Shown: positions 1-64,000 of the stretch, in pieces | Position numbering within the stretch: position 1 is the stretch's first letter | Layout: each line of letters starts with the position of its first letter | DNA from: a virus | Taxonomy: Duplodnaviria > Caudoviricetes | Reading direction: 5' to 3' (one strand) | Length of the DNA stretch: 64,000 nucleotides | IMG/VR virus record: IMGVR_UViG_3300032292_000618 | Coordinates: 64,001-128,000 of that record | Notes under the pieces: model-generated | What the model was told of the DNA's origin: nothing | Databases searched by the model: none | Seen by the model: only the letters and a program-made list of their open reading frames with translations | Position numbers and translations under genes: made by a program

Positions 1-1
1 T

Positions 2-871
2 ATGATAGATTTGTTGAAGTCTGAATTTTCAGATGGGGCAACAGCACCAGAAATTTTTGTTGGGACTGTAAATGCTTATCTAAGTAAACTTTTGAAAGAA
101 AAAAAATTACTTGGAATTTCTCTTAAAAAACCTACTAAGTCTGAACCAGAATCTCATGTTTATGAAACCAACTTAGATGTTGGTCCTGATGGAATAGAAG
201 TTCATGAAGGAGATATTATTGGAGATATGGTTACATACATGGAAATTAAAAAAAGAGGAGGTGAAGATGATTTTGCAGGTAATTCTTTAACATTTGAAGC
301 TCAGTTTAAAGCAGGAAAATATATTAAAAGATATTTTTGGGAAAGTAAGGTTTCTAGTGCTGCTGCTCATGCAACTGAACCTAGGGACAGAGTTCCTAAT
401 AACAAAGGCAAGCATGTAAATGCAACTGCTAGAAATGGAGCAATTCCTGCTCCAAAGATGGCAGAATTAGTTAAAAAATATACAGGGGAAGAAATTAATC
501 ATAATATTCCTTTAACTAGTAAGTTTAATAAAGTTCAATTAGAATATTGGCAAAAATACTTCGCAGATATAATTTCAGACAGAACTATTTCTAAAGATTT
601 TGGAACAATAAAATATATGGGTAAAGTTGCAACCCCAGAAGACTTTATTCAAAAAGCATTTTTGTTAGATGATCAATCTTCAAATCCATCTGGAAAAAAC
701 TTTGCAGTTAAACTTAGAAGTAAACTTAGAATTCTAAGATATATTAAAATGTTTATTGAAGCAAAAAGTCAAGGAAAGTTAGCAGAACTTATTACTCATG
801 CTTACTTCCTATCATCAAAAATGAACATTAGTCAAGCTGACCTGTCTGGACCCTTTATCAAAGTCCAATAA
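2..871 (+). CDS. Hypothetical protein, 5'-truncated; possible PD-(D/E)XK-type nuclease
   Basis: Open frame from the window start; LLGISLKK resembles the nuclease xSxK motif; directly upstream of a DNA methyltransferase. Confidence 0.5.
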   Translation: MIDLLKSEFSDGATAPEIFVGTVNAYLSKLLKEKKLLGISLKKPTKSEPESHVYETNLDVGPDGIEVHEGDIIGDMVTYMEIKKRGGEDDFAGNSLTFEAQFKAGKYIKRYFWESKVSSAAAHATEPRDRVPNNKGKHVNATARNGAIPAPKMAELVKKYTGEEINHNIPLTSKFNKVQLEYWQKYFADIISDRTISKDFGTIKYMGKVATPEDFIQKAFLLDDQSSNPSGKNFAVKLRSKLRILRYIKMFIEAKSQGKLAELITHAYFLSSKMNISQADLSGPFIKVQ

Positions 872-902
872 TGTGCTACACTGGTAAAATACTGGAGACC
901 CT

Positions 903-1673
903 ATGATTGATCTGAGAACTGGAGACTGCATTGAGTTAGCAAAACAACTTGATGATAACTCTATTGATTGTACTGTAACTTCACCACCATATAACAAACA
1001 AAAGATTGGTGGTGGATTGTTTCGTAAAATTGAATATGATAAGTTTGATGATTCTCTCCCAGAAGATGTTTATCAAGAGCAGCAGATTGAACTTCTGAAT
1101 GTTCTCTTTGATAAAACTAAAGAAGGTGGATCATTGTTCTATAATCATAAAGTCAGATACCTTGAAGGTAATGCTACTTCTCCTTGGGCATGGTTGCCTA
1201 AAACTAAGTGGCACATCAGGGAAGAGATTATCTGGAACAGAGGTAGTGGTCCAGAGATTTCTGGATATAGATTTACTCAGATTGATGAAAGAATCTATTG
1301 GTTGTGTAAAGGTGCTAAGCGTCCCAAACTTCCTAGGAGATCTGTAAACTATGGAAGTGTTTGGAAGTTTGGTCCTGAGATGAAGAATCCTCATCCTGCA
1401 CCATTCCCCATTGTCCTTCCCCTTAGGTGTATTCAAGGTGTTATGCAAGAACCTGGAGTAGTTCTTGATCCTTATAGTGGTTCAGGTACAACTGGTCTTG
1501 CTGCTACTCTTCTTGGTCATGACTATATTGGATTTGATCTTTCTGATGATTACCATACCATGGCAAGAGAAAGAATTGGTAATCCTTCTAGAAGAGATCT
1601 TGAAAGATTTACTGAAGAATGTGCAATTGAGGTAAATAATGAAAGGGGTCTTTTTAGTTTGTTGGAATCTTAA
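903..1673 (+). CDS. DNA amino-methyltransferase, beta class (N4-C or N6-A)
   Basis: Motif IV TSPPY precedes HPAPFP and motif I LDPYSGSGTT. Confidence 0.93.
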   Translation: MIDLRTGDCIELAKQLDDNSIDCTVTSPPYNKQKIGGGLFRKIEYDKFDDSLPEDVYQEQQIELLNVLFDKTKEGGSLFYNHKVRYLEGNATSPWAWLPKTKWHIREEIIWNRGSGPEISGYRFTQIDERIYWLCKGAKRPKLPRRSVNYGSVWKFGPEMKNPHPAPFPIVLPLRCIQGVMQEPGVVLDPYSGSGTTGLAATLLGHDYIGFDLSDDYHTMARERIGNPSRRDLERFTEECAIEVNNERGLFSLLES

Positions 1674-1897
1674 TGGAAGAATTTTTTAAAGAATTAGTCC
1701 AAATTTATAAAACTAAAGTAAGGATTAAGCAACTAAAGAGAAAAACTATTGAGAATTTTTCTAGATTTTATATTAGTTTTGTGTCCCAAAATAATGATCC
1801 AAAAGAAAAGAAAGATAAATACTTACAATTGAAAAACTTAGGATTAAGGTATATTCTTGACAATCAAGATTTGATATACTCAGAAATTAGTAAATGA
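1673..1897 (+). CDS. Hypothetical protein
   Basis: 74-aa ORF overlapping both neighbours. Confidence 0.7.
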   Translation: MEEFFKELVQIYKTKVRIKQLKRKTIENFSRFYISFVSQNNDPKEKKDKYLQLKNLGLRYILDNQDLIYSEISK

Positions 1898-3006
1898 AAA
1901 GATTCTTAGAGTTTATAACAGAAGCAAGAACATCCCAAGCTGCACAGCAAGCAAAAAAACTTGGGTTATCTGGGGATGGTCACGGGTTTTGGGTTGATAA
2001 GGAAGGTGTCAAAAAGGCAAGAACATTAAAAGGAAAATTAGAGTTTATTCAGCAGAGGAAGAAAAGTTCTGGAGGTGAAGATACATCTCAAAGACAATCT
2101 CCTACAACTTCCACATCTAAAAAATTACCAAAAGCAAAACCCGCTCCAAAGAGATTGGGTGCTAAGGCAACTCAATCACCATCAGAAAGAAGCAGAAGAC
2201 CTCAAGAATCAGGAGCAAAAGCATCAGGATCTCAGCAACAACCAAAAGGTCCTAGTGGAGATACAGTAACCATAGCATTTGGAAAATTTAATCCTCCAAC
2301 TAAGGCTCATAAAAATCTTTTAAATGCATTAAAGCAATCTGCATCTGGAGGAAACTTTTATATTTTCCCATCTAGAACTCAAGATGGGAAAAAGAATCCT
2401 TTATCTGCAGATGTAAAAATTGATTTTATGAAGGCAATGTTCCCTGAGTATGCAGATAAAATTATTGATAGTGAAGAGTTTAAAACTATTTTTGATGTTC
2501 TTTCATTCTTAAATCAAGAAGGATATACTTCAGTAAACATAGTATGTGGATCAGAAAGATGTTCTGAAATTGATAATCTTGCCAAAAAACACAATGGTCA
2601 ATTATATCAATTCAAATCAATTAATATAGTTTCTTCTGGTCCAAAAGATCCTGATGCAGAAGAAAACTCTTCTGTAGCAAGAAAATCAGCAGCATCTGGT
2701 GATTTTGAAACATTCAAAAAATCTATGCCTGCTGGGGTTCAACCAAAATTAATTAAACAATTATTTTCAGAACTTGGTGGATCTTTAGAAGTAAAAGAGA
2801 CATGGCAAATATCTCCAGATTTAGACTCTAAAGGATTGAGAGAAAATTATGTTTTTGGAAACTTATTTAAAGTTGGCGATACTGTTGAAAGTTGTAATAC
2901 AGGACTAAGGGGAGAAATAATTAGATCTGGGGCAAATCATTTAATATGTGTTACTGAAGATGGTATCATGTTTAAATCCTGGATTAAAGATGTTACTTTA
3001 GTATAA
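1894..3006 (+). CDS. Cytidylyltransferase-like (HxGH superfamily) cyanophage protein
   Basis: AFGKFNPPTKAH, SRTQDGKKNPL and the C-terminal FKVGD...GANHLIC...KSWIKD domain. Confidence 0.85.
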   Translation: MKRFLEFITEARTSQAAQQAKKLGLSGDGHGFWVDKEGVKKARTLKGKLEFIQQRKKSSGGEDTSQRQSPTTSTSKKLPKAKPAPKRLGAKATQSPSERSRRPQESGAKASGSQQQPKGPSGDTVTIAFGKFNPPTKAHKNLLNALKQSASGGNFYIFPSRTQDGKKNPLSADVKIDFMKAMFPEYADKIIDSEEFKTIFDVLSFLNQEGYTSVNIVCGSERCSEIDNLAKKHNGQLYQFKSINIVSSGPKDPDAEENSSVARKSAASGDFETFKKSMPAGVQPKLIKQLFSELGGSLEVKETWQISPDLDSKGLRENYVFGNLFKVGDTVESCNTGLRGEIIRSGANHLICVTEDGIMFKSWIKDVTLV

Positions 3007-3009
3007 ATA
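3002..3009 (+). promoter_or_regulatory. T4-type late promoter
   Basis: TATAAATA 25 nt upstream of ATG 3035. Confidence 0.75.
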
Positions 3010-3034
3010 AAAAAAGAACTAGTTAATTACTTAA

Positions 3035-3985
3035 ATGTCTAATATTTGGGCGGATACTTTCTCTGTAATTAGAGAGCCTCATTTTTCAGAAGAAAAGAAA
3101 GAGAAAGAAGAAAAAGGCGAGAAAAAGCATAAAGAAGATCCTACTGAAGAAAAAGCAGAGGACAAAAAAGGTGAGAAGAAAACTGAAGATGACAAACCAA
3201 AGAAGTGGTGGGATGATGATGGTGATGGTAAAGGATATGAGAAGGGAGAAGTAGAAGGAAGTTTTAAAAAGAAAGTAAAGAAAGAAGAAAGAGATCTTCA
3301 TAGTAAGAATGATAAGAATGATAAGATTGATGTGAGAAAGGGAATTAAAAATAAGATTAATACCAAACCAACAGTATCTGAAGAACTAGAAGCATGGATT
3401 GGAGAACTTCTTGATGAAGGATATGACCTGTCTTCTTTCACTTTAGAAGAAGTCGCTAAAATCTATGATTCAGTTCAACTTGATGAGGCAGATACCTATG
3501 GGATGCCTCCCAGGGGTGATGCTGAAAGACAAAAGGCAGATCCAATGTCAGCAGCAAAATCAAAGGCTGCTAGAGCAAAAGTTGCTAAGGAAAGAGCAGA
3601 CCTTCAAGTTGCACAACAATCCCAAAGATTGAAAGTATCTGCAACTGAATCTGTTCTTTCTTATGTTGCTGGAAGAACTCCACTTTTTGAAGGAGTATTT
3701 GATCCTAAAAAAAGCAAACTGAAACCAGCATCAGAGAGAACTAAAACTGCAATGACTGATGCTCAGAGAAAAGCAGCAAAGAAAGAAGCAGAAAGAACTT
3801 CTGAAATTCATAGCAAAGGTGAAACACTTCTTGTTGGATTAACATCTTCTGGTAAGAAAGGAAGAGTTCAAACAACTCCTGCTTCTAAAGCAGCAGCACC
3901 AGCAGCAAATAGACAAGTGAAAGGTAAGTATGATAAGCTTGGAAAAGCTGCAGATGCTGTTCTGAAGAATCTTAAGGATAAATAA
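3035..3985 (+). CDS. Charged low-complexity protein, probable internal head protein
   Basis: K/E-rich; KKWWDDDGDGKGYEKGEV motif; late promoter upstream. Confidence 0.65.
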   Translation: MSNIWADTFSVIREPHFSEEKKEKEEKGEKKHKEDPTEEKAEDKKGEKKTEDDKPKKWWDDDGDGKGYEKGEVEGSFKKKVKKEERDLHSKNDKNDKIDVRKGIKNKINTKPTVSEELEAWIGELLDEGYDLSSFTLEEVAKIYDSVQLDEADTYGMPPRGDAERQKADPMSAAKSKAARAKVAKERADLQVAQQSQRLKVSATESVLSYVAGRTPLFEGVFDPKKSKLKPASERTKTAMTDAQRKAAKKEAERTSEIHSKGETLLVGLTSSGKKGRVQTTPASKAAAPAANRQVKGKYDKLGKAADAVLKNLKDK

Positions 3986-4011
3986 GATAGGATCCTTCAC
4001 ACGAGGTTATT

Positions 4012-4197
4012 ATGTCACTAGCAGCAATTTTAGCTTGGGCATCTGCTAATCAAGCACTTATAGCAACTGTATTATTTGCACTTTCTGAAACACTTGGAGC
4101 AGTTCCAAAAATCAAAGCAAACGGTCTTATTTCACTCATCCTTGTACAAATTCAAGGACAATTGAAATCAAAAGGTGCTCAAGATTTAACTCCCTGA
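4012..4197 (+). CDS. Small hydrophobic membrane protein
   Basis: GAGG ribosome-binding site; hydrophobic 61-aa ORF. Confidence 0.7.
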   Translation: MSLAAILAWASANQALIATVLFALSETLGAVPKIKANGLISLILVQIQGQLKSKGAQDLTP

Positions 4198-4225
4198 GTA
4201 ACTGACTAAAATATCCAATTCATTG

Positions 4226-4250
4226 GGGGAATTCATATTCCCCCTTTTTT
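4226..4250 (+). terminator. Rho-independent terminator
   Basis: GGGGAAT-tcat-ATTCCCC followed by a T-run. Confidence 0.8.
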
Positions 4251-4257
4251 ATAAATA
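4250..4257 (+). promoter_or_regulatory. T4-type late promoter
   Basis: TATAAATA. Confidence 0.75.
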
Positions 4258-4291
4258 ACTTAAGAAAGAAATCTTATTCAAGGAAAGTCAC

Positions 4292-4879
4292 ATGGCTCTT
4301 TGGGGAAAAGCAGATAGTATTTTTTCAGCTGGGACAATCACTGTCAATCTTACTGCAAAAACTATCACAGGATCTGGAACTTCATTCACTGCAGTTGGAG
4401 TTGAAACTGGTGTAGTAATTAATATTGGGGTTGGTGGCACTTTTGGTTCAGCTGTAATCTCAAAAATTACATCAGAAACTTTAGTCTCTATTGCAACAAC
4501 TCAGTACATCACTGGAATAGGCACTGAAGGTGCTGGAGCAACTGTTGGGGTTGCTTACACTATGTCAAGAAAACCAATCTATATTCTTGGTGATACCAAT
4601 TATTCTGGTATTCAAACTACTTCAACTAAATTGACTAATACAATTTATGGAGTAGATGTTTTAGAAGTTGGATATGGGGCAACTGCAACAGTTAAAGGAA
4701 AAGTTGGTGCATATAAAGTAGCACATGCTGGTTGGGTTGGAGTTCATACTTATGTTGATATGCATGGTAATTTTAGAGTTAAGTCAGAAACTCTAGTTGC
4801 AATGTCTGGTATTTCCAGTGGAACAACTACTGCATTTGCAACTGGTGATGCTAATGATGATGATGTATTTCTCCCATGA
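4292..4879 (+). CDS. Virion structural protein
   Basis: G/T-rich; MALWG start; HAGWVG...RVKSETLVAM motif; late promoter. Confidence 0.7.
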   Translation: MALWGKADSIFSAGTITVNLTAKTITGSGTSFTAVGVETGVVINIGVGGTFGSAVISKITSETLVSIATTQYITGIGTEGAGATVGVAYTMSRKPIYILGDTNYSGIQTTSTKLTNTIYGVDVLEVGYGATATVKGKVGAYKVAHAGWVGVHTYVDMHGNFRVKSETLVAMSGISSGTTTAFATGDANDDDVFLP

Positions 4880-4885
4880 TAACAT

Positions 4886-5257
4886 ATGAAGTTTGATGAA
4901 TTGAATGAAGATAATTATATTTTATTTGCTATAAAATATTACGACAATCCTCAAGCAGTGACTCAAGAAGATTTTTTTGAGGATTTAAGTAGGTTTAAAT
5001 ATATTAAAAAACTTCTAAGAAAGTACGTTAAATCAGGAGATTTAAAAGTAAGTCTCCTGATTAATCACTTTATTATTGTTTTTAATATTTTTAATGAGGC
5101 TGCAGTTCCTTTACTATTTTTTAAAATAGAAAAAGAACTATGGTCTTCTATGAAAACTTTTTTGGTGTTTCTTGATAGAGTTCCAGAATTTCCACAAACA
5201 TTTGTTAATGAAATACCAATAGATGAAAATTGTTTAAAAATATTGCAATCTCTCTAA
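4886..5257 (+). CDS. Conserved T4-like phage hypothetical protein
   Basis: FAIKYYDNPQ...EDLSRFKYIK...LLINH. Confidence 0.8.
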   Translation: MKFDELNEDNYILFAIKYYDNPQAVTQEDFFEDLSRFKYIKKLLRKYVKSGDLKVSLLINHFIIVFNIFNEAAVPLLFFKIEKELWSSMKTFLVFLDRVPEFPQTFVNEIPIDENCLKILQSL

Positions 5258-5258
5258 T

Positions 5259-5438
5259 ATGGATGCTTCTAAGTTAAATCTTATAATAAATATTATTAGA
5301 ACAAACATTATCGAAGACATGAGCGCTACTGGTGGGGGTTTAGCTGGATTACCTCCAGAAGAACCACCTGTAGATCTGAGAAAAACAAAGTTCAAAAAGT
5401 TGCCCTATTTTTTCAGACAACTTCTGAGGAAGAAGTAG
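5259..5438 (+). CDS. Hypothetical protein, 59 aa (not in ORF track)
   Basis: MDASKLNLII...GLAGLPPEEPPVDLRK...; fills the gap between neighbours exactly. Confidence 0.7.
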   Translation: MDASKLNLIINIIRTNIIEDMSATGGGLAGLPPEEPPVDLRKTKFKKLPYFFRQLLRKK

Positions 5439-5439
5439 C

Positions 5440-5880
5440 ATGTTTAACAGATCTACAGAAACAAAAATTGCAGTTCTTGAAGAACGTCTTACATCCTATG
5501 AGGTAATGATGAAGAAGATTGACGAAGCCATTCAGATAATGGGAACTACAAGTCAAAACATCTCAAAGATGTTGGCAGTTCATGAAGAAAAGTTAGAAAA
5601 TAATAGTAAAAATGATGAATTACTTATTGACAGAATTAAGACTATAGAAGTAAAAAATACAGAAGAACATAGTAGAGTGATTGAAAGGTTTGAATCATTA
5701 GAAAAAAAGATAGATGGACGTATAGAGACAGTAGATAAAAAAGTTGATGATGTAACAAAATTTCGTTGGTTAGTTGTAGGTGCTTTAGTAATAGTTTCTT
5801 TTGTATTTTCTCAGTCAAGTATGGTTGTGGATATCTTGACACCAGATCCAAGACAGGTTAAGATAGAAGCATCAAAGTAA
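5440..5880 (+). CDS. Coiled-coil protein with C-terminal transmembrane helix
   Basis: Heptad pattern followed by RWLVVGALVIVSFVF. Confidence 0.75.
   Translation: MFNRSTETKIAVLEERLTSYEVMMKKIDEAIQIMGTTSQNISKMLAVHEEKLENNSKNDELLIDRIKTIEVKNTEEHSRVIERFESLEKKIDGRIETVDKKVDDVTKFRWLVVGALVIVSFVFSQSSMVVDILTPDPRQVKIEASK
5836..5864 (+). promoter_or_regulatory. Sigma70-type promoter for primase
   Basis: TTGACA-17 nt-TAAGAT. Confidence 0.7.
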
Positions 5881-5890
5881 TTTTTACATA

Positions 5891-6916
5891 ATGAATTTAA
5901 TTGATTCCAAGTATATTGGATTAATTTCTGCACGATTGAATAAATTTAAAAAAGTAAAAAATAATCTTTATAACTTTAGATGTCCATATTGTGGGGACTC
6001 TGAAAAATATAAAAATAAAGCAAGGGGATATATTTACCAATATAAAAATGATCATAACTACAAATGTCATAATTGTGGCATCTCTAGATCATTCACTAAT
6101 TTTTTGAAGGACATTGATTGCGTTCTTCATGACCAGTATGTGATGGAAAGATATAAGAATGGTTTAACTGGTAAAGGATCTAATACTGCAGATCCTGACT
6201 TCAATTTTCAGAAACCAAACTTTTTCAAGAATCCTGAAAATTCCCAAACTCTGAAAATTGTAGACTTGCCAACAGTGGCAGAACTAAATAAAGAACATCT
6301 GGCAAAGCAGTATGTAGAAAATAGGAAAATTCCAAAAAAGTTTCACAATCAATTATATTACTGTGAAAAATTTAAAGAGTGGACTAATACTCAAAAGTTT
6401 ACTTTTGAATCTACTAGTCAAGATGAACCAAGAATCATAATTCCACTTATTAACAAAGGAAATTTTTTTGGGTTTCAAGGTCGTAGTTTAGATCCAAAAT
6501 CAAAAGTAAAGTACATTACAATTATTCTAGAAGAGCATCATCCAAAAATATATGGACTTGATAGAGTTGATTGGGACAAAACTGTTTATATAACAGAGGG
6601 TCCATTTGATAGTATGTTCTTAGACAATGCTATTGCTATGGTTGGTGCTGATATTGATAGAATGTTTTTTGTCACAAATTTTGAAACTAATTTTGTCATG
6701 GTTTATGATAATGAAAAAAGAAATAAACAGATTGTAGATAGAGTACAAAAGGCAATTGATTTACATTTTCCTGTAGTCATTTGGCCACAAGATTTGAAGG
6801 AAAAGGATATTAATGATATGGTGTTGTCTGGACACAATGTAAATAATCTGCTAGAATCTAATACTTATTCTGGTCTAGAAGCAAAAACAAAACTTATTAA
6901 TTGGAAACGAGTATGA
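5891..6916 (+). CDS. gp61: DNA primase
   Basis: Zn finger CPYCGDS...CHNC; YITEGPFDS; TOPRIM YDNE; KDINDM. Confidence 0.96.
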   Translation: MNLIDSKYIGLISARLNKFKKVKNNLYNFRCPYCGDSEKYKNKARGYIYQYKNDHNYKCHNCGISRSFTNFLKDIDCVLHDQYVMERYKNGLTGKGSNTADPDFNFQKPNFFKNPENSQTLKIVDLPTVAELNKEHLAKQYVENRKIPKKFHNQLYYCEKFKEWTNTQKFTFESTSQDEPRIIIPLINKGNFFGFQGRSLDPKSKVKYITIILEEHHPKIYGLDRVDWDKTVYITEGPFDSMFLDNAIAMVGADIDRMFFVTNFETNFVMVYDNEKRNKQIVDRVQKAIDLHFPVVIWPQDLKEKDINDMVLSGHNVNNLLESNTYSGLEAKTKLINWKRV

Positions 6917-9210
6917 GCAACGGAACAAAAGTTATTAAAAGGAATGGATCTGTTGAAAGTTTGGATCTTAACAAACTACATTTGATGGTGGATGAGGCAT
7001 GTAAAGATCTTACTGGAGTATCTGCATCCCAAGTAGAAATGCAATCTGGCATTCAATTTTATGATGGAATTACAACTGCAGAGGTTCAGGAAATTTTAAT
7101 TCGTTCAGCATCTGATCTTATTGATCTTGAAAATCCTAATTATCAATTTGTAGCAGCAAGACTTCTTTTGTTTTCTGTTAGAAAATCTCTTTATGGTAGA
7201 GTGCAAGATCATCCATCATTCGTTGATCATATTAAAAATTGTGTCAATGTAGGTGTGTATGACCCTATGATCCTGACTAACTATAGTGAGGAAGAACTTA
7301 ACAAACTTGGTCACTATATCAATCACAATCGTGATTATCTATTTACTTATGCTGGACTCAGACAAGTAGTAGATAAGTATCTTGTACAAGATAGAAGTTC
7401 TGGGAGGGTTTATGAAACTCCCCAGTTCATGTATATGATGATTGCAGCAACCATTTTTGCTCAGTACCCCAAAGAAACTAGAATCTCATATGTAAAGAGA
7501 TACTATGACTCAATCTCCAAGCACAAAATCAACATCCCAACGCCAATTATGGCAGGAGTCAGAACTCCACTTCGTCAATATGCAAGTTGCGTTCTTGTTG
7601 ATGTTGATGACACCATGCGTAGTATCGAGTCTAGTGATTCTGCAATTTTTAGGTATGTTGCTCAAAGAGCAGGAATTGGTATCAACGCAGGTCGCATCAG
7701 GGGCATCAACGCTAAAATCAGAGGCGGAGAAGTTATGCATACGGGCGTTGTCCCATTCCTCAAAAAATTTGAGGCAACTGTCAGATCTTGCACTCAAAAC
7801 GGCATCCGTGGTGGAAGTGCTACTGTCCACTTTCCCATCTGGCACAAAGAAATAGAAGATATTCTTGTTCTTAAGAACAATAAAGGTACAGAAGATAATA
7901 GAGTAAGAAAACTAGATTACTCAATTCAAATTAGTAAATTGTTCTATGAAAGATTTATCAGTAACCAAGATATCTCACTATTCAGTCCACATGACGTTCC
8001 TGAGCTTAGTGCTAATTTTGGGCTTGATGGATTTGACAATCTATATCTGGCTGCAGAACGAGATCAGTCTATTCCAAGAAAAACTATTGGTGCTCAAGAA
8101 CTCATTCTGGACCTCCTAAAGGAGAGAGCAGAAACTGGTAGAATCTACATCATGAATATTGATCATTGCAATTCTCACTCATCCTTTAAGGATAAGATTG
8201 AGATGAGCAATCTATGTCAAGAAATTACTCTTCCAACAAAACCACTAAATCATATTGATGACCCTGATGGTGAAATTGCTCTTTGCATCTTGTCTGCAGT
8301 TAATGTTGGCAAAGTCAAGGATGATGAAGAGTTTGAAGAACTTTGTGAACTGTCTGTAAGAGGACTTGAAGAACTGATTGATTATCAAGATTATCCTGTA
8401 GTTGCTGCAGAAAAATCCACCAAAGCAAGAAGGTCTCTTGGTATTGGTTATATTGGTCTGGCACATTATCTTGCCAAACTTGGTTTTAGATATGATTCCC
8501 AAGAAGCATGGGATGCAGTTCATGGATTGTCTGAGTCATTCCAATACTATCTCCTAAAAGCATCTAATAAGATTGCAAAGGAAAAGGGTGCTTGTGAATA
8601 CTTTAATAGAACTAAGTATTCTGATGGTATTCTTCCAATTGATACTTACAAAAAGGATGTAGACGAAATTACTTCAATTCCATACCAGCATGATTGGCAG
8701 ACTTTACGTGCCGAGATTCAGGCACATGGACTTAGACATAGTACATTGTCGGCACAAATGCCTTCAGAGAGCAGTTCCGTTGTGTCAAATGCAACCAATG
8801 GAATTGAACCACCTAGAGGATTCTTGTCCATTAAAAAGAGCAAGAAGGGACCCCTTAAGCAGATTGTTCCCCAGTATCAACACCTTAAGAACAATTACAC
8901 GCTTCTTTGGGATATGCCTAGCAATACTGGTTATATTAATATTGTTGCAGTTATGCAAAAATTCTTCGATCAAGCAATTTCTGGAAACTGGTCCTATAAT
9001 CCAGAAAATTACCCAGACAATGAAGTTCCTGTTAGCGTAATGGCACAAGATTTTCTAACCACTTATAAGTATGGATGGAAGACATCTTATTATCAAAATA
9101 CATATGATAATAAAACAGATGAGGTAAAGGAAGAAAATAATGTTCAAAATCTAATACTAGAACTTTTAAATTCAGAAGGAGAAGATGACTGTGAATCATG
9201 TAAAATTTAG
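6913..9210 (+). CDS. nrdA: Ribonucleotide reductase class Ia, alpha subunit
   Basis: ATP cone, TPIMAG, SCVL, SNLCQEI, C-terminal CESC. Confidence 0.98.
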   Translation: MSNGTKVIKRNGSVESLDLNKLHLMVDEACKDLTGVSASQVEMQSGIQFYDGITTAEVQEILIRSASDLIDLENPNYQFVAARLLLFSVRKSLYGRVQDHPSFVDHIKNCVNVGVYDPMILTNYSEEELNKLGHYINHNRDYLFTYAGLRQVVDKYLVQDRSSGRVYETPQFMYMMIAATIFAQYPKETRISYVKRYYDSISKHKINIPTPIMAGVRTPLRQYASCVLVDVDDTMRSIESSDSAIFRYVAQRAGIGINAGRIRGINAKIRGGEVMHTGVVPFLKKFEATVRSCTQNGIRGGSATVHFPIWHKEIEDILVLKNNKGTEDNRVRKLDYSIQISKLFYERFISNQDISLFSPHDVPELSANFGLDGFDNLYLAAERDQSIPRKTIGAQELILDLLKERAETGRIYIMNIDHCNSHSSFKDKIEMSNLCQEITLPTKPLNHIDDPDGEIALCILSAVNVGKVKDDEEFEELCELSVRGLEELIDYQDYPVVAAEKSTKARRSLGIGYIGLAHYLAKLGFRYDSQEAWDAVHGLSESFQYYLLKASNKIAKEKGACEYFNRTKYSDGILPIDTYKKDVDEITSIPYQHDWQTLRAEIQAHGLRHSTLSAQMPSESSSVVSNATNGIEPPRGFLSIKKSKKGPLKQIVPQYQHLKNNYTLLWDMPSNTGYINIVAVMQKFFDQAISGNWSYNPENYPDNEVPVSVMAQDFLTTYKYGWKTSYYQNTYDNKTDEVKEENNVQNLILELLNSEGEDDCESCKI

Positions 9211-10375
9211 AACAACTGCAGATAGAAATAAAGCCATGGAAGGAATGACAGTATTTAATACCAATCCAGTTGATTCAAAAAAGCAACCAATGTTTTTTGG
9301 ACAACCTCTTGGGGTCCAAAGATATGATTCATACAAGTATCCAATCTTTGAAAAACTCACAACTCAACAACTTGGATATTTTTGGAGACCAGAGGAGGTC
9401 TCCTTACAGAAAGACAGGGGAGATTATCAAACTCTTCGTCCTGAACAAAAACACATTTTTACTTCTAATTTAAAATATCAAATTCTTTTAGATTCAGTTC
9501 AAGGAAGAGGACCTGGAATGGCATTTCTTCCATACTGCTCTCTTCCTGAATTGGAAGCATGTATGACAGTGTGGGAATTTATGGAAATGATCCATTCTAG
9601 ATCTTATACTTACATCATCAAAAATGTATATTCTGATCCAACAGAAGTATTTGATACTATTTTGAATAATGAGAAAATTCTAGAACGTGCATCTACAGTA
9701 ACCAGTGCCTATGATGATTTTATTAATAGTGCACAATCTTATGGTAATTCAAATCTCTGGGTTCATGCTTTGGAAGGAGTTCCTTCTGCACAAGAAGAAA
9801 GAATAGCAATTAAAAGAAAACTTTATAGAGCAATAGCTAATGTCAATATTCTCGAAGGTATCAGATTCTATGTCTCTTTCGCTTGCTCGTTTGCGTTTGG
9901 TGAACTCAAACTTATGGAAGGATCAGCTAAAATTATCTCTCTCATCGCACGAGACGAAAATCAACACCTTGTCATTACTCAAAACATCCTCAATAAGTGG
10001 CGTGAAGGAGATGATCCAGAAATGCAAAGGATCGCTAAAGAAGAAGAATCTTGGGTGATAGAAGCATTTAAAAATGCAGTTAATCAAGAAAAGTATTGGG
10101 CAGAGTACCTGTTCAAAGATGGTTCTATGATTGGTTTAAATGATAAACTATTACAGCAATATGTTGAGTGGATTGCAAATCGTAGAATAAAGGCAATTGG
10201 CATTAAACCAATTTATGATGTTCCTGCTAAAACTAATCCACTTCCTTGGACTGAACATTGGATTAGTTCTAAAGGTCTTCAAGTGGCACCACAAGAAACA
10301 GAAGTTGAGAGTTATGTGGTTGGTGGTATTAAGCAGGACGTAAAGAAAGATACCTTTGCTGGATTCAAACTGTAA
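9185..10375 (+). CDS. nrdB: Ribonucleotide reductase class Ia, beta subunit
   Basis: FWRPEE, EMIHSRSY, LEGIRFYVSF, RDENQH, VAPQETE. Confidence 0.98.
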   Translation: MTVNHVKFRTTADRNKAMEGMTVFNTNPVDSKKQPMFFGQPLGVQRYDSYKYPIFEKLTTQQLGYFWRPEEVSLQKDRGDYQTLRPEQKHIFTSNLKYQILLDSVQGRGPGMAFLPYCSLPELEACMTVWEFMEMIHSRSYTYIIKNVYSDPTEVFDTILNNEKILERASTVTSAYDDFINSAQSYGNSNLWVHALEGVPSAQEERIAIKRKLYRAIANVNILEGIRFYVSFACSFAFGELKLMEGSAKIISLIARDENQHLVITQNILNKWREGDDPEMQRIAKEEESWVIEAFKNAVNQEKYWAEYLFKDGSMIGLNDKLLQQYVEWIANRRIKAIGIKPIYDVPAKTNPLPWTEHWISSKGLQVAPQETEVESYVVGGIKQDVKKDTFAGFKL

Positions 10376-10386
10376 CAAATGTTACA
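10371..10386. promoter_or_regulatory. NtcA-binding site
   Basis: TGTAACAAATGTTACA matches TGTA-N8-TACA and is a near-perfect palindrome; immediately upstream of a glutamine riboswitch. Confidence 0.7.
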
Positions 10387-10410
10387 AAATAACTTGTATA
10401 AATTATAATA

Positions 10411-10452
10411 CGTTCACCCATAAGGGCGGAAGTAGGGAAACTGAAGGAACGC
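10411..10452 (+). ncRNA. Glutamine riboswitch (glnA RNA motif)
   Basis: P1 CGTTC/GAACG; P2 CCC-ATAA-GGG; E-loop GGAAGTA...GAAG; short P3 capped by GAAA. Confidence 0.88.
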
Positions 10453-10483
10453 ACCAATACCCACAAAGTAAAGGAGCAAACCT

Positions 10484-10564
10484 ATGGCACTTATTTTAAT
10501 TAGACAAAAAATGCTTAAAGAGATGAGATTAAAACAATCTCAACTGTATATGGCTATGGTGTGA
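10484..10564 (+). CDS. 26-aa riboswitch-associated peptide MALILIRQKMLKEMRLKQSQLYMAMV
   Basis: AAGGAG Shine-Dalgarno at 10471-10476; lies between the riboswitch and a terminator. Confidence 0.75.
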   Translation: MALILIRQKMLKEMRLKQSQLYMAMV

Positions 10565-10568
10565 TATT

Positions 10569-10596
10569 GAGAGGGTCTTCTGACCCTCTTTTTTTT
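10569..10596 (+). terminator. Rho-independent terminator
   Basis: GAGAGGGTC-ttct-GACCCTCT followed by a T-run. Confidence 0.85.
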
Positions 10597-10603
10597 ATAA
10601 ATA
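10596..10603 (+). promoter_or_regulatory. T4-type late promoter
   Basis: TATAAATA. Confidence 0.75.
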
Positions 10604-10620
10604 CTTAAAAAGTTATAGCT

Positions 10621-11427
10621 ATGTTGTCACCTAAAGAATTTCAAAATCTTTATATGTCCATGTATGAGGCAAGAGATGATGATGCAAGGGAGATGAGAAG
10701 ACTTGCTGCTGCTGAAAGACGTGCAGGCAACTCTGATAGAATGGATGCAAAGACAGCATCAAAGTATGCTGGATCAGAAGCAAAGTCAGCAGAAAGAGAA
10801 GATAGGAAATCTAAAGGTAAGCATATTCATGGAATGGCAGATTCTGTTGAGTTGAAAGGTGATATTATTGATGAAAAGAAAGATGATTCATATCTAGAGA
10901 CAGATATGAATAAGAGAAAAAAGAATAATGAAAAGGCAATTGAAGATATGCAGAAGACCAAGGCACATGCTGATATGGTCAAAGCAGCACGTAGACATTT
11001 TGGTGAAGCAAAAAACAAAGAAGGTAAAGAGCAAGGTGCTGATGGTAAAGCTTGCTGGAAAGGTTATAAGTATGCTGGTACTGAAAAGGGCAAAGATAAG
11101 TGTATAAAGTCCGAAGAACTTGAATTAGATGAAAGAGCACTTGATACTGCAGAGACTGGTGAAAAGGAAAGACTTGTAACAGGAATGAAGAAGTCTGCAT
11201 CAGACTTTAAGAAGAGATATGGTGCAAAAGCAAAGTCAGTTATGTATGCAACTGCTACCAAAATAGCAAAGAAAAATATGGATACTTCACAATCAGATAG
11301 AAGATATTCAGTTGAAGAGGTAGATGCTGAGCATAGAACTAGAAAACCATCTCAAATTGCCAAAAGAGAAAAACTTACTAGACTTTTAGATCAAATCAGA
11401 TCTAAAAAAGGCGAAAAGGAAGGTTGA
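10621..11427 (+). CDS. Charged modular protein, probable internal head protein
   Basis: Late promoter; modules KACWKGYKYAGT and DFKKRYG...VMYATATK separated by acidic xxE sites. Confidence 0.65.
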   Translation: MLSPKEFQNLYMSMYEARDDDAREMRRLAAAERRAGNSDRMDAKTASKYAGSEAKSAEREDRKSKGKHIHGMADSVELKGDIIDEKKDDSYLETDMNKRKKNNEKAIEDMQKTKAHADMVKAARRHFGEAKNKEGKEQGADGKACWKGYKYAGTEKGKDKCIKSEELELDERALDTAETGEKERLVTGMKKSASDFKKRYGAKAKSVMYATATKIAKKNMDTSQSDRRYSVEEVDAEHRTRKPSQIAKREKLTRLLDQIRSKKGEKEG

Positions 11428-11439
11428 ATTAAAATAAAT

Positions 11440-11468
11440 AAAGGGGAGATTAATTCTCCTCTTTTTTT
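11440..11468 (+). terminator. Rho-independent terminator
   Basis: AAAGGGGAGA-tta-aTTCTCCTCTTT followed by a T-run. Confidence 0.7.
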
Positions 11469-11474
11469 GTATCT

Positions 11475-11765
11475 ATGGAAAATGCTCCTGATTCATCTAA
11501 AGATGTTGTAGACATTCTTGCTAAGGTAGAATACCTTAACGCTGAGAATGATAAATTAAAAGTATCATTAGAATCTGCTAATACTCTTAATATTCAACCA
11601 AAAGGTACAGTCTTTGGAGCAAAACTTAAAGTAGAAAATAATGGGAATGTTGCTACATCTGTAATTTTTGATACTAAAAAACTTAGAGACAAAGGGAGAT
11701 ATACATCTCCAAAAGATGCTTTAGATCAAGCACTAAAAGATTTTTTGGACAATCAAAATGTTTAA
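11475..11765 (+). CDS. Hypothetical protein
   Basis: 96-aa ORF. Confidence 0.65.
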   Translation: MENAPDSSKDVVDILAKVEYLNAENDKLKVSLESANTLNIQPKGTVFGAKLKVENNGNVATSVIFDTKKLRDKGRYTSPKDALDQALKDFLDNQNV

Positions 11766-12216
11766 AATATTCGAGATCAGAGAAGGAAAATTTACTGCTC
11801 TTCCTCAGTTAAGTTCTAAAAAAATCAAAGGATTTTTTATAATTTCTGCTGTAATGATAGGCATTTCCTTATTATCTGGGTGGTTAAATATATCCGAAAA
11901 ACAACTTTGGAAGTACTATCAACTTTTACTTGAGCAATTAAATCTTAAGCAAGAACTTCCAGATTTAAGAAATAATGACAAGAAGTTAGAAGCAGAAATA
12001 GAAGTAGAAGTAGATAGAGCAATCAGAGAGTATGAGCAGTGGGAGTCCTCTGTCCCCCCCAGGATGACCAACAAGGTCATCTTAGAGGATCTAAAGTCCC
12101 CAAAGTTCTCTGACACTCAGAGGTTGATCGTGAAGGATGCCATCTACTATGAGTGCCCTGAAGGAGTTATGGGCATCAGAGCTGTGTGGGTTGACAAAGA
12201 TCCTGAATGTAACTAG
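11758..12216 (+). CDS. Hypothetical membrane protein
   Basis: Transmembrane segment GFFIISAVMIGISLLSGWL. Confidence 0.7.
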   Translation: MFKIFEIREGKFTALPQLSSKKIKGFFIISAVMIGISLLSGWLNISEKQLWKYYQLLLEQLNLKQELPDLRNNDKKLEAEIEVEVDRAIREYEQWESSVPPRMTNKVILEDLKSPKFSDTQRLIVKDAIYYECPEGVMGIRAVWVDKDPECN

Positions 12217-12219
12217 AAT
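12191..12219 (+). promoter_or_regulatory. Sigma70-type promoter
   Basis: TTGACA-17 nt-TAGAAT. Confidence 0.7.
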
Positions 12220-12268
12220 CACTCTGTTAGGTTTCAAGGATAAATAATAGCTTATAGGATTTACTTAT

Positions 12269-12727
12269 ATGAGCTATGATAATCCTTGGAAATATCAAGG
12301 AAAGGTCTTTGAATCAGAAGATATTCAAGACAACTTTGGATTTGTTTATCTTATCACAAATAAAATAAATTCAAAACAATATATTGGTAGGAAGTATTTT
12401 TGGGCTTTTAGAACGCCTAAAGGAAAAAAAAGAAAAGTAAAACAAGAAAGTGATTGGAAAAAGTATTATGGGTCTTGTCCAGAACTTAAAGAAGATATCA
12501 TCAAGTATGGTAGAGAGAATTTTGTTAGAGTTGTTCTCTCAATACATCAAACAAAGGGCAAAACTAATTATGAGGAAACAAGGCAACTGTTTGTCAACAA
12601 CGTCCTCACTGAGTCCCTTGACAACGGAGACCCAGCATTCTATAATAGCAACATCCTCTCAAGATATTTTAGGAAAGATTATTATGAACCAATCGCAAAT
12701 GATCACTCTTTGCCAAAAAGAAGTTGA
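12269..12727 (+). CDS. GIY-YIG family nuclease
   Basis: GFVYLITN...YIGRK; YYGS; NYEE; FYN. Confidence 0.85.
   Translation: MSYDNPWKYQGKVFESEDIQDNFGFVYLITNKINSKQYIGRKYFWAFRTPKGKKRKVKQESDWKKYYGSCPELKEDIIKYGRENFVRVVLSIHQTKGKTNYEETRQLFVNNVLTESLDNGDPAFYNSNILSRYFRKDYYEPIANDHSLPKRS
12618..12646 (+). promoter_or_regulatory. Consensus sigma70 promoter inside the GIY-YIG gene
   Basis: TTGACA-17 nt-TATAAT. Confidence 0.8.
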
Positions 12728-12872
12728 TCATATGATTGATCGTATGCATGATCTTTGTGCAGAAGGAAGAGTAGATGATGCAAAATCTTTATATGATGAA
12801 ATTAAAGATTGGATTTCTCTAGAAGAGGGTATTGATGTAATGTCGCTTGACTATATTAATGGTATTTTGTAA
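12684..12872 (+). CDS. Hypothetical protein, 62 aa
   Basis: ATG 12684 follows the internal promoter; acidic and helical. Confidence 0.65.
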   Translation: MNQSQMITLCQKEVDHMIDRMHDLCAEGRVDDAKSLYDEIKDWISLEEGIDVMSLDYINGIL

Positions 12873-12927
12873 CATTACTAAATAATCAATCATAATGATC
12901 TTTATAATGAGTCTTTGATTATGACTT

Positions 12928-12990
12928 AGAGCCGTGGGTAATGCCCCCTGAAAAGATGGGAACTTCTCCTTTACCTAGACGGATGTAGAA
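12928..12990 (+). ncRNA. Putative structured cis-regulatory RNA, family unassigned
   Basis: CCGT-GGGTAA pairs with TTACCT-ag-ACGG and encloses a GAAA-capped hairpin; GC-rich island in an AT-rich leader. Confidence 0.55.
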
Positions 12991-13004
12991 TTCAATTAAC
13001 TTAA

Positions 13005-13655
13005 ATGCTTTCAAACTTTACACTTGTGACTGTTTCTCTTATTGGAGCAGTTGCAACATCAGCGGCAACACTGCCATCACCTAGTTTTGCTACTTCCACA
13101 GTTAAGCAACCATTTGCTATTATTCAAGAAGAACCAAGTAAAACTAAAGAGACAGCGACCAAAGAGGTTGCTCCAGAAAACCCAAAGGAGAAAAAGTTAA
13201 TTTGTAAAGGGTGTAATACATATGAATCCCATGCTCTGGAATTTCTCCAGAAAAAAGGAATCACTGACAAAAATGCCCTTGCTACCATTATGGGCAATAT
13301 TAGGCAAGAGTCAACATTTATTCCTAATATTTGCGAAGGTGGTGCTAGAACATCATATCATGGATGTACCAGTGGAGGTTATGGATTAATTCAATGGACA
13401 TCTAGTGATAGGTATCGTGGGTTAGGCGTTCATGCTACCAGAATTGGTAGTAGTGCATCTTCTATTGATACTCAATTAGATTATATGTTCACTGAACAAC
13501 AGTGGAAAAGAATTGAAAACCACATGAAAAGGCCAGGAAAATCTATTAATGACTATATGCGTCTTGCTTATAGTTGGATTGGTTGGGGTCATCATGGTTC
13601 TAGGACTTATTATGCTTATGACTATGCTAGAAAAATGACATTTTCTAATAGTTGA
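13005..13655 (+). CDS. Signal-peptide-bearing lysozyme (phage tail lysozyme-like domain)
   Basis: Hydrophobic N-terminus; ATIMGNIRQES, GYGLIQWT, TQLDY. Confidence 0.8.
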   Translation: MLSNFTLVTVSLIGAVATSAATLPSPSFATSTVKQPFAIIQEEPSKTKETATKEVAPENPKEKKLICKGCNTYESHALEFLQKKGITDKNALATIMGNIRQESTFIPNICEGGARTSYHGCTSGGYGLIQWTSSDRYRGLGVHATRIGSSASSIDTQLDYMFTEQQWKRIENHMKRPGKSINDYMRLAYSWIGWGHHGSRTYYAYDYARKMTFSNS

Positions 13656-13680
13656 CAAACTGAATAGTGGGAGTTATAAT
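13652..13680 (+). promoter_or_regulatory. Sigma70 promoter for tRNA-Gly
   Basis: TTGACA-17 nt-TATAAT. Confidence 0.85.
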
Positions 13681-13695
13681 ACTCCCATACTTAAT

Positions 13696-13766
13696 GCGAA
13701 ATTGGTGTAGTGGTAACATCCCATCCTTCCAAGTTGGTGTCACGGGTTCGAATCCCGTATTTCGCT
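13696..13766 (+). tRNA. tRNA-Gly(TCC)
   Basis: Acceptor GCGAAAT/ATTTCGC; anticodon loop CT-TCC-AA; T arm ACGGG-TTCGAAT-CCCGT; no encoded CCA. Confidence 0.95.
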
Positions 13767-13767
13767 T

Positions 13768-13791
13768 CCCCAGATTATTCTGGGTTTTTTT
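13768..13791 (+). terminator. Rho-independent terminator
   Basis: CCCAGA-ttat-TCTGGG followed by a T-run. Confidence 0.8.
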
Positions 13792-13798
13792 ATAAATA
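13791..13798 (+). promoter_or_regulatory. T4-type late promoter for the porin gene
   Basis: TATAAATA. Confidence 0.7.
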
Positions 13799-13829
13799 AA
13801 AACTGTAGTTATAATTCTTAACAAACTAT

Positions 13830-15311
13830 ATGAAATTTCTCAAACAACTGATGCTAGTGCCTGTTGCTCTGGGACTTGTTGCTCCTGCTGCGAATGCTGC
13901 AGATCTTAATCTAGAAGGAGTTGATAAGTATGCCTCAGCACAACAAGTTACTAGTATTGCACAATTTTCAGATGTTCGTCCTACTGACTGGGCATATCAA
14001 GCACTTGGCAACCTTGTAGAGCGTTATGGTTGTGTTGCTGGTTATCCCAATGGCACCTTTGTTGGTCGTCAGGCAATGACTAGATTTGAAGCAGCTGCTC
14101 TTCTGAATGCTTGCTTGGATCGTGTAACTGAAACTACTGATGAGCTCAAAAAACTTCTTGCTGAGTTTGATACAGAACTTACTGTTATCACTGCTCGTGT
14201 AGATGGTCTTGAAAGCAAAGTTGGACAACTGCAGGCAACTCAGTTTTCAACTACTACCAAACTCAAGGGTGAAGCAAACTTTGTTCTTGGTGGAGTTCCT
14301 GGTCTTAAAACGAATGCTGGTGGAAACGTTGGCAACACCGCATTCAACTATGATCTCCGTCTGAACTTTGATACTTCATTCACTGGTAAGGACTTGCTTC
14401 GTACTCGTCTGCGTTCTGGTAACTTTAGTACTGATCCTTTTGGATCTAGTTCTTCACTGTTCAAACTTGATAAGGCAGAGTCTTATGATGATCAAGTAAA
14501 AATTGATCGTCTGTACTATCAGTTCCCAGTTGGGAAGAGTGTAACTCTAACTGCTGGTCCTCTAGTTCGTAACACTGAGATGGCTTGGATTCCTTCTGTT
14601 TATAAGTCAGAAATTCTGGACTTCTTCCAACTTGGTGGTACATCTGGTGTTTATAACAAAGCAACTGGTGCTGGTTTTGGTGCTCAATGGAAGCAACCTA
14701 CCCAAAAAGGTAAGGGTGGTTTCGTTGCTGGACTGAACTATGTTTCACAGGATGGTGATAGTACTGAAACTGGTGTGTTTAATTCAGACAGTGGATTGAA
14801 CTTCATGGCACAAGTTGGGTATCGTGCTCCTCAATGGGGTGCTGCTGTTGCTTATCGTTATGGTACTGAAGGCAGTCGTGTTCGTACCTTTAATGCCCTT
14901 GGTGGTGGATCTGGTGTCCTTGCTACTGGACAAGAAAGCAATAGCATTGCTGCTAATGCTTACTGGCAACCTTCCCAAAGTGGATTCGTGCCTTCCATTT
15001 CAGTAGGTTATGGATACAATGATGTTGATGGTGCTGGTAAGAAAACTGGTGCTACTGATTCTGATTCCTGGTTCGTTGGACTTCAGTGGTCTGATGTGTT
15101 TGTTCAAGGTAATGCTGCTGGCATTGCTGTGGGTCAACCTGGAAATTCTGATAACATCTCTGATGATGCTACGATGCTTGAAGTTTTCTACAAGTATAAA
15201 GTTTCAGACAACATCAGCATCACTCCTGCTATCTTCTATGTAAGTAACAACCAAAGATTCCAAAATGAATCTGCTTGGGGTGGTGTGGTTCAGACCAAGT
15301 TCACATTCTGA
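13830..15311 (+). CDS. Cyanobacterial outer-membrane porin with SLH domain (SomA/iron-uptake porin family)
   Basis: Signal peptide; SLH FSDVRPTDWAYQAL...GYPNGTF...TRFEAAA; QFSTTTKLKG; C-terminal TKFTF. Confidence 0.95.
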   Translation: MKFLKQLMLVPVALGLVAPAANAADLNLEGVDKYASAQQVTSIAQFSDVRPTDWAYQALGNLVERYGCVAGYPNGTFVGRQAMTRFEAAALLNACLDRVTETTDELKKLLAEFDTELTVITARVDGLESKVGQLQATQFSTTTKLKGEANFVLGGVPGLKTNAGGNVGNTAFNYDLRLNFDTSFTGKDLLRTRLRSGNFSTDPFGSSSSLFKLDKAESYDDQVKIDRLYYQFPVGKSVTLTAGPLVRNTEMAWIPSVYKSEILDFFQLGGTSGVYNKATGAGFGAQWKQPTQKGKGGFVAGLNYVSQDGDSTETGVFNSDSGLNFMAQVGYRAPQWGAAVAYRYGTEGSRVRTFNALGGGSGVLATGQESNSIAANAYWQPSQSGFVPSISVGYGYNDVDGAGKKTGATDSDSWFVGLQWSDVFVQGNAAGIAVGQPGNSDNISDDATMLEVFYKYKVSDNISITPAIFYVSNNQRFQNESAWGGVVQTKFTF

Positions 15312-15332
15312 TAAACAACTCATAACATGAGT

Positions 15333-15362
15333 AGAACCACCCTCAAAAGGGGTGGTTTTTTT
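15333..15362 (+). terminator. Rho-independent terminator
   Basis: AACCACCC...GGGTGGTT followed by a T-run. Confidence 0.85.
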
Positions 15363-15408
15363 ATAGATGATTTGCTATTGATAAATATAAAAAATATTAT
15401 GTAGACCT

Positions 15409-15660
15409 ATGTTAAAAATAAGGTGCAAAAATTGTAATACAGAATTAATATCACATCCAATAAGAACTAAATGTTGTGGATGTGAAAATATGTCTTCTAT
15501 AACAGGAGAAACCATTACAGCAATTGACTTGACATTAGTTGAATTGTTGAGTAGTATAGACAAGAAGAATAAAGATTCTCTTTTTTCAAAAGAAGATCTT
15601 GCTTTTCAGGAAGCAAGAAAAAAACGTAAAATCAAAAAATTGGAGTTTGAAATTAAATGA
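15409..15660 (+). CDS. Zn-ribbon hypothetical protein
   Basis: CKNC...CCGCEN. Confidence 0.75.
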   Translation: MLKIRCKNCNTELISHPIRTKCCGCENMSSITGETITAIDLTLVELLSSIDKKNKDSLFSKEDLAFQEARKKRKIKKLEFEIK

Positions 15661-15812
15661 GTTGGGAGTCCCCAAAGTTAGGAAAAGGTGATGTTGAATT
15701 AATCACTCTTGCACTAGATGACTACATATATTATTCTAAGCAAGATGGAATGGACGTTCGAGAAGCAGAAAAAATGTTGCTTAGATTAAATGACCATTTA
15801 CAAAAATTCTAA
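15657..15812 (+). CDS. Hypothetical protein, 51 aa (not in ORF track)
   Basis: MSWESPKLGKGDVELI...; ATGA and TAATG overlaps with neighbours. Confidence 0.65.
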   Translation: MSWESPKLGKGDVELITLALDDYIYYSKQDGMDVREAEKMLLRLNDHLQKF

Positions 15813-15967
15813 TGGATCAACACACCTATGATAATTGGGTGAAAATAAAAGAAACATTTGAAAAATCTGGTAATACCAATAATATGTTTTACAAAAGAGC
15901 ATGTGCTATAATAAAAACTAAAATAGATCCTATGGATAAATTTTGGAGCAACAAAGAAAAAGCTTGA
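15812..15967 (+). CDS. Hypothetical protein, 51 aa (not in ORF track)
   Basis: MDQHTYDNWVKIKETFEKSGNTNNMFYKRA... Confidence 0.7.
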   Translation: MDQHTYDNWVKIKETFEKSGNTNNMFYKRACAIIKTKIDPMDKFWSNKEKA

Positions 15968-15992
15968 CCTAACCCCAAGTTTATAGTATGAT
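15964..15992 (+). promoter_or_regulatory. Sigma70-type promoter
   Basis: TTGACC-17 nt-TATGAT. Confidence 0.65.
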
Positions 15993-16013
15993 AACTAAAT
16001 CAACTTCAACATT

Positions 16014-16205
16014 ATGGAACAATTTACTATTGAACACTTTCAACAAGATTTTGATAATTTGTTGAATAGAGTTGAAAATGGAGAATCATTTTTAATCACA
16101 AGTGAATATGGTAATGCTGTAATGACTCCTTATGTTGGAAAAAACCAACTAAGTCTAGTTGATGAATTTGTTAAGATCCACACAGAACATGAAGATGGAC
16201 CTTAA
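16014..16205 (+). CDS. Phd/YefM-like antitoxin-fold protein
   Basis: FTIEHFQQDFDNLLNRVENGESFLIT...NAVM matches the Phd N-terminal pattern. Confidence 0.65.
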   Translation: MEQFTIEHFQQDFDNLLNRVENGESFLITSEYGNAVMTPYVGKNQLSLVDEFVKIHTEHEDGP

Positions 16206-16213
16206 CTTTTTTA

Positions 16214-16285
16214 GGGAGTATAGCTTAATGGTTAGAGCGGGCTCCTTATAAGGGCTTAGTCTGGGTTCAACTCCCAGTATTCCCA
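16214..16285 (+). tRNA. tRNA-Ile(TAT)
   Basis: Acceptor GGGAGTA/TATTCCC with discriminator A; anticodon loop CT-TAT-AA; T arm CTGGG-TTCAACT-CCCAG. Confidence 0.92.
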
Positions 16286-16310
16286 TTTGCTATTCGCAAA
16301 TAGCAAATAT

Positions 16311-16500
16311 AGTCATGGAGAGACTTTAAAAACCCTGGTCGGGATGAACCCCCTTCAGTCATGGAGAGACTTTAAAAATCCTGGTGGAGTCAATATGACC
16401 CTCATTAGGTTTCCAATTTCCTCAAAAAATTGGTGGTGCGGATGGAGGTTACTCCCGCCTGGTTTCCAATTTCCAGTTAAAGAATTGGTGGCGTGCATGA
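16311..16500 (+). ncRNA. Tandem-pseudoknot structured RNA, manA-like
   Basis: Two copies of AGTCATGGAGAGACTTTAAAAAyCCTGGT and two of GGTTTCCAATTTCC...AATTGGTGG; located between a tRNA and sugar-nucleotide genes, the context reported for manA RNAs. Confidence 0.7.
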
Positions 16501-16510
16501 AAGACCTAAT

Positions 16511-16538
16511 AGGAGAGTTGCATAAACTCTCCTTTTTT
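16511..16538 (+). terminator. Rho-independent terminator
   Basis: AGGAGAGTT-gcata-AACTCTCCT followed by a T-run. Confidence 0.85.
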
Positions 16539-16546
16539 AGTATAAT
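16518..16546 (+). promoter_or_regulatory. Sigma70-type promoter for the glyco operon
   Basis: TTGCAT-17 nt-TATAAT overlapping the terminator. Confidence 0.65.
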
Positions 16547-16566
16547 AATGAAAAAGTAATCTGTAT

Positions 16567-17568
16567 ATGAAAGTAGCTTTAATTACTGGTATCACTGGCC
16601 AAGATGGATCGTATCTTGCTGAATTATTACTCCAAAAAGGTTATGAAGTTCATGGCATTATTAGAAGGTCTTCCCTTATCAATACGCATCGTATTGATCA
16701 TGTATATGATTCAATTAATTTGCATTATGGGGACCTTACTGATGCTACGAACTTAGTTAGAGTTATTCAACAAGTTCAACCAGATGAAATCTATAACCTT
16801 GCTGCACAAAGTCATGTAAAGGTATCTTTTGAGATGCCTGAGTACACTGCTGATGTTGATGGTGTTGGCACACTAAGGATCCTAGAATCAGTTAGGTTGC
16901 TTGGTATGGAAGATAAAGTGAGAATCTATCAGGCATCTACATCTGAACTGTATGGACTTGTTCAGGAAATCCCTCAGAAAGAAACAACACCTTTTTATCC
17001 TAGGTCTCCTTATGGTGTTGCTAAGTTATATGCTTATTGGATCACAAAGAACTATAGAGAAGCGTATGACATGTATGCCTGTACTGGCATCCTGTTCAAT
17101 CACGAATCTCCTAGAAGAGGAGAAACATTTGTAACTAGAAAGATTGTTAGAGCACTATCTAAAATTTCTTGTGGTTTGCAAGATACATTATATCTGGGCA
17201 ACCTTAATGCCCAAAGAGATTGGGGTCATGCAAAAGATTATGTAGAAGCAATGTGGTTAATGCTCCAGCAAAAATATGCAGATGATTATGTTATTGCAAC
17301 AGGAGAACAATACTCAGTCAGAGAATTTGTAGATAAAGCAGCACCTTACTTTGGATTTAATATTGAATGGAAAGGTAAATATATGGATGAAGTTGGGATT
17401 GATACTAATACTGGAAAAGAGGTTATTAAAGTAGATCCTAAATATTTTAGACCTGCTGAAGTAGAGACTTTGTTAGGTGATGCCTCTAAGGCAAAAGTTG
17501 AATTAGGTTGGGAACCTAAGATTTCATTTGATCAATTAGTTGAGGATATGTGCATTTATGGACAGTAA
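16567..17568 (+). CDS. gmd: GDP-mannose 4,6-dehydratase
   Basis: [41 protein letters not shown]. Confidence 0.98.
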
Positions 17569-18526
17569 TTCTAAAGTATTGGTTGCCGGTGCCAATGGAA
17601 TGGTTGGATCGGCAATTGTCAGAAATCTTGAGAGTAAAGGATATACTAATATCATGAAAGGAACTCGCCATATTGTAGATTTTACTGACCAAGAAGAAAC
17701 TGATAGGTTTTTTCAGTTAGCAAAACCCGAGTATGTTTTTGTTGCCGCTGCTAAAGTTGGTGGCATTATGGCAAACAATAACTATAAGGCAGATTTTCTA
17801 ACTGAGAATCTTCGCATTCAAACTAATATTATTGAGTCTGCTAATCGTTGGAATGCAACTAAACTTCTGTTCCTTGGTTCCTCTTGCATCTATCCTAAGT
17901 TTGCTACTCAACCAATCAGAGAAGATCAGTTTATGACTGGTTCTTTGGAACCAACAAACGATGCCTATGCAATTGCCAAGATATCTGGTATTATGATGTG
18001 TCAGGCATATAGAGAACAGTATGGGTTCAATGCCATCTCACTGATGCCTACAAATCTTTATGGTACTAATGATAATTTTGATTTGGAAACATCACATGTT
18101 CTTCCTGCAATGATTAGGAAGTTTCATGAAGCTGCTAGAAAGGGATATGTAATAGATCCAGGTGGTCCTTGGTATGGTCCATCAGTAGAATTGTGGGGAG
18201 ATGGATCTGCAAGGAGAGAGTTTCTTCATGTTGATGATCTTGCAGAAGCATGTTTCAGATGTATGATTTCATACGATGATTCTGAAATTATTAATGTAGG
18301 AACTGGTGAAGATCTTACTATTAAAGAACTTGCAGAATTAATTTCTATTATTGTTGATTATCCAGGTAAAATTGAATGGGATACTTCTAAACCTAATGGT
18401 ACTCCTAGAAAAGTCTTGAATGTAGACAAAATCAAATCTCTTGGTTGGAGTCCTAAGATTGGGATTCGTCAAGGAATCTATGAAACTTATGAGTGGTACA
18501 AGAATGAGCAAACTAGTAATCTTTGA
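17558..18526 (+). CDS. fcl: GDP-L-fucose synthase
   Basis: [36 protein letters not shown]. Confidence 0.97.
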
Positions 18527-19871
18527 TTTAGATGGTGTTTTGATTGATAGCAAGGACTATCACTATGAAGCACTTAATCAGGCACTTGGAGACAAGTACT
18601 CTATTAGTAGAGAAGAGCATGTTAGCGTTTATGATGGTCTTCCAACCAGGGCAAAGTTAGAACTTCTTACTAAAAATAAAGGTTTGCCGGTAGATCTTTA
18701 TGATCAGATTTGGCAAGACAAACAAGAGGCAACACTTAAGATCTTTAATGACTGTGTAGCAAAAGATTATGAGTTGATGGGATACTTCCAACAACTTGTA
18801 GATGCTGGGTATAAGATTGCTGTTGCATCTAATTCTATTAGGAATACTGTTAAAATACTTTTATTAAGATTGGGAGTATTGGAGTTTGTAGACATGTATG
18901 TGTCTAATGAAGATGTAGTCAGGAACAAGCCATTCCCAGCAATGTATTGGAAGTGTATGACTGCTCTTGGTGCTCTTCCTGCAGATACTGTGATTGTTGA
19001 GGATAGTCATATTGGCAGACAGGGAGCATTAGATAGTAAGGCACATCTGGTTCCAGTAGAAAATAGAAAAGATCTTAATCAAGAAAAGATCAATAGAATT
19101 AAAAAGATTTTAAATGGCACAAAACAAAAAGTGGCATGGGAGAGTAAGACCATGAATGTTCTGATTCCTATGGCAGGAGCTGGTAGTAGATTTGCTAGTC
19201 AGGGATATACCTTCCCTAAACCTTTGATTGAAGTTAGAGGGAAACCAATGATTCAGGTAGTAGTTGAGAACCTGAATATTAAAGCAAACTATACTTTTAT
19301 TGTTCAGAAAGAACACTATGAAAAATATAATTTAAATTATCTACTTCCCCTGATTGCTCCCAATTGTAATATTGTTCAAGTAGATGGAATCACTGAAGGT
19401 GCTGCTTGTACAACTCTTCTTGCTAAAGAGTTTATCAATAATGATGAACCTCTGGTGATGGCAAACTCAGACCAGTTTGTTGTATGGGATTCTAATGAAA
19501 CTCTCTATGCATTTCAGAATGGTGAATGTGATGGAGGTATCCTGACATTCCCTGCAACTCACCCTAAATGGTCCTATGCTAAGCTTGGTGATGATGGGTA
19601 TGTTGAAGAAGTTGCAGAGAAGAAACCAATCTCTGAACATGCTACTGTTGGTATCTACTACTGGAAGAAAGGTTCTGATTATGTAAAGTATGCAGAACAA
19701 ATGATTAAGAAAAACATTAGAGTTAATAATGAATTCTATGTCTGTCCAGTATTCAATGAGGCAATTTCCGATAGTAAAAAAATCAGAATTAAAGAGATTG
19801 AAAAGGATGGGATGTGGGGTATTGGGACACCTGAAGATTTAAATTATTTCTTGGAGCACTACAAAGAATGA
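18504..19871 (+). CDS. HAD hydrolase fused to a nucleotidyltransferase
   Basis: FDLDGVL...NKP...EDS, then IPMAGAGSRF...PKPLI...NEFYVCP...GTPEDL. Confidence 0.9.
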   Translation: MSKLVIFDLDGVLIDSKDYHYEALNQALGDKYSISREEHVSVYDGLPTRAKLELLTKNKGLPVDLYDQIWQDKQEATLKIFNDCVAKDYELMGYFQQLVDAGYKIAVASNSIRNTVKILLLRLGVLEFVDMYVSNEDVVRNKPFPAMYWKCMTALGALPADTVIVEDSHIGRQGALDSKAHLVPVENRKDLNQEKINRIKKILNGTKQKVAWESKTMNVLIPMAGAGSRFASQGYTFPKPLIEVRGKPMIQVVVENLNIKANYTFIVQKEHYEKYNLNYLLPLIAPNCNIVQVDGITEGAACTTLLAKEFINNDEPLVMANSDQFVVWDSNETLYAFQNGECDGGILTFPATHPKWSYAKLGDDGYVEEVAEKKPISEHATVGIYYWKKGSDYVKYAEQMIKKNIRVNNEFYVCPVFNEAISDSKKIRIKEIEKDGMWGIGTPEDLNYFLEHYKE

Positions 19872-20332
19872 AACTGATTGCACATAGAGGAAATATTAAC
19901 GGACCTGATCCCTCTAAGGAAAATAATCCAGATTATATTGAACAAGCAATTTCTCAAGGTTTTGATGTTGAAATTGATGTTAGATATAGTCCTCTAGATT
20001 CTAAATTGTATCTAGGACATGATGAACCAGATTATAAAGTAGATTGGTTTTGGTTTGGTAAATATAGAGATAATTTATGGATTCATTGTAAAAACATTGA
20101 AGCACTTTATGAGTTTTCTCGTGGCACAAGTGGATTTAATTATTTTTGGCATCAAGAAGATGATTATAGTTTAACTAGTAGAAATTATATTTGGACTTAT
20201 CCAGGTAAACCTTATACTTCAAAGTCTGTAATAGTCATGCCAGAATGGAATAAAAATGTAAATGAATTTGTAGACCTTAGAGCATATGATTGCTTTGGTA
20301 TTTGTAGTGATTATGTTGGGTATCTAGTATGA
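19868..20332 (+). CDS. Glycerophosphodiester phosphodiesterase-like protein
   Basis: IAHRGN...EN...DVEIDV...LGHD...GICSD. Confidence 0.8.
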   Translation: MKLIAHRGNINGPDPSKENNPDYIEQAISQGFDVEIDVRYSPLDSKLYLGHDEPDYKVDWFWFGKYRDNLWIHCKNIEALYEFSRGTSGFNYFWHQEDDYSLTSRNYIWTYPGKPYTSKSVIVMPEWNKNVNEFVDLRAYDCFGICSDYVGYLV

Positions 20333-21015
20333 AATTTACTTTTGGTATTATTACTGATGGAAATTCTGAAGATAATTTAAATAAAGTTATTGACAGCATA
20401 GAATCACAAAATATTAAAGAGTATCAAATTATAATAGTTGGGAACAGTTATATCTCTAGAGATAATACTTTTATAATTCCATTTAATGAAACTATTAGAC
20501 CTTCTTGGATTACTAGGAAAAAGAATTTAATTACTATAAATTCTAGATATGAAAATATAGTTTACTCTCATGACTATGTTGTATTTGAACCTGGATGGTA
20601 TGATGGGTTTTTAAAATTTGGAGAAGATTTTAAAATTTGTATGAACAAGTTCGTGAATCCAGATAACTCAAGATTTAGAGATTGGGTAATTTGGCCACAT
20701 AATGATAATTTTATGGATGGTATTGTTCTCCCTAACAGAGAATGCTTGATCCCATATGATATTACTCATCTATCCAAGTACATGTATATTTCTGGAACAT
20801 ATTGGGTTGCTAAAAAAAGCACCATGATGGAATTCCCATTAAATGAAAATCTTTCTTGGGGGCAGGGAGAAGATGTGTTCTGGTCAAAGCAAGTCAGACA
20901 AAAATATGATTTTTCAATTAATCAATTCTCAACAGTAAAATCTTTAAAATTTAAAGATCCTGCATTCAATATTACAGGTCAAGATACTGCTGATAAGTTA
21001 AGAGAGGTTGTATGA
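20329..21015 (+). CDS. Glycosyltransferase, GT-A fold
   Basis: SHDYV DxD-like motif; WGQGED. Confidence 0.7.
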   Translation: MKFTFGIITDGNSEDNLNKVIDSIESQNIKEYQIIIVGNSYISRDNTFIIPFNETIRPSWITRKKNLITINSRYENIVYSHDYVVFEPGWYDGFLKFGEDFKICMNKFVNPDNSRFRDWVIWPHNDNFMDGIVLPNRECLIPYDITHLSKYMYISGTYWVAKKSTMMEFPLNENLSWGQGEDVFWSKQVRQKYDFSINQFSTVKSLKFKDPAFNITGQDTADKLREVV

Positions 21016-21866
21016 AAAAAGTTGCAGTTATAATGCTTGGGGGCATTAGGCAAAAGGATCTTTTTTGGAAGTCCTACAATAACTGTATTTCTGGATATCC
21101 TCATGATTTGATAGTTGTTCATAGAGACTATGCTGGATTTCCATCTAAGGTTAGAAACTATGATGGGAGGATGATTATAGAAAATAAAATTATTAATGGT
21201 CAGGATATTCCACATAAAGCTTTTGGTGCTTATAGACATTACTTCTATAAGTATAAAAGTGATTATGAATTTTTTGTTTTTATATCAGATGATGTTATCT
21301 TAAAAAGAGATAATTGGTTAAAAGATATTATTCATACCATGTACTCCCATGAGAAAATTGGATTTGGAGCAAGTCAAATATTTAATGGACATAAATCATA
21401 TCCACATGAAAGTCATTTAAGATCCCCTTTTTGGTTTGCTAAAGCAGAAGTATTAGATCAAATAAATTGGGAGTTTACTTGGGATCATGATGGAGAAATG
21501 AAAATAGGAGATCAATGCACTGCAGTTGGATATGTTGGTGTTCAAGTTGGAAATAAAATTAATCTTGGATATGATGCAACTGAACAAGATCACATCACTC
21601 AACTATTAGAAAAAAAATATTGTTCTCCATATAGTCCTTATTCAAAATTTAAATCTGATGATTTTTTTAAAATAGCTTTTGAAAAATTATCAGAGACTGA
21701 CATATTTCAAGAGTTTGTAGAATCTCCTTATCCCCATATAGGATTTCAAAATACCTTTATTGATATAGAACCATTTAATAATTTGATCTACTATCCTTCA
21801 TTGGAAATTGCAAAAACTTATTCCTTAGTTAAAAGTCTTCCATACGATATTAATGTGTTATGTTAA
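21012..21866 (+). CDS. Putative glycosyltransferase
   Basis: FVFISDDV; located in the glyco operon. Confidence 0.55.
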   Translation: MKKVAVIMLGGIRQKDLFWKSYNNCISGYPHDLIVVHRDYAGFPSKVRNYDGRMIIENKIINGQDIPHKAFGAYRHYFYKYKSDYEFFVFISDDVILKRDNWLKDIIHTMYSHEKIGFGASQIFNGHKSYPHESHLRSPFWFAKAEVLDQINWEFTWDHDGEMKIGDQCTAVGYVGVQVGNKINLGYDATEQDHITQLLEKKYCSPYSPYSKFKSDDFFKIAFEKLSETDIFQEFVESPYPHIGFQNTFIDIEPFNNLIYYPSLEIAKTYSLVKSLPYDINVLC

Positions 21867-22543
21867 ATTTTAAACAAGTTACAGACATCCTTTTAAATCT
21901 AAAGGGAATAGAGTTTGGAGGACCTACTGAACTTTTTAGTGAACTGCAACATAACATGTTGCTATATCCATATGTAAATTTGGATGGGGGAAATATTATA
22001 AGTAATAATTACTTTCAGACAAATATATCATCAAATTTTATCTATGGAGATAAAATAGGAAGACAATATGATGTTGATTGTACAAATGAGGATCAATTAA
22101 AGAAGTTAAAGAAATATGATTTTGTTGTAACCTCACATGCAATAGAGCACTTTGCAAATCCCATTCATACTTTAAAGTTGTGGCAACAATATCTGTTGAA
22201 TTCAGGTGGTTATATTTTAACTATTATTCCAGACTATCAATATTGTTTTGACAGGAAGAGACCACTAACCAGAATGGATCATTTGATTTGTGATTATGTG
22301 GAAGGGGTTGGGGAAGATGATACTACCCATATAGAAGAACAGAAACAATTACATGATTGGTCTTATGGTGGGCATCATCAATTCTATGAATTATGTGAAA
22401 TCAATCATCTCACAAGAGTTGTACATCATCACACATTTACGATAGAATTAGTAGAAGAACTTTTTGATTATTGTGGATTTGAAAAAGTCCTATCATTTAA
22501 GAATGATGAATTGAACATTGTAAATCTGTCTAGGATTCCATGA
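21860..22543 (+). CDS. Class I SAM-dependent methyltransferase
   Basis: GIEFGG; YDFVVTSHAIEH; LNSGG. Confidence 0.8.
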   Translation: MLNFKQVTDILLNLKGIEFGGPTELFSELQHNMLLYPYVNLDGGNIISNNYFQTNISSNFIYGDKIGRQYDVDCTNEDQLKKLKKYDFVVTSHAIEHFANPIHTLKLWQQYLLNSGGYILTIIPDYQYCFDRKRPLTRMDHLICDYVEGVGEDDTTHIEEQKQLHDWSYGGHHQFYELCEINHLTRVVHHHTFTIELVEELFDYCGFEKVLSFKNDELNIVNLSRIP

Positions 22544-23502
22544 TTACTATTAATTATTTGTCCCATCAAAGAAAAGATCTCCATAAGTATTGGGAGATAA
22601 CAACACATTTTCTGAATAAAATTAAACCAGAGAATAAAGAGAAAGTAAAAATTAATGTTCTTGCATCAAAGTCTTTTGATTGGGGATCTTATCTTGAAGG
22701 ATTTGAATCTCAAGTTATGGTGTTTCCTGATGTAGAACTCAACTACATGCAAAAGATTAGTGCAGCATTAGATGAAACAAATAAGTATTCAGTTAAGCTT
22801 GATGAAGATTGTTTTATTAGCAATCATGTATGGGATTATATTATTGAGAACATAGATGTCTTAGATGATGAAGATAATTTTATTCTTACACCAATGCTGT
22901 CTAATGGTATTCCCCATACAGATAGATTTGTAGAATCTTTTGTTAAAGATCCTTGGATGATAGGGGCAATATATAGAAATTATTTGAACCAAGAAATGCC
23001 CAATGGATTATGGGGTGCAGATTATACTCCTCTAAATGCACATACAATCAATGCTAATTCTTGGGACTCCAAAGCATTTTTTGAAGGTGTTTCTAACCTG
23101 AATACATACTTAAAGGGAATTCACCCTATTAGAATTTGTGCTAAAGCTCAGTTATTATTAAACAATTATATTGTAGAAAACTTTGATAGACTAATATCAA
23201 AGCATGACTATAGTATCAAAGAATTTAAAGAACCATATTACACAACAAGCACATTTATAATTAAAACTGAAGATTGGAAAAGGTTACTAGATATTGGTGC
23301 TCATGATTCATTTGATGAAATTCAGTTGAATTTGTATAGAGAAAAGTATAATAAAAAGTTTCTTTATATTGAAAATGGATTTGGCATCCATACCATTTAC
23401 AATACCATCTATGGTAACAAAAATATTTGGAACATAGGTATGGAAGATGGGTACACCTATGAGGTAGAATTTGTAGACAGCATTCTTGGTAAATTAAAAT
23501 GA
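22540..23502 (+). CDS. Putative glycosyltransferase
   Basis: SVKLDEDCF DxD motif. Confidence 0.6.
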   Translation: MITINYLSHQRKDLHKYWEITTHFLNKIKPENKEKVKINVLASKSFDWGSYLEGFESQVMVFPDVELNYMQKISAALDETNKYSVKLDEDCFISNHVWDYIIENIDVLDDEDNFILTPMLSNGIPHTDRFVESFVKDPWMIGAIYRNYLNQEMPNGLWGADYTPLNAHTINANSWDSKAFFEGVSNLNTYLKGIHPIRICAKAQLLLNNYIVENFDRLISKHDYSIKEFKEPYYTTSTFIIKTEDWKRLLDIGAHDSFDEIQLNLYREKYNKKFLYIENGFGIHTIYNTIYGNKNIWNIGMEDGYTYEVEFVDSILGKLK

Positions 23503-24146
23503 TTCATTGTATTGGAGATAGTCATTCAGCAGTATTCAGTGGTGAGGAAACAATGCAACCTTGCTGGCCAGATCCAGCTGCAAATAAACTTCCTTACTTT
23601 AAGAGTTATAGAATTGGTCCTGCTACTGCATATCAATTAGCAACTAAGCAACCTATTATTGAATCTCTAATTAATTCACTAGAACTTACATCAGAAGATT
23701 ATTTAATGTTTTGTTTTGGTGAAGTTGATATTAGAGCTCATTTAATTAAGCAATCTAAAATTCAAAATAGACCAGTAGAAGAATTGGTGGTAGAATGTGT
23801 AGAAAGATATGTTGAATCTCTAAGTGTATATAAAAAGTATAATATTCCTATTGTTGTATGGGGACCTATTGCGTCATGGTGCGATCAGAAGGTATATACT
23901 GGAGGGCCATCTTTTGGAACAAATTTGGAAAGAAATTTAATAACAAAAGCATTTAATACAACACTTGAATTGTGTTGCATTAAACCCCAATTTGAATTTA
24001 TTACAATCTTTTCAGAAATGCTTAATGATGATGGAACAACCAATGGTGATTTTCTAGATGACTGGGAAGGATCTCATATGCATTTGTCCCAAAGGTCAAT
24101 GCCAACAATACTACAAAAATTTAAATCTGCAGGATTAATTAAATGA
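23499..24146 (+). CDS. SGNH hydrolase/acyltransferase-like protein
   Basis: IGDSH; FGEVD; C-terminal HMHL. Confidence 0.75.
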   Translation: MIHCIGDSHSAVFSGEETMQPCWPDPAANKLPYFKSYRIGPATAYQLATKQPIIESLINSLELTSEDYLMFCFGEVDIRAHLIKQSKIQNRPVEELVVECVERYVESLSVYKKYNIPIVVWGPIASWCDQKVYTGGPSFGTNLERNLITKAFNTTLELCCIKPQFEFITIFSEMLNDDGTTNGDFLDDWEGSHMHLSQRSMPTILQKFKSAGLIK

Positions 24147-24877
24147 GTTACAAAGGTTATGAAAATAAAGTTGAATTCATTAAAAATGAATTTGTAAATT
24201 ATTATGTAGATAAAGGACCTGAAAATGGGATCCTTCAGGGGTTTAAATATCAAGGAGCAGCAACTCATTGTAGAAATTGTCTTGCCACTTTAGTCAAAAT
24301 GATTGAAGCAAAAACTGTTCTTGAAATTGGTTCTTGGCATTATGAAAGTTCTAATGCTATGGCTTTTGCTATGGATGAACTTTATGGTAGATCTGGATAT
24401 GGTGTGATTGATTCCTTTGACATTAGAAAGGGTGGTTATGATGGACAGATTTCATATGTTCCTCATTCAACTAGAGTCAATGCCAGATACTGGTATCCTC
24501 ATCATTCAGATTATGATGATTGGAAGTATAAAGTAGATCTTCCATTTAATGATTTTGTAGACTATACAAATGATGAGATTTCAGAAAAGAATATTCAAAT
24601 TCTTAAAGAAGCATCTAAAGATTTTGGTAGCAGATATGATCTTATTTTTGTAGATGGAGATCATTCTTATGAAGGAGTTAAGAGAGATTTTGAAGTTGCT
24701 ATGTCAGTAGCAGATAAAGATACTCTTATTGTCATTGATAATGTTTGGGACATTAGACTTAAAGATGTAAGACAGTTCTATGATGAACTAGAATTAACTA
24801 AGTGGGACTTTGAAGAATGGAATGATGAACATTATCAAAGTAATATGGTTCAAGACACTGCCATCTGTATCCTATGA
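24143..24877 (+). CDS. Class I SAM-dependent methyltransferase (Methyltransf_24-like)
   Basis: VLEIGS; DLIFVDGDHSYEGV. Confidence 0.85.
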   Translation: MSYKGYENKVEFIKNEFVNYYVDKGPENGILQGFKYQGAATHCRNCLATLVKMIEAKTVLEIGSWHYESSNAMAFAMDELYGRSGYGVIDSFDIRKGGYDGQISYVPHSTRVNARYWYPHHSDYDDWKYKVDLPFNDFVDYTNDEISEKNIQILKEASKDFGSRYDLIFVDGDHSYEGVKRDFEVAMSVADKDTLIVIDNVWDIRLKDVRQFYDELELTKWDFEEWNDEHYQSNMVQDTAICIL

Positions 24878-25731
24878 AAATTAAAGTTTATTTTGTTACT
24901 TATGATAATGATTTTGAGTTGAATAAAACTCTTAAAACATTTGAAAAAAGTGGAATCAAAGATTTTGATCATGAAATTTTTATAGTCAATAATTTTAAAG
25001 ATGCCCCAGTTGTTCTTGAGGATGTTGATTTAAAATATACTGTTATTACTAATTCTACTAGACCAACATTTTCTACTGGACACCTTGCTAGAAATTGGAA
25101 TGAGTGTTTGATTGATGGGTTTAGGGATTTGGAAAATCCAGATTGTGATATTGTTATTCTTTCTCAAAATGACGTTCATTATGATGAAGGCACTATTAAT
25201 AAATTAGTTGAAAGTCATAAGATTTATAATTTTATTACTAGTGGATGTGGAGATGCTTTCCATAGCTATACTGTTGATGCAATTATAGCAGTTGGATTGT
25301 GGGATGAAAGATATTGTAACATTGGATGGCAAGAGTGTGATTACTTTTTAAGACATTTGATTTATAATAAAAATGCAAGTTCTATAAATGACCTTTTACA
25401 TGCTAGAATCAATAATAGATTAGATTATGATGTAGCTAATGTAGAAGAAAAGTATTCTGGGTTTGTTAGAAATGACATACATCATATGAAATCAATGAAA
25501 TACCATAGTATTTCTATGAATACTTTTATCAAAAAATGGGGATTAGGAGTTCCTGGAATAGATTGGCAGGGTCCCATGTATGAATATAAAGATGGAATAT
25601 ATCCTAGTGCATATGGCATTACTCCTGATATTGTGCTAGAATCTCCACAGTGGATAATGTATCCTTTTTTTGAAAGTAAGATACCTAACTTAAAAAATAA
25701 AAATTATATCAATTATGAAACACAGAATTAA
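24874..25731 (+). CDS. Glycosyltransferase, family 2-like
   Basis: LARNWN; SQND; VGLWDERY...ECDY. Confidence 0.7.
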   Translation: MKIKVYFVTYDNDFELNKTLKTFEKSGIKDFDHEIFIVNNFKDAPVVLEDVDLKYTVITNSTRPTFSTGHLARNWNECLIDGFRDLENPDCDIVILSQNDVHYDEGTINKLVESHKIYNFITSGCGDAFHSYTVDAIIAVGLWDERYCNIGWQECDYFLRHLIYNKNASSINDLLHARINNRLDYDVANVEEKYSGFVRNDIHHMKSMKYHSISMNTFIKKWGLGVPGIDWQGPMYEYKDGIYPSAYGITPDIVLESPQWIMYPFFESKIPNLKNKNYINYETQN

Positions 25732-26518
25732 TTTAGTTGGAAATTCCTTTACCCATCTTACTGGAGGAAATAAAGGATACTCTGTACATGGAAAGGAATC
25801 TAAGTATATTGAATGGGTCTTTGATCTTTCTGCAAATGAAACTGTTTATGTAGATCAGAATATTAATCAGGCATTTACTGATGGAATTCCAGGCAAAAAA
25901 TATGGATGGTTGCTTGAATCTAAATTTGTAGTTCCTGGGATTGCAGATGAGATAAAGGCAAATGTAGAAGAATACTTTAAAGTATTTGAATATATTTTTA
26001 CGCATAATAAAGAACTTCTTAGTCTTGACTCTAGATTTAAGTGGTGTCCAGCTCAAGGATTTTGGATTAAAGAACCAAAGATCTATGAGAAAAGTAAAAT
26101 GATTTCTATGATCTCTTCTAATAAAGCATTTACTGAAGGGCAAAAAAATAGATTAGATTGGGTGGAAAGACTTGGGGATCAGGTTGATATCTATGGTAGA
26201 GGTATCAATCCAATTGATGATAAAGAAGAAGGTCTCTGTGATTATATGTTTTCTGTTGTAATTGAAAATGGAGTTTATGAATCATACTACACAGAGAAGA
26301 TTCTTGATTGTTTTGCTACTGGTACTATCCCTGTTTATCTGGGATCTCCTGACATTGGTGAACATTTTAACCAAGATGGAATCATTCAACTGAGTGATGA
26401 GTTTGATGTTTCTGAAGAAATTTATGAAAGCAAGATTGAAGCAATCAAAGATAACTTAAAAAGAGTCAAACAGATTGAAGTTCTAGAAGATTTTATTTAC
26501 GTTAATTATTTGCAATGA
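25715..26518 (+). CDS. GT10-like fucosyltransferase
   Basis: YMFSVVIEN...YYTEKILDCF...IPVYLG. Confidence 0.85.
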   Translation: MKHRINLVGNSFTHLTGGNKGYSVHGKESKYIEWVFDLSANETVYVDQNINQAFTDGIPGKKYGWLLESKFVVPGIADEIKANVEEYFKVFEYIFTHNKELLSLDSRFKWCPAQGFWIKEPKIYEKSKMISMISSNKAFTEGQKNRLDWVERLGDQVDIYGRGINPIDDKEEGLCDYMFSVVIENGVYESYYTEKILDCFATGTIPVYLGSPDIGEHFNQDGIIQLSDEFDVSEEIYESKIEAIKDNLKRVKQIEVLEDFIYVNYLQ

Positions 26519-27315
26519 TCTCATTTAATCAGTTAGGAAATTTAGGAAGACTTGGAAATCAGATGTTTCAGTATGCCTCTTTAAGAGGTATTGCTGCGAA
26601 TAGAGGATTTGAATTTTGCATTCCTCCACAACAAGTGTTTGGTGTTAGTGATCCAAATGTAAAAAATTCAGAAACTAATATTCACACTGCTTTTGATTTA
26701 AGTAAGTATAATAAATTCCTTGAACCAAATCAAATGGTTAAGGAATCTGGATTTCATTTTGATGAATACTTGTTTAATAACTGTGAAGATAATGTAGATC
26801 TTTATGGATATTTTCAATCTGAAAAATACTTTAAGAATATTGAAGAAGATCTTAGAAAAGATTTTACTTTTAAATCTGAAGTAGTGGATGTATGTGAAGA
26901 GTTTATTCAAGAGATTGTTAAGAGTGATCAAATAATCTCTTTGCATATTAGAAGAGGGGATTATTTAACCTTACAATCCTTTCATCCAACTCCACCACTT
27001 GAGTATTATTCTGAAGCACTATCAAGGTTTGGGGATATTCCAGTCATTATTTTTTCAGATGATAGTGAGTGGTGCGTGAGACAAAATTTATTTGATCCAG
27101 ATAGATTTTTTATATCTCAAGCAAATATGGCAGAATATGATATGTGCCTTATGTCTATGTGTACTCATCATATCATTGCAAATAGTTCATTTAGTTGGTG
27201 GGGAGCATGGTTAGCTAAAAGTAAAAATGTTATTGCTCCAAAAATTTGGTTTGGACCTTCTTTACCAGACCATAATACAAAGGATCTTTATCTAGATGAT
27301 TGGGAGGTTTTATGA
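26515..27315 (+). CDS. GT11 alpha-1,2-fucosyltransferase
   Basis: GRLGNQMFQYA; GYFQSEKYF; HIRRGDY; ANSSFSWWGAW. Confidence 0.93.
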   Translation: MISFNQLGNLGRLGNQMFQYASLRGIAANRGFEFCIPPQQVFGVSDPNVKNSETNIHTAFDLSKYNKFLEPNQMVKESGFHFDEYLFNNCEDNVDLYGYFQSEKYFKNIEEDLRKDFTFKSEVVDVCEEFIQEIVKSDQIISLHIRRGDYLTLQSFHPTPPLEYYSEALSRFGDIPVIIFSDDSEWCVRQNLFDPDRFFISQANMAEYDMCLMSMCTHHIIANSSFSWWGAWLAKSKNVIAPKIWFGPSLPDHNTKDLYLDDWEVL

Positions 27316-27962
27316 GAACTTTAAATGATTTTTTTGACAAGATTTATTGTATTAATCTTGATGATAGAAAAGATAGGATGGTAGAGGCTGCAAAGCAATT
27401 CCATAAACATAACCTTTGGGTGGAAAGAGTTCCTGGAATTAAAGGTTCTAATATGAATCTTGACTTTCCTCCCCAAATTAAAGAAGGGGCAGTTGGATGT
27501 GCACTGTCTCAGTTGTTTACTCTTAAGTTGGCAAAACAAATTAAAGCAAAAACTTTTTTGCTTCTTGAAGATGATATTGAATTTGATGAAGATTTAAATA
27601 GCAAGTTCAATAGGTATCGTGCTGAAGTTCCACATGATTGGGACATGCTATATCTTGGAGGTCAACATTTTCATGGAATGAATCTTACCCAAGTATCTGA
27701 ACATATTTACAGATGTGAATATACTTTGGCAGCACATTCTGTTGCTTTTAAGTATACAGTTTATGATAGGTTCATTAATAACTTAATAGATATTACTAAA
27801 CCTTGTGATGTTCATTATGCACAATCTCATAAGGAAATTAATGCATATGTAATAGTCCCACATTTAACTTGGCAAAGAGAAAGTTATTCAGATATTGAAG
27901 GTTTTAATGTTGACTATTCATTTTTAAAAGATCATAGATATCCACAGTGGGGGAAACCATGA
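27312..27962 (+). CDS. GT25-like glycosyltransferase
   Basis: CINLDDRKDR; GCALS; LEDD; WDMLYLG. Confidence 0.88.
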   Translation: MRTLNDFFDKIYCINLDDRKDRMVEAAKQFHKHNLWVERVPGIKGSNMNLDFPPQIKEGAVGCALSQLFTLKLAKQIKAKTFLLLEDDIEFDEDLNSKFNRYRAEVPHDWDMLYLGGQHFHGMNLTQVSEHIYRCEYTLAAHSVAFKYTVYDRFINNLIDITKPCDVHYAQSHKEINAYVIVPHLTWQRESYSDIEGFNVDYSFLKDHRYPQWGKP

Positions 27963-28753
27963 CAGATACTTCTACAGTAAAAAAGAAACTTAAAGGAATT
28001 GGTCCTATTCTTTGGATCAATCTTGATACTGAAACAAACAGACAGGACCACATGAATAGTCTGTTTGATTTTTATGGAATAGAAAATACTAGAATCTCTG
28101 GAATTGATGCCAGAGGAGATAATGATGTAACTGATCTTCTAGTTGGTAAATTTCCTGAGTTATTGACTCAAGGAGAACTTGGGTGTACTATGTCTCACCT
28201 AAAGGCGATAAAACATTTCTACTTTGAAACACAATTAGATCACATTATTATATGTGAAGATGATATTGTATTTGATACAGTTCCTTACTGGCCTTTTACA
28301 TGGGGTGGGTTTATGGCTTCTGCACCTTATGACTGGGATGTTTTGCAGTGTGCTATTACTAGCACTAAAAATCTAAGAGCAAATCTACACCCAAGACTTA
28401 TAAATGATTTCTGTGCAGCATTTTATGTCATAACAAGACATCATGCAAAGAAAATAATTACTAATCATTGTAGAGGAGACAAATATAGGTTAGATCAAAA
28501 AATAAAACCAAGAGCAACTTCAGAAGAGATTATCTATAATTCTGGCAGGACTTACTCAATGCCATTATTTACATATAGATATGATTTTGAATCTGGAATT
28601 CACCAAGATCATATTGAAGTTTTTCACAAACAAAACGTGGAAGGAGTGTTAAATTTTTGGAAAAATAGACAACCATCTATGGACTCTAATAATCTTTTAG
28701 ATTATGAGTACTATGGATTCTGGGAACCATTAGTCCATGCTATAGATCCTTGA
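27959..28753 (+). CDS. GT25-like glycosyltransferase
   Basis: WINLD...R; GELGCTMSH; CEDD. Confidence 0.88.
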   Translation: MTDTSTVKKKLKGIGPILWINLDTETNRQDHMNSLFDFYGIENTRISGIDARGDNDVTDLLVGKFPELLTQGELGCTMSHLKAIKHFYFETQLDHIIICEDDIVFDTVPYWPFTWGGFMASAPYDWDVLQCAITSTKNLRANLHPRLINDFCAAFYVITRHHAKKIITNHCRGDKYRLDQKIKPRATSEEIIYNSGRTYSMPLFTYRYDFESGIHQDHIEVFHKQNVEGVLNFWKNRQPSMDSNNLLDYEYYGFWEPLVHAIDP

Positions 28754-28778
28754 CAAAACTTAATGGATCATATATAAT
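28750..28778 (+). promoter_or_regulatory. Sigma70 promoter for the hli cluster
   Basis: TTGACA-17 nt-TATAAT. Confidence 0.85.
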
Positions 28779-28804
28779 ATTGTAATGTTTCTTAACAATT
28801 TTAA

Positions 28805-29014
28805 ATGACTGTAACAACTAATGAGTATGGGCAGCAAAACATGTTTGCTAAAGAACCTGTTATGTATATCTCTGATGCTGATGCAATCAAGTATGGTATG
28901 ATGACCCATAATGAAAGAGCAGAACTTGCTAATGGTCGTTGGGCAATGATGGGCATCATTGCAGGACTTGCCTCTTATGCAATCACTGGTAATCTGTTCT
29001 TTGGTCTTGCCTGA
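28805..29014 (+). CDS. hli: High-light inducible protein
   Basis: AELANGRWAMMG. Confidence 0.95.
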   Translation: MTVTTNEYGQQNMFAKEPVMYISDADAIKYGMMTHNERAELANGRWAMMGIIAGLASYAITGNLFFGLA

Positions 29015-29100
29015 TGACTGAAACAATCTTTACATTTACAGGGGTTGCATTTTTGGTGCTTTTGAGTTATGCTGTAGAGAAGGTCTGCGAAACTTACTGA
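29014..29100 (+). CDS. Small membrane peptide, 28 aa
   Basis: MTETIFTFTGVAFLVLLSYAVEKVCETY; TGATG coupling on both sides. Confidence 0.6.
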   Translation: MTETIFTFTGVAFLVLLSYAVEKVCETY

Positions 29101-29264
29101 TGAGTGCTGGAATGCTTGGGCAACTTAGTCTTGCCCTTCAACAACTTATAGAAGATGGTGCCTGGTCTACTGATGATGAACTTAAAGTTTGTATCGCAGG
29201 CACATTAAAAAAAGACAAATTTATTGTTATTCAAAACACTACTAAAAGAGGACAAACAAAATGA
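29100..29264 (+). CDS. Hypothetical protein, 54 aa
   Basis: MSAGMLGQL...; coupled to both neighbours. Confidence 0.6.
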   Translation: MSAGMLGQLSLALQQLIEDGAWSTDDELKVCIAGTLKKDKFIVIQNTTKRGQTK

Positions 29265-29380
29265 AATTCGGATGGACACCTGAGGCAGAGATTCTTAATG
29301 GTCGCCTTGCTATGCTTGGTTTTGTAATTGCAGTTGGAACTTATTTCACAACTGGGCAAATTATTCCTGGAGTATGGTGA
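29261..29380 (+). CDS. hli: High-light inducible protein, 39 aa (not in ORF track)
   Basis: MKFGWTPEAEILNGRLAMLGFVIAVGTYFTTGQIIPGVW. Confidence 0.93.
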   Translation: MKFGWTPEAEILNGRLAMLGFVIAVGTYFTTGQIIPGVW

Positions 29381-29528
29381 AACCCTAACAAAAATAAGCA
29401 ATAATACTTATCCTCATTCTAAATATGAGTGGGGAACATTTATATTTCAAATGATAATAGCAGAATTATATTTTACAATATTATTCTCTATTATAATAAT
29501 AAAAGCAGCATATACAAAATAGTTTTAT

Positions 29529-29559
29529 ATCCTCTTCTATATACAGGAGAGGATTTTTT
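29529..29559 (+). terminator. Rho-independent terminator
   Basis: ATCCTCTTCT...AGGAGAGGAT followed by a T-run. Confidence 0.65.
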
Positions 29560-29562
29560 ATT

Positions 29563-29715
29563 ATGCCTAGAAATCAACTAACAAAAGAAGAAATTAAAGT
29601 TCAGGTAGAGAAGTTAAAGACTGAACTTTATAATGAGAAAACTTTTGAGTCAAAGGATCTTGCTCATAAGTATCTCAACAAAGTCTTAGACAAGATTGGT
29701 GAATATTTTTCTTGA
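29563..29715 (+). CDS. Hypothetical protein, 50 aa
   Basis: MPRNQLTKEEIK...LAHKYLNKVLDKI. Confidence 0.65.
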   Translation: MPRNQLTKEEIKVQVEKLKTELYNEKTFESKDLAHKYLNKVLDKIGEYFS

Positions 29716-29767
29716 TTGGTGTGGGTGAAGGTATCAAAATCTAAATAGGGTAGTTGTCAAAGATATA

Positions 29768-30463
29768 ATGAAAATAGATCTTCATAACTTCTTTCTACAT
29801 TTTGATCCAAAGAATCCAAAGCATGTTGCAGCAGTAGAGCAACTTGAAAAAGATTTGGAACAAAAGCAACCAGATTTGATTCAAGATGAATCTAATTGGG
29901 TCAAAATTTTTAGAGAAAAAACACCAGTTCCTACACATACTGGAGTTTTATCCGTTCCATATTTTCCTCAAACTGATAATTATAGAGATGCAGATAGAAC
30001 TTGCAACTCTTCATCCTGTGCTATGTGCCTTGAGTTTTTAAAACCAGGAACACTAAAAGGGGCAAAGGGAGATGATGCCTACATTCAAAAAGTATTTGCA
30101 ATTGGTGATACAACAGATCACTCAGTTCAAACCCGTGTTCTTGAGGGTTATGGTGTTAAGTCATACTTTAGTTACAACCTTTCTTTTTCTGATCTTGATA
30201 AGAGTTTATCTATTGGAAAGCCTGTCGTTATTGGCATTCTGCACAGGGGTTCTCTTTCTGCACCTACTGGCGGGCACATGGTTGTAGTCATTGGTAAGAA
30301 AGGTAATGACTATGTTGTTAATGATCCTTATGGTAGTTTGAATGATGGATACACTGGTGCAGTAACCAATGGCAAAGGTGCAGTATACAAGAGATCTGAT
30401 TTAACTCATAGGTGGTTAGAGCACGGTAAAGATAAGACTGGTTGGGGAAGAATCTTTAAATGA
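29768..30463 (+). CDS. Peptidase C39-like protein
   Basis: VPYFPQ...CNSSSCAM...GHMVVV...VNDPYG triad. Confidence 0.85.
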   Translation: MKIDLHNFFLHFDPKNPKHVAAVEQLEKDLEQKQPDLIQDESNWVKIFREKTPVPTHTGVLSVPYFPQTDNYRDADRTCNSSSCAMCLEFLKPGTLKGAKGDDAYIQKVFAIGDTTDHSVQTRVLEGYGVKSYFSYNLSFSDLDKSLSIGKPVVIGILHRGSLSAPTGGHMVVVIGKKGNDYVVNDPYGSLNDGYTGAVTNGKGAVYKRSDLTHRWLEHGKDKTGWGRIFK

Positions 30464-30924
30464 CTTTAAAGGCAGGAATAGATTTAATTAAAAAATTTGA
30501 AGGATGCCATCTTAAAGCATATCCAGACCCACTATCTGGTGGTCTTCCAATCACTATTGGTTGGGGGTCTACTCGTAAGAAGAATGGGACACCATTTAAA
30601 CTTGGAGATACCATTACTCAAAAGGAAGCAGATGAATTGTTGATTGCTCAATGTGAGAGTCAGTTCTTACCAGCACTTTCTAAAATCCCATATTGGAGAG
30701 AAATGAATGACAATCAACGCGGAGCACTTTTATCCTTTGCTTACAATCTCGGTGCTGGCTTTTACGGGGGAAGTAACTTTAATACTATCACTCGCAACCT
30801 TCGTGAGAAAAATTGGACGGCAATTCCAAAAACATTAGAGATATATCGTAATCCTGGAAGTAATGTTGAGGTGGGATTATTGAGACGTAGAAAAGCAGAA
30901 GGAAAACTTTGGTCTACACCATAA
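30460..30924 (+). CDS. Lysozyme (GH24), probable endolysin
   Basis: FEGCHLKAYPD...TIGWG...ALLSFAYNLG...GLLRRRKAE. Confidence 0.93.
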   Translation: MTLKAGIDLIKKFEGCHLKAYPDPLSGGLPITIGWGSTRKKNGTPFKLGDTITQKEADELLIAQCESQFLPALSKIPYWREMNDNQRGALLSFAYNLGAGFYGGSNFNTITRNLREKNWTAIPKTLEIYRNPGSNVEVGLLRRRKAEGKLWSTP

Positions 30925-31255
30925 AAGGTTTTGCGATTCCCTCATTTATCATTCTTTCATTAACTGTAACAGGTTCTCCGACAAGATAAAGAGTTCCAAG
31001 AATTCTTCCATACTTATCTTCCTTGAATGTTTCAATAACCCATTCACCTTTTTTGGATAATTCAGTTTTTAACCATTCCTTTGCCACTAATCCCTTTGCT
31101 TTTTCTTCTAGGTTTAATGTCTTTGTTTCGGCAGTATTAATACCTTTAAGACGAACTCTTTGGGATATTGTAATTCCAAATCCTAAATCAATATCTAAAT
31201 CAACAGTGTCTCCATCAACGACCTTGTTGATTTTTTTTATTTTGTAGTTATACAT
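30914..31255 (-). CDS. Staphylococcal nuclease-like (SNase) protein
   Basis: VVDGDT, VRLKGINTAE, DKYGRILG. Confidence 0.9.
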   Translation of the reverse strand: MYNYKIKKINKVVDGDTVDLDIDLGFGITISQRVRLKGINTAETKTLNLEEKAKGLVAKEWLKTELSKKGEWVIETFKEDKYGRILGTLYLVGEPVTVNERMINEGIAKPFMV

Positions 31256-31357
31256 TATTCTTTAGTCTCCAAATATGCCAATCTTAGTATGTAGTAAATG
31301 CACCACATAGTAAAAACTAAACCTGATCCAAGAATTATACATACTCCCCAAGGAAAA

Positions 31358-31555
31358 TTATTCATCCCACCCCTCTTGTCTGTGTATCCATATTTTTAAA
31401 TCTTTTACATATTTTCTTAATATTTGTGCTTGTTCTTCGTGCCATGGATTTCCTGTTTCCATTCCTATCCTTGTATGATTATCTATTGCTTGTAGTATTT
31501 GGTGAATGGGTTTGTTCCAACATTCACGATTGGGAGTATTCCACTCTCTTGGCAT
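31358..31555 (-). CDS. Hypothetical protein
   Basis: MPREWNTPNRECWN... Confidence 0.7.
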   Translation of the reverse strand: MPREWNTPNRECWNKPIHQILQAIDNHTRIGMETGNPWHEEQAQILRKYVKDLKIWIHRQEGWDE

Positions 31556-31561
31556 AAGACC

Positions 31562-31666
31562 TCATTTTTTCTTGCCACCATTCTTTGCTTTCTTAGCAGT
31601 AGCATTCCCTTGATTTTGTTTGGATCCATTAGATCCCTTCTTGCCTTTATTTGGCGACTTAGACAT
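31562..31666 (-). CDS. Small basic protein, 34 aa
   Basis: MSKSPNKGKKGSNGSKQNQGNATAKKAKNGGKKK. Confidence 0.6.
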   Translation of the reverse strand: MSKSPNKGKKGSNGSKQNQGNATAKKAKNGGKKK

Positions 31667-31712
31667 TTTTAATTTATCTAATAATTAATATTTATCTTTT
31701 AGCAAATGCCAG

Positions 31713-31741
31713 TTGACAAGGCAGCAGTGACTTGTTACTAT
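31713..31741 (+). promoter_or_regulatory. Sigma70-type promoter
   Basis: TTGACA-17 nt-TACTAT. Confidence 0.7.
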
Positions 31742-31763
31742 AAGGTGTAACATTGGTTAAACT

Positions 31764-32363
31764 ATGAAACTTTTTGGAACTGCCATTGCTGGCATTATGA
31801 TTGCCACCAGTCTTCTTCCTGCTTATGCTGGTGATGATGATAGGCGAAATCAATCTAACAACACTAATACCAATACCAATACCAATACTAATAATAACGA
31901 TAATAGTAACAGTAATACCATTACTTCTAATGGTGGTTCTTCTACTTCTACTTCCACCCAAACTACTTCTAATAATCTAGGTGGGTCTACGAATACTCTT
32001 GTTAATCAAGGAACTGTTTATTACCCTGATTGGATTAATGTTGCCCCCTCGCAGTCTTCTCTTTCTATGAGTTCTGCTTCTTGTCAGGGCCCAACTATTA
32101 ATGGTGCTGTTCAAACTTTGGAGACTGATCCTTTTAATAATCAATATGGAGTTCAAGGAAGTATTGGTATTTCTATTCCCCTGACAGGTCAGAAGGATTG
32201 TTATGCTGTTCAGTCCAGTCTTCGTAAGAGGGCACTGTTTGAGAATGCTGCCAATACTGCTATGATGTGCAGTCAATTGGAAAAGATGAATGTCAAATTT
32301 GATGATGCAAGGTTCCCTGAACTTTCTTCCTGCCTTCCTCCTGTGGTCTCTACTGCGAAGTAA
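31764..32363 (+). CDS. Secreted hypothetical protein with an Asn/Thr-rich linker
   Basis: Signal peptide ending AYA; (NT)n tract; four Cys in the C-terminal domain. Confidence 0.75.
   Translation: MKLFGTAIAGIMIATSLLPAYAGDDDRRNQSNNTNTNTNTNTNNNDNSNSNTITSNGGSSTSTSTQTTSNNLGGSTNTLVNQGTVYYPDWINVAPSQSSLSMSSASCQGPTINGAVQTLETDPFNNQYGVQGSIGISIPLTGQKDCYAVQSSLRKRALFENAANTAMMCSQLEKMNVKFDDARFPELSSCLPPVVSTAK
31860..31889 (+). repeat. In-frame hexamer tandem repeat (AAYACY) x5
   Basis: aacact aatacc aatacc aatacc aatact. Confidence 0.8.
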
Positions 32364-32397
32364 ATCTTAAGAAACCTGTCATAGGCACTTTTGCTCA

Positions 32398-32426
32398 TTG
32401 ACAGGATTTCCTGACAATGCTATAAT
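32398..32426 (+). promoter_or_regulatory. Sigma70 promoter of psbA
   Basis: TTGACA-17 nt-TATAAT. Confidence 0.85.
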
Positions 32427-32493
32427 AAATAAATGTTAAGGAAGGAAACATTCCTTAATAATTATTTCTAACAAACTTAACGGAGTTTTACTT

Positions 32494-33573
32494 ATGGTCG
32501 CTTCAATCGCCCAAAGGCGTGAGAGCAATACTTGGGAACAGTTCTGTGAGTGGGTAACTTCAACTAACAATAGACTCTATGTTGGTTGGTTTGGGACACT
32601 AATGATCCCTACTCTTCTTGCTGCTACTATCTGTTTCATTGTTGCTTTCATTGCTGCACCTCCTGTCGATATTGATGGGATTAGAGAACCTGTTTCTGGT
32701 TCACTCATGTATGGCAACAACATCATTTCTGGTGCTGTTGTTCCTTCTAGCAACGCTATTGGTCTTCACTTCTATCCCATCTGGGAAGCAAACTCACTTG
32801 ATGAGTGGCTATATAATGGTGGACCTTTTCAACTGGTTGTTTTCCATTTCCTGATTGGTATTTATGCTTACATGGGACGCGAATGGGAATTGTCTTACAG
32901 ATTGGGTATGCGTCCTTGGATTTGTGTTGCCTACTCTGCACCCGTTGCTGCTGCTAGCGCAGTGTTTCTGGTCTATCCCTTTGGTCAGGGATCCTTCTCT
33001 GATGCAATGCCTCTGGGGATTTCAGGAACTTTCAACTACATGCTTGTTTTCCAGGCAGAACACAACATTCTTATGCACCCTTTCCATATGCTGGGAGTTG
33101 CTGGGGTCTTCGGTGGTTCTCTTTTCTCTGCTATGCACGGATCTCTTGTCACCTCTAGTCTCGTTCGTGAGACGACAGAAACTGAGTCACAGAACTATGG
33201 ATATAAGTTTGGACAAGAAGAAGAAACATACAACATTGTAGCTGCACATGGTTACTTTGGTCGTCTGATCTTCCAGTATGCTTCTTTCAACAACTCACGT
33301 TCACTACACTTCTTCCTTGCTGCTTGGCCTGTTGTTGGCATCTGGTTTACTGCTCTTGGTGTTAGCACCATGGCATTCAACTTGAATGGATTCAACTTCA
33401 ACCAGTCTATTGTTGATAGTCAGAACCGTGTGATCCCTACTTGGGCAGACATTCTAAACCGTGGTGGTCTTGGTATGGAAGTGATGCATGAAAGAAATGC
33501 TCACAACTTCCCCCTTGACCTTGCTGCTGCTGAGACAACTCAGGTTGCCTTGACTGCACCTTCTATTGGTTGA
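32494..33573 (+). CDS. psbA: Photosystem II D1 protein, intronless
   Basis: [39 protein letters not shown]. Confidence 0.99.
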
Positions 33574-33598
33574 TACCTTAACTGGTATAAAATAAATT

Positions 33599-33621
33599 AA
33601 TCCCCTTCTGGGGATTTTTTT
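33599..33621 (+). terminator. Rho-independent terminator
   Basis: AATCCCC-ttct-GGGGATT followed by a T-run. Confidence 0.85.
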
Positions 33622-33654
33622 ATGTAAATAAATACCTATAAGTCGCAAGTACTT

Positions 33655-34026
33655 ATGGTTCCTCTGCATTCGCCTAAGGACTATCTGTTTAATCTTCACA
33701 CATCATCTAAAAGTGAGGCAAAGCGATTATGGAGACAGAATATAAAGGATGCATGGAACCATGAATGTGCTTATTGTCAATCAAAAGAAAATATAACACT
33801 AGATCATATCCTGCCCCAGTGTAAGGGTGGTTTAGATATTAAGACAAATGTAGTTGCATGTTGCCATTCCTGCAATCAATCCAAGGGACATATTCCTTGG
33901 GAAGAATGGTACTTCAATCAAGTTTTCTTTTCTGAAGAGAACTATAATAAGATTAGAAATTGGATGAAACCAGAAAAACCATCTAATTTATACAGATATC
34001 CTCCTAGAAGAAATTATGTACCTTAA
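33655..34026 (+). CDS. HNH endonuclease
   Basis: CAYC...LDHILP...GG...NVVACCHSCNQSKG. Confidence 0.9.
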   Translation: MVPLHSPKDYLFNLHTSSKSEAKRLWRQNIKDAWNHECAYCQSKENITLDHILPQCKGGLDIKTNVVACCHSCNQSKGHIPWEEWYFNQVFFSEENYNKIRNWMKPEKPSNLYRYPPRRNYVP

Positions 34027-34155
34027 ATGATATCCTCAGACACTCCTTATAAACTAGCAGAAATTATCAGAGATACATGGCCTCAACTTTACAGGCCAAT
34101 AAAAATGCCTTATAATAAAACAAAAGAATTAAAATCCAAGAATGAAAAAGTATAA
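34027..34155 (+). CDS. Hypothetical protein, 42 aa
   Basis: MISSDTPYKLAEIIRDTWPQLYRP... Confidence 0.6.
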   Translation: MISSDTPYKLAEIIRDTWPQLYRPIKMPYNKTKELKSKNEKV

Positions 34156-34459
34156 TACAGAAGATTACTTTTCTGTAAGAGAAAGAAGGACTGGAAGAAA
34201 GATTTGTGACTGTGGGGATTTTGAAGATGCAAGAATGCTCATGTATATGGATGCACCAAATCGTGAAATTGTAAAAAACAAAACACTCATGAGCTCAGTT
34301 ATTGATGTAGAAATGCCAAAAGCACTTCCTACTAATGAGATAGTACAAGGTGGTGTTGGTAATTCTTGGGAAAATCCAATGCCATCTGGTAATGGACCTG
34401 GATCATTACCTCAAATTAAACTTCCAGAAAGACAACAAGAACCTTTTATTGTTAATTAA
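34142..34459 (+). CDS. Hypothetical protein
   Basis: 105-aa ORF. Confidence 0.7.
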   Translation: MKKYNTEDYFSVRERRTGRKICDCGDFEDARMLMYMDAPNREIVKNKTLMSSVIDVEMPKALPTNEIVQGGVGNSWENPMPSGNGPGSLPQIKLPERQQEPFIVN

Positions 34460-34460
34460 T

Positions 34461-35219
34461 ATGAAAGTATGTCATGTAGTTTTTTCTACCAATAGGGTAG
34501 AGTTTTTGAAAAAAACATTTGAAGCACAAAAGAAATTTGATTATACTGGAGTAGAAGTACATAAACTTTTTATTGATGATTATCCTCTAGGTAGAGACAA
34601 TGATGCTTTAGTTGAATTTGTAAAATCTTATGGATATAATGAAGTAATCCTTCATGAAGAAAACCTTGGAATTACAAAAACTTGGCAACAACTTTTTGAT
34701 ATAGTTAAGGATAGGGATTATGATTATATTCTACATCAAGAAGATGATGTAGAAATCATGTACCCATTAAAAGTTCTTGACATGATTGAAATTCTTCAAC
34801 AAGATCCTACTTTATCTCAAGTTCAATTGAAGAGAAATAATTGGTATGGTCATGAAACAGAAGAGATAGGACCTAGAGAAGATGATGTAGTTTTTAAAAA
34901 TTATAGATATGAAAAAGCAACTCCATATTTTTGGATGTTAACTTCTCTTTATCCTGCATGGATAGCAAAAGAACCTATTCTAGAAAGAACTGGATATAAT
35001 CCTTCAGAATCAGTTATTGCTCAATATTTACAAATGCAATATAATATTGGTGCAGCATTATTAAAAACTGATACTGGTGGAATGATGGTCAATCATATTG
35101 GCGATTATTTTCATGGTAAAAGAGTTGCAGAAGGAGAACCTGGATGGGATAGATTTCATATGCTTAATCCAGACATAAAATATTGTTCACGAACAGGAGA
35201 TTATTGGAATGAAGGTTAA
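34461..35219 (+). CDS. Glycosyltransferase, GT-A fold
   Basis: FIDDYP; ENLG; YILHQEDD; HIG. Confidence 0.75.
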   Translation: MKVCHVVFSTNRVEFLKKTFEAQKKFDYTGVEVHKLFIDDYPLGRDNDALVEFVKSYGYNEVILHEENLGITKTWQQLFDIVKDRDYDYILHQEDDVEIMYPLKVLDMIEILQQDPTLSQVQLKRNNWYGHETEEIGPREDDVVFKNYRYEKATPYFWMLTSLYPAWIAKEPILERTGYNPSESVIAQYLQMQYNIGAALLKTDTGGMMVNHIGDYFHGKRVAEGEPGWDRFHMLNPDIKYCSRTGDYWNEG

Positions 35220-35775
35220 TTTAATAGTTGTTGATAATTTTTACGATAATCCTGATCAAGTCAGAGAATTTGCATTAGCACAACAGTTTGAAGTTAGGGG
35301 AAATTATCCTGGACTTAGAACTAAATCATTTTTAAATGATAGTCAAAAAGCAGTTATAGATGCACTACTTAGATACCCTGCTGGAGGAGTATCTGATTGG
35401 CTACTTGATGAGAATTCAGATGGATATGATGGAGCATTTCAAATCTGTACCCAAAATGATAGAACCTGGATTCATTCAGACTATAATAATATGTGGGCAG
35501 GAGTTTGTTATCTAACTCCAGATGCTCCTATCAGTGGAGGCACTGCTCTCTACATGCACAAACAAAGTGGAGAGAGACAATCAGTAGGTAATACTGATCA
35601 TGGAGAAGATGCTAGAGATTATACTAAATGGGAAGTAGTAGATAGGATTGGAAACATTTACAATAGATTAATTCTTTATCCTGGTAATATGTACCATGCA
35701 TCTTTAGATTACTTTGGGTCAAATCTAAATGATGGAAGACTGTTTCAAACTTTCTTTTTTAATACTGCGTATTGA
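35209..35775 (+). CDS. 2OG-Fe(II) oxygenase-like protein
   Basis: WIHSD...YLTP...GGT...YNRL...YHAS...RLFQTFF. Confidence 0.8.
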   Translation: MKVNLIVVDNFYDNPDQVREFALAQQFEVRGNYPGLRTKSFLNDSQKAVIDALLRYPAGGVSDWLLDENSDGYDGAFQICTQNDRTWIHSDYNNMWAGVCYLTPDAPISGGTALYMHKQSGERQSVGNTDHGEDARDYTKWEVVDRIGNIYNRLILYPGNMYHASLDYFGSNLNDGRLFQTFFFNTAY

Positions 35776-35777
35776 TC

Positions 35778-36365
35778 ATGAGAATTTATAATGAAGGAAC
35801 TTCTTATCAGGAAGTTCCTTGGGAGATGGGAAAATTTAGTTATGGACCAGAATGTGGACATGTTCACATTCAGCAATTCTTTGAAAATACTAAATTATAC
35901 ATAGGAAATTATACTGCTATAGGTCCAAATACAGCTGTTTATTTGGGGGGCAATCATATTACTAATTGGGCAACTGCTTTCCCCTTTAAAGCATATTATA
36001 TGTTCAATAAAGCAAATCCTTTAATTAATTACAGTAATGGTGATGTAGTTATTGGCAATGATGTTTGGATTGCTGCCAATACAACTATTATGAGTGGAGT
36101 TACTATTGGAGATGGAGCAGTAATTGCTAATAATTCTCATGTGGTTAAGGATGTACATCCCTATACTGTTGTTGGAGGAAACCCAGCTAAAGTAATTAGA
36201 AAGAGATTCTCAGATAACATTATAGAACTACTTCTGAAATTGAGATGGTGGGAGTTTGAGGATGATCAAATTAATGATATGCTTCCAATACTCCAAAACG
36301 ATCCTACAGAAATAGAGATAACAGATTTACTTAATAGGTATAGATCCCATGAACTACATGCTTAA
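35778..36365 (+). CDS. Vat/CatB-family hexapeptide acetyltransferase
   Basis: GDVVIGNDVWI...GVTIGDGAVI...GGNPAKVIRKRF...WW. Confidence 0.92.
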   Translation: MRIYNEGTSYQEVPWEMGKFSYGPECGHVHIQQFFENTKLYIGNYTAIGPNTAVYLGGNHITNWATAFPFKAYYMFNKANPLINYSNGDVVIGNDVWIAANTTIMSGVTIGDGAVIANNSHVVKDVHPYTVVGGNPAKVIRKRFSDNIIELLLKLRWWEFEDDQINDMLPILQNDPTEIEITDLLNRYRSHELHA

Positions 36366-36933
36366 TGCAACTATTAATCAAGATTTTTCAAAAAGAATCT
36401 TTGTTGTAGATAATTTTTACTCTGATCCTTATACAGTAAGAGAGTATGCTTTGCAACAAGAATTCATTGCAGACCTTAGATATTATAAAGGAAAAAGAAC
36501 TCAAGAAAAGTTTTTTGTTCCTGGAACAAAAGAAGTCTTTGAATCTATCATTGGATCTCAAATTAATATTTGGGAAGAGTATGGTATGAATGGTGTATTT
36601 CAAACATGTAATGCAGAAGATCCCCTTGTATATCATACAGATTTACAACAATGGGCAGGCATGGTATACTTAACTCCAGATGCTCCTTTTGAGTGTGGAA
36701 CTTCCATGTATGCTCATAAAGAAACTAGAGCAAGGCATACATCAGATCCTGGGATTGAAAATGCATTTGCTGGAGGATTTTATGATAAAAGTAAATTTGA
36801 ATTAGTTGATACTGTTGGTAATGTTTTTAATAGACTTGTTATTTTTAATGGCAAGTGTATACATTCTGCCTCAGAATACTTTGGCCAAACATTAGAAGAT
36901 TCCAGATTGTTCCATATGTTTTTCTTTGATTGA
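36349..36933 (+). CDS. 2OG-Fe(II) oxygenase-like protein, paralog of 35209..35775
   Basis: VYHTD...YLTP...GT...FNRL...IHSA...RLFHMFF. Confidence 0.8.
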   Translation: MNYMLNATINQDFSKRIFVVDNFYSDPYTVREYALQQEFIADLRYYKGKRTQEKFFVPGTKEVFESIIGSQINIWEEYGMNGVFQTCNAEDPLVYHTDLQQWAGMVYLTPDAPFECGTSMYAHKETRARHTSDPGIENAFAGGFYDKSKFELVDTVGNVFNRLVIFNGKCIHSASEYFGQTLEDSRLFHMFFFD

Positions 36934-36934
36934 T

Positions 36935-38191
36935 ATGAAAAATTATAAGTTTAGTATTATTACTCCAGAGCATAGTAAAAAAAATATTCCTTTCCTAATT
37001 GAATTGTATGAAACAATTAGGGATCAAACTTATACTGATTGGGAATGGATTCTTTATTTGAATGGTGAATGTAAAGTTTCAGACATTCCAGATGAAATTA
37101 AATCCGATAAAAAAGTAAAGATCCATACAGGAATAACTAATCCCAATATTGGGTTTATTAAAAATAAAGCTTTTTTCCTGGGGACTGGAGATATTCTAGT
37201 AGAAGTAGATCATGATGATTTACTTTCTTTAGATTGTTTAGAGGAACTCAATCTAGCTTTCCAAGATGAAGAAATTGGATTTGCTTACAGTGAAAATCTT
37301 CTTTATGATATGAGAGGCAATGAGTTTAAAGTTCCTTGGAATCCTGAAAATGGATGGACCAATACTTGGGTCAATTTCAGGGGAGAAGATTTTATGAAAA
37401 TAGATCAGTTCCCAGCAACTAGTCAGAGTGTGAGTATTATTTGGTATGCTCCAGACCATGTTAGATCTTGGAGAAAGGAAATTTATCATGAATTGGGTGG
37501 GCATAATCCAGAGTTAAATATCTGCGATGATCATGAATTAGTAATTAGGACTTATCTTAAAACTAAATTTAAATTTATTAAGAAAATTCTTTATTACTAT
37601 AGATGGTTGCCAGGAGGAGATAATACCCAACTCATTAGAAATGAAGCAATTCAAATCAAAACTTTTGAATTGATGAGGGAATATTCTCAACTGTTGGCAG
37701 AAAGAGATGCTGATCTTAAGGGTTTGATGAAGGTTGATATTGGTGGAGGATTATTTCCAAGACCTGGATATGTTACTATTGACCAAGAAGGTGGGGACAT
37801 TACTTGTGATTTAAATGAAGGAATTCCACTACCAGACAATAGTGTTGGTGTTATTAATGCAAGTCATGTATTAGAACACCTAAAGGATCCAATCAAATCC
37901 ATGAAAGAAATTTACAGAGTTCTTTGTGATGGGGGTTGGGCATTCATTGAAGTTCCTTCTACTGATGGTAGAGGAGCTTTCCAAGATCCAACTCATGTTA
38001 GTTTTTGGAATGAAAATAGTTTCTGGTATTATACTAGAAGAGATAAAGCACAATTCATCAGAAATGATACAATTAAGTTTCAAGAGTTTAGACTTGATAC
38101 TACATGGTGGCAAGACAACATAGCAGTAACAAGTGCTTGGCTTTGTGCCATAAAATCAAATACACGTAGACCACATCCAGTTAGAATTTAA
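36935..38191 (+). CDS. GT2 glycosyltransferase fused to a SAM-dependent methyltransferase
   Basis: FSIITP...VDHDD...CDD, then VDIGGG...ASHVLEH...QDPTH. Confidence 0.88.
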   Translation: MKNYKFSIITPEHSKKNIPFLIELYETIRDQTYTDWEWILYLNGECKVSDIPDEIKSDKKVKIHTGITNPNIGFIKNKAFFLGTGDILVEVDHDDLLSLDCLEELNLAFQDEEIGFAYSENLLYDMRGNEFKVPWNPENGWTNTWVNFRGEDFMKIDQFPATSQSVSIIWYAPDHVRSWRKEIYHELGGHNPELNICDDHELVIRTYLKTKFKFIKKILYYYRWLPGGDNTQLIRNEAIQIKTFELMREYSQLLAERDADLKGLMKVDIGGGLFPRPGYVTIDQEGGDITCDLNEGIPLPDNSVGVINASHVLEHLKDPIKSMKEIYRVLCDGGWAFIEVPSTDGRGAFQDPTHVSFWNENSFWYYTRRDKAQFIRNDTIKFQEFRLDTTWWQDNIAVTSAWLCAIKSNTRRPHPVRI

Positions 38192-38195
38192 AGTT

Positions 38196-38444
38196 ATGAA
38201 TTTTACAGTTTACAGCAAAAGAGGTTGTCCATATTGCGACAAAATTAAAACAGTTCTTGGGGATCTTAGTATCAGAAAAGGGATCCCTGTAATTTCATAT
38301 GAGCTTGGTACTGATTTTACCAGAGAAGAATTTTATTCAGAATTTGGTCAAGGATCTACTTTTCCTCAAATCATTATGAATGGTAAGCATCTTGGTGGAT
38401 GTTCTGATACAGTTAAATACCTTAGTGAACAATCACTTCTTTGA
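38196..38444 (+). CDS. nrdC: Glutaredoxin
   Basis: CPYC; TFPQI; LGGC. Confidence 0.92.
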   Translation: MNFTVYSKRGCPYCDKIKTVLGDLSIRKGIPVISYELGTDFTREEFYSEFGQGSTFPQIIMNGKHLGGCSDTVKYLSEQSLL

Positions 38445-38623
38445 TGAGTTCTATAAATAATCAAAGAACCCCTGATATTAATAGGGGTGTTGAGTTGCTG
38501 TTAAGAAGGAGGACACCTGAAAAGAAAACATTTTCATTTGTTTTTCAAAAGATGGTCTCTTTTTTAAGAAAAGATATAACCATCTACTTTAATATTTCTC
38601 TTGATATCAAGAGACAAAAGTAG
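38444..38623 (+). CDS. Hypothetical protein
   Basis: INRGVELLLRRR. Confidence 0.6.
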   Translation: MSSINNQRTPDINRGVELLLRRRTPEKKTFSFVFQKMVSFLRKDITIYFNISLDIKRQK

Positions 38624-38637
38624 TAAGGAGTACTAAA

Positions 38638-38853
38638 ATGATAGCAATAACACTAGTTTTCTCAGTAATGTTTTTCATTATGTCTTTGGTGGTTGGGGGA
38701 TTAGTTGGTTGGGTTTATAGAGAACATGCTTGGTCCCAACAAGTTGCAAGATTACATCCAGAAATGTATGATGAAAATGGAAATGTTATTCCTGATGAAA
38801 TTATTGCCTTTAGATTTGAAGGAGATCTAGAGGAAGAAGATCCTGAAGATTAA
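38638..38853 (+). CDS. Membrane-anchored hypothetical protein
   Basis: AAGGAG ribosome-binding site; TM helix; HPEMYDENG. Confidence 0.8.
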   Translation: MIAITLVFSVMFFIMSLVVGGLVGWVYREHAWSQQVARLHPEMYDENGNVIPDEIIAFRFEGDLEEEDPED

Positions 38854-38871
38854 TTAATTGGAGTTAAACTT

Positions 38872-39309
38872 ATGAAATTACCACCAAATCAATTGGTGTC
38901 TGAAATCATTCAAAGAGTTTCTAATGCAAAAACTAGAGACGAAAAGATTCAAATTTTAAGGCACTATGATTCCCCTGCTCTTAGAGCAGTTCTCATATGG
39001 AATTTTGAAGATAAAGTATTATCTGATCTACCTCCTGGAGATGTCCCATATACCCCAAATGATGCCCCAGCAGGCACAGAACACTCAAAGCTTATTCATG
39101 AGTGGCAAAAGTTTAATCACTTTGTTCAAGGGGTTACTAATGTTACTAAAATTAAAAAAGAAGTAATGTTTATTCAACTTCTAGAAGCTCTACATGCATC
39201 TGAAGCTGAATTAGTTTGCGTTATGAAAGATAAGCAACTACATAAAAGATTTAAAATTACAAAAGCAGTTGTTCAAGATGCTTTCCCAGAAATTCAATTC
39301 TCATCTTGA
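38872..39309 (+). CDS. Conserved T4-like hypothetical protein
   Basis: LPPGDVPY...FIQLLEALH. Confidence 0.8.
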   Translation: MKLPPNQLVSEIIQRVSNAKTRDEKIQILRHYDSPALRAVLIWNFEDKVLSDLPPGDVPYTPNDAPAGTEHSKLIHEWQKFNHFVQGVTNVTKIKKEVMFIQLLEALHASEAELVCVMKDKQLHKRFKITKAVVQDAFPEIQFSS

Positions 39310-39329
39310 TTAAATTGAGGTAAGTAGAA

Positions 39330-39581
39330 TTGAATGTTATTCATAAAGATTGTAATAAAGATTTATCTAAAGATAAATCTCTTCCAAGAAATAGTTACTT
39401 AGTTACTTATATTGACAAAGATAAACTTAAATATGATATAGTGCAAGCAAGTTGTTTTGTGGAAGTTTTTGATAACTATTATGATGAGTTAGGAAAGGAT
39501 AAGATTAAAAGCATTAAATGGACTGATGGGGCAGCAAACCCCAAAACATACGGAGAAAAACCTAAAAAAAAGTCAAGATGA
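39330..39581 (+). CDS. Hypothetical protein
   Basis: GAGG ribosome-binding site; TTG start. Confidence 0.7.
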   Translation: MNVIHKDCNKDLSKDKSLPRNSYLVTYIDKDKLKYDIVQASCFVEVFDNYYDELGKDKIKSIKWTDGAANPKTYGEKPKKKSR

Positions 39582-39582
39582 A

Positions 39583-39909
39583 ATGGGCAAACATTATTTA
39601 CTAAACCTATATGGATGCTCATTCGTTCTTTTGGATGATGAACAAATTTTAGTTAACCTGCTGGAATTTGCAGCAGTTAAAAGCAAAGCAACTGTGATTC
39701 AAACTATATCTAAAAAGTTTGAACCACAAGGAGTGACTGTAATATGCTTACTCTCAGAGAGTCATATTAGTATTCACACTTGGCCTGAAGAAGGAAAGGC
39801 TGCAGTAGATGTATATACTTGTGGTGATTGTGATCCAAAAATTGGGTGTGATATTATCATAGAACAACTGTGCTCACAAAGTCATACTTTAAGTTATATT
39901 GAAAGGTAA
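39583..39909 (+). CDS. speD: S-adenosylmethionine decarboxylase proenzyme
   Basis: MGKH...FEPQGVT...LSESHISIHTWPE...DVYTCG. Confidence 0.93.
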   Translation: MGKHYLLNLYGCSFVLLDDEQILVNLLEFAAVKSKATVIQTISKKFEPQGVTVICLLSESHISIHTWPEEGKAAVDVYTCGDCDPKIGCDIIIEQLCSQSHTLSYIER

Positions 39910-39966
39910 ATTTTAAATAACATTACTAAAGATAGATCCGATGACTGAAGACAAAGAGATTGACTG

Positions 39967-39992
39967 GGGGGATTGACTTTCCCCCTTTTTTT
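39967..39992 (+). terminator. Rho-independent terminator overlapping a promoter (TTGACT-17 nt-TAGACT, 39973-40001)
   Basis: GGGGGA...TCCCCC followed by a T-run. Confidence 0.75.
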
Positions 39993-40022
39993 GTGTAGAC
40001 TATCTTAAAAGTAAGATATCTT

Positions 40023-40175
40023 ATGGATAGAGAAAAAGTTAGAATGATTGTTAGAAACATGGAACTTCTAGTTCAATCTTTAAAGCACGAAATAGAAGGA
40101 CCTCCCATGCATATTTCAGTAGAAGAGGATGCTATGGTAACTCCTTTTACTGAAGATTATGATGAGGCGTACTAA
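40023..40175 (+). CDS. Hypothetical protein, 50 aa
   Basis: MDREKVRMIVRNMELLVQSLK... Confidence 0.7.
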   Translation: MDREKVRMIVRNMELLVQSLKHEIEGPPMHISVEEDAMVTPFTEDYDEAY

Positions 40176-40330
40176 TGAAGTTTAATGATGCTGCAAGGTT
40201 AGCCAAGGTTGCATTGAAACAACCTTGGTTGTATGATGAGAAAGAACTACAGTACATTAAAAAAGCAAAAAAACTTGCACAAAAAGCTTTAAAACTTAAG
40301 CATATGAAAGGAGAAAAAGATGAGTTCTAA
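40175..40330 (+). CDS. Hypothetical protein, 51 aa
   Basis: MKFNDAARLAK...PWLYDEKELQYIKKAKK. Confidence 0.65.
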   Translation: MKFNDAARLAKVALKQPWLYDEKELQYIKKAKKLAQKALKLKHMKGEKDEF

Positions 40331-41012
40331 TGTTAAATTTATTTCAGTTACCCCAGATGCAGAAAAAACAATGGCATATATTGCTAGAGTTTCTAATCCT
40401 GCAAATCAAGATAACGAGAACTATGCCAAGTTGCTTGCTTATTGTATTAAGCATAATCATTGGTCTGTGTTTGAACAGTCTTCTATGACATTAGAGATTG
40501 AAACCAATCGTGGTATTGCAGCACAAATATTGAGGCATAGATCTTTCACATTTCAAGAATTTTCTCAAAGATATGCAGACACAAATCTGCTATCTAATCA
40601 TATTCCTATTCCAGATCTTCGTAGACAGGATACAAAGAATCGTCAAAACTCTACTGATGATCTTGGTGAATATGTAAAATTAGGATTACAAGGTGAAATT
40701 GCAGAGCACTTTAAATCATCTTTGAATCTTTATAATAGACTTATTGAAAGAGGAGTTGCAAAGGAGTGTGCTCGTTTTGTTCTTCCTTTAGCAACCCCCA
40801 CTAGAATCTATATGACTGGCTCTTGCAGGTCCTGGATTCATTATATCAATCTGCGTTCTGCTCATGGCACTCAGAAAGAACACATGGATATTGCTGAAGC
40901 ATGTAAGTGTGTTTTCATTTGCCAGTTCCCAGAAGTATCTAAAGCTCTTGGATGGGACAATACAGAAAATTGCCCAGAATGTATTGATGCTCCTTCAATT
41001 TGTATAGAATAA
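40320..41012 (+). CDS. thyX: FAD-dependent thymidylate synthase
   Basis: HWSVFE; RHRSFTFQEFSQRY; ECARFVLP. Confidence 0.97.
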   Translation: MSSNVKFISVTPDAEKTMAYIARVSNPANQDNENYAKLLAYCIKHNHWSVFEQSSMTLEIETNRGIAAQILRHRSFTFQEFSQRYADTNLLSNHIPIPDLRRQDTKNRQNSTDDLGEYVKLGLQGEIAEHFKSSLNLYNRLIERGVAKECARFVLPLATPTRIYMTGSCRSWIHYINLRSAHGTQKEHMDIAEACKCVFICQFPEVSKALGWDNTENCPECIDAPSICIE

Positions 41013-41037
41013 ATATCTTTGTATAGTATTATTACTT

Positions 41038-41280
41038 ATGGCAGTATATCCAATTATTCATGTAGATACTGGAGAAAAGAAAGTAATTGAAATGAGCATT
41101 CATGATATTACTCAGTGGTATAAAGATAACCCTGAATGGAGAAGAGATTGGTCTGAGGGATGTGCAAGTCCTGGAGAAACTGGTGATTGGAGAAACAAAC
41201 TAATTAGCAGAAATCCAGGATGGAATGATGTCCTAAGTAAAGCAAGTAAAGCCCCTGGATCTAGAGTAAAAAAAATCTAA
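41038..41280 (+). CDS. Hypothetical protein
   Basis: MAVYP...TGE...GWNDVL. Confidence 0.75.
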   Translation: MAVYPIIHVDTGEKKVIEMSIHDITQWYKDNPEWRRDWSEGCASPGETGDWRNKLISRNPGWNDVLSKASKAPGSRVKKI

Positions 41281-42038
41281 TGACAAGAAAAAAAAGAAAC
41301 AACGATTTACATCCAATTGGTATTGGAATGACTTCAAGGCAAATGAAGAGAAGGAAACCAATCAATACAGATCTATTGCTGGATATAAATCCAGTAACTG
41401 AAAACCAAGGTAAACTTTTTGATGCTTATAATTCAGATAAACATCTTTTTGTTTATGGTTGTGCTGGAACTGGTAAAACATTTTGTGCATTATACTTAGC
41501 ACTTAAAGATGTTCTTTCTGAGATTACTCCATATCAAAAGATTGTTATTGTTAGATCTTTAGTTGCAACTAGAGAGATTGGTTTTCTTCCTGGAGATCAT
41601 GATGACAAGTCTGCACTTTATCAGATCCCATACAAGAACATGGTTAAGTACATGTTTGAAATGCCATCTGATGCAGAATTTGAAATGCTCTATGGAAGTC
41701 TAAAAACTCAAGAGACTGTTACTTTTTGGAGCACATCTTTTATCAGGGGGACAACCTTAGATAATTCTATTATTATTGTAGATGAAGCTCAAAACTTGAA
41801 CTTTCATGAACTTGATAGTATAATTACAAGGGTTGGAGACAACTCAAGGATTGTGTTTTGTGGAGATGCTACACAATCAGATTTAACTAAGACTAATGAA
41901 AGAAATGGCATTTTAGATTTTATGAAAATCATTCAAAGAATGCCTGAATTTGAAACCATTGAATTTGGCGTAGAAGATATTGTTAGATCTGGACTAGTTA
42001 AATCTTATATCGTTAATAAAATAGCTGCTGGATTTTAA
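41280..42038 (+). CDS. phoH: PhoH-family ATPase
   Basis: GCAGTGKT; GFLPG; RGTTL; DEAQN; GDATQSD; IVRSGLV. Confidence 0.96.
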   Translation: MTRKKRNNDLHPIGIGMTSRQMKRRKPINTDLLLDINPVTENQGKLFDAYNSDKHLFVYGCAGTGKTFCALYLALKDVLSEITPYQKIVIVRSLVATREIGFLPGDHDDKSALYQIPYKNMVKYMFEMPSDAEFEMLYGSLKTQETVTFWSTSFIRGTTLDNSIIIVDEAQNLNFHELDSIITRVGDNSRIVFCGDATQSDLTKTNERNGILDFMKIIQRMPEFETIEFGVEDIVRSGLVKSYIVNKIAAGF

Positions 42039-42718
42039 TGTTTAATCATATTGATATTAGTCTCCCTCAATTAGAGAGGGAGGCAATTGATGGTGTAAGA
42101 TACTATAAAGTTCCTGATGGAGATGAACTTCTAAAGTTTGTCTCCATTACTTCTGTAACTAGTCACCACAATAAACATATTTTTGAGAAGTGGCGAAAAA
42201 AGGTAGGAGAAGAAGAAGCAAATAGAGTCAACAAACAAGCAACTACACGTGGTACTCAAATGCACTTTTTGTGCGAGCAGTACTTAAATAACCTAGATTG
42301 TAATAGTGATGTCAACCCAATGTCTGAAATGTTATTTCAGATTATGTGTAGAGAATTAAAAAAAATAAATAATATCTATGCACTTGAGTCTTCATTATAC
42401 AGCAAGCAGTTGGGTATAGCAGGAACAGTAGACTGTATTGCTGAATATAATGGTGAGTTGGCAATCATAGACTTTAAAACTTCAAAGAAAGAAAAACCAA
42501 GAGAATGGGTTGAACATTACTTTGTTCAAGCAGCAGCATATGCTTGTATGTTTTATGAATTGACTGGTATCCCAGTTAAAAAACTTGTAATTCTTATGGC
42601 ATGTGAAGATGGTGATTGCGTTGTTTATGAAGAGTATGATAAAATGAAATACATCAAACTTCTTTCACAGTATATTAAAGATTTTATACAATTTAAACTA
42701 AAAGAATATGGAAAGTAA
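42038..42718 (+). CDS. PD-(D/E)XK exonuclease
   Basis: RGTQMH; AGTVDC; IIDFKTS; YFVQAAAY. Confidence 0.9.
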   Translation: MFNHIDISLPQLEREAIDGVRYYKVPDGDELLKFVSITSVTSHHNKHIFEKWRKKVGEEEANRVNKQATTRGTQMHFLCEQYLNNLDCNSDVNPMSEMLFQIMCRELKKINNIYALESSLYSKQLGIAGTVDCIAEYNGELAIIDFKTSKKEKPREWVEHYFVQAAAYACMFYELTGIPVKKLVILMACEDGDCVVYEEYDKMKYIKLLSQYIKDFIQFKLKEYGK

Positions 42719-42965
42719 ATTAAAATCTGCATTAGAATCAAAGTTTTTATGTCAGGCAAAATTCTCTCAACTGATTGAAGATCTAGTCAAGGTCAATAAA
42801 GATATGAATTATATTGATGCAATAGTTCACTATTGCGATCAAAATAATATTGAAGTAGATTCTGTTGGTAAACTAATTAGCAAACCTTTGAAAGAAAAAC
42901 TCAAATGTGATGCTATCAATTTAAATTTTCTAAAGCGTACATCTAGAGCAAAACTTTTAATATGA
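42708..42965 (+). CDS. gp33: Late transcription coactivator
   Basis: YIDAIVHYC...LKEKLK..A..LNFL; position before gp59. Confidence 0.9.
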   Translation: MESKLKSALESKFLCQAKFSQLIEDLVKVNKDMNYIDAIVHYCDQNNIEVDSVGKLISKPLKEKLKCDAINLNFLKRTSRAKLLI

Positions 42966-43555
42966 CACCATTTGATGCCTATAAAACTTACATTGCATTG
43001 AAGAATCATTTTAGCAAAGACAAATATGATTATCACAAGTATGCAGGCAAGTCTAGAGCATCAATAGAATCATTTAATAAAAGAAAGGATAAGTATTGGT
43101 TTGAAAAACTTAGCAGACAAAAGAGCGATGATGAGGTTAAAAACTTCTACATCGCTAATTTTGTAGAAGCAGATGATCCAAATAGTTTGTGGATTGGTAA
43201 TGTGATTAGAGCAGGAGATATTTACTATAAGGATTGGGTTAAACGACAGCAAAGTTTGCAGTATCTTTTCACACAAGAGTCACAAACTTTCTTTTCTGAG
43301 TATACTTTAGACCAAGCATTTGATTGTAAGAAGGGTCATCCACCTGTATTAAGAAAGTTCCTGAGCGGGAATATTTCACCTGAAACACTAGTGATCTATG
43401 ATAGAATATTCCTGATCAGGAATAATTTTGACAAGAAACTTTTAGATCCAATTTGGGAATCTGTGTCTTTAAAAATAAAGAAGTACACACCATTTCTAAA
43501 TATCGATGTGTTTAAGTATAAAAAGATTTTAAAGGATACAATTACAGGAGAATAA
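42962..43555 (+). CDS. gp59: Helicase loader
   Basis: YIALKNHF...YDY...RKDKYWFEKL. Confidence 0.92.
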   Translation: MTPFDAYKTYIALKNHFSKDKYDYHKYAGKSRASIESFNKRKDKYWFEKLSRQKSDDEVKNFYIANFVEADDPNSLWIGNVIRAGDIYYKDWVKRQQSLQYLFTQESQTFFSEYTLDQAFDCKKGHPPVLRKFLSGNISPETLVIYDRIFLIRNNFDKKLLDPIWESVSLKIKKYTPFLNIDVFKYKKILKDTITGE

Positions 43556-43556
43556 A

Positions 43557-43892
43557 ATGTCTTTTTTTGATTCAGAAATGGTTCAAGAAGAAATGAATAC
43601 TATTGCAAAGATTCAAAAGAAGATCGTAAAAGAACTTCCATCATTTTTCATTATGGATACTAATGAAAAATTAGAACATATAAATCTTCTTTCTGAACTT
43701 TTAGAAAAGCAACAAATTCTTTATACTAGACTAACTCTTTCTGATGATCCAGATGCTCTGAGATTGAAAGAGCAAATGATAGAATCAGCAAAGATATTAG
43801 GATTTGGCCCAAATCCTGATGTGAATGTTGTATTTAAATCTATGCAGAAAACAATTGATAGTCTTAGAAAGACTGCTCTAAAGGGCAGATAA
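43557..43892 (+). CDS. DUF1825-like hypothetical protein
   Basis: MSFFDSEMVQEE...RLTLSDDPDA. Confidence 0.75.
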   Translation: MSFFDSEMVQEEMNTIAKIQKKIVKELPSFFIMDTNEKLEHINLLSELLEKQQILYTRLTLSDDPDALRLKEQMIESAKILGFGPNPDVNVVFKSMQKTIDSLRKTALKGR

Positions 43893-43898
43893 ATAAGG

Positions 43899-43927
43899 TT
43901 GACAAGAGTATTTGGTTGTGCTATAAT
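43899..43927 (+). promoter_or_regulatory. Sigma70 promoter of gp32
   Basis: TTGACA-17 nt-TATAAT. Confidence 0.85.
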
Positions 43928-43974
43928 ACTTTTGTGATCTCAATCCGATCAATCCAATTAATCCGAGGTAATCC

Positions 43975-44886
43975 ATGTCTTTTTCAGACCTTAAAAAACA
44001 ATCCAAGCTTGGTTCTCTTACTTCTAAACTGGTACAAGAAGTAGAGAAGATGAATACTTCAAGTAATTCTGCAGATGATAGACTGTGGAAACCTGAAGTA
44101 GACAAAGCAGGTAATGGATTTGCAGTTATTAGATTTCTTACTGCTCCAGAGGGAGAAGATCTTCCATGGGCAAAAGTATATAATCATGCCTTCCAGGGAA
44201 CTGGTGGATGGTTAATTGATAATTGTCTTACAACTCTTGGTCAACAGTGTCCAGTTTGCGAAGCAAATCGTGAACTGTGGAATACTGGAAGCAAAGCAAA
44301 CCAAGAAATTGTTCGTCAAAGAAAGCGTAAACTTTCTTACTACTCCAACATCTATGTTGTGAGTGACAAGGCACACCCTGAGAATGAAGGTAAGGTGTTC
44401 CTGTTCAAGTATGGCAAGAAGATCTTTGATAAGATCTCTGCTGCTATGCAACCAGAGTTTGATGATGAAACTCCTATTGATCCTTTTGACTTCTGGAATG
44501 GTGCAAACTTCAAAGTGAAGATCACCAAGAAAGATGGTTACTGGAACTATGATAAGTCTGAGTTTGAATCTCCATCAACCTTGGGGAACTTTGATGATGA
44601 TACCCTTGAAGGAATCTGGAAAAAAGCATACTCTCTTCAAGAGTTTATGAAGGCAGAAAACTTCAAGTCTTATGAGCAACTTGATGGTAGACTGAAAGCA
44701 GTTCTTGGTAAGAAGACTACTCCTAAGCAAGATGAATCTACTGAAGGAGAAGATGATAGTCGTGGTTCTCTGGAAGAAGAAGTGATTGATCTTCCTAGGT
44801 TTACTTCTAATAGTAAAGCATCACAATCTTCTGATGATGAAGATGATGATGCTCTGAGTTATTTCCAAAGACTGGCTGAAGAATGA
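43975..44886 (+). CDS. gp32: Single-stranded DNA-binding protein
   Basis: DDRLW; GNGFAVIRFL; H...CLTT...CPVC; GANFKVK; acidic tail. Confidence 0.97.
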   Translation: MSFSDLKKQSKLGSLTSKLVQEVEKMNTSSNSADDRLWKPEVDKAGNGFAVIRFLTAPEGEDLPWAKVYNHAFQGTGGWLIDNCLTTLGQQCPVCEANRELWNTGSKANQEIVRQRKRKLSYYSNIYVVSDKAHPENEGKVFLFKYGKKIFDKISAAMQPEFDDETPIDPFDFWNGANFKVKITKKDGYWNYDKSEFESPSTLGNFDDDTLEGIWKKAYSLQEFMKAENFKSYEQLDGRLKAVLGKKTTPKQDESTEGEDDSRGSLEEEVIDLPRFTSNSKASQSSDDEDDDALSYFQRLAEE

Positions 44887-44902
44887 TTATATCAGGAGGT
44901 GC

Positions 44903-45652
44903 TTAGTCACCTCCTTTTTTTGTTTTTATATCTACATACTGAGTTGAAAATCCATAGGACATTATTTCTTCCATATCATCTATAATAGTCTGTAAGAATT
45001 TTGGTTTTAGTACATAGATATTTCTTTTCTTATCATTTTGAGCAATCTCATATTCATAAATGCTTACTGATTTTACTGGGTTAATAGTAACTGTATCTCC
45101 TTGTATGTTTTCTACTACTTGTGCTGAGTCAAATTTAACCAAAGTTGAATCAAATTTTTGTAATGTTGAATCAAATGAAAATGGTACAGTGATTACATTA
45201 ATCTGTTGAATAGATGGTTCAAAGTATGTAACAGTAAAATTAGAATCTACTAGTTTCCCAGAAGGAACTATAAGTTTTCCTCTACTATCATAGTGAGATA
45301 CTGTTTCATAATGATGTGCTTCTGTTAATTGTTCTGAAGTATATTTTCTAAAAATATAATCATCAAATTCAGAGTCTGATAGTGGCCATTCAGTTCTAAT
45401 ATTAATTATATTGTTTGCTAGTAAAACTACCCAATCAAATGTAGGACTTCCATATATTTTTTCTGCAATTTGTTCTGGTCTCTCCTCTCCAACAATTTTA
45501 TACTTAGTAAATGCCACTGCACTATTAAGTATGTCATCACGAATTTTAGATCTACGAAAGAGATTTTTAACTCTTACTAGATCAGAGGATGAATTTTTAG
45601 ATTGTAGTTGAGAAGGATATAAAATATCCGAAAAATTTCTAAAGTATGTCAT
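44903..45652 (-). CDS. gp53: Baseplate wedge subunit
   Basis: YF..F; ERPEQIAEKIYG...WVVLLANNI...EWP; HHYE. Confidence 0.9.
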   Translation of the reverse strand: MTYFRNFSDILYPSQLQSKNSSSDLVRVKNLFRRSKIRDDILNSAVAFTKYKIVGEERPEQIAEKIYGSPTFDWVVLLANNIINIRTEWPLSDSEFDDYIFRKYTSEQLTEAHHYETVSHYDSRGKLIVPSGKLVDSNFTVTYFEPSIQQINVITVPFSFDSTLQKFDSTLVKFDSAQVVENIQGDTVTINPVKSVSIYEYEIAQNDKKRNIYVLKPKFLQTIIDDMEEIMSYGFSTQYVDIKTKKGGD

Positions 45653-45654
45653 TA

Positions 45655-47349
45655 TTAAAATCCTCCTCTTCTATCAAATTGAGACCCAGTACCTTCAAGC
45701 AAACCTCCTCCTGGTGAGGGAGGTCTATATCCAGGATCTCCTGGTATTGCAGTTGGATCTCTTCCTCCAGTAATTGGTATTAGTGGAGCCACTGGAGCAC
45801 CTGCTCCTCCTGCTGAAGGTCTTGAAGATCCAGGATTATCAGGATTATTTGGAGTTTCTCCTGTTGCTTCAAAATTAGATGAATCTAAACCATTAAGATC
45901 AACACCATCTCCAAATCCAACATGATCATCTATTCCATAGTTATCTTCATATATTGGGGTTAACTCTGAGAATGACATAGTTATATTAGTTGCTATTGGT
46001 TGAGAACCATTGGCAGATGAATCTTCATAAGTTGCATATAAACCATCTGCAGTATAGTCAACTGTAAAATTAGTTAGGGCACAGGTTTTAATTTGAGTAA
46101 TACTTCTTAATTGTCTACCATTTGACATGAATTTAATTTGAAATACATTTGGAGCTCCTAAGAAAAATGAAGTTTCTGATGCATTTGATCTTTGAGCAGA
46201 CATTCCTTTCTTAAAGAATTTAATAATCCTTCTAATATTATTTGCTTCTTTTTGACTTCTTGGTGTCATTTTAATTTGGAATTGAAATGACCTTAACTTT
46301 GGACCTTGGAATAATAATTCAAGATTTGGGTTGACTACTGTTCCTGTAGCTCTTGATAAGTATGCAGCAGGATCTACATTAAGTCCAAACTTACTAACTA
46401 TGGATGCTCCAGCTTTTAAAGTTGCTAATTTTATTATAGTTTCTGAAGCAGCAGCACCTCTAGCTCCTTGAAGTGCTCCTCCTAATCTTGATGTAAACTT
46501 AGCAAGATCTAATTCAGTGATATCATTTGCTGCTCCTACTCCTACACTCAATGCTGCTGCTGATAAGGTAGAAAGTTCATTTGATCCCCATCCAGTTTCA
46601 TTTGCCTCAGATATATTGCTTGGCATTGGAAGAATTACTGACCCTTTTAAATCAGTAAATTGTCTTGAACTTAAGGATTTGTTTCCTAAAATATCAGATG
46701 TATTTGCAGAATCAAACCCAGATGAAAATACTTCAGGCACAACATATTTAAATTGACTTATCATCATATAATCTTGACCTAGATTTATATTTTCTGGATA
46801 AGAATATGTTTCGTATTTTCCTTCAGATCCATATTTACTTAGATTATTATCAAATGATACTGGTGCACTAGTGCCACCAGCAGCACCTCCAGTATTTGGA
46901 GGATTAGATCCTGAATCAGGAGCATTTGGATCTCTAGTTGGTGGAGCTGGTTGTTGTGCTTGACTAAATCTACCTAAAGAGTTTAATCTTTGTTCCTGAA
47001 CCCCAGTTAAAGGTAGATTTGTTCTTGCCCAATTTGCATAATTTTGATCTACTCTTTGCAGAGCAGTAACATCTAATCCTCCTCCAGACTTAATACTTTT
47101 TATTAATTCAGAATCTACATTTACTGGTTTATATGGATCACTTCCATTTGCTTGCCATATACCTTGTCTGGATAATCCCCCCGTTAAAATATTAGAACTT
47201 CCAGTTCTTGTATTAAATTCATAGATATAGTCTCCAATATATGTGCTACCTACTGCAGAACTTTTTATGTAAGCTCTGTAAATATCTGGGTTACTACCAT
47301 CTTGATACCATCCTGGTTTTACTTGCTTGTCTCCAGAAACTATTGACAT
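45655..47349 (-). CDS. gp48: Baseplate tail-tube cap with long extensions
   Basis: LPMP; NPNLELLFQGPKLRSFQF...PRSQKEA; F.ELTPIY. Confidence 0.88.
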   Translation of the reverse strand: MSIVSGDKQVKPGWYQDGSNPDIYRAYIKSSAVGSTYIGDYIYEFNTRTGSSNILTGGLSRQGIWQANGSDPYKPVNVDSELIKSIKSGGGLDVTALQRVDQNYANWARTNLPLTGVQEQRLNSLGRFSQAQQPAPPTRDPNAPDSGSNPPNTGGAAGGTSAPVSFDNNLSKYGSEGKYETYSYPENINLGQDYMMISQFKYVVPEVFSSGFDSANTSDILGNKSLSSRQFTDLKGSVILPMPSNISEANETGWGSNELSTLSAAALSVGVGAANDITELDLAKFTSRLGGALQGARGAAASETIIKLATLKAGASIVSKFGLNVDPAAYLSRATGTVVNPNLELLFQGPKLRSFQFQIKMTPRSQKEANNIRRIIKFFKKGMSAQRSNASETSFFLGAPNVFQIKFMSNGRQLRSITQIKTCALTNFTVDYTADGLYATYEDSSANGSQPIATNITMSFSELTPIYEDNYGIDDHVGFGDGVDLNGLDSSNFEATGETPNNPDNPGSSRPSAGGAGAPVAPLIPITGGRDPTAIPGDPGYRPPSPGGGLLEGTGSQFDRRGGF

Positions 47350-47919
47350 TTATCTTCCCCACACTTTATTTGATGGAATTGGAATTTCTACGCCACCCAA
47401 ATCCATCACAAATTCTTCTAATGGTAGTACACATATGGTTTCCCATTCTGCTTCAGCAAGATCTAGGTAAGGGGTTTTAACCTCTGATAATAAGTATTTA
47501 TGTGCTCCAGTTTCAAATCTTGGAATTTTATTTTTAATCAAACTTTGAACTATTCCTATTCTTTGCTCTGGTTTATAGTAATGTAAATTTACAGCAAAAA
47601 ATGATTTTGGTTTAAAGTCTAATACAAATGCTAAAGGATATTTATCGTAGTATGGAAGTTCTTCTCTATACTTTGCCTTATATTGAAAGAGCATGAGACT
47701 GAACAATTTTGGGAATACCCTCATTGTATTTTGATCTCTTTTTAAAACATTGTCAGACTGATCATAATTCTCTTGTCTGATTAATTTTGTAGGATCATTT
47801 TCATATTGTATAGTTTTGGCAGCAAATACTTGAGTTCTATACCATTCTCTAGAAGGAGTTCCTGTTAATTCTTGATTTGATTTTTCTTTAACTTCTTCAA
47901 AAATGGTTTTATATGCCAA
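47350..47919 (-). CDS. gp2: DNA end protector protein
   Basis: FQYKAKY...LPYYDKYPL...NLHY. Confidence 0.85.
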   Translation of the reverse strand: MAYKTIFEEVKEKSNQELTGTPSREWYRTQVFAAKTIQYENDPTKLIRQENYDQSDNVLKRDQNTMRVFPKLFSLMLFQYKAKYREELPYYDKYPLAFVLDFKPKSFFAVNLHYYKPEQRIGIVQSLIKNKIPRFETGAHKYLLSEVKTPYLDLAEAEWETICVLPLEEFVMDLGGVEIPIPSNKVWGR

Positions 47920-48343
47920 GGTTATCCTCCGTTAGTATTTGAAATTTCCATTTTCTATCAGCACAAAATTCTTCTGCAGCAGCCCACTTTGCTTGATTTT
48001 TTGCAAACTCTTTTATTTCATATACTTGTTTCTGAGAAACTTTTTTACCAAGTTTAGGTCCAGCAACTTGTCTTTTTGGTTTTACTTCTATTAGACTTTC
48101 ACTTATAGATTTCTCTTTGTCTATGTACTTAATGTAAAAATCAGGAAAGTACTTATGAATTCTTTTATCTAATGGAGATATGTATGGTATCCAAATTTCT
48201 TCACTAGACCATTTAATAATATTTTCATTCTTATCGCAGTAATTCATAAACTTTAATTCCCACAAAGATCTGTAGATTATATTTGTATAATCTCCAATAT
48301 ATTTTTGGGGAAATGATGGTTTAAATATTCCCTTATAACTCAT
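47909..48343 (-). CDS. gp4: Head completion nuclease
   Basis: YRSLWE; WSSEE; YFPDF; EVKP; NQAKW. Confidence 0.93.
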   Translation of the reverse strand: MSYKGIFKPSFPQKYIGDYTNIIYRSLWELKFMNYCDKNENIIKWSSEEIWIPYISPLDKRIHKYFPDFYIKYIDKEKSISESLIEVKPKRQVAGPKLGKKVSQKQVYEIKEFAKNQAKWAAAEEFCADRKWKFQILTEDNLGI

Positions 48344-48374
48344 ACATATATTATAAGGCACTTAAGTTATTTAG

Positions 48375-49124
48375 ATGACAGTAACTAATTACCAACAACT
48401 ATACTATACAACTGATCAGTTAATAGACAAATTTAAACCTGCTCTAACATCATACTTTAGTGTTTTTATTCCTGGCAAATATGGTAACGCAGATAATGAT
48501 GATGTAAATTTTTTGGCATATGAAGCTGTTCTTCCCGGAACTTCATTTGAAACTGGTCAAGTTTTTGGAGACAGACAAGGAATCACAGAGCAGTATGCAA
48601 ATAAAAGAGTTTATCCTTCAGTAGATGTAAGTTTTTATATAGATCAAGACTATAAGGTTATAGAATTCTTTGAGCAATGGATGTCAAAAATATCTCCAAA
48701 TAAAGGAAAGAGTGGAAATATTGATTCATATAATAAGTTTCAATATCCAGATAAGTACGAAACAAATGTTATAATTACAAAATTTGAAAAAAACTTTAGA
48801 GAACCTAGTCAAAGATTATCTAAAGCTGGTATGTATTCTATGCCTAGAAATAGGGTTGAGTACAAGCTTCTAAATGCTTATCCAATCAACCTAATTTCTA
48901 TCCCTATATCTTATGGTCAAGCAGACATCTTAAGAACTACAGTAACATTTAATTATGATGTGTATAGATATACACCCTTTGCTGATGATAGACAAATTGG
49001 TGGTAATGATGAAGGAGGTGCTCGTGTTGTAGGTCCAGGAAATGATAGACCTCTTGAAGGTTCATTTAATGATCCAAATAGTGGATTGTCTAGAGCAGCT
49101 AGAGTAGCTCTTGGTGAAGAATGA
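48375..49124 (+). CDS. Tail tube-like / baseplate tube initiator (gp54/gp19-like)
   Basis: AVLPG; FFEQW; LLNAYP; VTFNY; position before gp26. Confidence 0.7.
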   Translation: MTVTNYQQLYYTTDQLIDKFKPALTSYFSVFIPGKYGNADNDDVNFLAYEAVLPGTSFETGQVFGDRQGITEQYANKRVYPSVDVSFYIDQDYKVIEFFEQWMSKISPNKGKSGNIDSYNKFQYPDKYETNVIITKFEKNFREPSQRLSKAGMYSMPRNRVEYKLLNAYPINLISIPISYGQADILRTTVTFNYDVYRYTPFADDRQIGGNDEGGARVVGPGNDRPLEGSFNDPNSGLSRAARVALGEE

Positions 49125-49171
49125 TTTGATTTTTCTCCATAAATAATCATACCTGAATTGTATATTTCAAA

Positions 49172-49903
49172 ATGCCTTTACCAAAAGTAGTAACTCCTTC
49201 TTATGAGTTGACTCTTCCTTCTAATAAAAAGCAAATTAAATATAGACCATTTTTAGTTAAAGAAGAAAAAATTCTAATCATCGCTATGGAGAGTGAAAAT
49301 CCTAGTGAAATTAGAGATGCAATTAAAAATGTATTGAAAGAGTGTATTCTTACTAGAGGAATTAAAGTAGAAACTCTTCCCAGTTTTGATATTGAATATT
49401 TGTTCTTGAACATCAGAGCAAAATCAGTTGGTGCTTTAATAGATCTTATTGTTACTTGTCCAGATGATAATGAAACACAAGTAGAAGTGAGTATCAGTGT
49501 TGATGAAATTGAAGTTGATGTTCCAGAAGGTCATTCTCAAGATTTGAAAGTGAATGATGATATAACAGTTAAGATGAAGTATCCTTCACTTCAAGAATTT
49601 ATAGACAATAATTTTAATTTTAGTTCTACTAATAATAGTCAAGAAACTATTCAAAAGTCATTTGAAATTGTTGCTTCTTGTGTAGATCAAGTTTATACCA
49701 AAGAAGAATCTTGGTCTGCTTCTGATCTAACTAAGAAGGAACTTGTAGAATGGTTACAAACTTTTGATTCCTTGCAATTTAAAAATATTGAAAAGTTTTT
49801 TGATACAATGCCTAAGTTGTCTCATACACTTAAAGTAACTAATCCAAAAACTAAAGTAGAAAATGAGATAGTATTAGAAGGGTTATCAAGTTTTTTCGGA
49901 TAG
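49172..49903 (+). CDS. gp26: Baseplate hub assembly protein
   Basis: MPLP...YRPFLVKEEKIL...FDIEYLFLNIRAKSVG...LEGLSSFF. Confidence 0.92.
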   Translation: MPLPKVVTPSYELTLPSNKKQIKYRPFLVKEEKILIIAMESENPSEIRDAIKNVLKECILTRGIKVETLPSFDIEYLFLNIRAKSVGALIDLIVTCPDDNETQVEVSISVDEIEVDVPEGHSQDLKVNDDITVKMKYPSLQEFIDNNFNFSSTNNSQETIQKSFEIVASCVDQVYTKEESWSASDLTKKELVEWLQTFDSLQFKNIEKFFDTMPKLSHTLKVTNPKTKVENEIVLEGLSSFFG

Positions 49904-49905
49904 TG

Positions 49906-50082
49906 ATGGGGCATGAAAGTTTAGAAACTTTCTATAGAATTAATTTTGCTTTGATGCAGCATCATAAATATTCATTGACAGATATTGAAAATATGATGCC
50001 TTGGGAAAGAGAAGTTTATCTTTCTTTATTGGAACAGTACATTGAAGATGAAGAAAAAAAAGCAGCCAAAGCAAATAAATGA
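49906..50082 (+). CDS. gp51: Baseplate hub assembly catalyst, 58 aa (not in ORF track)
   Basis: FYRINFALMQHHKYSLTDIENMMPWEREVY. Confidence 0.88.
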   Translation: MGHESLETFYRINFALMQHHKYSLTDIENMMPWEREVYLSLLEQYIEDEEKKAAKANK

Positions 50083-52133
50083 ACGTAACAGATGCACCAT
50101 CTGGAATACTAGACCCAAAGCAACCTTATTGGCCTGCTGATAAGGTTAATGAGAGAACTTGGTTGCGTCTTAAAGGAAAATTAACTGGCAGATCAATCCC
50201 AGGATTGAGCGAGAACTTTACATCTTATGTAAAACTTGGTGATGCTGATGCTGATAAATTGATTGCAAATATTAAAAAGTATGGTCAGTATCCACAAGTT
50301 AATCAAAATGATAAGTATGGTGGTGCATATAATAACGAAGAATATCAGAAGTGGTTAGTTGAAGAGTTTCTTGAAAAACCATTTCAACAACAGACTAATC
50401 AAAAGATTGAAGATGCTGCAATAGAATCTAGACTAAAAGAGATACAAGAAGAAAGGAAACAAAAAGCAACATCATTTATTTCTGGAGCAACTTCATTCAG
50501 ACCAGGCAAAAAAATGTCTCTGAATGTGACTAAAATGCAGGGAATAATTCCAAAAAGATCTATTCCATCAGAAGTATTTCAAAAAATATCCTCTCCTGTA
50601 GATACACCAAATATACAACCAAAAGAAGAAGAAGACTCTTCTTCCTTCGGAAGATTGTTATTAAATTTTGTTCAGATTAATAACGATTTAGATGCTATAA
50701 AGGAAGTAATAGAAGAAGACTTTAAAACTACAAAAGAAAAAAATAAACAAGAAACAGATGAGTATAGAAAGAGAGTAGCAAATAGAGGAAGAAAACTTAC
50801 AAAGAAAGAACTTGGATCTGATAAAAAAAGTGTAACTGAATCAATTAAACCTTTTATAAGTAATTTCTTTTCTGGTGCTGGTGGTGCAATAAGATCTCTA
50901 GCATTATTAAAAATGCTTCTTGGCATTTTAAATGGAGATATTTCCTCAGTATTTAAAGGTCTTTTTGGTATTGGATTATCATTCCTACCAAAGATTGGAA
51001 TGATGATTGCTGGAGGAATACTTAAAAATCTACTAGCATCAATGGCAGGTAGAGCAGTTGGTGGTGGAATTTCAAGGGGTGTTGGCGGTGGAATGAGAAG
51101 AGCACCTATTGCAGCACCAACTTCTGGGTTTGGAAAGTGGGCAAAAATTGCATCTTTAGGTGCTGGTGCATTAGCATTGGGATCTGCTTTTTCTGCATCT
51201 AATCAAGATCAACAACCAGAAACAGAAAAAAGATTAGAAGAATTAACTCTCCAACAAAAATCTTCTCCTGAAGTAAGTTCAATAGCTCAAGAAGATCTCA
51301 AAAAGTTTGAAGCATTAAATATAAGATTTGAAAAAGCACTTGAATTTTTTATTGAAACTTATAAAAAAACTATGCAGGATAGGGGTCAACAAAGACCATC
51401 ATCTTCTGGACCAGGAACATCTCCTGGCAGTGCACCCCCTTTAGGGAGCATGAGTTTAATGTCTGGCAATGCCCCACCAGAGATGAAAGCACTCATGGAT
51501 ACTATATCTTCTCCAGAATCTGGAGGAAACTATGAAGCTATGTATCCAAGTACTACTCTTCCAGGTGCAACTGAAATGACAATTTCAGAGGTTGCTAGAA
51601 CTGCAACTGGACCAGTTGGAAAATATCAACATAAACCACAGTTTTTAGAAGAAAGAGCTAGGCAAGTTGGATTAGATCCAGCCACTGCAAAATTTAGTCC
51701 TCAAAATCAAGACCTAATTACTAGGGGACATATTACAAGTGTTTTAGGTGGAGATGAGGCAAGCATTGTAGAGCAATTAAAGAGAGATCCAAATGCTATT
51801 AAAAGTAGATTGGAAGGGACAACTTATACTGGACTTCAAAAATATGGATCTGATTATAATGAATTATTTAAAAATAGACTAAGGCAATATGAAGGCACCT
51901 CTCCAGTTCAACCAGCTCCAAGACCAGCAGATGGTAGAAGAGCTAGTGCTTTATCTGGATCAGGATCCCAATCAAATCTTGCAGTTACTGTAGTTCCAGT
52001 TTCTTCAAATAAATCAGGAGCAGTAGCAGCAAATTCAGGAACTAACCTTCCAAACATTGATCCAAATTATGGGGGTGATAGATTTTCATTATTAACAGCA
52101 GGAGAGTTAAATTTAGTTGGAGCTCTAGGATAG
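50079..52133 (+). CDS. Tail/tape-measure-like protein with lysozyme-like domain
   Basis: Coiled coil; G/A-rich hydrophobic middle; ESGGNYEAM...GKYQ...FSPQNQD. Confidence 0.65.
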   Translation: MNVTDAPSGILDPKQPYWPADKVNERTWLRLKGKLTGRSIPGLSENFTSYVKLGDADADKLIANIKKYGQYPQVNQNDKYGGAYNNEEYQKWLVEEFLEKPFQQQTNQKIEDAAIESRLKEIQEERKQKATSFISGATSFRPGKKMSLNVTKMQGIIPKRSIPSEVFQKISSPVDTPNIQPKEEEDSSSFGRLLLNFVQINNDLDAIKEVIEEDFKTTKEKNKQETDEYRKRVANRGRKLTKKELGSDKKSVTESIKPFISNFFSGAGGAIRSLALLKMLLGILNGDISSVFKGLFGIGLSFLPKIGMMIAGGILKNLLASMAGRAVGGGISRGVGGGMRRAPIAAPTSGFGKWAKIASLGAGALALGSAFSASNQDQQPETEKRLEELTLQQKSSPEVSSIAQEDLKKFEALNIRFEKALEFFIETYKKTMQDRGQQRPSSSGPGTSPGSAPPLGSMSLMSGNAPPEMKALMDTISSPESGGNYEAMYPSTTLPGATEMTISEVARTATGPVGKYQHKPQFLEERARQVGLDPATAKFSPQNQDLITRGHITSVLGGDEASIVEQLKRDPNAIKSRLEGTTYTGLQKYGSDYNELFKNRLRQYEGTSPVQPAPRPADGRRASALSGSGSQSNLAVTVVPVSSNKSGAVAANSGTNLPNIDPNYGGDRFSLLTAGELNLVGALG

Positions 52134-52137
52134 TAGC

Positions 52138-54036
52138 ATGGAAGTTACTAAGTTATTAAACTCTCCAAAAGAGGAAACAACTACAACTCCAACCATAGTT
52201 GCTAAGACAACAAAAATAAAATCGCTTATTGCTATTAGTGTAGACACTAAAAAAACTTCTAAAAAATTGAGAACTATTTTTGAGAAAGGAGTTTATCAAA
52301 AGAAAACTCAACTATCAGTTCTAACTAGGTATAAAAAAAGATTAGATTCTATAGAAAAACAAGAAGAATCTAAGCAGAAAAAAACATTACGTAAAAAATT
52401 ATCTCCTAAAAATGCTCTACCAGAATTTAAGAGTAACCTTTTTTCTGGACAAGATGATGTATTTAATAATCTTGCGCAACTAGCAGCATTTAAAGCATTC
52501 TTAAATTTTGGAAAGGGAGATATATTTACTGGACTTGGGCAATCATTACTTGCTGGAGGATTGTTACTTGCTCCAGCATTTATAAAGGGTGCTGGTAGTG
52601 CTATGTTTGGAAGAACTCCAAAACCACAAAGAGGATTTGATGTTACTGGGAGAAGAGTTACTAGACCTGTTCAGCAAAGATATTTGAGTAGATATGGTGA
52701 AGGTGCATTTAAAAATAGATTTGGAAAAGATGCATTAAAAACAGCAACTCAAGGATCAGAAGTAGCACAAACTGCAACAAAAGGAGCAAAAGTAGGAAAG
52801 GCATTTGGTAGATTTGGGGCAGCATTAATTCCTGGAGTTGGTGTTGCAGTTGGTGTTGCAGATGCTGCACTTAGAGCTCAATCTGGAGATCAAACTGGAT
52901 CTGCAATTGCTGGAACTGCTGCTGCTTTAGATGCTGCTGCAGCAGCAAGTGCTGTAACTGGAATTGGATTACCTGTTGCAGGGTTACTTTCTGTAGCATC
53001 TTTTGCTTTGGATGCAACTAATTTAATTAGAGATCTATCTGGAGCAAGTTCAAGAGAAGAAGAGAAAAATAAATTAGTACAACCACAACAAACAAAAATA
53101 GAAGAACGACTAAAAGAAGAAACTCAAAAACAAAAAGAACAAACTAGAGCAAGTAGTTCTACTTTATCTTTTAAAACAACTCTTATAAGTTATGAAAAAG
53201 CATTAATAAAGTTTGATGAGTTTGTTAAAGGATTTAATGGCACTATGGGAATGAATGAACAACAAGTAAGAGAAACAGCAGCAAGAATTGAAGACTTGGG
53301 TGGTGGGTCAACTCCAATTTCAGCAGCAGGATATGAATTTACAAATGAATCATCATTCTCTCAGTATTTGACTGGAGATCCAAATGCTCCTGGTGGAGCA
53401 TATGATCCATCTCATGGAACAGTATCTAATTATCATGATCATTTGGCATTTAAAGATGTAGAAACTACAAGAAGAGCATACAATTTCTTACAGAGTAAGG
53501 GAATTCAGGTTACTGAACTTGGGGTAACATCTGGACACACAGCAGGATCTGCTCATTATGAGGGACGTGCTTTTGATGTTCCTGGGGCACAGTGGGGAGG
53601 AAGTCCAGGAAGTCCTATAGGACAAAGAGAATATGCAGGATCTGCAAAAGTCAGGGCATTTATGAATGACTTCTACAATTTAGAAAGACAAAGATCTAGA
53701 GGTCCTGATGCTGTTCCAACACCTAGAACTTCTGGTACTCCTCAACCACCTAGACCTTCTGGTACTCCTCAACCACCTAGACCTGTTCAATCAAGACCAT
53801 CCACTTTACAACAATTACAAGATCTAGGAATCCCAGTTCAATCTTCTAATGTTGAACCAATAAAAAGAAATCCTATTGCATCAGCAATTAATTCTCCAAT
53901 GACAAGATCCATCACTGTTCCATTTCCACTACCACCTCAACCTCAACAGTTGGCTATGGGAGCATCACCACAGATGCCTCTAAATAATGGAAATAGTCTA
54001 CTAGAAAGATCCATAATGTATAAGGCATTTTCATAA
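52138..54036 (+). CDS. Tail/tape-measure-like protein with M15-like peptidase motifs
   Basis: Ala/Gly-rich helices; YHDHLAF and GSAHYEGRAFDV. Confidence 0.6.
   Translation: MEVTKLLNSPKEETTTTPTIVAKTTKIKSLIAISVDTKKTSKKLRTIFEKGVYQKKTQLSVLTRYKKRLDSIEKQEESKQKKTLRKKLSPKNALPEFKSNLFSGQDDVFNNLAQLAAFKAFLNFGKGDIFTGLGQSLLAGGLLLAPAFIKGAGSAMFGRTPKPQRGFDVTGRRVTRPVQQRYLSRYGEGAFKNRFGKDALKTATQGSEVAQTATKGAKVGKAFGRFGAALIPGVGVAVGVADAALRAQSGDQTGSAIAGTAAALDAAAAASAVTGIGLPVAGLLSVASFALDATNLIRDLSGASSREEEKNKLVQPQQTKIEERLKEETQKQKEQTRASSSTLSFKTTLISYEKALIKFDEFVKGFNGTMGMNEQQVRETAARIEDLGGGSTPISAAGYEFTNESSFSQYLTGDPNAPGGAYDPSHGTVSNYHDHLAFKDVETTRRAYNFLQSKGIQVTELGVTSGHTAGSAHYEGRAFDVPGAQWGGSPGSPIGQREYAGSAKVRAFMNDFYNLERQRSRGPDAVPTPRTSGTPQPPRPSGTPQPPRPVQSRPSTLQQLQDLGIPVQSSNVEPIKRNPIASAINSPMTRSITVPFPLPPQPQQLAMGASPQMPLNNGNSLLERSIMYKAFS
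53729..53782 (+). repeat. Perfect 27-nt tandem duplication (SGTPQPPRP x2)
   Basis: cttctggtactcctcaaccacctagac twice. Confidence 0.9.
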
Positions 54037-55316
54037 TGGCATCATATTTTAATTACAAAATATTAGAATTTTCAGTAGAAATATCAGAAGGGAAATTCAT
54101 TTCTTTATTGGAAACTGTTGCATCAATAGAGTATGTGGAAAATATATTATCTCCAGTAGTGTATGTGAATTTGGTATTGCTTAATACTAGTGGCATTATT
54201 TCTAATTTAAAATTGAGAGGAGGAGAAAAAGTAAGACTGCATGTATCTCAACCTGCCACAGGTAAAAAAATTCTATTTGATGAGACAAGTAAAGTATTTT
54301 ACATAAGCAGAATAGGTGGATCTAGTACGCAATCAACAAAGGAACTTCTTTCCATGGAGTTAGTTCCCAGAGAACTTTTAACTAATGAAACTGCTAGAGT
54401 CTTCAGAAGATACGATAAGACTATTGATAAAACTGTTGTAAAAATATTAACAGAGGAGTTAAAGACTTCAAGATTTAGTTCTTCCACTATTGATTCTACA
54501 GTAAATTCCTATTCTTTTATGGGCAATGCCAGAAAACCATTTACTGTTTTGACATGGTTGTTGCCAAAAGGAATCCCACAAACTTCCTCAGGATCTTCTG
54601 GATCTGAAAAAGGAACTGCTGGATATCTATTTTATGAAAATAAAAATGGATATAATTACAAGAGTGTAGATTTTCTTTTTTCTCCTGATAGACAACCTGC
54701 TGAGAAATATTTTTACAGTGAAACTGTTTTAACTCCAGCAGACTCTAGATTAAATTTTAAGATGATAACCACTCCAGTTTTTAGTAAGAATGTAGATATA
54801 ATAGACAATTTAAAAGTTGGAATGTATTCTAGTTTGAATTACTTTCTAGATTTTAATTCTAGAAAATTTTATGTGAACAAATATAAGTTATCAGAAAGTT
54901 ATAATACAATGAATCATGCAAGCAATAAAGATGCATCTCCAATAATTCCAAATGGTCTCCAAGATTCTCCATCTAGATTGATGGTTAGGATGTTGGATAA
55001 TGGGCAAATGAATAAAAGTGGAAAATTAGAAACTACTGATAATAGAATGAAGTACCAGGCTCAAAGTGTCACTAGATATAATTTATTGTTTAGTCAAACG
55101 TTAAATATAACTATACCATTAAATTTAAACTTGTGCGTTGGGGATGTTATTGAACTAGAATTTCCAAATATAACAAAAGACAAAGACAAAAAAGGATTAA
55201 AGGATAACAGTAAATCTGGCAAATATTTGATAAGTAAATTAAAGCATTCACTAGAAGGCGTAAAAGGTCTTACTGGATTAGAACTACTAAGAGATTCTTA
55301 TGGAGTAGCAAAATGA
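54036..55316 (+). CDS. Baseplate hub protein (gp27-like)
   Basis: YVENILSP; LRGGEKV; YLFYEN; GDVIEL; SGKYLISKLKH...RDS. Confidence 0.75.
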   Translation: MASYFNYKILEFSVEISEGKFISLLETVASIEYVENILSPVVYVNLVLLNTSGIISNLKLRGGEKVRLHVSQPATGKKILFDETSKVFYISRIGGSSTQSTKELLSMELVPRELLTNETARVFRRYDKTIDKTVVKILTEELKTSRFSSSTIDSTVNSYSFMGNARKPFTVLTWLLPKGIPQTSSGSSGSEKGTAGYLFYENKNGYNYKSVDFLFSPDRQPAEKYFYSETVLTPADSRLNFKMITTPVFSKNVDIIDNLKVGMYSSLNYFLDFNSRKFYVNKYKLSESYNTMNHASNKDASPIIPNGLQDSPSRLMVRMLDNGQMNKSGKLETTDNRMKYQAQSVTRYNLLFSQTLNITIPLNLNLCVGDVIELEFPNITKDKDKKGLKDNSKSGKYLISKLKHSLEGVKGLTGLELLRDSYGVAK

Positions 55317-55531
55317 ATCACAAATCAATTCAAGATCACATAGATCAGGACATTAAACAACTTTCGGATCCTTTGATAAATTCTCAAAGAAAAAGGCATC
55401 TTGAAAGTGAGTTGGATGAACTCAATAGATATAGAGTGACTCATCCAAATGATGATCATGATCCAACCCCCTTTGAATTATATTGTAATGACAATCCAGG
55501 TTCACTAGAATGTAAAATTTACGATCTATAA
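55313..55531 (+). CDS. cp12: CP12 Calvin-cycle regulator
   Basis: DHDPTPFELYCNDNPGSLECKIYD C-terminal Cys pair. Confidence 0.9.
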   Translation: MNHKSIQDHIDQDIKQLSDPLINSQRKRHLESELDELNRYRVTHPNDDHDPTPFELYCNDNPGSLECKIYDL

Positions 55532-57627
55532 TGTTATTAGAACAAAGTTTAGTTAATCCAAATTTTATTGGTAAAGATTCTTTTAGGTGGTTTGTCGGTC
55601 AGGTAACTAAATTTAAAAATACCGATAACGGATATAAAGTAAAGGTTAGAGTTATTGGATACCATCCTGATGCTGCTAGTCTGGTCAAAGATGAAGATCT
55701 CCCTTGGGCTCATGTCTTAGTACCATTAAACATGGGTGCTGGTGAAGGTGGTACTGGAGTAAGTTTTAACCCAAGAGGATCAGAGACAGTAATTGGATTT
55801 TTTGCTGATGGAGAAGATGGTCAGCAACCAGTTGTAATAGGTGCTCTTTTTTCTGGAGCTACTATTGTTCACCCAAATGGATGGAATGTTGGAACTAATG
55901 GGTTTAAACCATTTAAAGCAGAGCCAGGATCACAACCTAATCAAAGCAATGTTGTAGCAGAAACTGGAAAACCACCTGGAGATAGTGGAACTATTCCAAA
56001 TGCAGATGGAACTATCACTGATAAGGATGGAAAAAATAAAGAAACACAAAGACAAAAAACAGCAGCATCTAATGAGAGTCAAGTAGTAACTATAGTTCCT
56101 TCATGTAAGAGTAGTGAAGATATCTTTGGAAAAATAGCACAAGCTTTAAGAAAATTCGTAAAAATATTAAACACTGTTACTAATTTTGCAGATACTTATA
56201 TAAATCCAGTTCTGAATTATATTCAAGACATTCCATCTTTAATTTTTGAAATAGCAACAGCAGTTTCTGATGGCATTTCAAATTATATTAAAATAGTAAG
56301 AGACACTATTATTTCAGAAATATATGATAAGTTGAAGGGTATTATAGAAGGATTCCTTCCTAAAGATTTAATATTAATTAAAAAAATAGCTACTGATAAA
56401 ATAGTAGATGGAATTTGGTGCCTTTTTCAAAATATTCTTAAAAAATTATTTAAATTTGTGTTTGATTTTCTGTTTGGAATGATTGGAAAGGTGGTATCCA
56501 TTCCACTTTGTGCAGCAGAAAGTTTCATTGGAAGTATTATGCAATCTCTTGCTAATGAGATTGCGGAAAATATAGGTCCAGCATTAGATGAAATCACTTC
56601 AGTTCTTGGGGAAGGGATTGGAACAATTGCATCATATATTGGAAAGGCAATAGGGTATGCAAGATTAGCTTTATCATTCTTAACTTGTGAGAATGCAGAG
56701 TGTCAAGCAGTTTTTGATTATGAGATGAATAAAGGATATGTTCCAAAGGGTGATGTTAACTTTGCCAAAATTTTAAATTATAGTCCTGCTCAAGGGGTTA
56801 GAAATTTATTCAATGATGGAGCATCCCAATCTAAAATTTGGTTGGGTTCTGTTGGAGTAGGTGAAGGAGTTACCGCAGAGGCAATTGAGCAGTTTAATTC
56901 TGGTTTAGGTTTTGGATTAAGTATTGTTGGTGGTTGTGATGCTTCTATTCTTGATTGTGGATTCCCTAAAGTTACTATATTTGGAGGAGGGGGATCTGGT
57001 GCTTCAGGAAGTGTCATTGTAGATACTTTTGGACAAATTCTTGGAGTTAATATTTTAGATCCAGGATCTGGATATACATCAGCACCTTATATTTCTATAG
57101 ATGATAATTGTGAAACTGGATCTGGGGCAAGAGCATATTCTACATTAGGTACAAATGGATCAATTAATACAATAGTAATGACATATCCAGGATCTGGGTA
57201 TATTGGACCAGATAGTGTTTCTACTGGAACTGGAACTGCTACTGGATCTGATGGGATTGAAGTAGATCCTTGTGATGTAAATCCAGTTGATGAAAATGGT
57301 AATGAAGTTGTGGCATTTATTAAAGATGTTATAGTTTTAAATACAGGAATTTCTTACAAGACTACAGATAAAATAACAAATTCAATTTGTAATACTGATG
57401 TAGAAATTTATCCCAAAACAGATCCTGATGGTAGAATAATAGGAGTAAACATAGTAAATCCTGGAACTGCAATTAGAGTCTATCCAGAATTGACAATAAA
57501 TACTGAGGATGGTTTTGGTGCTACTTTACTTCCAATTTTAGAGTTTAGACCTATAAAACCCGTGTCTATAGAAACTGATAGACAAAAAGTTGAACAAGTA
57601 ATTCTTTGTGCAGAAGAACATGAGTGA
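55531..57627 (+). CDS. gp5: Baseplate hub/spike protein (gp5 N-terminal OB fold)
   Basis: RWFVGQV...KVRVIGYH...LPWA...VIGFFADGEDGQQPVVIG. Confidence 0.88.
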   Translation: MLLEQSLVNPNFIGKDSFRWFVGQVTKFKNTDNGYKVKVRVIGYHPDAASLVKDEDLPWAHVLVPLNMGAGEGGTGVSFNPRGSETVIGFFADGEDGQQPVVIGALFSGATIVHPNGWNVGTNGFKPFKAEPGSQPNQSNVVAETGKPPGDSGTIPNADGTITDKDGKNKETQRQKTAASNESQVVTIVPSCKSSEDIFGKIAQALRKFVKILNTVTNFADTYINPVLNYIQDIPSLIFEIATAVSDGISNYIKIVRDTIISEIYDKLKGIIEGFLPKDLILIKKIATDKIVDGIWCLFQNILKKLFKFVFDFLFGMIGKVVSIPLCAAESFIGSIMQSLANEIAENIGPALDEITSVLGEGIGTIASYIGKAIGYARLALSFLTCENAECQAVFDYEMNKGYVPKGDVNFAKILNYSPAQGVRNLFNDGASQSKIWLGSVGVGEGVTAEAIEQFNSGLGFGLSIVGGCDASILDCGFPKVTIFGGGGSGASGSVIVDTFGQILGVNILDPGSGYTSAPYISIDDNCETGSGARAYSTLGTNGSINTIVMTYPGSGYIGPDSVSTGTGTATGSDGIEVDPCDVNPVDENGNEVVAFIKDVIVLNTGISYKTTDKITNSICNTDVEIYPKTDPDGRIIGVNIVNPGTAIRVYPELTINTEDGFGATLLPILEFRPIKPVSIETDRQKVEQVILCAEEHE

Positions 57628-58180
57628 ACCACAACCAGGATATGTATTTAATGATTCTAGATTTGGATCTTTGTTCATTGGATCAGACAAAGGTGCAAAA
57701 GTAAAAAGACCTAGACAAGTAGAACTTCATTCAGCATCAAATGCTCATTTAAAATTATTTGATGATGGTGGATTTGAGTTAACTAGTAATCCTACAGCAA
57801 GAGAATCTGATAATATTAATAGCAATTCTAAAGATGGATTAAATATACAAGGAAATAATATCAGAATTGATGCTAGAAATGGAGAACTTACATTAGCAGC
57901 AAGAGTCATTAGGTTTGAATCTTCTGCTAGTGATCAAACTTTGGTCTTTAGATCTTCTAATAACATTGAGATAGAAGCAGCAGACACAGTAAGAATATGT
58001 GCTGCTAATATTGCAATTGGTGCTAAAAATAAACTGATACTTTCAAGCAAAGGTCCTACATACATTAGAGGTACTGGTGGAGTTACCATCATAGAACCTA
58101 GATCTAAATTAATTCCAACTAGTCTTAATGAACTAGTAGAAAAAATTATAGAAACTATTTTACCTGATGCTGGTTGTTAA
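57620..58180 (+). CDS. Baseplate spike-associated protein
   Basis: Beta-strand repeat pattern; follows gp5. Confidence 0.6.
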   Translation: MSEPQPGYVFNDSRFGSLFIGSDKGAKVKRPRQVELHSASNAHLKLFDDGGFELTSNPTARESDNINSNSKDGLNIQGNNIRIDARNGELTLAARVIRFESSASDQTLVFRSSNNIEIEAADTVRICAANIAIGAKNKLILSSKGPTYIRGTGGVTIIEPRSKLIPTSLNELVEKIIETILPDAGC

Positions 58181-58182
58181 TT

Positions 58183-58878
58183 ATGGCAATTATTAATACC
58201 GTAGAAACAGAAGGGATGCAGGCTGGATTAGCAGCAGCACCTCCTTTAGCTACTGTTGACATTTGGCAAAGTCTAGATCCAATTAGACCTTTTGCACTAC
58301 AAACAACAGGAATTAATCAACTCAATGGATTAACTAATCAAATTGGAACACATAATGCATTTGGATTATCTAATGCTTTTGGGGCACATTTAAAATTTGG
58401 CACTAGTACTTCTTTTGGGTTGAAAGGAGACCTTGGAATTAAGGCAGATGCTATTATCAAAAAATTTGAAGCAACTCCTGGTTGGAGTGCAGCATCTCCA
58501 CTTGGAAAGTTTTTTGGTAAATTTGATGTTATTGGGTCATTAACAGAAAATGGTACAGCAGTCAGATTAGTTTCTGATGGTAGATTAAAAACTAATATTA
58601 CTCCACTTAAAAATTCTTTGAGTAAGATTTTAAGTCTTCAAGGAGTTGAATATGATAGAATTAAAAATAACAACCATGAAGTTGGAATGATAGCTCAAGA
58701 AGTGGAAAAAATAATACCAGAATTAGTAGTAGAAAATTCTGAAGGATATAAAATGATCTATTATGAAAATTTAAGTGCAGTGTTAGTAGAAGCAATTAAA
58801 GAGCAGCAAGAACAAATCAATACCTTGAAGCAGACAGTTCAGGAACTGTCCACTAAGTTGGCAGAGTGCTGCCCTTGA
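58183..58878 (+). CDS. Tail spike/fibre protein with S74 intramolecular chaperone domain
   Basis: SDGRLKTNI...GVEY...GMIAQEVE...PELV...LVEAIKE. Confidence 0.85.
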   Translation: MAIINTVETEGMQAGLAAAPPLATVDIWQSLDPIRPFALQTTGINQLNGLTNQIGTHNAFGLSNAFGAHLKFGTSTSFGLKGDLGIKADAIIKKFEATPGWSAASPLGKFFGKFDVIGSLTENGTAVRLVSDGRLKTNITPLKNSLSKILSLQGVEYDRIKNNNHEVGMIAQEVEKIIPELVVENSEGYKMIYYENLSAVLVEAIKEQQEQINTLKQTVQELSTKLAECCP

Positions 58879-58915
58879 TGCTATAATGGTAGGGTAAGCA
58901 AGACCAGTACCTACC

Positions 58916-59086
58916 ATGCAGATTGATCGCACCCAACTTGATGAACTCAATGGCATTCTTGAAGATGTTGCCTCTCATTTCTGTGAAGAAAATATGGTGA
59001 GTGGCGAAACTTTTTGGACTTGTGTTGAAGCATTTGCTCAAGCAAAACTTGCAGAACTTCGTGGTGAGTTGGTATATGAGGGTTGA
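58916..59086 (+). CDS. Hypothetical protein, 56 aa (not in ORF track)
   Basis: MQIDRTQLDELN...VSGETFWTCVEAFAQAKLAELRG; TATAAT at 58882. Confidence 0.7.
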   Translation: MQIDRTQLDELNGILEDVASHFCEENMVSGETFWTCVEAFAQAKLAELRGELVYEG

Positions 59087-59111
59087 CTTGGTAAGGTGTT
59101 TGTGGTATAAT
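59083..59111 (+). promoter_or_regulatory. Sigma70 promoter for tRNA-Leu
   Basis: TTGACT-17 nt-TATAAT. Confidence 0.8.
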
Positions 59112-59158
59112 ATTTTAGTGTGAAGGAAGTGCTGGAGAGGATTTTTCCTCTCCATTCT

Positions 59159-59241
59159 GGGAGCGTGGTGAAATTGGTAAACACACGACACTTAAAATGT
59201 CGCGGGCATTGCCCTTGTCGGTTCAATTCCGACCGTTCCTA
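59159..59241 (+). tRNA. tRNA-Leu(TAA)
   Basis: Acceptor GGGAGCG/CGTTCCT; anticodon arm CGACA-CTTAAAA-TGTCG; long variable arm; T arm GTCGG-TTCAATT-CCGAC. Confidence 0.95.
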
Positions 59242-59256
59242 TTGTGTAATATGGGT

Positions 59257-59264
59257 TATAAATA
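59257..59264 (+). promoter_or_regulatory. T4-type late promoter
   Basis: TATAAATA before the HNH gene. Confidence 0.7.
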
Positions 59265-59286
59265 ACTAATAGTTATCTGGAACCTA

Positions 59287-59613
59287 ATGCCTTACAAAGA
59301 CAAAGATAAACAAAAAGAATATCAAAAAATTTGGGCACAACAAAATATCAAACCAAAATCACAACAAACTGGTTGGATAAAAAGAAAAGAAATAGTGCAA
59401 CAAGCAAAAAATAAACCTTGTTGTTGTTGTGGTGTTGAATACAATTCAGTTGTGATGGATTTGCATCACAAAGACCCATCTATCAAAGATGCTCACATAA
59501 GTAAACTTATGAAATCTTGTTCTTACCAAAAATTACAAGAAGAAATTGATAAGTGTGTTGTTCTTTGTGCTAACTGCCATCGTATGATACATGCAAATTT
59601 AATTGAATTGTAG
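59287..59613 (+). CDS. HNH endonuclease
   Basis: CCCC...MDLHHKD...KCVVLCANCHRMIH. Confidence 0.9.
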   Translation: MPYKDKDKQKEYQKIWAQQNIKPKSQQTGWIKRKEIVQQAKNKPCCCCGVEYNSVVMDLHHKDPSIKDAHISKLMKSCSYQKLQEEIDKCVVLCANCHRMIHANLIEL

Positions 59614-59685
59614 CAAACTAAAATCAACTTTTAATTCCAAAAATACCCTCGAAAAATCTCCAGGAAAAAATTGCCTGTAGGGTTT

Positions 59686-60477
59686 TTATAACCATTCTTC
59701 ATTAGCAGGGTCTTGGAAGAAACTTATAATAGTATTGCTAGTTGCAATTTCTGCATTTAATTCTTCTTTTTGTCTATCAAACCCATATTTTCTAATTTCA
59801 AATCTTGACCTTTCTTTTTTCAAATAATTTACTTTTGTGATTAAATCATTTCTTTCAGTTTGAAGAGGTGTTATTTGAGAAGTTAGATTTGTTATTGAGG
59901 TTGCATATCCAGTACAATCAGTTACTCCAGGACAAACTGGAAGAGTTGTTCTTGCAATTCCAACATTTCCATAATAGACCCCAAGAGAAGATTGTCCTAC
60001 CAAATCTTCAGTTCCTATACCTACATTTACAGATGTTAAAGATCCATTAATTTCTGCAAATGGATTTGGAGATGTGTATGAATATCCTCTGTATGGAATA
60101 GTATCTGCATACACAGTGATTGTATTAATACCAAGAAAGAATGGAGTATAAGTGAATGGAAATATTCCTGAAGTGCTAAATCCTGTAGCTCCTCCACAAC
60201 CACAATCATTAGCAGTTTGCCCAACATCTAAAATGGTGTTTTGAAGTCCTACAATTTTTGCATTTATTTCAACTATTTTATTATCTATTTTTTTAATTGG
60301 AGCATCAAAATAGTCTAATGTTTCTTGCACTCCATATAACCTAAACTCTTCCCCATTAGATAGTGTAGAGGTAAATCCGTTTTCTGTGTATATTACTTGT
60401 TGTATTTGCTCTGTATCAGATTCTACTTTTTGTTGATATAACGATATCAATGCTTCAGTACTAGTGCTAATTGCCAT
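59686..60477 (-). CDS. Hypothetical virion protein
   Basis: Coiled coils flanking a G/T-rich segment; TAAATA on the minus strand upstream. Confidence 0.7.
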   Translation of the reverse strand: MAISTSTEALISLYQQKVESDTEQIQQVIYTENGFTSTLSNGEEFRLYGVQETLDYFDAPIKKIDNKIVEINAKIVGLQNTILDVGQTANDCGCGGATGFSTSGIFPFTYTPFFLGINTITVYADTIPYRGYSYTSPNPFAEINGSLTSVNVGIGTEDLVGQSSLGVYYGNVGIARTTLPVCPGVTDCTGYATSITNLTSQITPLQTERNDLITKVNYLKKERSRFEIRKYGFDRQKEELNAEIATSNTIISFFQDPANEEWL

Positions 60478-60547
60478 AAATTACAAAATCTAGATAACAG
60501 TATTTATTGATAAATAAGACAGAAGAAAAATAGCAGGATACTCTACA

Positions 60548-63500
60548 ATGCCTTTAGCGAGACTAGAGAATTTTTTGAAGAATTTAAATGGAAATACTCT
60601 ATATGTAGATCCTAATGAATTAGATGCCTCAGATTCTATTGAAAATAGAGGAAACTCTAGAATTAGACCATTTAAGACGATTCAAAGAGCTTTAATTGAA
60701 GCAGCAAGATTCTCATATATACCTGGACCTAATAATGATCTATTTGATCAAACTACGATTTTAATTTCTCCAGGAACTCATTTTATTGATAATAGACCTG
60801 GATTTTATGTAGACCAAAATCAGGTTTTGAGAGATGTAAATAATTCCATAAAAACTATATCTGAATTAAATATTTCTTCAAATTTTGATTTAGATGACCC
60901 AGCAAATATATTATATACACTTAATAGTGCAGATGGGGGAGTAATATTACCTAAGGGAACATCTATTGTTTCTACGGATCTTAGAAAAACTAAGATTAAA
61001 CCAAAGTTTGTCCCCAATCCTATCAATGATTTAATTGCTCCTGCTGCTATTTTTAGGCTTACTGGTGCTTGTTACATTTATGGATTTACTATTTTTGATG
61101 GAGATCCAGTAGGAAAAGTTTACAGTAACTATACAACAAATACTTCAGTACCAAATTATTCTCACCATAAATTAACTGCATTTGAGTATGCAGATGATAG
61201 TAATACTTTAGTAAGGAATGGGGTAGATACTGGATATACAGATTTAGAGGCATATTACTATAAATTAAGTCTAGCATATGGTGCTCAATCTGGAAGAAGC
61301 ATTATTGATGGATTTACCAACTTCCAACCAAATGTAGATGAAAATAGAATCGTTGGAGAGTTGGGTCTTGGTTCAATTAGCATTATATCTGCAGTTTCTG
61401 GAAATGGAACTTCTGGTACTAATGTAATTACTGTACAGACTCAAACACCTCATGGTCTTTCTCCATTAACGCCAATTTTACTTTCTGGTCTTGGGCAAGA
61501 TGAAGGTCCAACAAGTGAATTAGAGTATAATGGAAATTATGTTGTTGCCCAGGTAACTAGCGAAACTGAGTTTACATATTTACTTTCAAATGTTCCTACC
61601 CAAACTCTAAATCCAAGTGTTTCTGGAGCAACAGTTAAGGTAATTTCAGATACAGTATCATCTGCATCTCCATACATATACAATTGCAGTTTGAAATCAG
61701 TCTATGGCATGAATGGTATTCATGCTGATGGTTCTAAAGTATCTGGATTTAAATCAGTTGTTACTGCACAATTTACTGGAATTTCCCTACAAAAAGATGA
61801 TAGAGCTTTTGTAGAATATGATGAAGCAGTTGGTGGATATAATTACCAAGAAAATTATGGTGTGGATAAATTCCTTCACCAATCATCTAGAGCAAAATAT
61901 AGACCATCTTGGGAAAGTTACCATGTAAAGGCAAGCAATAATTCATTCATTCAGTGTGTATCTATTTTTGCTATTGGTTATGCCAAACAGTTTGTAACTG
62001 AAAGTGGTGGTGATCAATCAATTACAAACTCTAACTCTAACTTTGGAGCTATATCTTTATTCTCAACTGGATTCAAAGATATTGTTTTAGCAAAAGATAA
62101 TCATGCATACATAACTCACATTATCCCGCCAAAAGATATCTCATCAATTGAAAGTGATGTTAGATATATTGATATAGATGCTACCTTAACATCAACAAAA
62201 GCACCTTCAAATCAAAACACTAGAGTATATCTGAAGGGATATATTGATCTATTAGATCCACCTCCAAACAATGTTAGAAATTTTGTTATTGGTGGTAAGC
62301 AAAATGATACTATATCATTTAAGAGAGCAAATGATCAATATTCTATTCCTATAAGTCCAAGTTATAAATCTGAATATGATGTAACTGGAATTGATGCAGA
62401 TACAAATATTATTACACTTTCTAGTGTATCTGGAATATCTACAGGCATATCTGGTAAAATTATTTCTGGTACTGGAGAACTTCCAGATGGAATAGTAGCA
62501 GATAAACTTTATAATTTAAGATTGACTGGAGGAACTGGAGTTAGGTTATACTCAAATTCTCTTAATGCAGAAACAAATACTGCACCAATAGATATAAAAA
62601 ATAGCGTAGGATTAACTACATCAAATTTAAAATTTGTTAGTAGAATTTCTGAAAAAAATTCTGGTGATGTTGGAAGTCCTGTTCAATGGGATGAAACTGC
62701 TTTAAATTGGTATGTTGGAGTAAACTCAGTAGGTTCTGGCGCAACTGACTTCTTTTTAAATCTAATTGGAGTTACTGCTCCAGGTTCATTCTTTACTAGA
62801 AAAGTTGACTCTAGATTTAATAAAGATAAACTTTATAGAGTAAGAATAGTAATACCAAAAGAATCAGAAAATTCTTCAGATTTATCTTCTGGTTTTATTA
62901 TTCAAAAAGCATCTAATGCTCTAGATTCTGCATTATATCAAGCAGATAGTGAGCAGTTAGTATCTTCTAATCCAATCAATCAAATAAGAAATGATGGGGC
63001 TATTGTAGATGCTTGGTATTCCTCTGGTACAGCCACTATAGTAACTAGCAAACCCCACAAATTAAATGTTGGTGATACTATTGAAGTTTATAATTTAAAG
63101 AGCACTAATGAACCAACCCCAGTGGGGTTAGGAACTGGAACTGGGTATAATGGAAAATTTACTGTTGCAAGTGTAATTAATGAAATTAGATTTACATATA
63201 CAATTTCAAGAAATCCTGGAACAATAACTTTAGGAACTTCTGCTGTTGCAACTTGGTTGAGCGAAAGAAATTGTTCTCAAACTTCAAACTATAGAGTTCC
63301 TCCATACACAATTTATGATGCAAATAGAACTAATTTGCCATATTTTGTTAATAAAAAGATAATTAATGATTATCAATTATATGATATTGAAACTATTCAA
63401 GAATATGTAGAGGGAACTTCAGATGGAATTTATCATGTAACATTAAATGCATTTAAAAATACCCCTACTATTGTTCCATTTAATACTGAGCAATATAAAT

Positions 63501-64000
63501 TATCTCAAAGCATAGAAAAATTATACCCAACTCAAGATTTAGACAATCCAATTGCAGATCCAGAAGGAACTATTAGTTTAGCTTCCAGAAAAGAAATTGG
63601 CACAGTAACTGTTAATGATGTTAAAAAGAGCGTTACTAAGGAAACTCTAACTTCATATCTTAAGGATTTTAATTTAACATCTAAAATTTCAGGCATTACT
63701 ACATATTATGATTCTGGGGTAGGAATTGCAACAGTAACAACTGCAATTTCTCATGGACTAGGTGGAATTAGAAGACTTACTGTTACAACTCCAGGATCAG
63801 GGTATGTTAATGGATTATTTTATGATGTTCCTCTTTGTGGTGGGAGTGGATCTAATGCAACTGCAAATATTAGAGTAGCATCTAATGTAGTAGCAGAAGC
63901 TAGTATTCAAAATCAAGGATCTGGTTATCTCTCTGGAGATCTATTAAGGGTTAGAGGAATTCCTGGATCTACTAATGATTGTTTCTTAACTGTATCTTCT
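60548..64000 (+). CDS. Large virion structural/tail-fibre protein, 3'-truncated (not in ORF track)
   Basis: MPLARLENFLKN...RPFKTIQRALIEAARFSY; frame appears open to the window end; TAAATA at 60511. Confidence 0.85.
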   Translation, partial: MPLARLENFLKNLNGNTLYVDPNELDASDSIENRGNSRIRPFKTIQRALIEAARFSYIPGPNNDLFDQTTILISPGTHFIDNRPGFYVDQNQVLRDVNNSIKTISELNISSNFDLDDPANILYTLNSADGGVILPKGTSIVSTDLRKTKIKPKFVPNPINDLIAPAAIFRLTGACYIYGFTIFDGDPVGKVYSNYTTNTSVPNYSHHKLTAFEYADDSNTLVRNGVDTGYTDLEAYYYKLSLAYGAQSGRSIIDGFTNFQPNVDENRIVGELGLGSISIISAVSGNGTSGTNVITVQTQTPHGLSPLTPILLSGLGQDEGPTSELEYNGNYVVAQVTSETEFTYLLSNVPTQTLNPSVSGATVKVISDTVSSASPYIYNCSLKSVYGMNGIHADGSKVSGFKSVVTAQFTGISLQKDDRAFVEYDEAVGGYNYQENYGVDKFLHQSSRAKYRPSWESYHVKASNNSFIQCVSIFAIGYAKQFVTESGGDQSITNSNSNFGAISLFSTGFKDIVLAKDNHAYITHIIPPKDISSIESDVRYIDIDATLTSTKAPSNQNTRVYLKGYIDLLDPPPNNVRNFVIGGKQNDTISFKRANDQYSIPISPSYKSEYDVTGIDADTNIITLSSVSGISTGISGKIISGTGELPDGIVADKLYNLRLTGGTGVRLYSNSLNAETNTAPIDIKNSVGLTTSNLKFVSRISEKNSGDVGSPVQWDETALNWYVGVNSVGSGATDFFLNLIGVTAPGSFFTRKVDSRFNKDKLYRVRIVIPKESENSSDLSSGFIIQKASNALDSALYQADSEQLVSSNPINQIRNDGAIVDAWYSSGTATIVTSKPHKLNVGDTIEVYNLKSTNEPTPVGLGTGTGYNGKFTVASVINEIRFTYTISRNPGTITLGTSAVATWLSERNCSQTSNYRVPPYTIYDANRTNLPYFVNKKIINDYQLYDIETIQEYVEGTSDGIYHVTLNAFKNTPTIVPFNTEQYKLSQSIEKLYPTQDLDNPIADPEGTISLASRKEIGTVTVNDVKKSVTKETLTSYLKDFNLTSKISGITTYYDSGVGIATVTTAISHGLGGIRRLTVTTPGSGYVNGLFYDVPLCGGSGSNATANIRVASNVVAEASIQNQGSGYLSGDLLRVRGIPGSTNDCFLTVSS

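Follow-up and report, generated by a model that had tools for sequence, protein, structure and literature searches.

Organization of the Locus

The window analyzed here is a stretch of 64,000 nucleotides from the virus record IMGVR_UViG_3300032292_000618. Directly 3' of its nrdB gene lies a compact cassette, in which an NtcA-type box, a glutamine aptamer and a ribosome-binding site precede a 26-codon open reading frame (ORF) and a terminator. The features of the locus are as follows.

9185..10375, + strand: nrdB, ribonucleotide reductase small subunit (PF00268, E 7.6e-57), the upstream neighbor of the cassette
10371-10598: whole module, ~230 bp, between the nrdB stop codon and the nrdB terminator
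10371..10386, no strand assigned: NtcA-type operator TGTA-N8-TACA (GTA-N8-TAC core at 10372-10385), overlapping the nrdB stop codon
10397..10404, + strand: conserved -10-like element TATAAATT, a TA-rich hexamer 11-13 nt 3' of the box in the leader alignment
10404..10409, + strand: TATAAT, a perfect but window-specific hexamer that pairs with GTTACA at 17-nt spacing
10409..10455, + strand: type-1 glutamine riboswitch aptamer (glnA RNA motif, RF01739), from the covariance model
10451..10477, + strand: linker and candidate expression platform, an imperfect hairpin
10471-10476, + strand: ribosome-binding site AAGGAG, 7 nt 5' of the ATG at 10484
10484..10564, + strand: 26-codon ORF for a basic (net charge ~+4), predicted single-helix micro-protein, from conservation and pN/pS
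10569..10598, + strand: intrinsic terminator with a 9-bp stem (5 G-C pairs) and a 4-nt loop (stem-loop 10569-10590), followed by a T-run

The first-pass annotation had described a self-contained unit of box, aptamer, ribosome-binding site, ORF and terminator within about 230 nt. Each of the elements it named was found at its place, and the whole arrangement is conserved in related contigs. Together with the covariance-model score of the aptamer, this conservation places the cassette beyond chance. The module is an indel, as one relative lacks exactly positions 10370-10589 and has the terminator directly 3' of nrdB; position 10369 is fused to 10590 in a contig from a marine RNA library. In the closest relatives of the window, only the loop of the terminator varies. 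nrdB has no terminator of its own ahead of the cassette, so that read-through transcripts could bypass promoter control.

The virus that carries the cassette is a T4-like cyanomyovirus. Its nrdB is 75-83% identical at the DNA level to nrdB of Synechococcus and Prochlorococcus myoviruses, and four near-identical contigs show the same synteny around the ORF. Box-bearing contigs are cyanomyovirus-like, and one cassette is found amid homologues of psbA, psbD and phoH. When the cassettes of the window and of one relative were compared by blastn with 50,697 phage records, the sole match was Synechococcus phage DSL-LC02. Two contigs from freshwater RNA libraries span the aptamer and the ORF of a close relative and reach ~88 nt upstream of the aptamer, as a read-through transcript would; being contigs only, they document the presence of that relative, not the start, end or strand of a transcript, and DNA carry-over is possible.

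The Glutamine Aptamer and Its Linker

The glnA-type aptamer proposed in the first-pass annotation is genuine by sequence. The Rfam covariance model RF01739 matches with 52.2 bits (gathering score 35; E 1.3e-8) over its full length (model positions 1-53 of 53), and this is the sole copy in the 142.8-kb virus record. P1 is formed by 10411-10415 with 10447-10451, the first hairpin by 10417-10419 with 10424-10426 and the second by 10435-10436 with 10441-10442. Among 15 related leaders, compensatory changes occur in five of the ten predicted pairs, and the core strands CGGAAGUA and GAAGGAACG are invariant. In cyanobacteria, RF01739 was detected in 23 of 151 genomes without a split by taxon. Type-1 and type-2 glutamine aptamers were reported to be mutually exclusive in cyanobacterial genomes, and the gifB riboswitch of Synechocystis was shown experimentally to be an ON switch (Klahn et al. 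2018, PMC6212724).

The ORF starts 28 nt 3' of the aptamer. Between the aptamer core and the start codon, the leaders of the closest relatives are 100% identical. Within the linker, the last G of P1 and the following 9 nt could pair with the 10 nt that end in AAGGAG. In the 15 leaders, 94% of the cells of this candidate hairpin are pairable, compared to 14-35% when the partner is slid, with an invariant 3' arm and no covariation. RNAalifold detected no conserved expression-platform helix in these leaders, and the single-sequence fold was no better than shuffles (z -0.62). Forcing P1 in the window makes the ribosome-binding site somewhat more exposed (0.26 to 0.54).

The 26-Residue Peptide and Its Relatives

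The copies of the ORF in the four near-identical contigs differ from the window peptide by R7K and S19A, in addition to 5-6 synonymous changes. In two subgroups of relatives, pN/pS is 0.07 and 0.085, and the variable sites are concentrated at third codon positions. The ORF is therefore conserved, with shared synteny, and under purifying selection, and it is a real gene.

The viral family comprises at least 563 clusters at 90% identity, all of 14-76 residues and encoded on phage-sized contigs, the longest of which reach ~253 kb at most. When 1.84 billion representatives were searched exhaustively with the family profile, 39 family representatives at 50% identity were returned, all with 29-60 residues. 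A 32-residue relative is predicted to form one helix (pLDDT 86.5). In other phages, the helix peptide appears as a second cistron or in fusion with another peptide, and relatives either co-transcribe it with a DUF4278-like YRGV peptide or encode the two as a fusion. Relatives of the helix and YRGV peptides match the PHROGs families phrog_545 and phrog_5049, while the window peptide itself has no match in Pfam, NCBIfam or PHROGs. Searched with a profile, the Protein Data Bank sequences yielded no match, and all that the ESM Atlas offered were generic K/E/Q-rich helices with scores below the informative level. Likewise, tblastn of the 32-residue relative against isolate phages gave no match, for which the low-complexity filter is probably responsible. 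A degenerate DNA pattern for the C-terminus of the peptide retrieved 42 loci, four of which are true relatives.

Homologues are also present in the hosts. Of 401 cyanobacterial genomes, 10 gave a match to the profile of the helix family, with a best E of 5.8e-5 per genome, and these are small genomes of 1.7-2.9 Mb. Nine of these ten matches lie directly 3' of RF01704 (Glutamine-II / Downstream-peptide), 15-25 nt after the aptamer. The helix core of phage and host peptides aligns without gaps, and they share the N-terminal helix pattern MN-x-L-x-L-I-K-E-K ... R-L-x-x-A-Q-L. BLASTP aligns the window peptide with the host peptide L288, which is encoded behind a Glutamine-II aptamer, at 58% identity over 19 residues (E 8e-6). 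By these similarities, the peptide is assigned as a phage homologue of a Glutamine-II-controlled class of picocyanobacterial peptides.

The annotation had instead suggested a minimal glutamine-synthetase inhibitor, i.e. an IF7/IF17-type factor with which the phage would switch off the glutamine synthetase of its host in times of ample nitrogen. In favor of this suggestion are control elements that resemble those of gifA/gifB, a peptide that is short, basic and helical like IF7, and the DUF4278-like YRGV partner in relatives, which echoes the two-part build of IF17. Moreover, the cyanobacterial glnA aptamers that were examined do precede IF7-like peptides. These peptides, however, match the family NF052599 (GS_inact_IF7A; E 2e-10 and 2.5e-5), whereas neither the phage nor the host helix peptides match it at E up to 10. 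hhalign places both families in one register with the common pattern R-x-Q-[SA]-x-L, but its probability is 0.7-2% (P 0.025-0.078), one of 30 column-shuffled controls reaches the same score, and the invariant arginines of IF7 are out of line with the invariant residues of the phage family. Among the 1.84 billion representatives, the search found only relatives of 29-60 residues and no IF7/IF17, and IF-mediated control of glutamine synthetase has not been reported in marine picocyanobacteria (PMC6316151). Pfam detects no DUF4278 domain in the window peptide, and the separate 45-residue peptide of related cassettes scores 19.9 bits against DUF4278, with a cut-off of 25.3. In sum, comparison with the IF7/IF17 and DUF4278 profiles gave no membership and hhalign remained at chance level. 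Three tests left homology to IF7 unproven, and the peptide is instead homologous to the Glutamine-II-linked class. An inhibitor of this type is thus unlikely, and the attractive label 'glutamine-synthetase inhibitor', which is unsupported, is hereby corrected.

The NtcA-Type Box and the Promoter

The bare motif is weak evidence for an operator because it is common in the window, where GTA-N8-TAC occurs 23 times compared to 8.7 expected copies, mostly inside genes. What lends this copy weight is the constant spacing seen across relatives. Of 127 viral aptamer copies, 16 have a box that begins precisely 38-39 nt 5' of the aptamer, and the other 111 lack one at that register. The 16 box-carrying contigs are cyanomyovirus-like, and the register is absent from every other phage aptamer class. 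In these 16 aligned cyanophage leaders, the GTA and TAC triplets are invariant and the N8 and the flanks are variable; the four closest relatives retain the box despite a different N8. A hairpin terminator of nrdB was also considered for this element and rejected, since the stem is not conserved beyond GTA/TAC and no T-run follows.

Downstream of the box, the leader contains two -10-like boxes. The first, with the hexamer TATAAA at 10397-10402, belongs to the conserved element, which ends 6-9 nt 5' of the aptamer in the aligned leaders. From this position we infer a transcription start at or just before the aptamer, at ~10409-10411. The center of the box lies 32.5 nt 5' of the first P1 base and would be near -31 relative to this start, a geometry similar to that of repressed gifA. 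Repressing NtcA sites are centered at -30.5 in Synechocystis gifA, at -28.5 in Anabaena gifA and at -7.5 in gifB (PMC6316151). The annotation had the box overlap the -35 region as in repression, 18 nt from the second -10-like box, TATAAT at 10404-10409. The repressor-like position holds as a prediction, but TATAAT is conserved neither in the class nor in the closest relatives, and a start ~7 nt further on would fall inside P1; it was therefore rejected as the -10 element.

The class of the promoter is uncertain, because the -10-like element matches the T4-type late promoter at seven of eight positions. The exact late motif TATAAATA is intergenic in all six of its occurrences in the window, 18-35 nt before an ORF in five cases and 179 nt in one, while the variants TATAAAT[C/G/T] without the last A are mostly found inside genes. 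Many other phage aptamers directly follow TATAAATA or CTAAATA. The cassette has TATAAATT and not the exact motif, and the element varies across the class (CTAAATA, CTATATA, CTAATAT). A T4-type late promoter was therefore not retained as the main reading.

In NtcA-activated promoters, box and -10 element are separated by roughly 22 nt, and class II promoters have no -35 hexamer. If NtcA activated the cassette, the peptide would be produced under nitrogen stress or upon a phage-induced build-up of 2-oxoglutarate, with glutamine as a second gate. NtcA sites of cyanomyoviruses have indeed been proposed to drive genes under nitrogen stress (Sullivan et al. 2010), the cassette promoter has no -35 hexamer of its own, like the activated class II, and the usual position rules may fail if transcription requires a T4-type late sigma factor. 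However, 11-13 nt separate the box from the conserved -10-like element, a distance that fits the repressed gifA-type spacing, and a hexamer at 22 nt shows no conservation and would place the start inside the aptamer. Were NtcA to activate at high 2-oxoglutarate while glutamine acts as an ON switch, two opposing nitrogen signals would also have to coincide. Activation by NtcA is therefore improbable.

A Probable Nitrogen-Gated Phage Module

On balance, the cassette is probably a nitrogen-gated phage module that is repressed by NtcA, switched on by glutamine and encodes a helix peptide homologous to host downstream peptides. In this module, the NtcA-type operator would occupy the -35 place of a -10-only promoter, with its center ~31 nt 5' of the predicted start, and the transcript would begin at the compact type-1 glutamine aptamer. 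The short linker may pair weakly with the ribosome-binding region. Upon glutamine binding, P1 and the adjacent 3' nucleotides would be held in the aptamer and the ribosome-binding site would be freed (ON). Translation would yield a 26-residue basic alpha-helical micro-protein, and transcription would stop at the terminator shared with nrdB. The peptide would be made only in the nitrogen-replete cell, where low 2-oxoglutarate keeps NtcA off the DNA and glutamine is high. Such an AND-gate logic appears plausible, and the most likely mode of action of the peptide would be to bind a host protein involved in nitrogen assimilation or signaling.

That the ORF lacks a function in trans, and is only a leader reporting the state of the riboswitch or part of an RNA that is itself the product, is highly improbable: although the ORF is very short, the family libraries give no direct match and the leader RNA is more strictly conserved than the peptide, the amino-acid sequence is under strong purifying selection (pN/pS 0.07-0.09), members of the same family are found behind another type of aptamer in host genomes and as a second cistron or fusion in other phages, and with the terminator directly after the ORF no gene further downstream is left to be regulated.

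Cyanobacteria were already known to have glutamine riboswitches and NtcA boxes, and cyanophage genomes have been reported to contain both. No statement of what phage glutamine riboswitches control was found in the literature searched. The new aspect is that the gene under a phage riboswitch is identified as a member of a family of helical micro-proteins of 26-33 residues, with hundreds of variants on phage-sized contigs. Its host homologues are the very peptides that gave the Downstream-peptide motif its name. As a tentative extension, which we consider possible rather than probable, cyanomyoviruses may carry a large family of micro-proteins gated by glutamine and NtcA that retune host nitrogen assimilation or signaling only in nitrogen-replete cells; candidate targets are glutamine synthetase, PII, PipX, NtcA or another protein. 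If this is true, these genes would represent a class of regulatory, non-enzymatic auxiliary metabolic genes, and the phage would read the host nitrogen status through two host-type sensors within 230 bp. It is now possible to study the viral peptides and their host counterparts jointly, and the cassette of the window, a minimal form with a single aptamer and no peptide besides the helix one, is small enough for direct synthetic tests and would offer the simplest handle on both.

Comparison with Known Systems

Among T4-like cyanophages and other marine phages, the glnA RNA motif has been listed in S-CREM1 (PMC9964418), S-SCSM1 (PMC9602691), and Melnitz and Mosig (PMC9004378), with the Melnitz motif linked to a tmRNA gene (PMC9004378). 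These phages share the RNA family and the viral setting with the cassette, but the papers describe no NtcA box, no dedicated promoter or terminator and no controlled micro-protein. In PHROGs, phrog_545 and phrog_5049 catalogue relatives without function or regulatory context.

The Glutamine-II loci of the hosts, e.g. Prochlorococcus yfr6/PMM1846 (Weinberg et al. 2010, PMC2864571; Klahn et al. 2018), resemble the cassette in that one of their ORF classes is homologous to the phage peptide and in that a glutamine aptamer lies 5' of the ORF in both. Some of them also contain GTA-N8-TAC, which was found 21 nt 5' of the aptamer in two of six loci. In contrast to the type-1 aptamer of the phage, the host aptamer is of type 2, and the phage leader is therefore not a simple copy of the host locus. 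The host proteins are also longer (33-56 residues), with C-terminal extensions that are absent from the window peptide. The published discussion of Glutamine-II concerns the DUF4278 class and not the helix class.

A close parallel in control, already drawn for gifB in the first-pass annotation and borne out here, is provided by gifA/gifB of Synechocystis sp. PCC 6803, whose promoters are repressed by NtcA and whose gifB leader contains a type-1 glutamine riboswitch (Klahn et al. 2018, PMC6212724; Bolay et al. 2018, PMC6316151). The phage unit is viral and not cellular, and its product is not demonstrably related to IF7/IF17. The gifB box is centered at -7.5, and in cyanobacterial gifB-like loci the box lies 23-30 nt before the aptamer, compared to 38-39 nt in the phage. 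Leaders of the gifB type also form a clear CGCCUC/GAGGCG anti-RBS helix, whereas the phage has a weak, imperfect candidate. The order of the parts is the same, with a box over the core promoter, a glnA-type aptamer, a ribosome-binding site and a small basic protein; the phage box, predicted at about -31, would nearly coincide with that of gifA at -30.5, and in both systems the expected outcome is expression in nitrogen excess only.

A conserved cassette behind nrdB

The cassette that follows nrdB is a genuine, conserved and self-contained phage regulatory module, and the nitrogen-regulatory logic predicted for it is well motivated. All elements that the first-pass annotation had claimed after nrdB are present: the box, the -10-like hexamers, the aptamer, the AAGGAG sequence, the 26-codon ORF and the terminator.

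Features of the cassette and its upstream neighbor (window positions)
9185-10375: nrdB, directly upstream of the cassette
10371-10386: TGTA-N8-TACA, after nrdB
10397-10402: TATAAA
10404-10409: TATAAT, a perfect hexamer
10409-10455: glutamine aptamer (RF01739)
10471-10476: AAGGAG ribosome-binding site
10484-10564: 26-codon ORF
10569-10590: 9-bp, G+C-rich hairpin, followed by a T-run

The window is part of a 142.8 kb IMG/VR virus record, and its nrdB DNA is 75-83% identical to nrdB of T4-like myoviruses of Synechococcus and Prochlorococcus. The literature searched lists glnA motifs in cyanophages and other marine phages as well as NtcA sites in cyanomyoviruses, and describes neither the cassette nor its product. 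Elsewhere in the window, a full-length wcaG RNA (RF01761; 16405-16502, + strand; 94.1 bits versus a cut-off of 42), a cis-regulatory motif typical of cyanophages, and three phage tRNA genes (57-65 bits; 13696-13766, 16214-16285 and 59159-59241, + strand) were found.

Related phages differ in whether they carry the cassette. In a marine relative, represented by an RNA-library contig (run X17) that joins position 10369 to 10590, the whole cassette is missing and nrdB leads directly to a terminator of nearly the same sequence. This marks the cassette as a discrete indel that makes use of the terminator of nrdB. The DNA runs holding the cassette stretch are mostly freshwater metagenomes, and the sole isolate with a related cassette, Synechococcus phage DSL-LC02, comes from a lake. 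In DSL-LC02 (OR032571.1, positions 2020-2525 of locus L002), the aptamer is split by about 190 nt that hold an annotated 50-codon ORF (2112-2264); this insert is followed by the 3' strand of the aptamer, then by a YRGV peptide of 45 residues and, overlapping it, a helix peptide of 27 residues. In freshwater RNA-library contigs, the nested form is deeper (13-30x) than the simple form. In two freshwater metatranscriptome contigs, the region 10427-10559/10561 of a close relative is present with about 95% identity; since both reach upstream past the aptamer by about 88 nt, they mark no start site and possibly reflect nrdB read-through or DNA carry-over.

Glutamine aptamer and leader RNA

The proposed glutamine riboswitch was confirmed by an Rfam covariance scan, in which the RF01739 model matched 10409-10455 over its full length with 52.2 bits versus a gathering score of 35; this is the sole copy in the 142.8-kb record. 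Scanning IMG/VR with an exact pattern of the three conserved aptamer strands matched at least 118 contigs. Among the matches listed, a ribosome-binding site and a short ORF (16-65 codons) come after nearly every aptamer copy, and these ORFs encode several unrelated peptide classes. As the same pattern occurs in cellular genomes, including cyanobacteria and many marine SAR11, SAR116 and SAR86 genomes, the aptamer is widespread, and most viral copies need not be of cyanophage origin.

Among 15 related leaders, P1 does not vary, and both hairpins contain compensatory changes (5 of 10 pairs). RNAalifold predicted no platform helix. The first hairpin is short in the window and long in the closest relatives, among which the leader is identical from the aptamer core to the start codon. 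Across the class, 12 consecutive nt around the ribosome-binding site never change, although the peptides differ. A candidate imperfect hairpin could pair the last G of P1 and the next 9 nt with a 10-nt stretch whose 3' end is the ribosome-binding site. Pairing is possible in 94% of cells versus 14-35% in slid controls, and no covariation is seen, the 3' arm being constant. With P1 forced to form, the ribosome-binding site of the window is computed to be more exposed (0.54, up from 0.26), and most of the subclass behaves similarly, which may be taken as weak evidence for the ON-switch design shown for gifB (PMC6212724).

In other marine phage contigs (L005, L011, L014, L016, L017, L021-L023, L027 and others), glnA aptamers, single or in tandem, directly follow motifs of the TATAAATA or CTAAATA type. 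Behind them lie short ORFs of no fewer than five conserved, mutually unrelated classes (33, 49-51 and 63-65 residues), a clear anti-ribosome-binding-site helix covaries (CACCU/AGGUG, CACUU/AGUG, CAUCU/AGAUG), and ORFs like these are also present in genomes of SAR86 and other marine bacteria.

NtcA-type box and promoter geometry

The NtcA-type box likewise held up. In 16 of the 127 listed viral aptamer copies, the window included, GTA-N8-TAC begins precisely 38 or 39 nt upstream of the first base of P1; at this register, none of the remaining copies has it. In the alignment of these 16 promoters, both triplets are invariant, in contrast to N8, flanks and remaining promoter sequence (mean column identity, 73%); the four closest relatives of the window retain the box with a different N8. 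Two box-carrying contigs overwhelmingly match Synechococcus and Prochlorococcus phages in a search of phage records, and one lies among psbA, psbD and phoH homologues. Bare GTA-N8-TAC occurs 23 times in the window versus 8.7 expected from shuffles (none of 100 reached 23), and the other copies are mostly intragenic and lack the extended palindrome. The case for the box rests on its in-register conservation and not on the bare motif.

Between box and aptamer, only a TA-rich hexamer is conserved in position; it lies 11-13 nt downstream of TAC and ends 6-9 nt before the aptamer. With this spacing, transcription would start at P1 or just ahead of it, and the box center would lie near -31. Repressing NtcA sites are reported at -30.5 (Synechocystis gifA), -28.5 (Anabaena gifA) and -7.5 (gifB), while activating sites center near -41 (PMC6316151). 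A repressor-like box position, as the first-pass annotation had proposed, is the best reading, but that annotation's choice of TATAAT (10404-10409) as the -10 element failed, since this hexamer is not conserved in relatives and implies a start within P1.

The promoter class is uncertain. A T4-type late promoter would agree with the many other phage aptamers that sit just after the late motif TATAAATA. In the window, however, TATAAATA is intergenic in all six cases, five of them 18-35 nt ahead of an ORF, whereas the cassette has TATAAATT, and such variants without the last A are mostly intragenic. An exact TATAAATA at 10596-10603 (+ strand) overlaps the end of the cassette terminator T-run and lies 18 nt upstream of the start codon (ATG) of a K/E-rich ORF of 268 residues (10621-11427; phrog_12788).

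The helix peptide

The 26-codon ORF is a real gene. Four contigs are syntenic with the window (nrdB, cassette, same downstream gene), and their peptide gene differs by 5-6 synonymous changes and by two replacements, both conservative (R7K, S19A). Third codon positions are enriched in variable sites, and pN/pS is 0.07 in the window group, 0.085 in a 32-residue subgroup and 0.30 in a third subgroup. The family, aligned as A1 and A6, comprises at least 563 clusters at 90% identity, every one of 14-76 residues, with no Pfam domain recorded for the 120 listed; its longest contigs (up to about 253 kb) are phage-sized. An exhaustive profile search of 1.84 billion representatives gave 39 clusters, all of 29-60 residues. 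For a 32-residue member, AlphaFold2 predicts a single helix (pLDDT 86.5). Three arrangements are seen: the peptide by itself (as in the window), the peptide as second cistron, translationally coupled to the preceding 45-residue YRGV peptide, which weakly matches DUF4278, and the peptide fused behind the YRGV motif; PHROGs catalogues these peptides as phrog_545 and phrog_5049.

The suggestion that the peptide is a glutamine synthetase inhibitor of the IF7/IF17 type found no support. Cyanobacterial peptides behind glnA aptamers match NCBIfam GS_inact_IF7A (E 2e-10 and 2.5e-5), which matches neither phage nor host helix peptides. Comparing the phage family with ten IF7-like peptides by hhalign yielded a probability of 2% (P 0.025), and a 161-sequence profile scored 11.3 (P 0.078), equaled by one of 30 column-shuffled controls; adding the host peptides brought no improvement. 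Because the family search was null and hhalign stayed within the range of the shuffled controls, the resemblance, a basic helix with R-x-Q-[SA]-x-L, is a lead and not a demonstrated relationship.

Host homologues and comparison with known circuits

Searching 401 cyanobacterial genomes in six frames with the phage profile A6 (E up to 0.01 per genome) returned ten matches, all in genomes of 1.7-2.9 Mb. In nine, a Glutamine-II (Downstream-peptide, RF01704) aptamer precedes the match by 15-25 nt; the tenth, inside a longer frame, is an obvious chance match. As riboswitch adjacency was not among the search criteria, it independently confirms the homology between phage and host peptides. The host ORFs (33-56 codons) align without gaps to the phage peptides through the helix, one sharing 58% identity with the window peptide over 19 residues (E 8e-6), and match no Pfam or NCBIfam family above threshold. 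Longer homologues at three picocyanobacterial loci (L290, L291, L295) continue past the helix with a Y-x-x-S/T-V/I-F stretch resembling the YRGV motif of the separate 45-residue phage peptide, which suggests that the two-cistron phage form may correspond to a single host protein, split and reordered.

GTA-N8-TAC lies 21 nt before the aptamer in two of six host loci, and was noted likewise at PMM1846 by Klahn et al. (PMC6212724). In the cyanobacterial gifB-like loci examined, the box is located 23-30 nt before the aptamer and overlaps the -10 element, downstream of a clear TTGACA. Marine picocyanobacteria are reported to have the type-2 aptamer only (PMC6212724), and the host loci pair the peptide with it, whereas the phage pairs the peptide with type 1, so that the phage leader does not simply duplicate the host locus. 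The phage module is a new version of a host circuit that is already known.

Follow-up and report, generated by a model that had tools for sequence, protein, structure and literature searches.

A variable chain of two pseudoknot module types extends the wcaG RNA family of cyanophages

Background

The stretch of DNA that separates a tRNA-Ile gene from the sugar gene gmd in a T4-like cyanophage (positions 16286 to 16546) raises the question of whether it encodes a small protein, a leader that switches the gene behind it, or a structured RNA acting in its own right. It lies in a window of 64,000 nucleotides (positions 64,001 to 128,000 of the IMG/VR record IMGVR_UViG_3300032292_000618), which belongs to a T4-like cyanophage record of 142.8 kb, 67% complete. 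An initial annotation, made from the letters alone, had described it as an RNA of four tandem pseudoknot modules, the first of them duplicated, and had read this as a free RNA, perhaps a sponge, processed from the tRNA transcript. When the sequence from 15900 to 16900 was read again, all the features so described were recovered. What kind of RNA it is, how widely its organization is conserved, and which function accounts best for that organization are considered here in turn.

Results and discussion

Layout of the locus and its transcription signals

All features of the locus given below lie on the plus strand. A sigma-70-like promoter (TTGACC, 17 nt, TATGAT; 15964..15992), which agrees with the consensus at 10 of 12 positions, is the probable start of a transcript in which a small ORF and the tRNA would precede the RNA chain. 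The ORF (16014..16205) specifies 63 amino acids with a weak resemblance to Phd/YefM (PF02604, 17.2 bits, which is below the cut-off of that model), and its positional counterpart in phage DSL-LC03 bears the annotation 'prevent host death protein'. It is followed by the gene for tRNA-Ile with the anticodon UAU (16214..16285) and, directly 3' of the tRNA, by a 9-bp hairpin with a CGCA loop (16286..16307), in which 16286-16294 pairs with 16299-16307; the same hairpin, with a TGCA loop and likewise placed after a tRNA-Ile, is present in another contig (L100). Beyond the module chain lies an intrinsic terminator with a 9-bp stem, a 5-nt loop and a T-run (16511..16539, the stem-loop being 16511-16533), within which is nested a further promoter (16518..16546) made up of TTGCAT at 16518-23, a 17-nt spacer and TATAAT at 16541-46. 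The gene for GDP-mannose 4,6-dehydratase, gmd (16567..17568; PF16363, E 3e-156), is the first of a sugar island, and together with fcl and further genes it constitutes a long polysaccharide-type operon 3' of the chain. The stretch as a whole folds with a z-score of -2.49.

The 3' half is a full-length wcaG RNA

A search with the Rfam covariance models identified the 3' half of the chain as a canonical wcaG RNA (RF01761), with a score of 94.1 bits against a cut-off of 42 and with model positions 1-98 of 98 aligned to 16405..16502; this is the sole match to RF01761 in the phage record. The manA family, to which the initial annotation had pointed, gave no match at its gathering score in the window and none at E<=10 between 16150 and 16650. 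An identity with preQ1 RNAs (RF00522, RF01054, RF02680) was likewise set aside, none of these models matching even at E<=10, and the same threshold yielded no match of the stretch to any other known riboswitch model in Rfam.

The wcaG motif was reported in 2010 by Weinberg et al. as a riboswitch candidate of marine and cyanophage sequences with an unknown ligand, usually positioned upstream of exopolysaccharide or high-light genes, and their verdict was 'probably a riboswitch, complex structure' (PMC2864571). The supplementary note on the motif adds that the two UGGYG motifs are possible sites for a dimeric protein, and it describes only two such sites; the published alignment marks the helices P1-P3 and a pseudoknot in which the P3 loop pairs with the flank 5' of it (SS_cons_1), assigned to the P3 unit only (PMC2864571). 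Beyond the 2010 description and genome notes, the literature searched contained no expression or ligand data for wcaG.

Since RF01761 covers 16405-16502, the third and fourth modules of the initial annotation are P1 and P3 of the known RNA. We refer to these as type-B modules. The two units, at 16408 and 16461, have a common 14-nt start, both beginning GGUUUCC, and in each of them CCAAUU pairs with an AAUUGG located 3' of an A-rich run; the mini-helix of GG...CC with a loop pairing to AAUUGG that had been drawn for them is topologically the published pseudoknot. The first type-B module comprises the flank AGG (16407-09), the stem 16413-18/16428-33, the loop CCU (16420-22) and the tail UGGUG (16434-38). 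It is separated by the P2 hairpin (about 16439-16460) from the second, which comprises the flank CUGG (16459-62), the stem 16466-71/16483-88, the loop CCAG (16473-76) and the tail UGGCG (16489-93). Both UGGYG motifs of the family are thus present, as is the P3-loop/5'-flank pseudoknot, formed by CUGG with CCAG.

In homologues the flank and loop of P3 appear in the combinations CUGG/CCAG, CCUG/CAGG, CCAG/CUGG, CAGG/CCUG and UGAG/CUCA. A consensus fold of 25 chains with the architecture of the present one (RNAalifold) showed 11-12 double changes each in P1 and P3, while P2 was kept with mostly one-sided variation. Flank-loop pairing across type-B modules exceeds that of shuffled partners only modestly (64% versus 38%, four pairs), and for this reason the type-B pseudoknot call rests mainly on the explicit compensatory examples and on the published annotation.

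A second module type in the 5' half

The part of the chain that lies 5' of the wcaG match contains two units (16311-16339 and 16357-16385) that are identical at 28 of 29 positions, differing by C versus T just 5' of CC-UGG. In both, the stem AGUC/GACU encloses the loop AUGGAGA, and yCC-UGGU comes after an A-run. The region 16311-16400 matches no Rfam family at E<=10 and yields no second wcaG match, and units of this kind recur beside wcaG in many cyanophage contigs. The first, termed type A as is its neighbor (16311..16340), is built of a stem (16311-14/16322-25), a loop (16315-21) with an invariant GG at 16317-18, an A-rich linker (16326-35) and the tail UGGUC (16336-40). The second (16357..16386) has the same parts: a stem at 16357-60/16368-71, a loop at 16361-67, a linker at 16372-81 and the tail UGGUG at 16382-86. 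From the sequence, each is followed by a connector: after the first, a GGG, a 5-nt loop and a C-run (16341..16353), the position of which is occupied in other loci by GGGA...CCC hairpins of varied length, and after the second, a hairpin of GG-A-GUCA, a 3-nt loop and UGAC-CC (16386..16401), of a type that is kept after many modules in the homologues.

Type-A units were gathered by sequence anchors alone, with the stem ignored, and 117 of 134 were nonetheless fully paired at four stem positions, as against 35% for shuffled partners, with 14 different stem types. Alignment of 131 distinct units (MAFFT) showed that these four pairs are essentially always formed and that compensatory changes occur in all of them, the two most variable being AU in 93, CG in 26 and UA in 5 units, and UA in 106, AU in 19 and CG in 6. 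Two further pairs link the loop to the sequence preceding the tail. Loop position 2 and the base four nucleotides 5' of UGG are CG in 86 and UA in 45 units and are never unpaired (the window has U:A), and among the 63 units with a long linker, loop position 5 and the base five nucleotides 5' of UGG are AU in 31, GC in 29 and UA in 3, again never unpaired. The C:G/U:A switch at the first of these tertiary pairs is seen in at least three different loop backgrounds and so is not a single inherited event. None of 500 shuffles reached the observed covariation score, and with the partner register slid, the share of partners that pair dropped from 86% to 20-42%. An additional pair at the outer end of the stem (alignment columns 1:17), which would be the fifth, was rejected, with 99 of 130 cells unpaired.

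The covariation present in the 131 homologous units supports an H-type pseudoknot for the type-A unit, and its invariant GG, as judged from the alignment, is flanked by two covarying loop-tail pairs. The initial view of the modules as small H-type pseudoknots is accordingly borne out, for type A by covariation and for type B by the published P3 pseudoknot. Of the pairing it had proposed between GGA in the loop and yCC before the tail, the first loop G with the C 5' of UGG is invariant; the second G is paired in only 83 of the 131 units, and the loop-tail pairs that covary lie elsewhere. The consensus of type A is a 4-5-bp stem, a 7-nt loop N-Y-G-G-N-N-N, a linker starting with (Y)UAAA, and then ..C-UGGU(G/C); that of type B is a flank, UUU(C), a stem, a flank-pairing loop, an A-rich run, a return strand and UGGYG. 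What the two have in common is limited to the pseudoknot topology, the A-rich loop and the UGGYS tail, and hence the upstream units are, on comparative sequence grounds, a second module type of the wcaG chain and not copies of wcaG. The tail had been given as TGGT in every unit; it is indeed common to all of them, but the fourth unit carries UGGCG, so that the tail of the family is better written UGGYS.

A covariance model of the 131 units (R1) found exactly the two units in the 64 kb of the window, at 49.8 and 46.3 bits, the next best match scoring 8.5. The RNAalifold consensus of the 25 chains mentioned above recovered both type-A stems together with P1, P2 and P3, with double changes at 17 of 34 pairs.

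The stretch is non-coding

An ORF of 90 amino acids with a TTG start (16287-16559) overlaps the chain, and a version of 54 amino acids begins at an internal ATG (16395). The frame is open and a GGAG lies a few bases 5' of the internal ATG, as a genuine gene for the longer or the shorter protein would have it; still, that the stretch encodes either is scarcely credible. Among homologous chains, 134 of 149 have no spanning ORF of at least 45 amino acids, and the 90-aa product has no Pfam match, so that the protein-level conservation about which the initial annotation had cautioned is lacking. Spacings of 46 and 53 nt put the repeated units in different reading frames, yet these are kept as nucleotide sequences, and the substitutions in their stems are compensatory. 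The internal ATG is itself part of the GUCA/UGAC hairpin, of which it is a by-product, and is missing in many homologues. The protein-coding reading was therefore rejected: the ORF is unconserved, belongs to no family and has its repeats out of frame with each other. That the stretch is non-coding and is an extended member of the wcaG family with the structure described above is almost certain.

Modular architecture of the chains across phages

Homologous loci were collected from viral contigs, 120 of which share the exact wcaG core and 120 of which were drawn by a second pattern, a 14-mer with chance matches whose loci were used only where module context was present. Having been drawn by two exact sequence patterns, the sample is biased and phylogenetically non-independent, and the counts below are to be read accordingly. 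Most of the fetched contigs have extra modules 5' of the Rfam wcaG start. The number of modules per chain varies from 2 to 5, and all of them belong to the two types, with a UGGYS after every module. The architectures of the 149 unique chains are BB (35), AABB (27), BBB (24), AA (16), ABB (15), ABBB (12) and AB (9), the rest being rarer. The duplication of the first module, which had seemed an oddity of this locus, is thus nothing unusual, AABB being among the commonest arrangements.

The tails together with the nucleotides that follow them fall into few, discrete classes: UGGUC-GGGA, UGGUG-GAGUCA, UGGUG-CGGAUGG, and a terminal UGGCG-UGCAUG or UGGCG-AGCCUG. The first two of these occur in either order, and both terminal UGGCG classes are fixed at the 3' end. 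In several contigs an ORF of 76 amino acids is situated between an AA pair and a BB pair, without a terminator in between, the whole being one transcription unit.

The accessible text of the 2010 wcaG paper contains no description of a chain or of a second module type (PMC2864571). Its raw alignment holds traces of both, in that some type-A hairpins are squeezed into the P1 slot and some scaffolds appear twice, about 100 nt apart (PMC2864571). The exact pattern of the wcaG core plus GUUUC is nearly lacking in a set of 185,579 species genomes and does not occur in isolate cyanobacterial genomes; its four true wcaG matches in that set lie in MAG contigs that carry tRNAs, in one case manA as well, and that look like phage DNA.

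Genomic context of the chains

The chain start adjoins the stop codon of an upstream ORF in 116 of 142 cases, and in 77 of the 142 the stop is inside the first module. A terminator lies within 90 nt of the chain in 75 of 97 unique loci, starting 11-26 nt past the last tail in most of them, and in 61 of the 75 the T-run leads straight into a -10-like box, the terminator loop containing TTGCAT or TTGACA. The terminator and separate gmd promoter noted at first in the window are therefore a conserved layout. The terminator (16511-16533) with its promoter is a composite of the PeSL type, the terminator/promoter element of T4-like phages (PMC2839356, PMC4122927), and the 61 loci have the same layout. 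The resemblance lies in the early-type promoter that is nested in the terminator behind the chain, but PeSLs are generic cassette boundaries and not part of the RNA function.

When the final 80 nt of the RNA are compared with either arm of the terminator, the longest complementary run matches that of controls in which terminators were permuted from locus to locus (4.21 versus 4.16, and 4.43 versus 4.46). Antiterminator pairing with the terminator was accordingly rejected, and the original reading of the locus as something other than a cis switch gains in strength.

A tRNA gene is present within 1 kb of 102 of 149 chains, as compared with about 60 expected, and in only 12 of 142 is the distance to a tRNA 60 nt or less, mostly 0-1. 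The release of the chain from a tRNA transcript, as originally envisaged, is plausible at this locus, though few chains are placed so close to a tRNA. Upstream ORFs belong to 21 families, and gmd is found behind the chain with at least five different families of upstream ORF. The downstream ORFs (n=111) include 36 GDP-mannose dehydratases/epimerases, 14 cytidylyltransferase-like proteins, 7 2OG-Fe(II) oxygenases, 5 mannose-6-P isomerases and 4 CpeT proteins, and sugar-nucleotide genes, including nucleotidyl transferases, are enriched in this position.

Comparison with other structured RNAs

The present RNA is like the catalogued wcaG in being a full-length member, with P1-P3, the pseudoknot and two UGGYG motifs, in a T4-like cyanophage and 5' of gmd/fcl. 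It is unlike it in having two extra modules of another type on its 5' side, which the Rfam model misses; across phages the wcaG motif forms the 3' end of chains that vary from 2 to 5 modules. The manA RNA (RF01745) is comparable in being an orphan RNA of cyanophages in the neighborhood of tRNAs and sugar genes; one MAG contig (L225) carries it together with wcaG, and both are found in phage S-CREM1 (PMC9964418).

The likeness to preQ1-I (RF00522) that had been remarked upon holds for size and topology: the type-A unit has a short stem, a loop pairing with a 3' tail and an A-rich third loop. It does not extend to the model, which finds no match, nor to the conserved bases, which are the GG loop and the UGGU tail, and no ligand is known. 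A single-stranded UGG followed by a variable base, which may pair with NCCA, is shared with the T-box bulge (UGGN-NCCA) and the P15 loop of RNase P; unlike the T-box, the chain has no specifier loop, no alternation between antiterminator and terminator, and no match to the T-box model.

Repeated short hairpins with a GGA loop recall the CsrB/RsmZ sponges, and homologues display ACGGAUG loops, which we take to resemble a CsrA/RsmE site. In contrast to those sponges, type-B modules lack a GGA loop and the type-A GG is flanked by covarying tertiary pairs. No match to CsrA (PF02599) was found in the 142.8-kb phage record, itself 67% complete, and the covarying pairs by the GG argue for an RNA structure; the CsrA sponge was hence rejected and is kept as an analogy only. 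As to hints of a partner, the record thus offers no CsrA, and no gene for an RNA-binding protein is conserved beside the chains.

In T4, the small stable RNAs C and D lie in the tRNA cluster. The chains resemble them in lying among phage tRNA genes, as the 102 of 149 with a tRNA within 1 kb attest; we know of no sequence relation between the chain and either RNA.

Proposed function and alternative explanations

Taken as a whole, the locus is on balance best explained as a discrete structured RNA with several sites at which a partner would bind, and not as a classical leader switch of gmd. In this proposal, a transcript from the promoter at 15964 would contain the small ORF, tRNA-Ile, the hairpin and the chain and would end at the terminator (16511-16539), its ends being placed by the promoter and terminator motifs. 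Processing of the tRNA would then free the chain from this early transcript, and gmd would be driven by its own promoter nested in the terminator. Each module is an H-type pseudoknot whose third loop is A-rich; behind it come a single-stranded UGGYS and then a small GGA...CC hairpin. The modules are read as independent binding units because their number varies, the two types are interchangeable, the upstream order swaps and a gene can split them. We infer that the chain, as a sponge or multivalent binder, may act as a scaffold presenting 2-5 UGGYS sites to a protein or to the NCCA ends of tRNAs. This binding-scaffold mechanism is put forward tentatively, with far less assurance than the identity and structure of the RNA.

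The strongest competitor is the riboswitch. Were each module a small aptamer of preQ1-I-like topology for a metabolite related to sugar nucleotides, with occupancy of the chain setting the read-through of upstream transcription into gmd-fcl and the glycosylation genes, the enrichment downstream of GDP-mannose dehydratase/epimerase, cytidylyltransferase, mannose-6-P isomerase and nucleotidyl transferase genes would be accounted for, as would the terminator close to the 3' end; the structure, with its compact pseudoknots, many invariant bases and A-rich third loop, also speaks for such an RNA, as does the 2010 verdict quoted above. Compact pseudoknots with many invariant bases are typical of metabolite aptamers as well. 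Against a tandem riboswitch stand the lack of any locus-specific alternative pairing with the terminator arms, the promoter that the next gene has inside the terminator, the mixing of types in chains of 2-5 modules whose upstream members are permuted or split by an ORF, the upstream stop codon inside the first module in 77 of 142 chains, and the failure of all known riboswitch models to match, and we consider it unlikely. It is the variable modules, the permutable or split upstream modules, the missing terminator pairing and the separate downstream promoter that lead us to prefer the scaffold to the leader riboswitch, and we do not read the chain as a single aptamer whose alternative pairing would switch the terminator ahead of gmd.

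Antitermination is common in polysaccharide operons (RfaH/ops, EAR), and the long operon of this type downstream, together with a structured RNA directly 5' of an intrinsic terminator with which it has no competing pairing, is what would be expected if the chain altered RNA polymerase in cis, in the manner of the HK022 put RNA or the Bacillus EAR/epsC element, such that the adjacent terminator and later ones in the sugar operon are read through. The chain resembles neither put nor EAR, however, in sequence or by covariance model, and many chains precede single small genes, such as those for 2OG-Fe(II) oxygenases and CpeT, which renders processive antitermination improbable. About equally improbable is a role in stability or processing, in which the knotted chain and the terminator would make a nuclease-resistant 3' end that protects the upstream mRNA or tRNA transcript, or would guide its processing, without any partner of their own. 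The chain always closes a transcription unit, with the terminator directly behind it, and often abuts a tRNA 3' end (12 chains) or overlaps the upstream stop, in keeping with such a role; but the terminator hairpin already protects the 3' end, generic protection would need neither an invariant UGGYS tail nor a GG loop, and the upstream genes come from many unrelated families. The bias toward sugar-nucleotide genes downstream, with gmd recurring behind chains whose upstream ORFs differ in family, is better explained by a role in cis than by one in trans and is the main argument against the scaffold reading; because of this enrichment, a metabolite switch and an antitermination RNA are both retained as less probable alternatives.

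A possible role of the tails as receptors for tRNA ends

Within the scaffold reading, one candidate for the partner is the tRNA itself. UGG being the complement of CCA, the UGGYS tails could be receptors, similar to the T-box bulge, for the NCCA 3' ends of particular tRNAs, in which case a chain would capture or sense several tRNAs. Comparison of 39 distinct tails with 180 distinct mature 3' ends of phage tRNAs from the collected loci showed that 11 of the 39 reach at least 9 contiguous Watson-Crick pairs, against about 1.1 expected. All 11 are of a single class, being variants of UGGUC-GGGAU, the tail found in the window at 16336-46, and they make 10-11 nt with the ends of tRNA-Pro(UGG); the other four classes of tail reach 6-8 nt only with phage tRNAs. 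The match to tRNA-Pro is suggestive, by estimate roughly a one-in-twenty coincidence, and the tRNA-end idea is considered unlikely. If true, it would explain at once the occurrence of chains in tRNA islands, the few discrete tail classes and the 10-11-nt match to tRNA-Pro, and the chain might, for instance, sequester, protect or monitor uncharged tRNAs during infection.

Implications for the wcaG family

The RNA described here is an extended, modular form of the known wcaG family, and the catalogued wcaG of 98 nt covers no more than the constant 3' end of a chain of pseudoknot modules that otherwise varies. The second module type, with its clean covariation, could be added to the catalogues of RNA families and would improve the annotation of cyanophage genomes. 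For wcaG, which has been an orphan 'riboswitch candidate' since 2010, the extended chain changes the direction of the search: it need not aim only at the small-molecule ligand of a single aptamer, and may instead be directed to a macromolecular partner, be it a protein or the ends of tRNAs, and to a discrete RNA species in the infected cell.

Organization of the module chains and their flanks

The gene most frequently preceding the wcaG-type module chains belongs to cluster 0 of the upstream ORF families, found at positions 1248-1499 of the fetched contig L002 and at 34 other loci. It encodes a small cysteine-rich protein, recorded as 'similar to gp206' in S-SKS1, and its stop codon mostly falls within the first type-A module. 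On contig L006 (5100-5760, minus strand), the type-A pair is followed by a 76-aa ORF and then by the type-B pair, i.e. the canonical wcaG RNA, an order that recurs on contigs L009, L014, L104 and L107. The product of this ORF has the N-terminus MAIQGKAARS, and its stop codon directly adjoins the first type-B module. On all five contigs a terminator between the two parts is absent, and the whole forms a single unit.

At the 3' side of the wcaG chain in the window, promoter elements are nested within the terminator (16518-16546), with TTGCAT in the terminator loop and TATAAT 3' of the T-run at a spacing of 17 nt. The same composite, its loop carrying TTGCAT or TTGACA, is seen on contigs L001, L004 and L013 and at about 60 further loci, and is greatly uniform among cyanophage contigs. 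It is of the PeSL type known from T4-like phages (PMC2839356, PMC4122927).

tRNA genes and the tail of module 1

Upstream of the chain lies a gene for tRNA-Ile (UAU; 16214-16285, plus strand), an anticodon uncommon among bacteria. Together with tRNA-Gly (UCC; 13696-13766) and tRNA-Leu (UAA; 59158-59242), it makes up the three tRNAs of the window, all of which read A-ending codons. Elsewhere in the window, a Glutamine riboswitch aptamer (RF01739) is recognized at 10409-10455 (plus strand; score 52.2 bits, cut-off 35).

In module 1, the first type-A module, the tail reads UGGUC followed by GGGAUG (16336-16346), and its complementarity with the mature 3' terminus of tRNA-Pro(UGG) spans 10 Watson-Crick pairs and one G-U pair. 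The tRNA-Pro(UGG) genes compared come from other cyanophage contigs. The window's own phage record contains no tRNA-Pro.

Phyletic distribution

The wcaG RNA is also present on four GTDB MAG contigs, namely L225, L228, L231 and L235, binned as Acidimicrobiaceae, Neomarinimicrobiota, Chitinophagaceae and Euryarchaeota. The first three carry tRNA genes alongside it, and L225 additionally contains manA. These four contigs probably represent misbinned cyanophage DNA.
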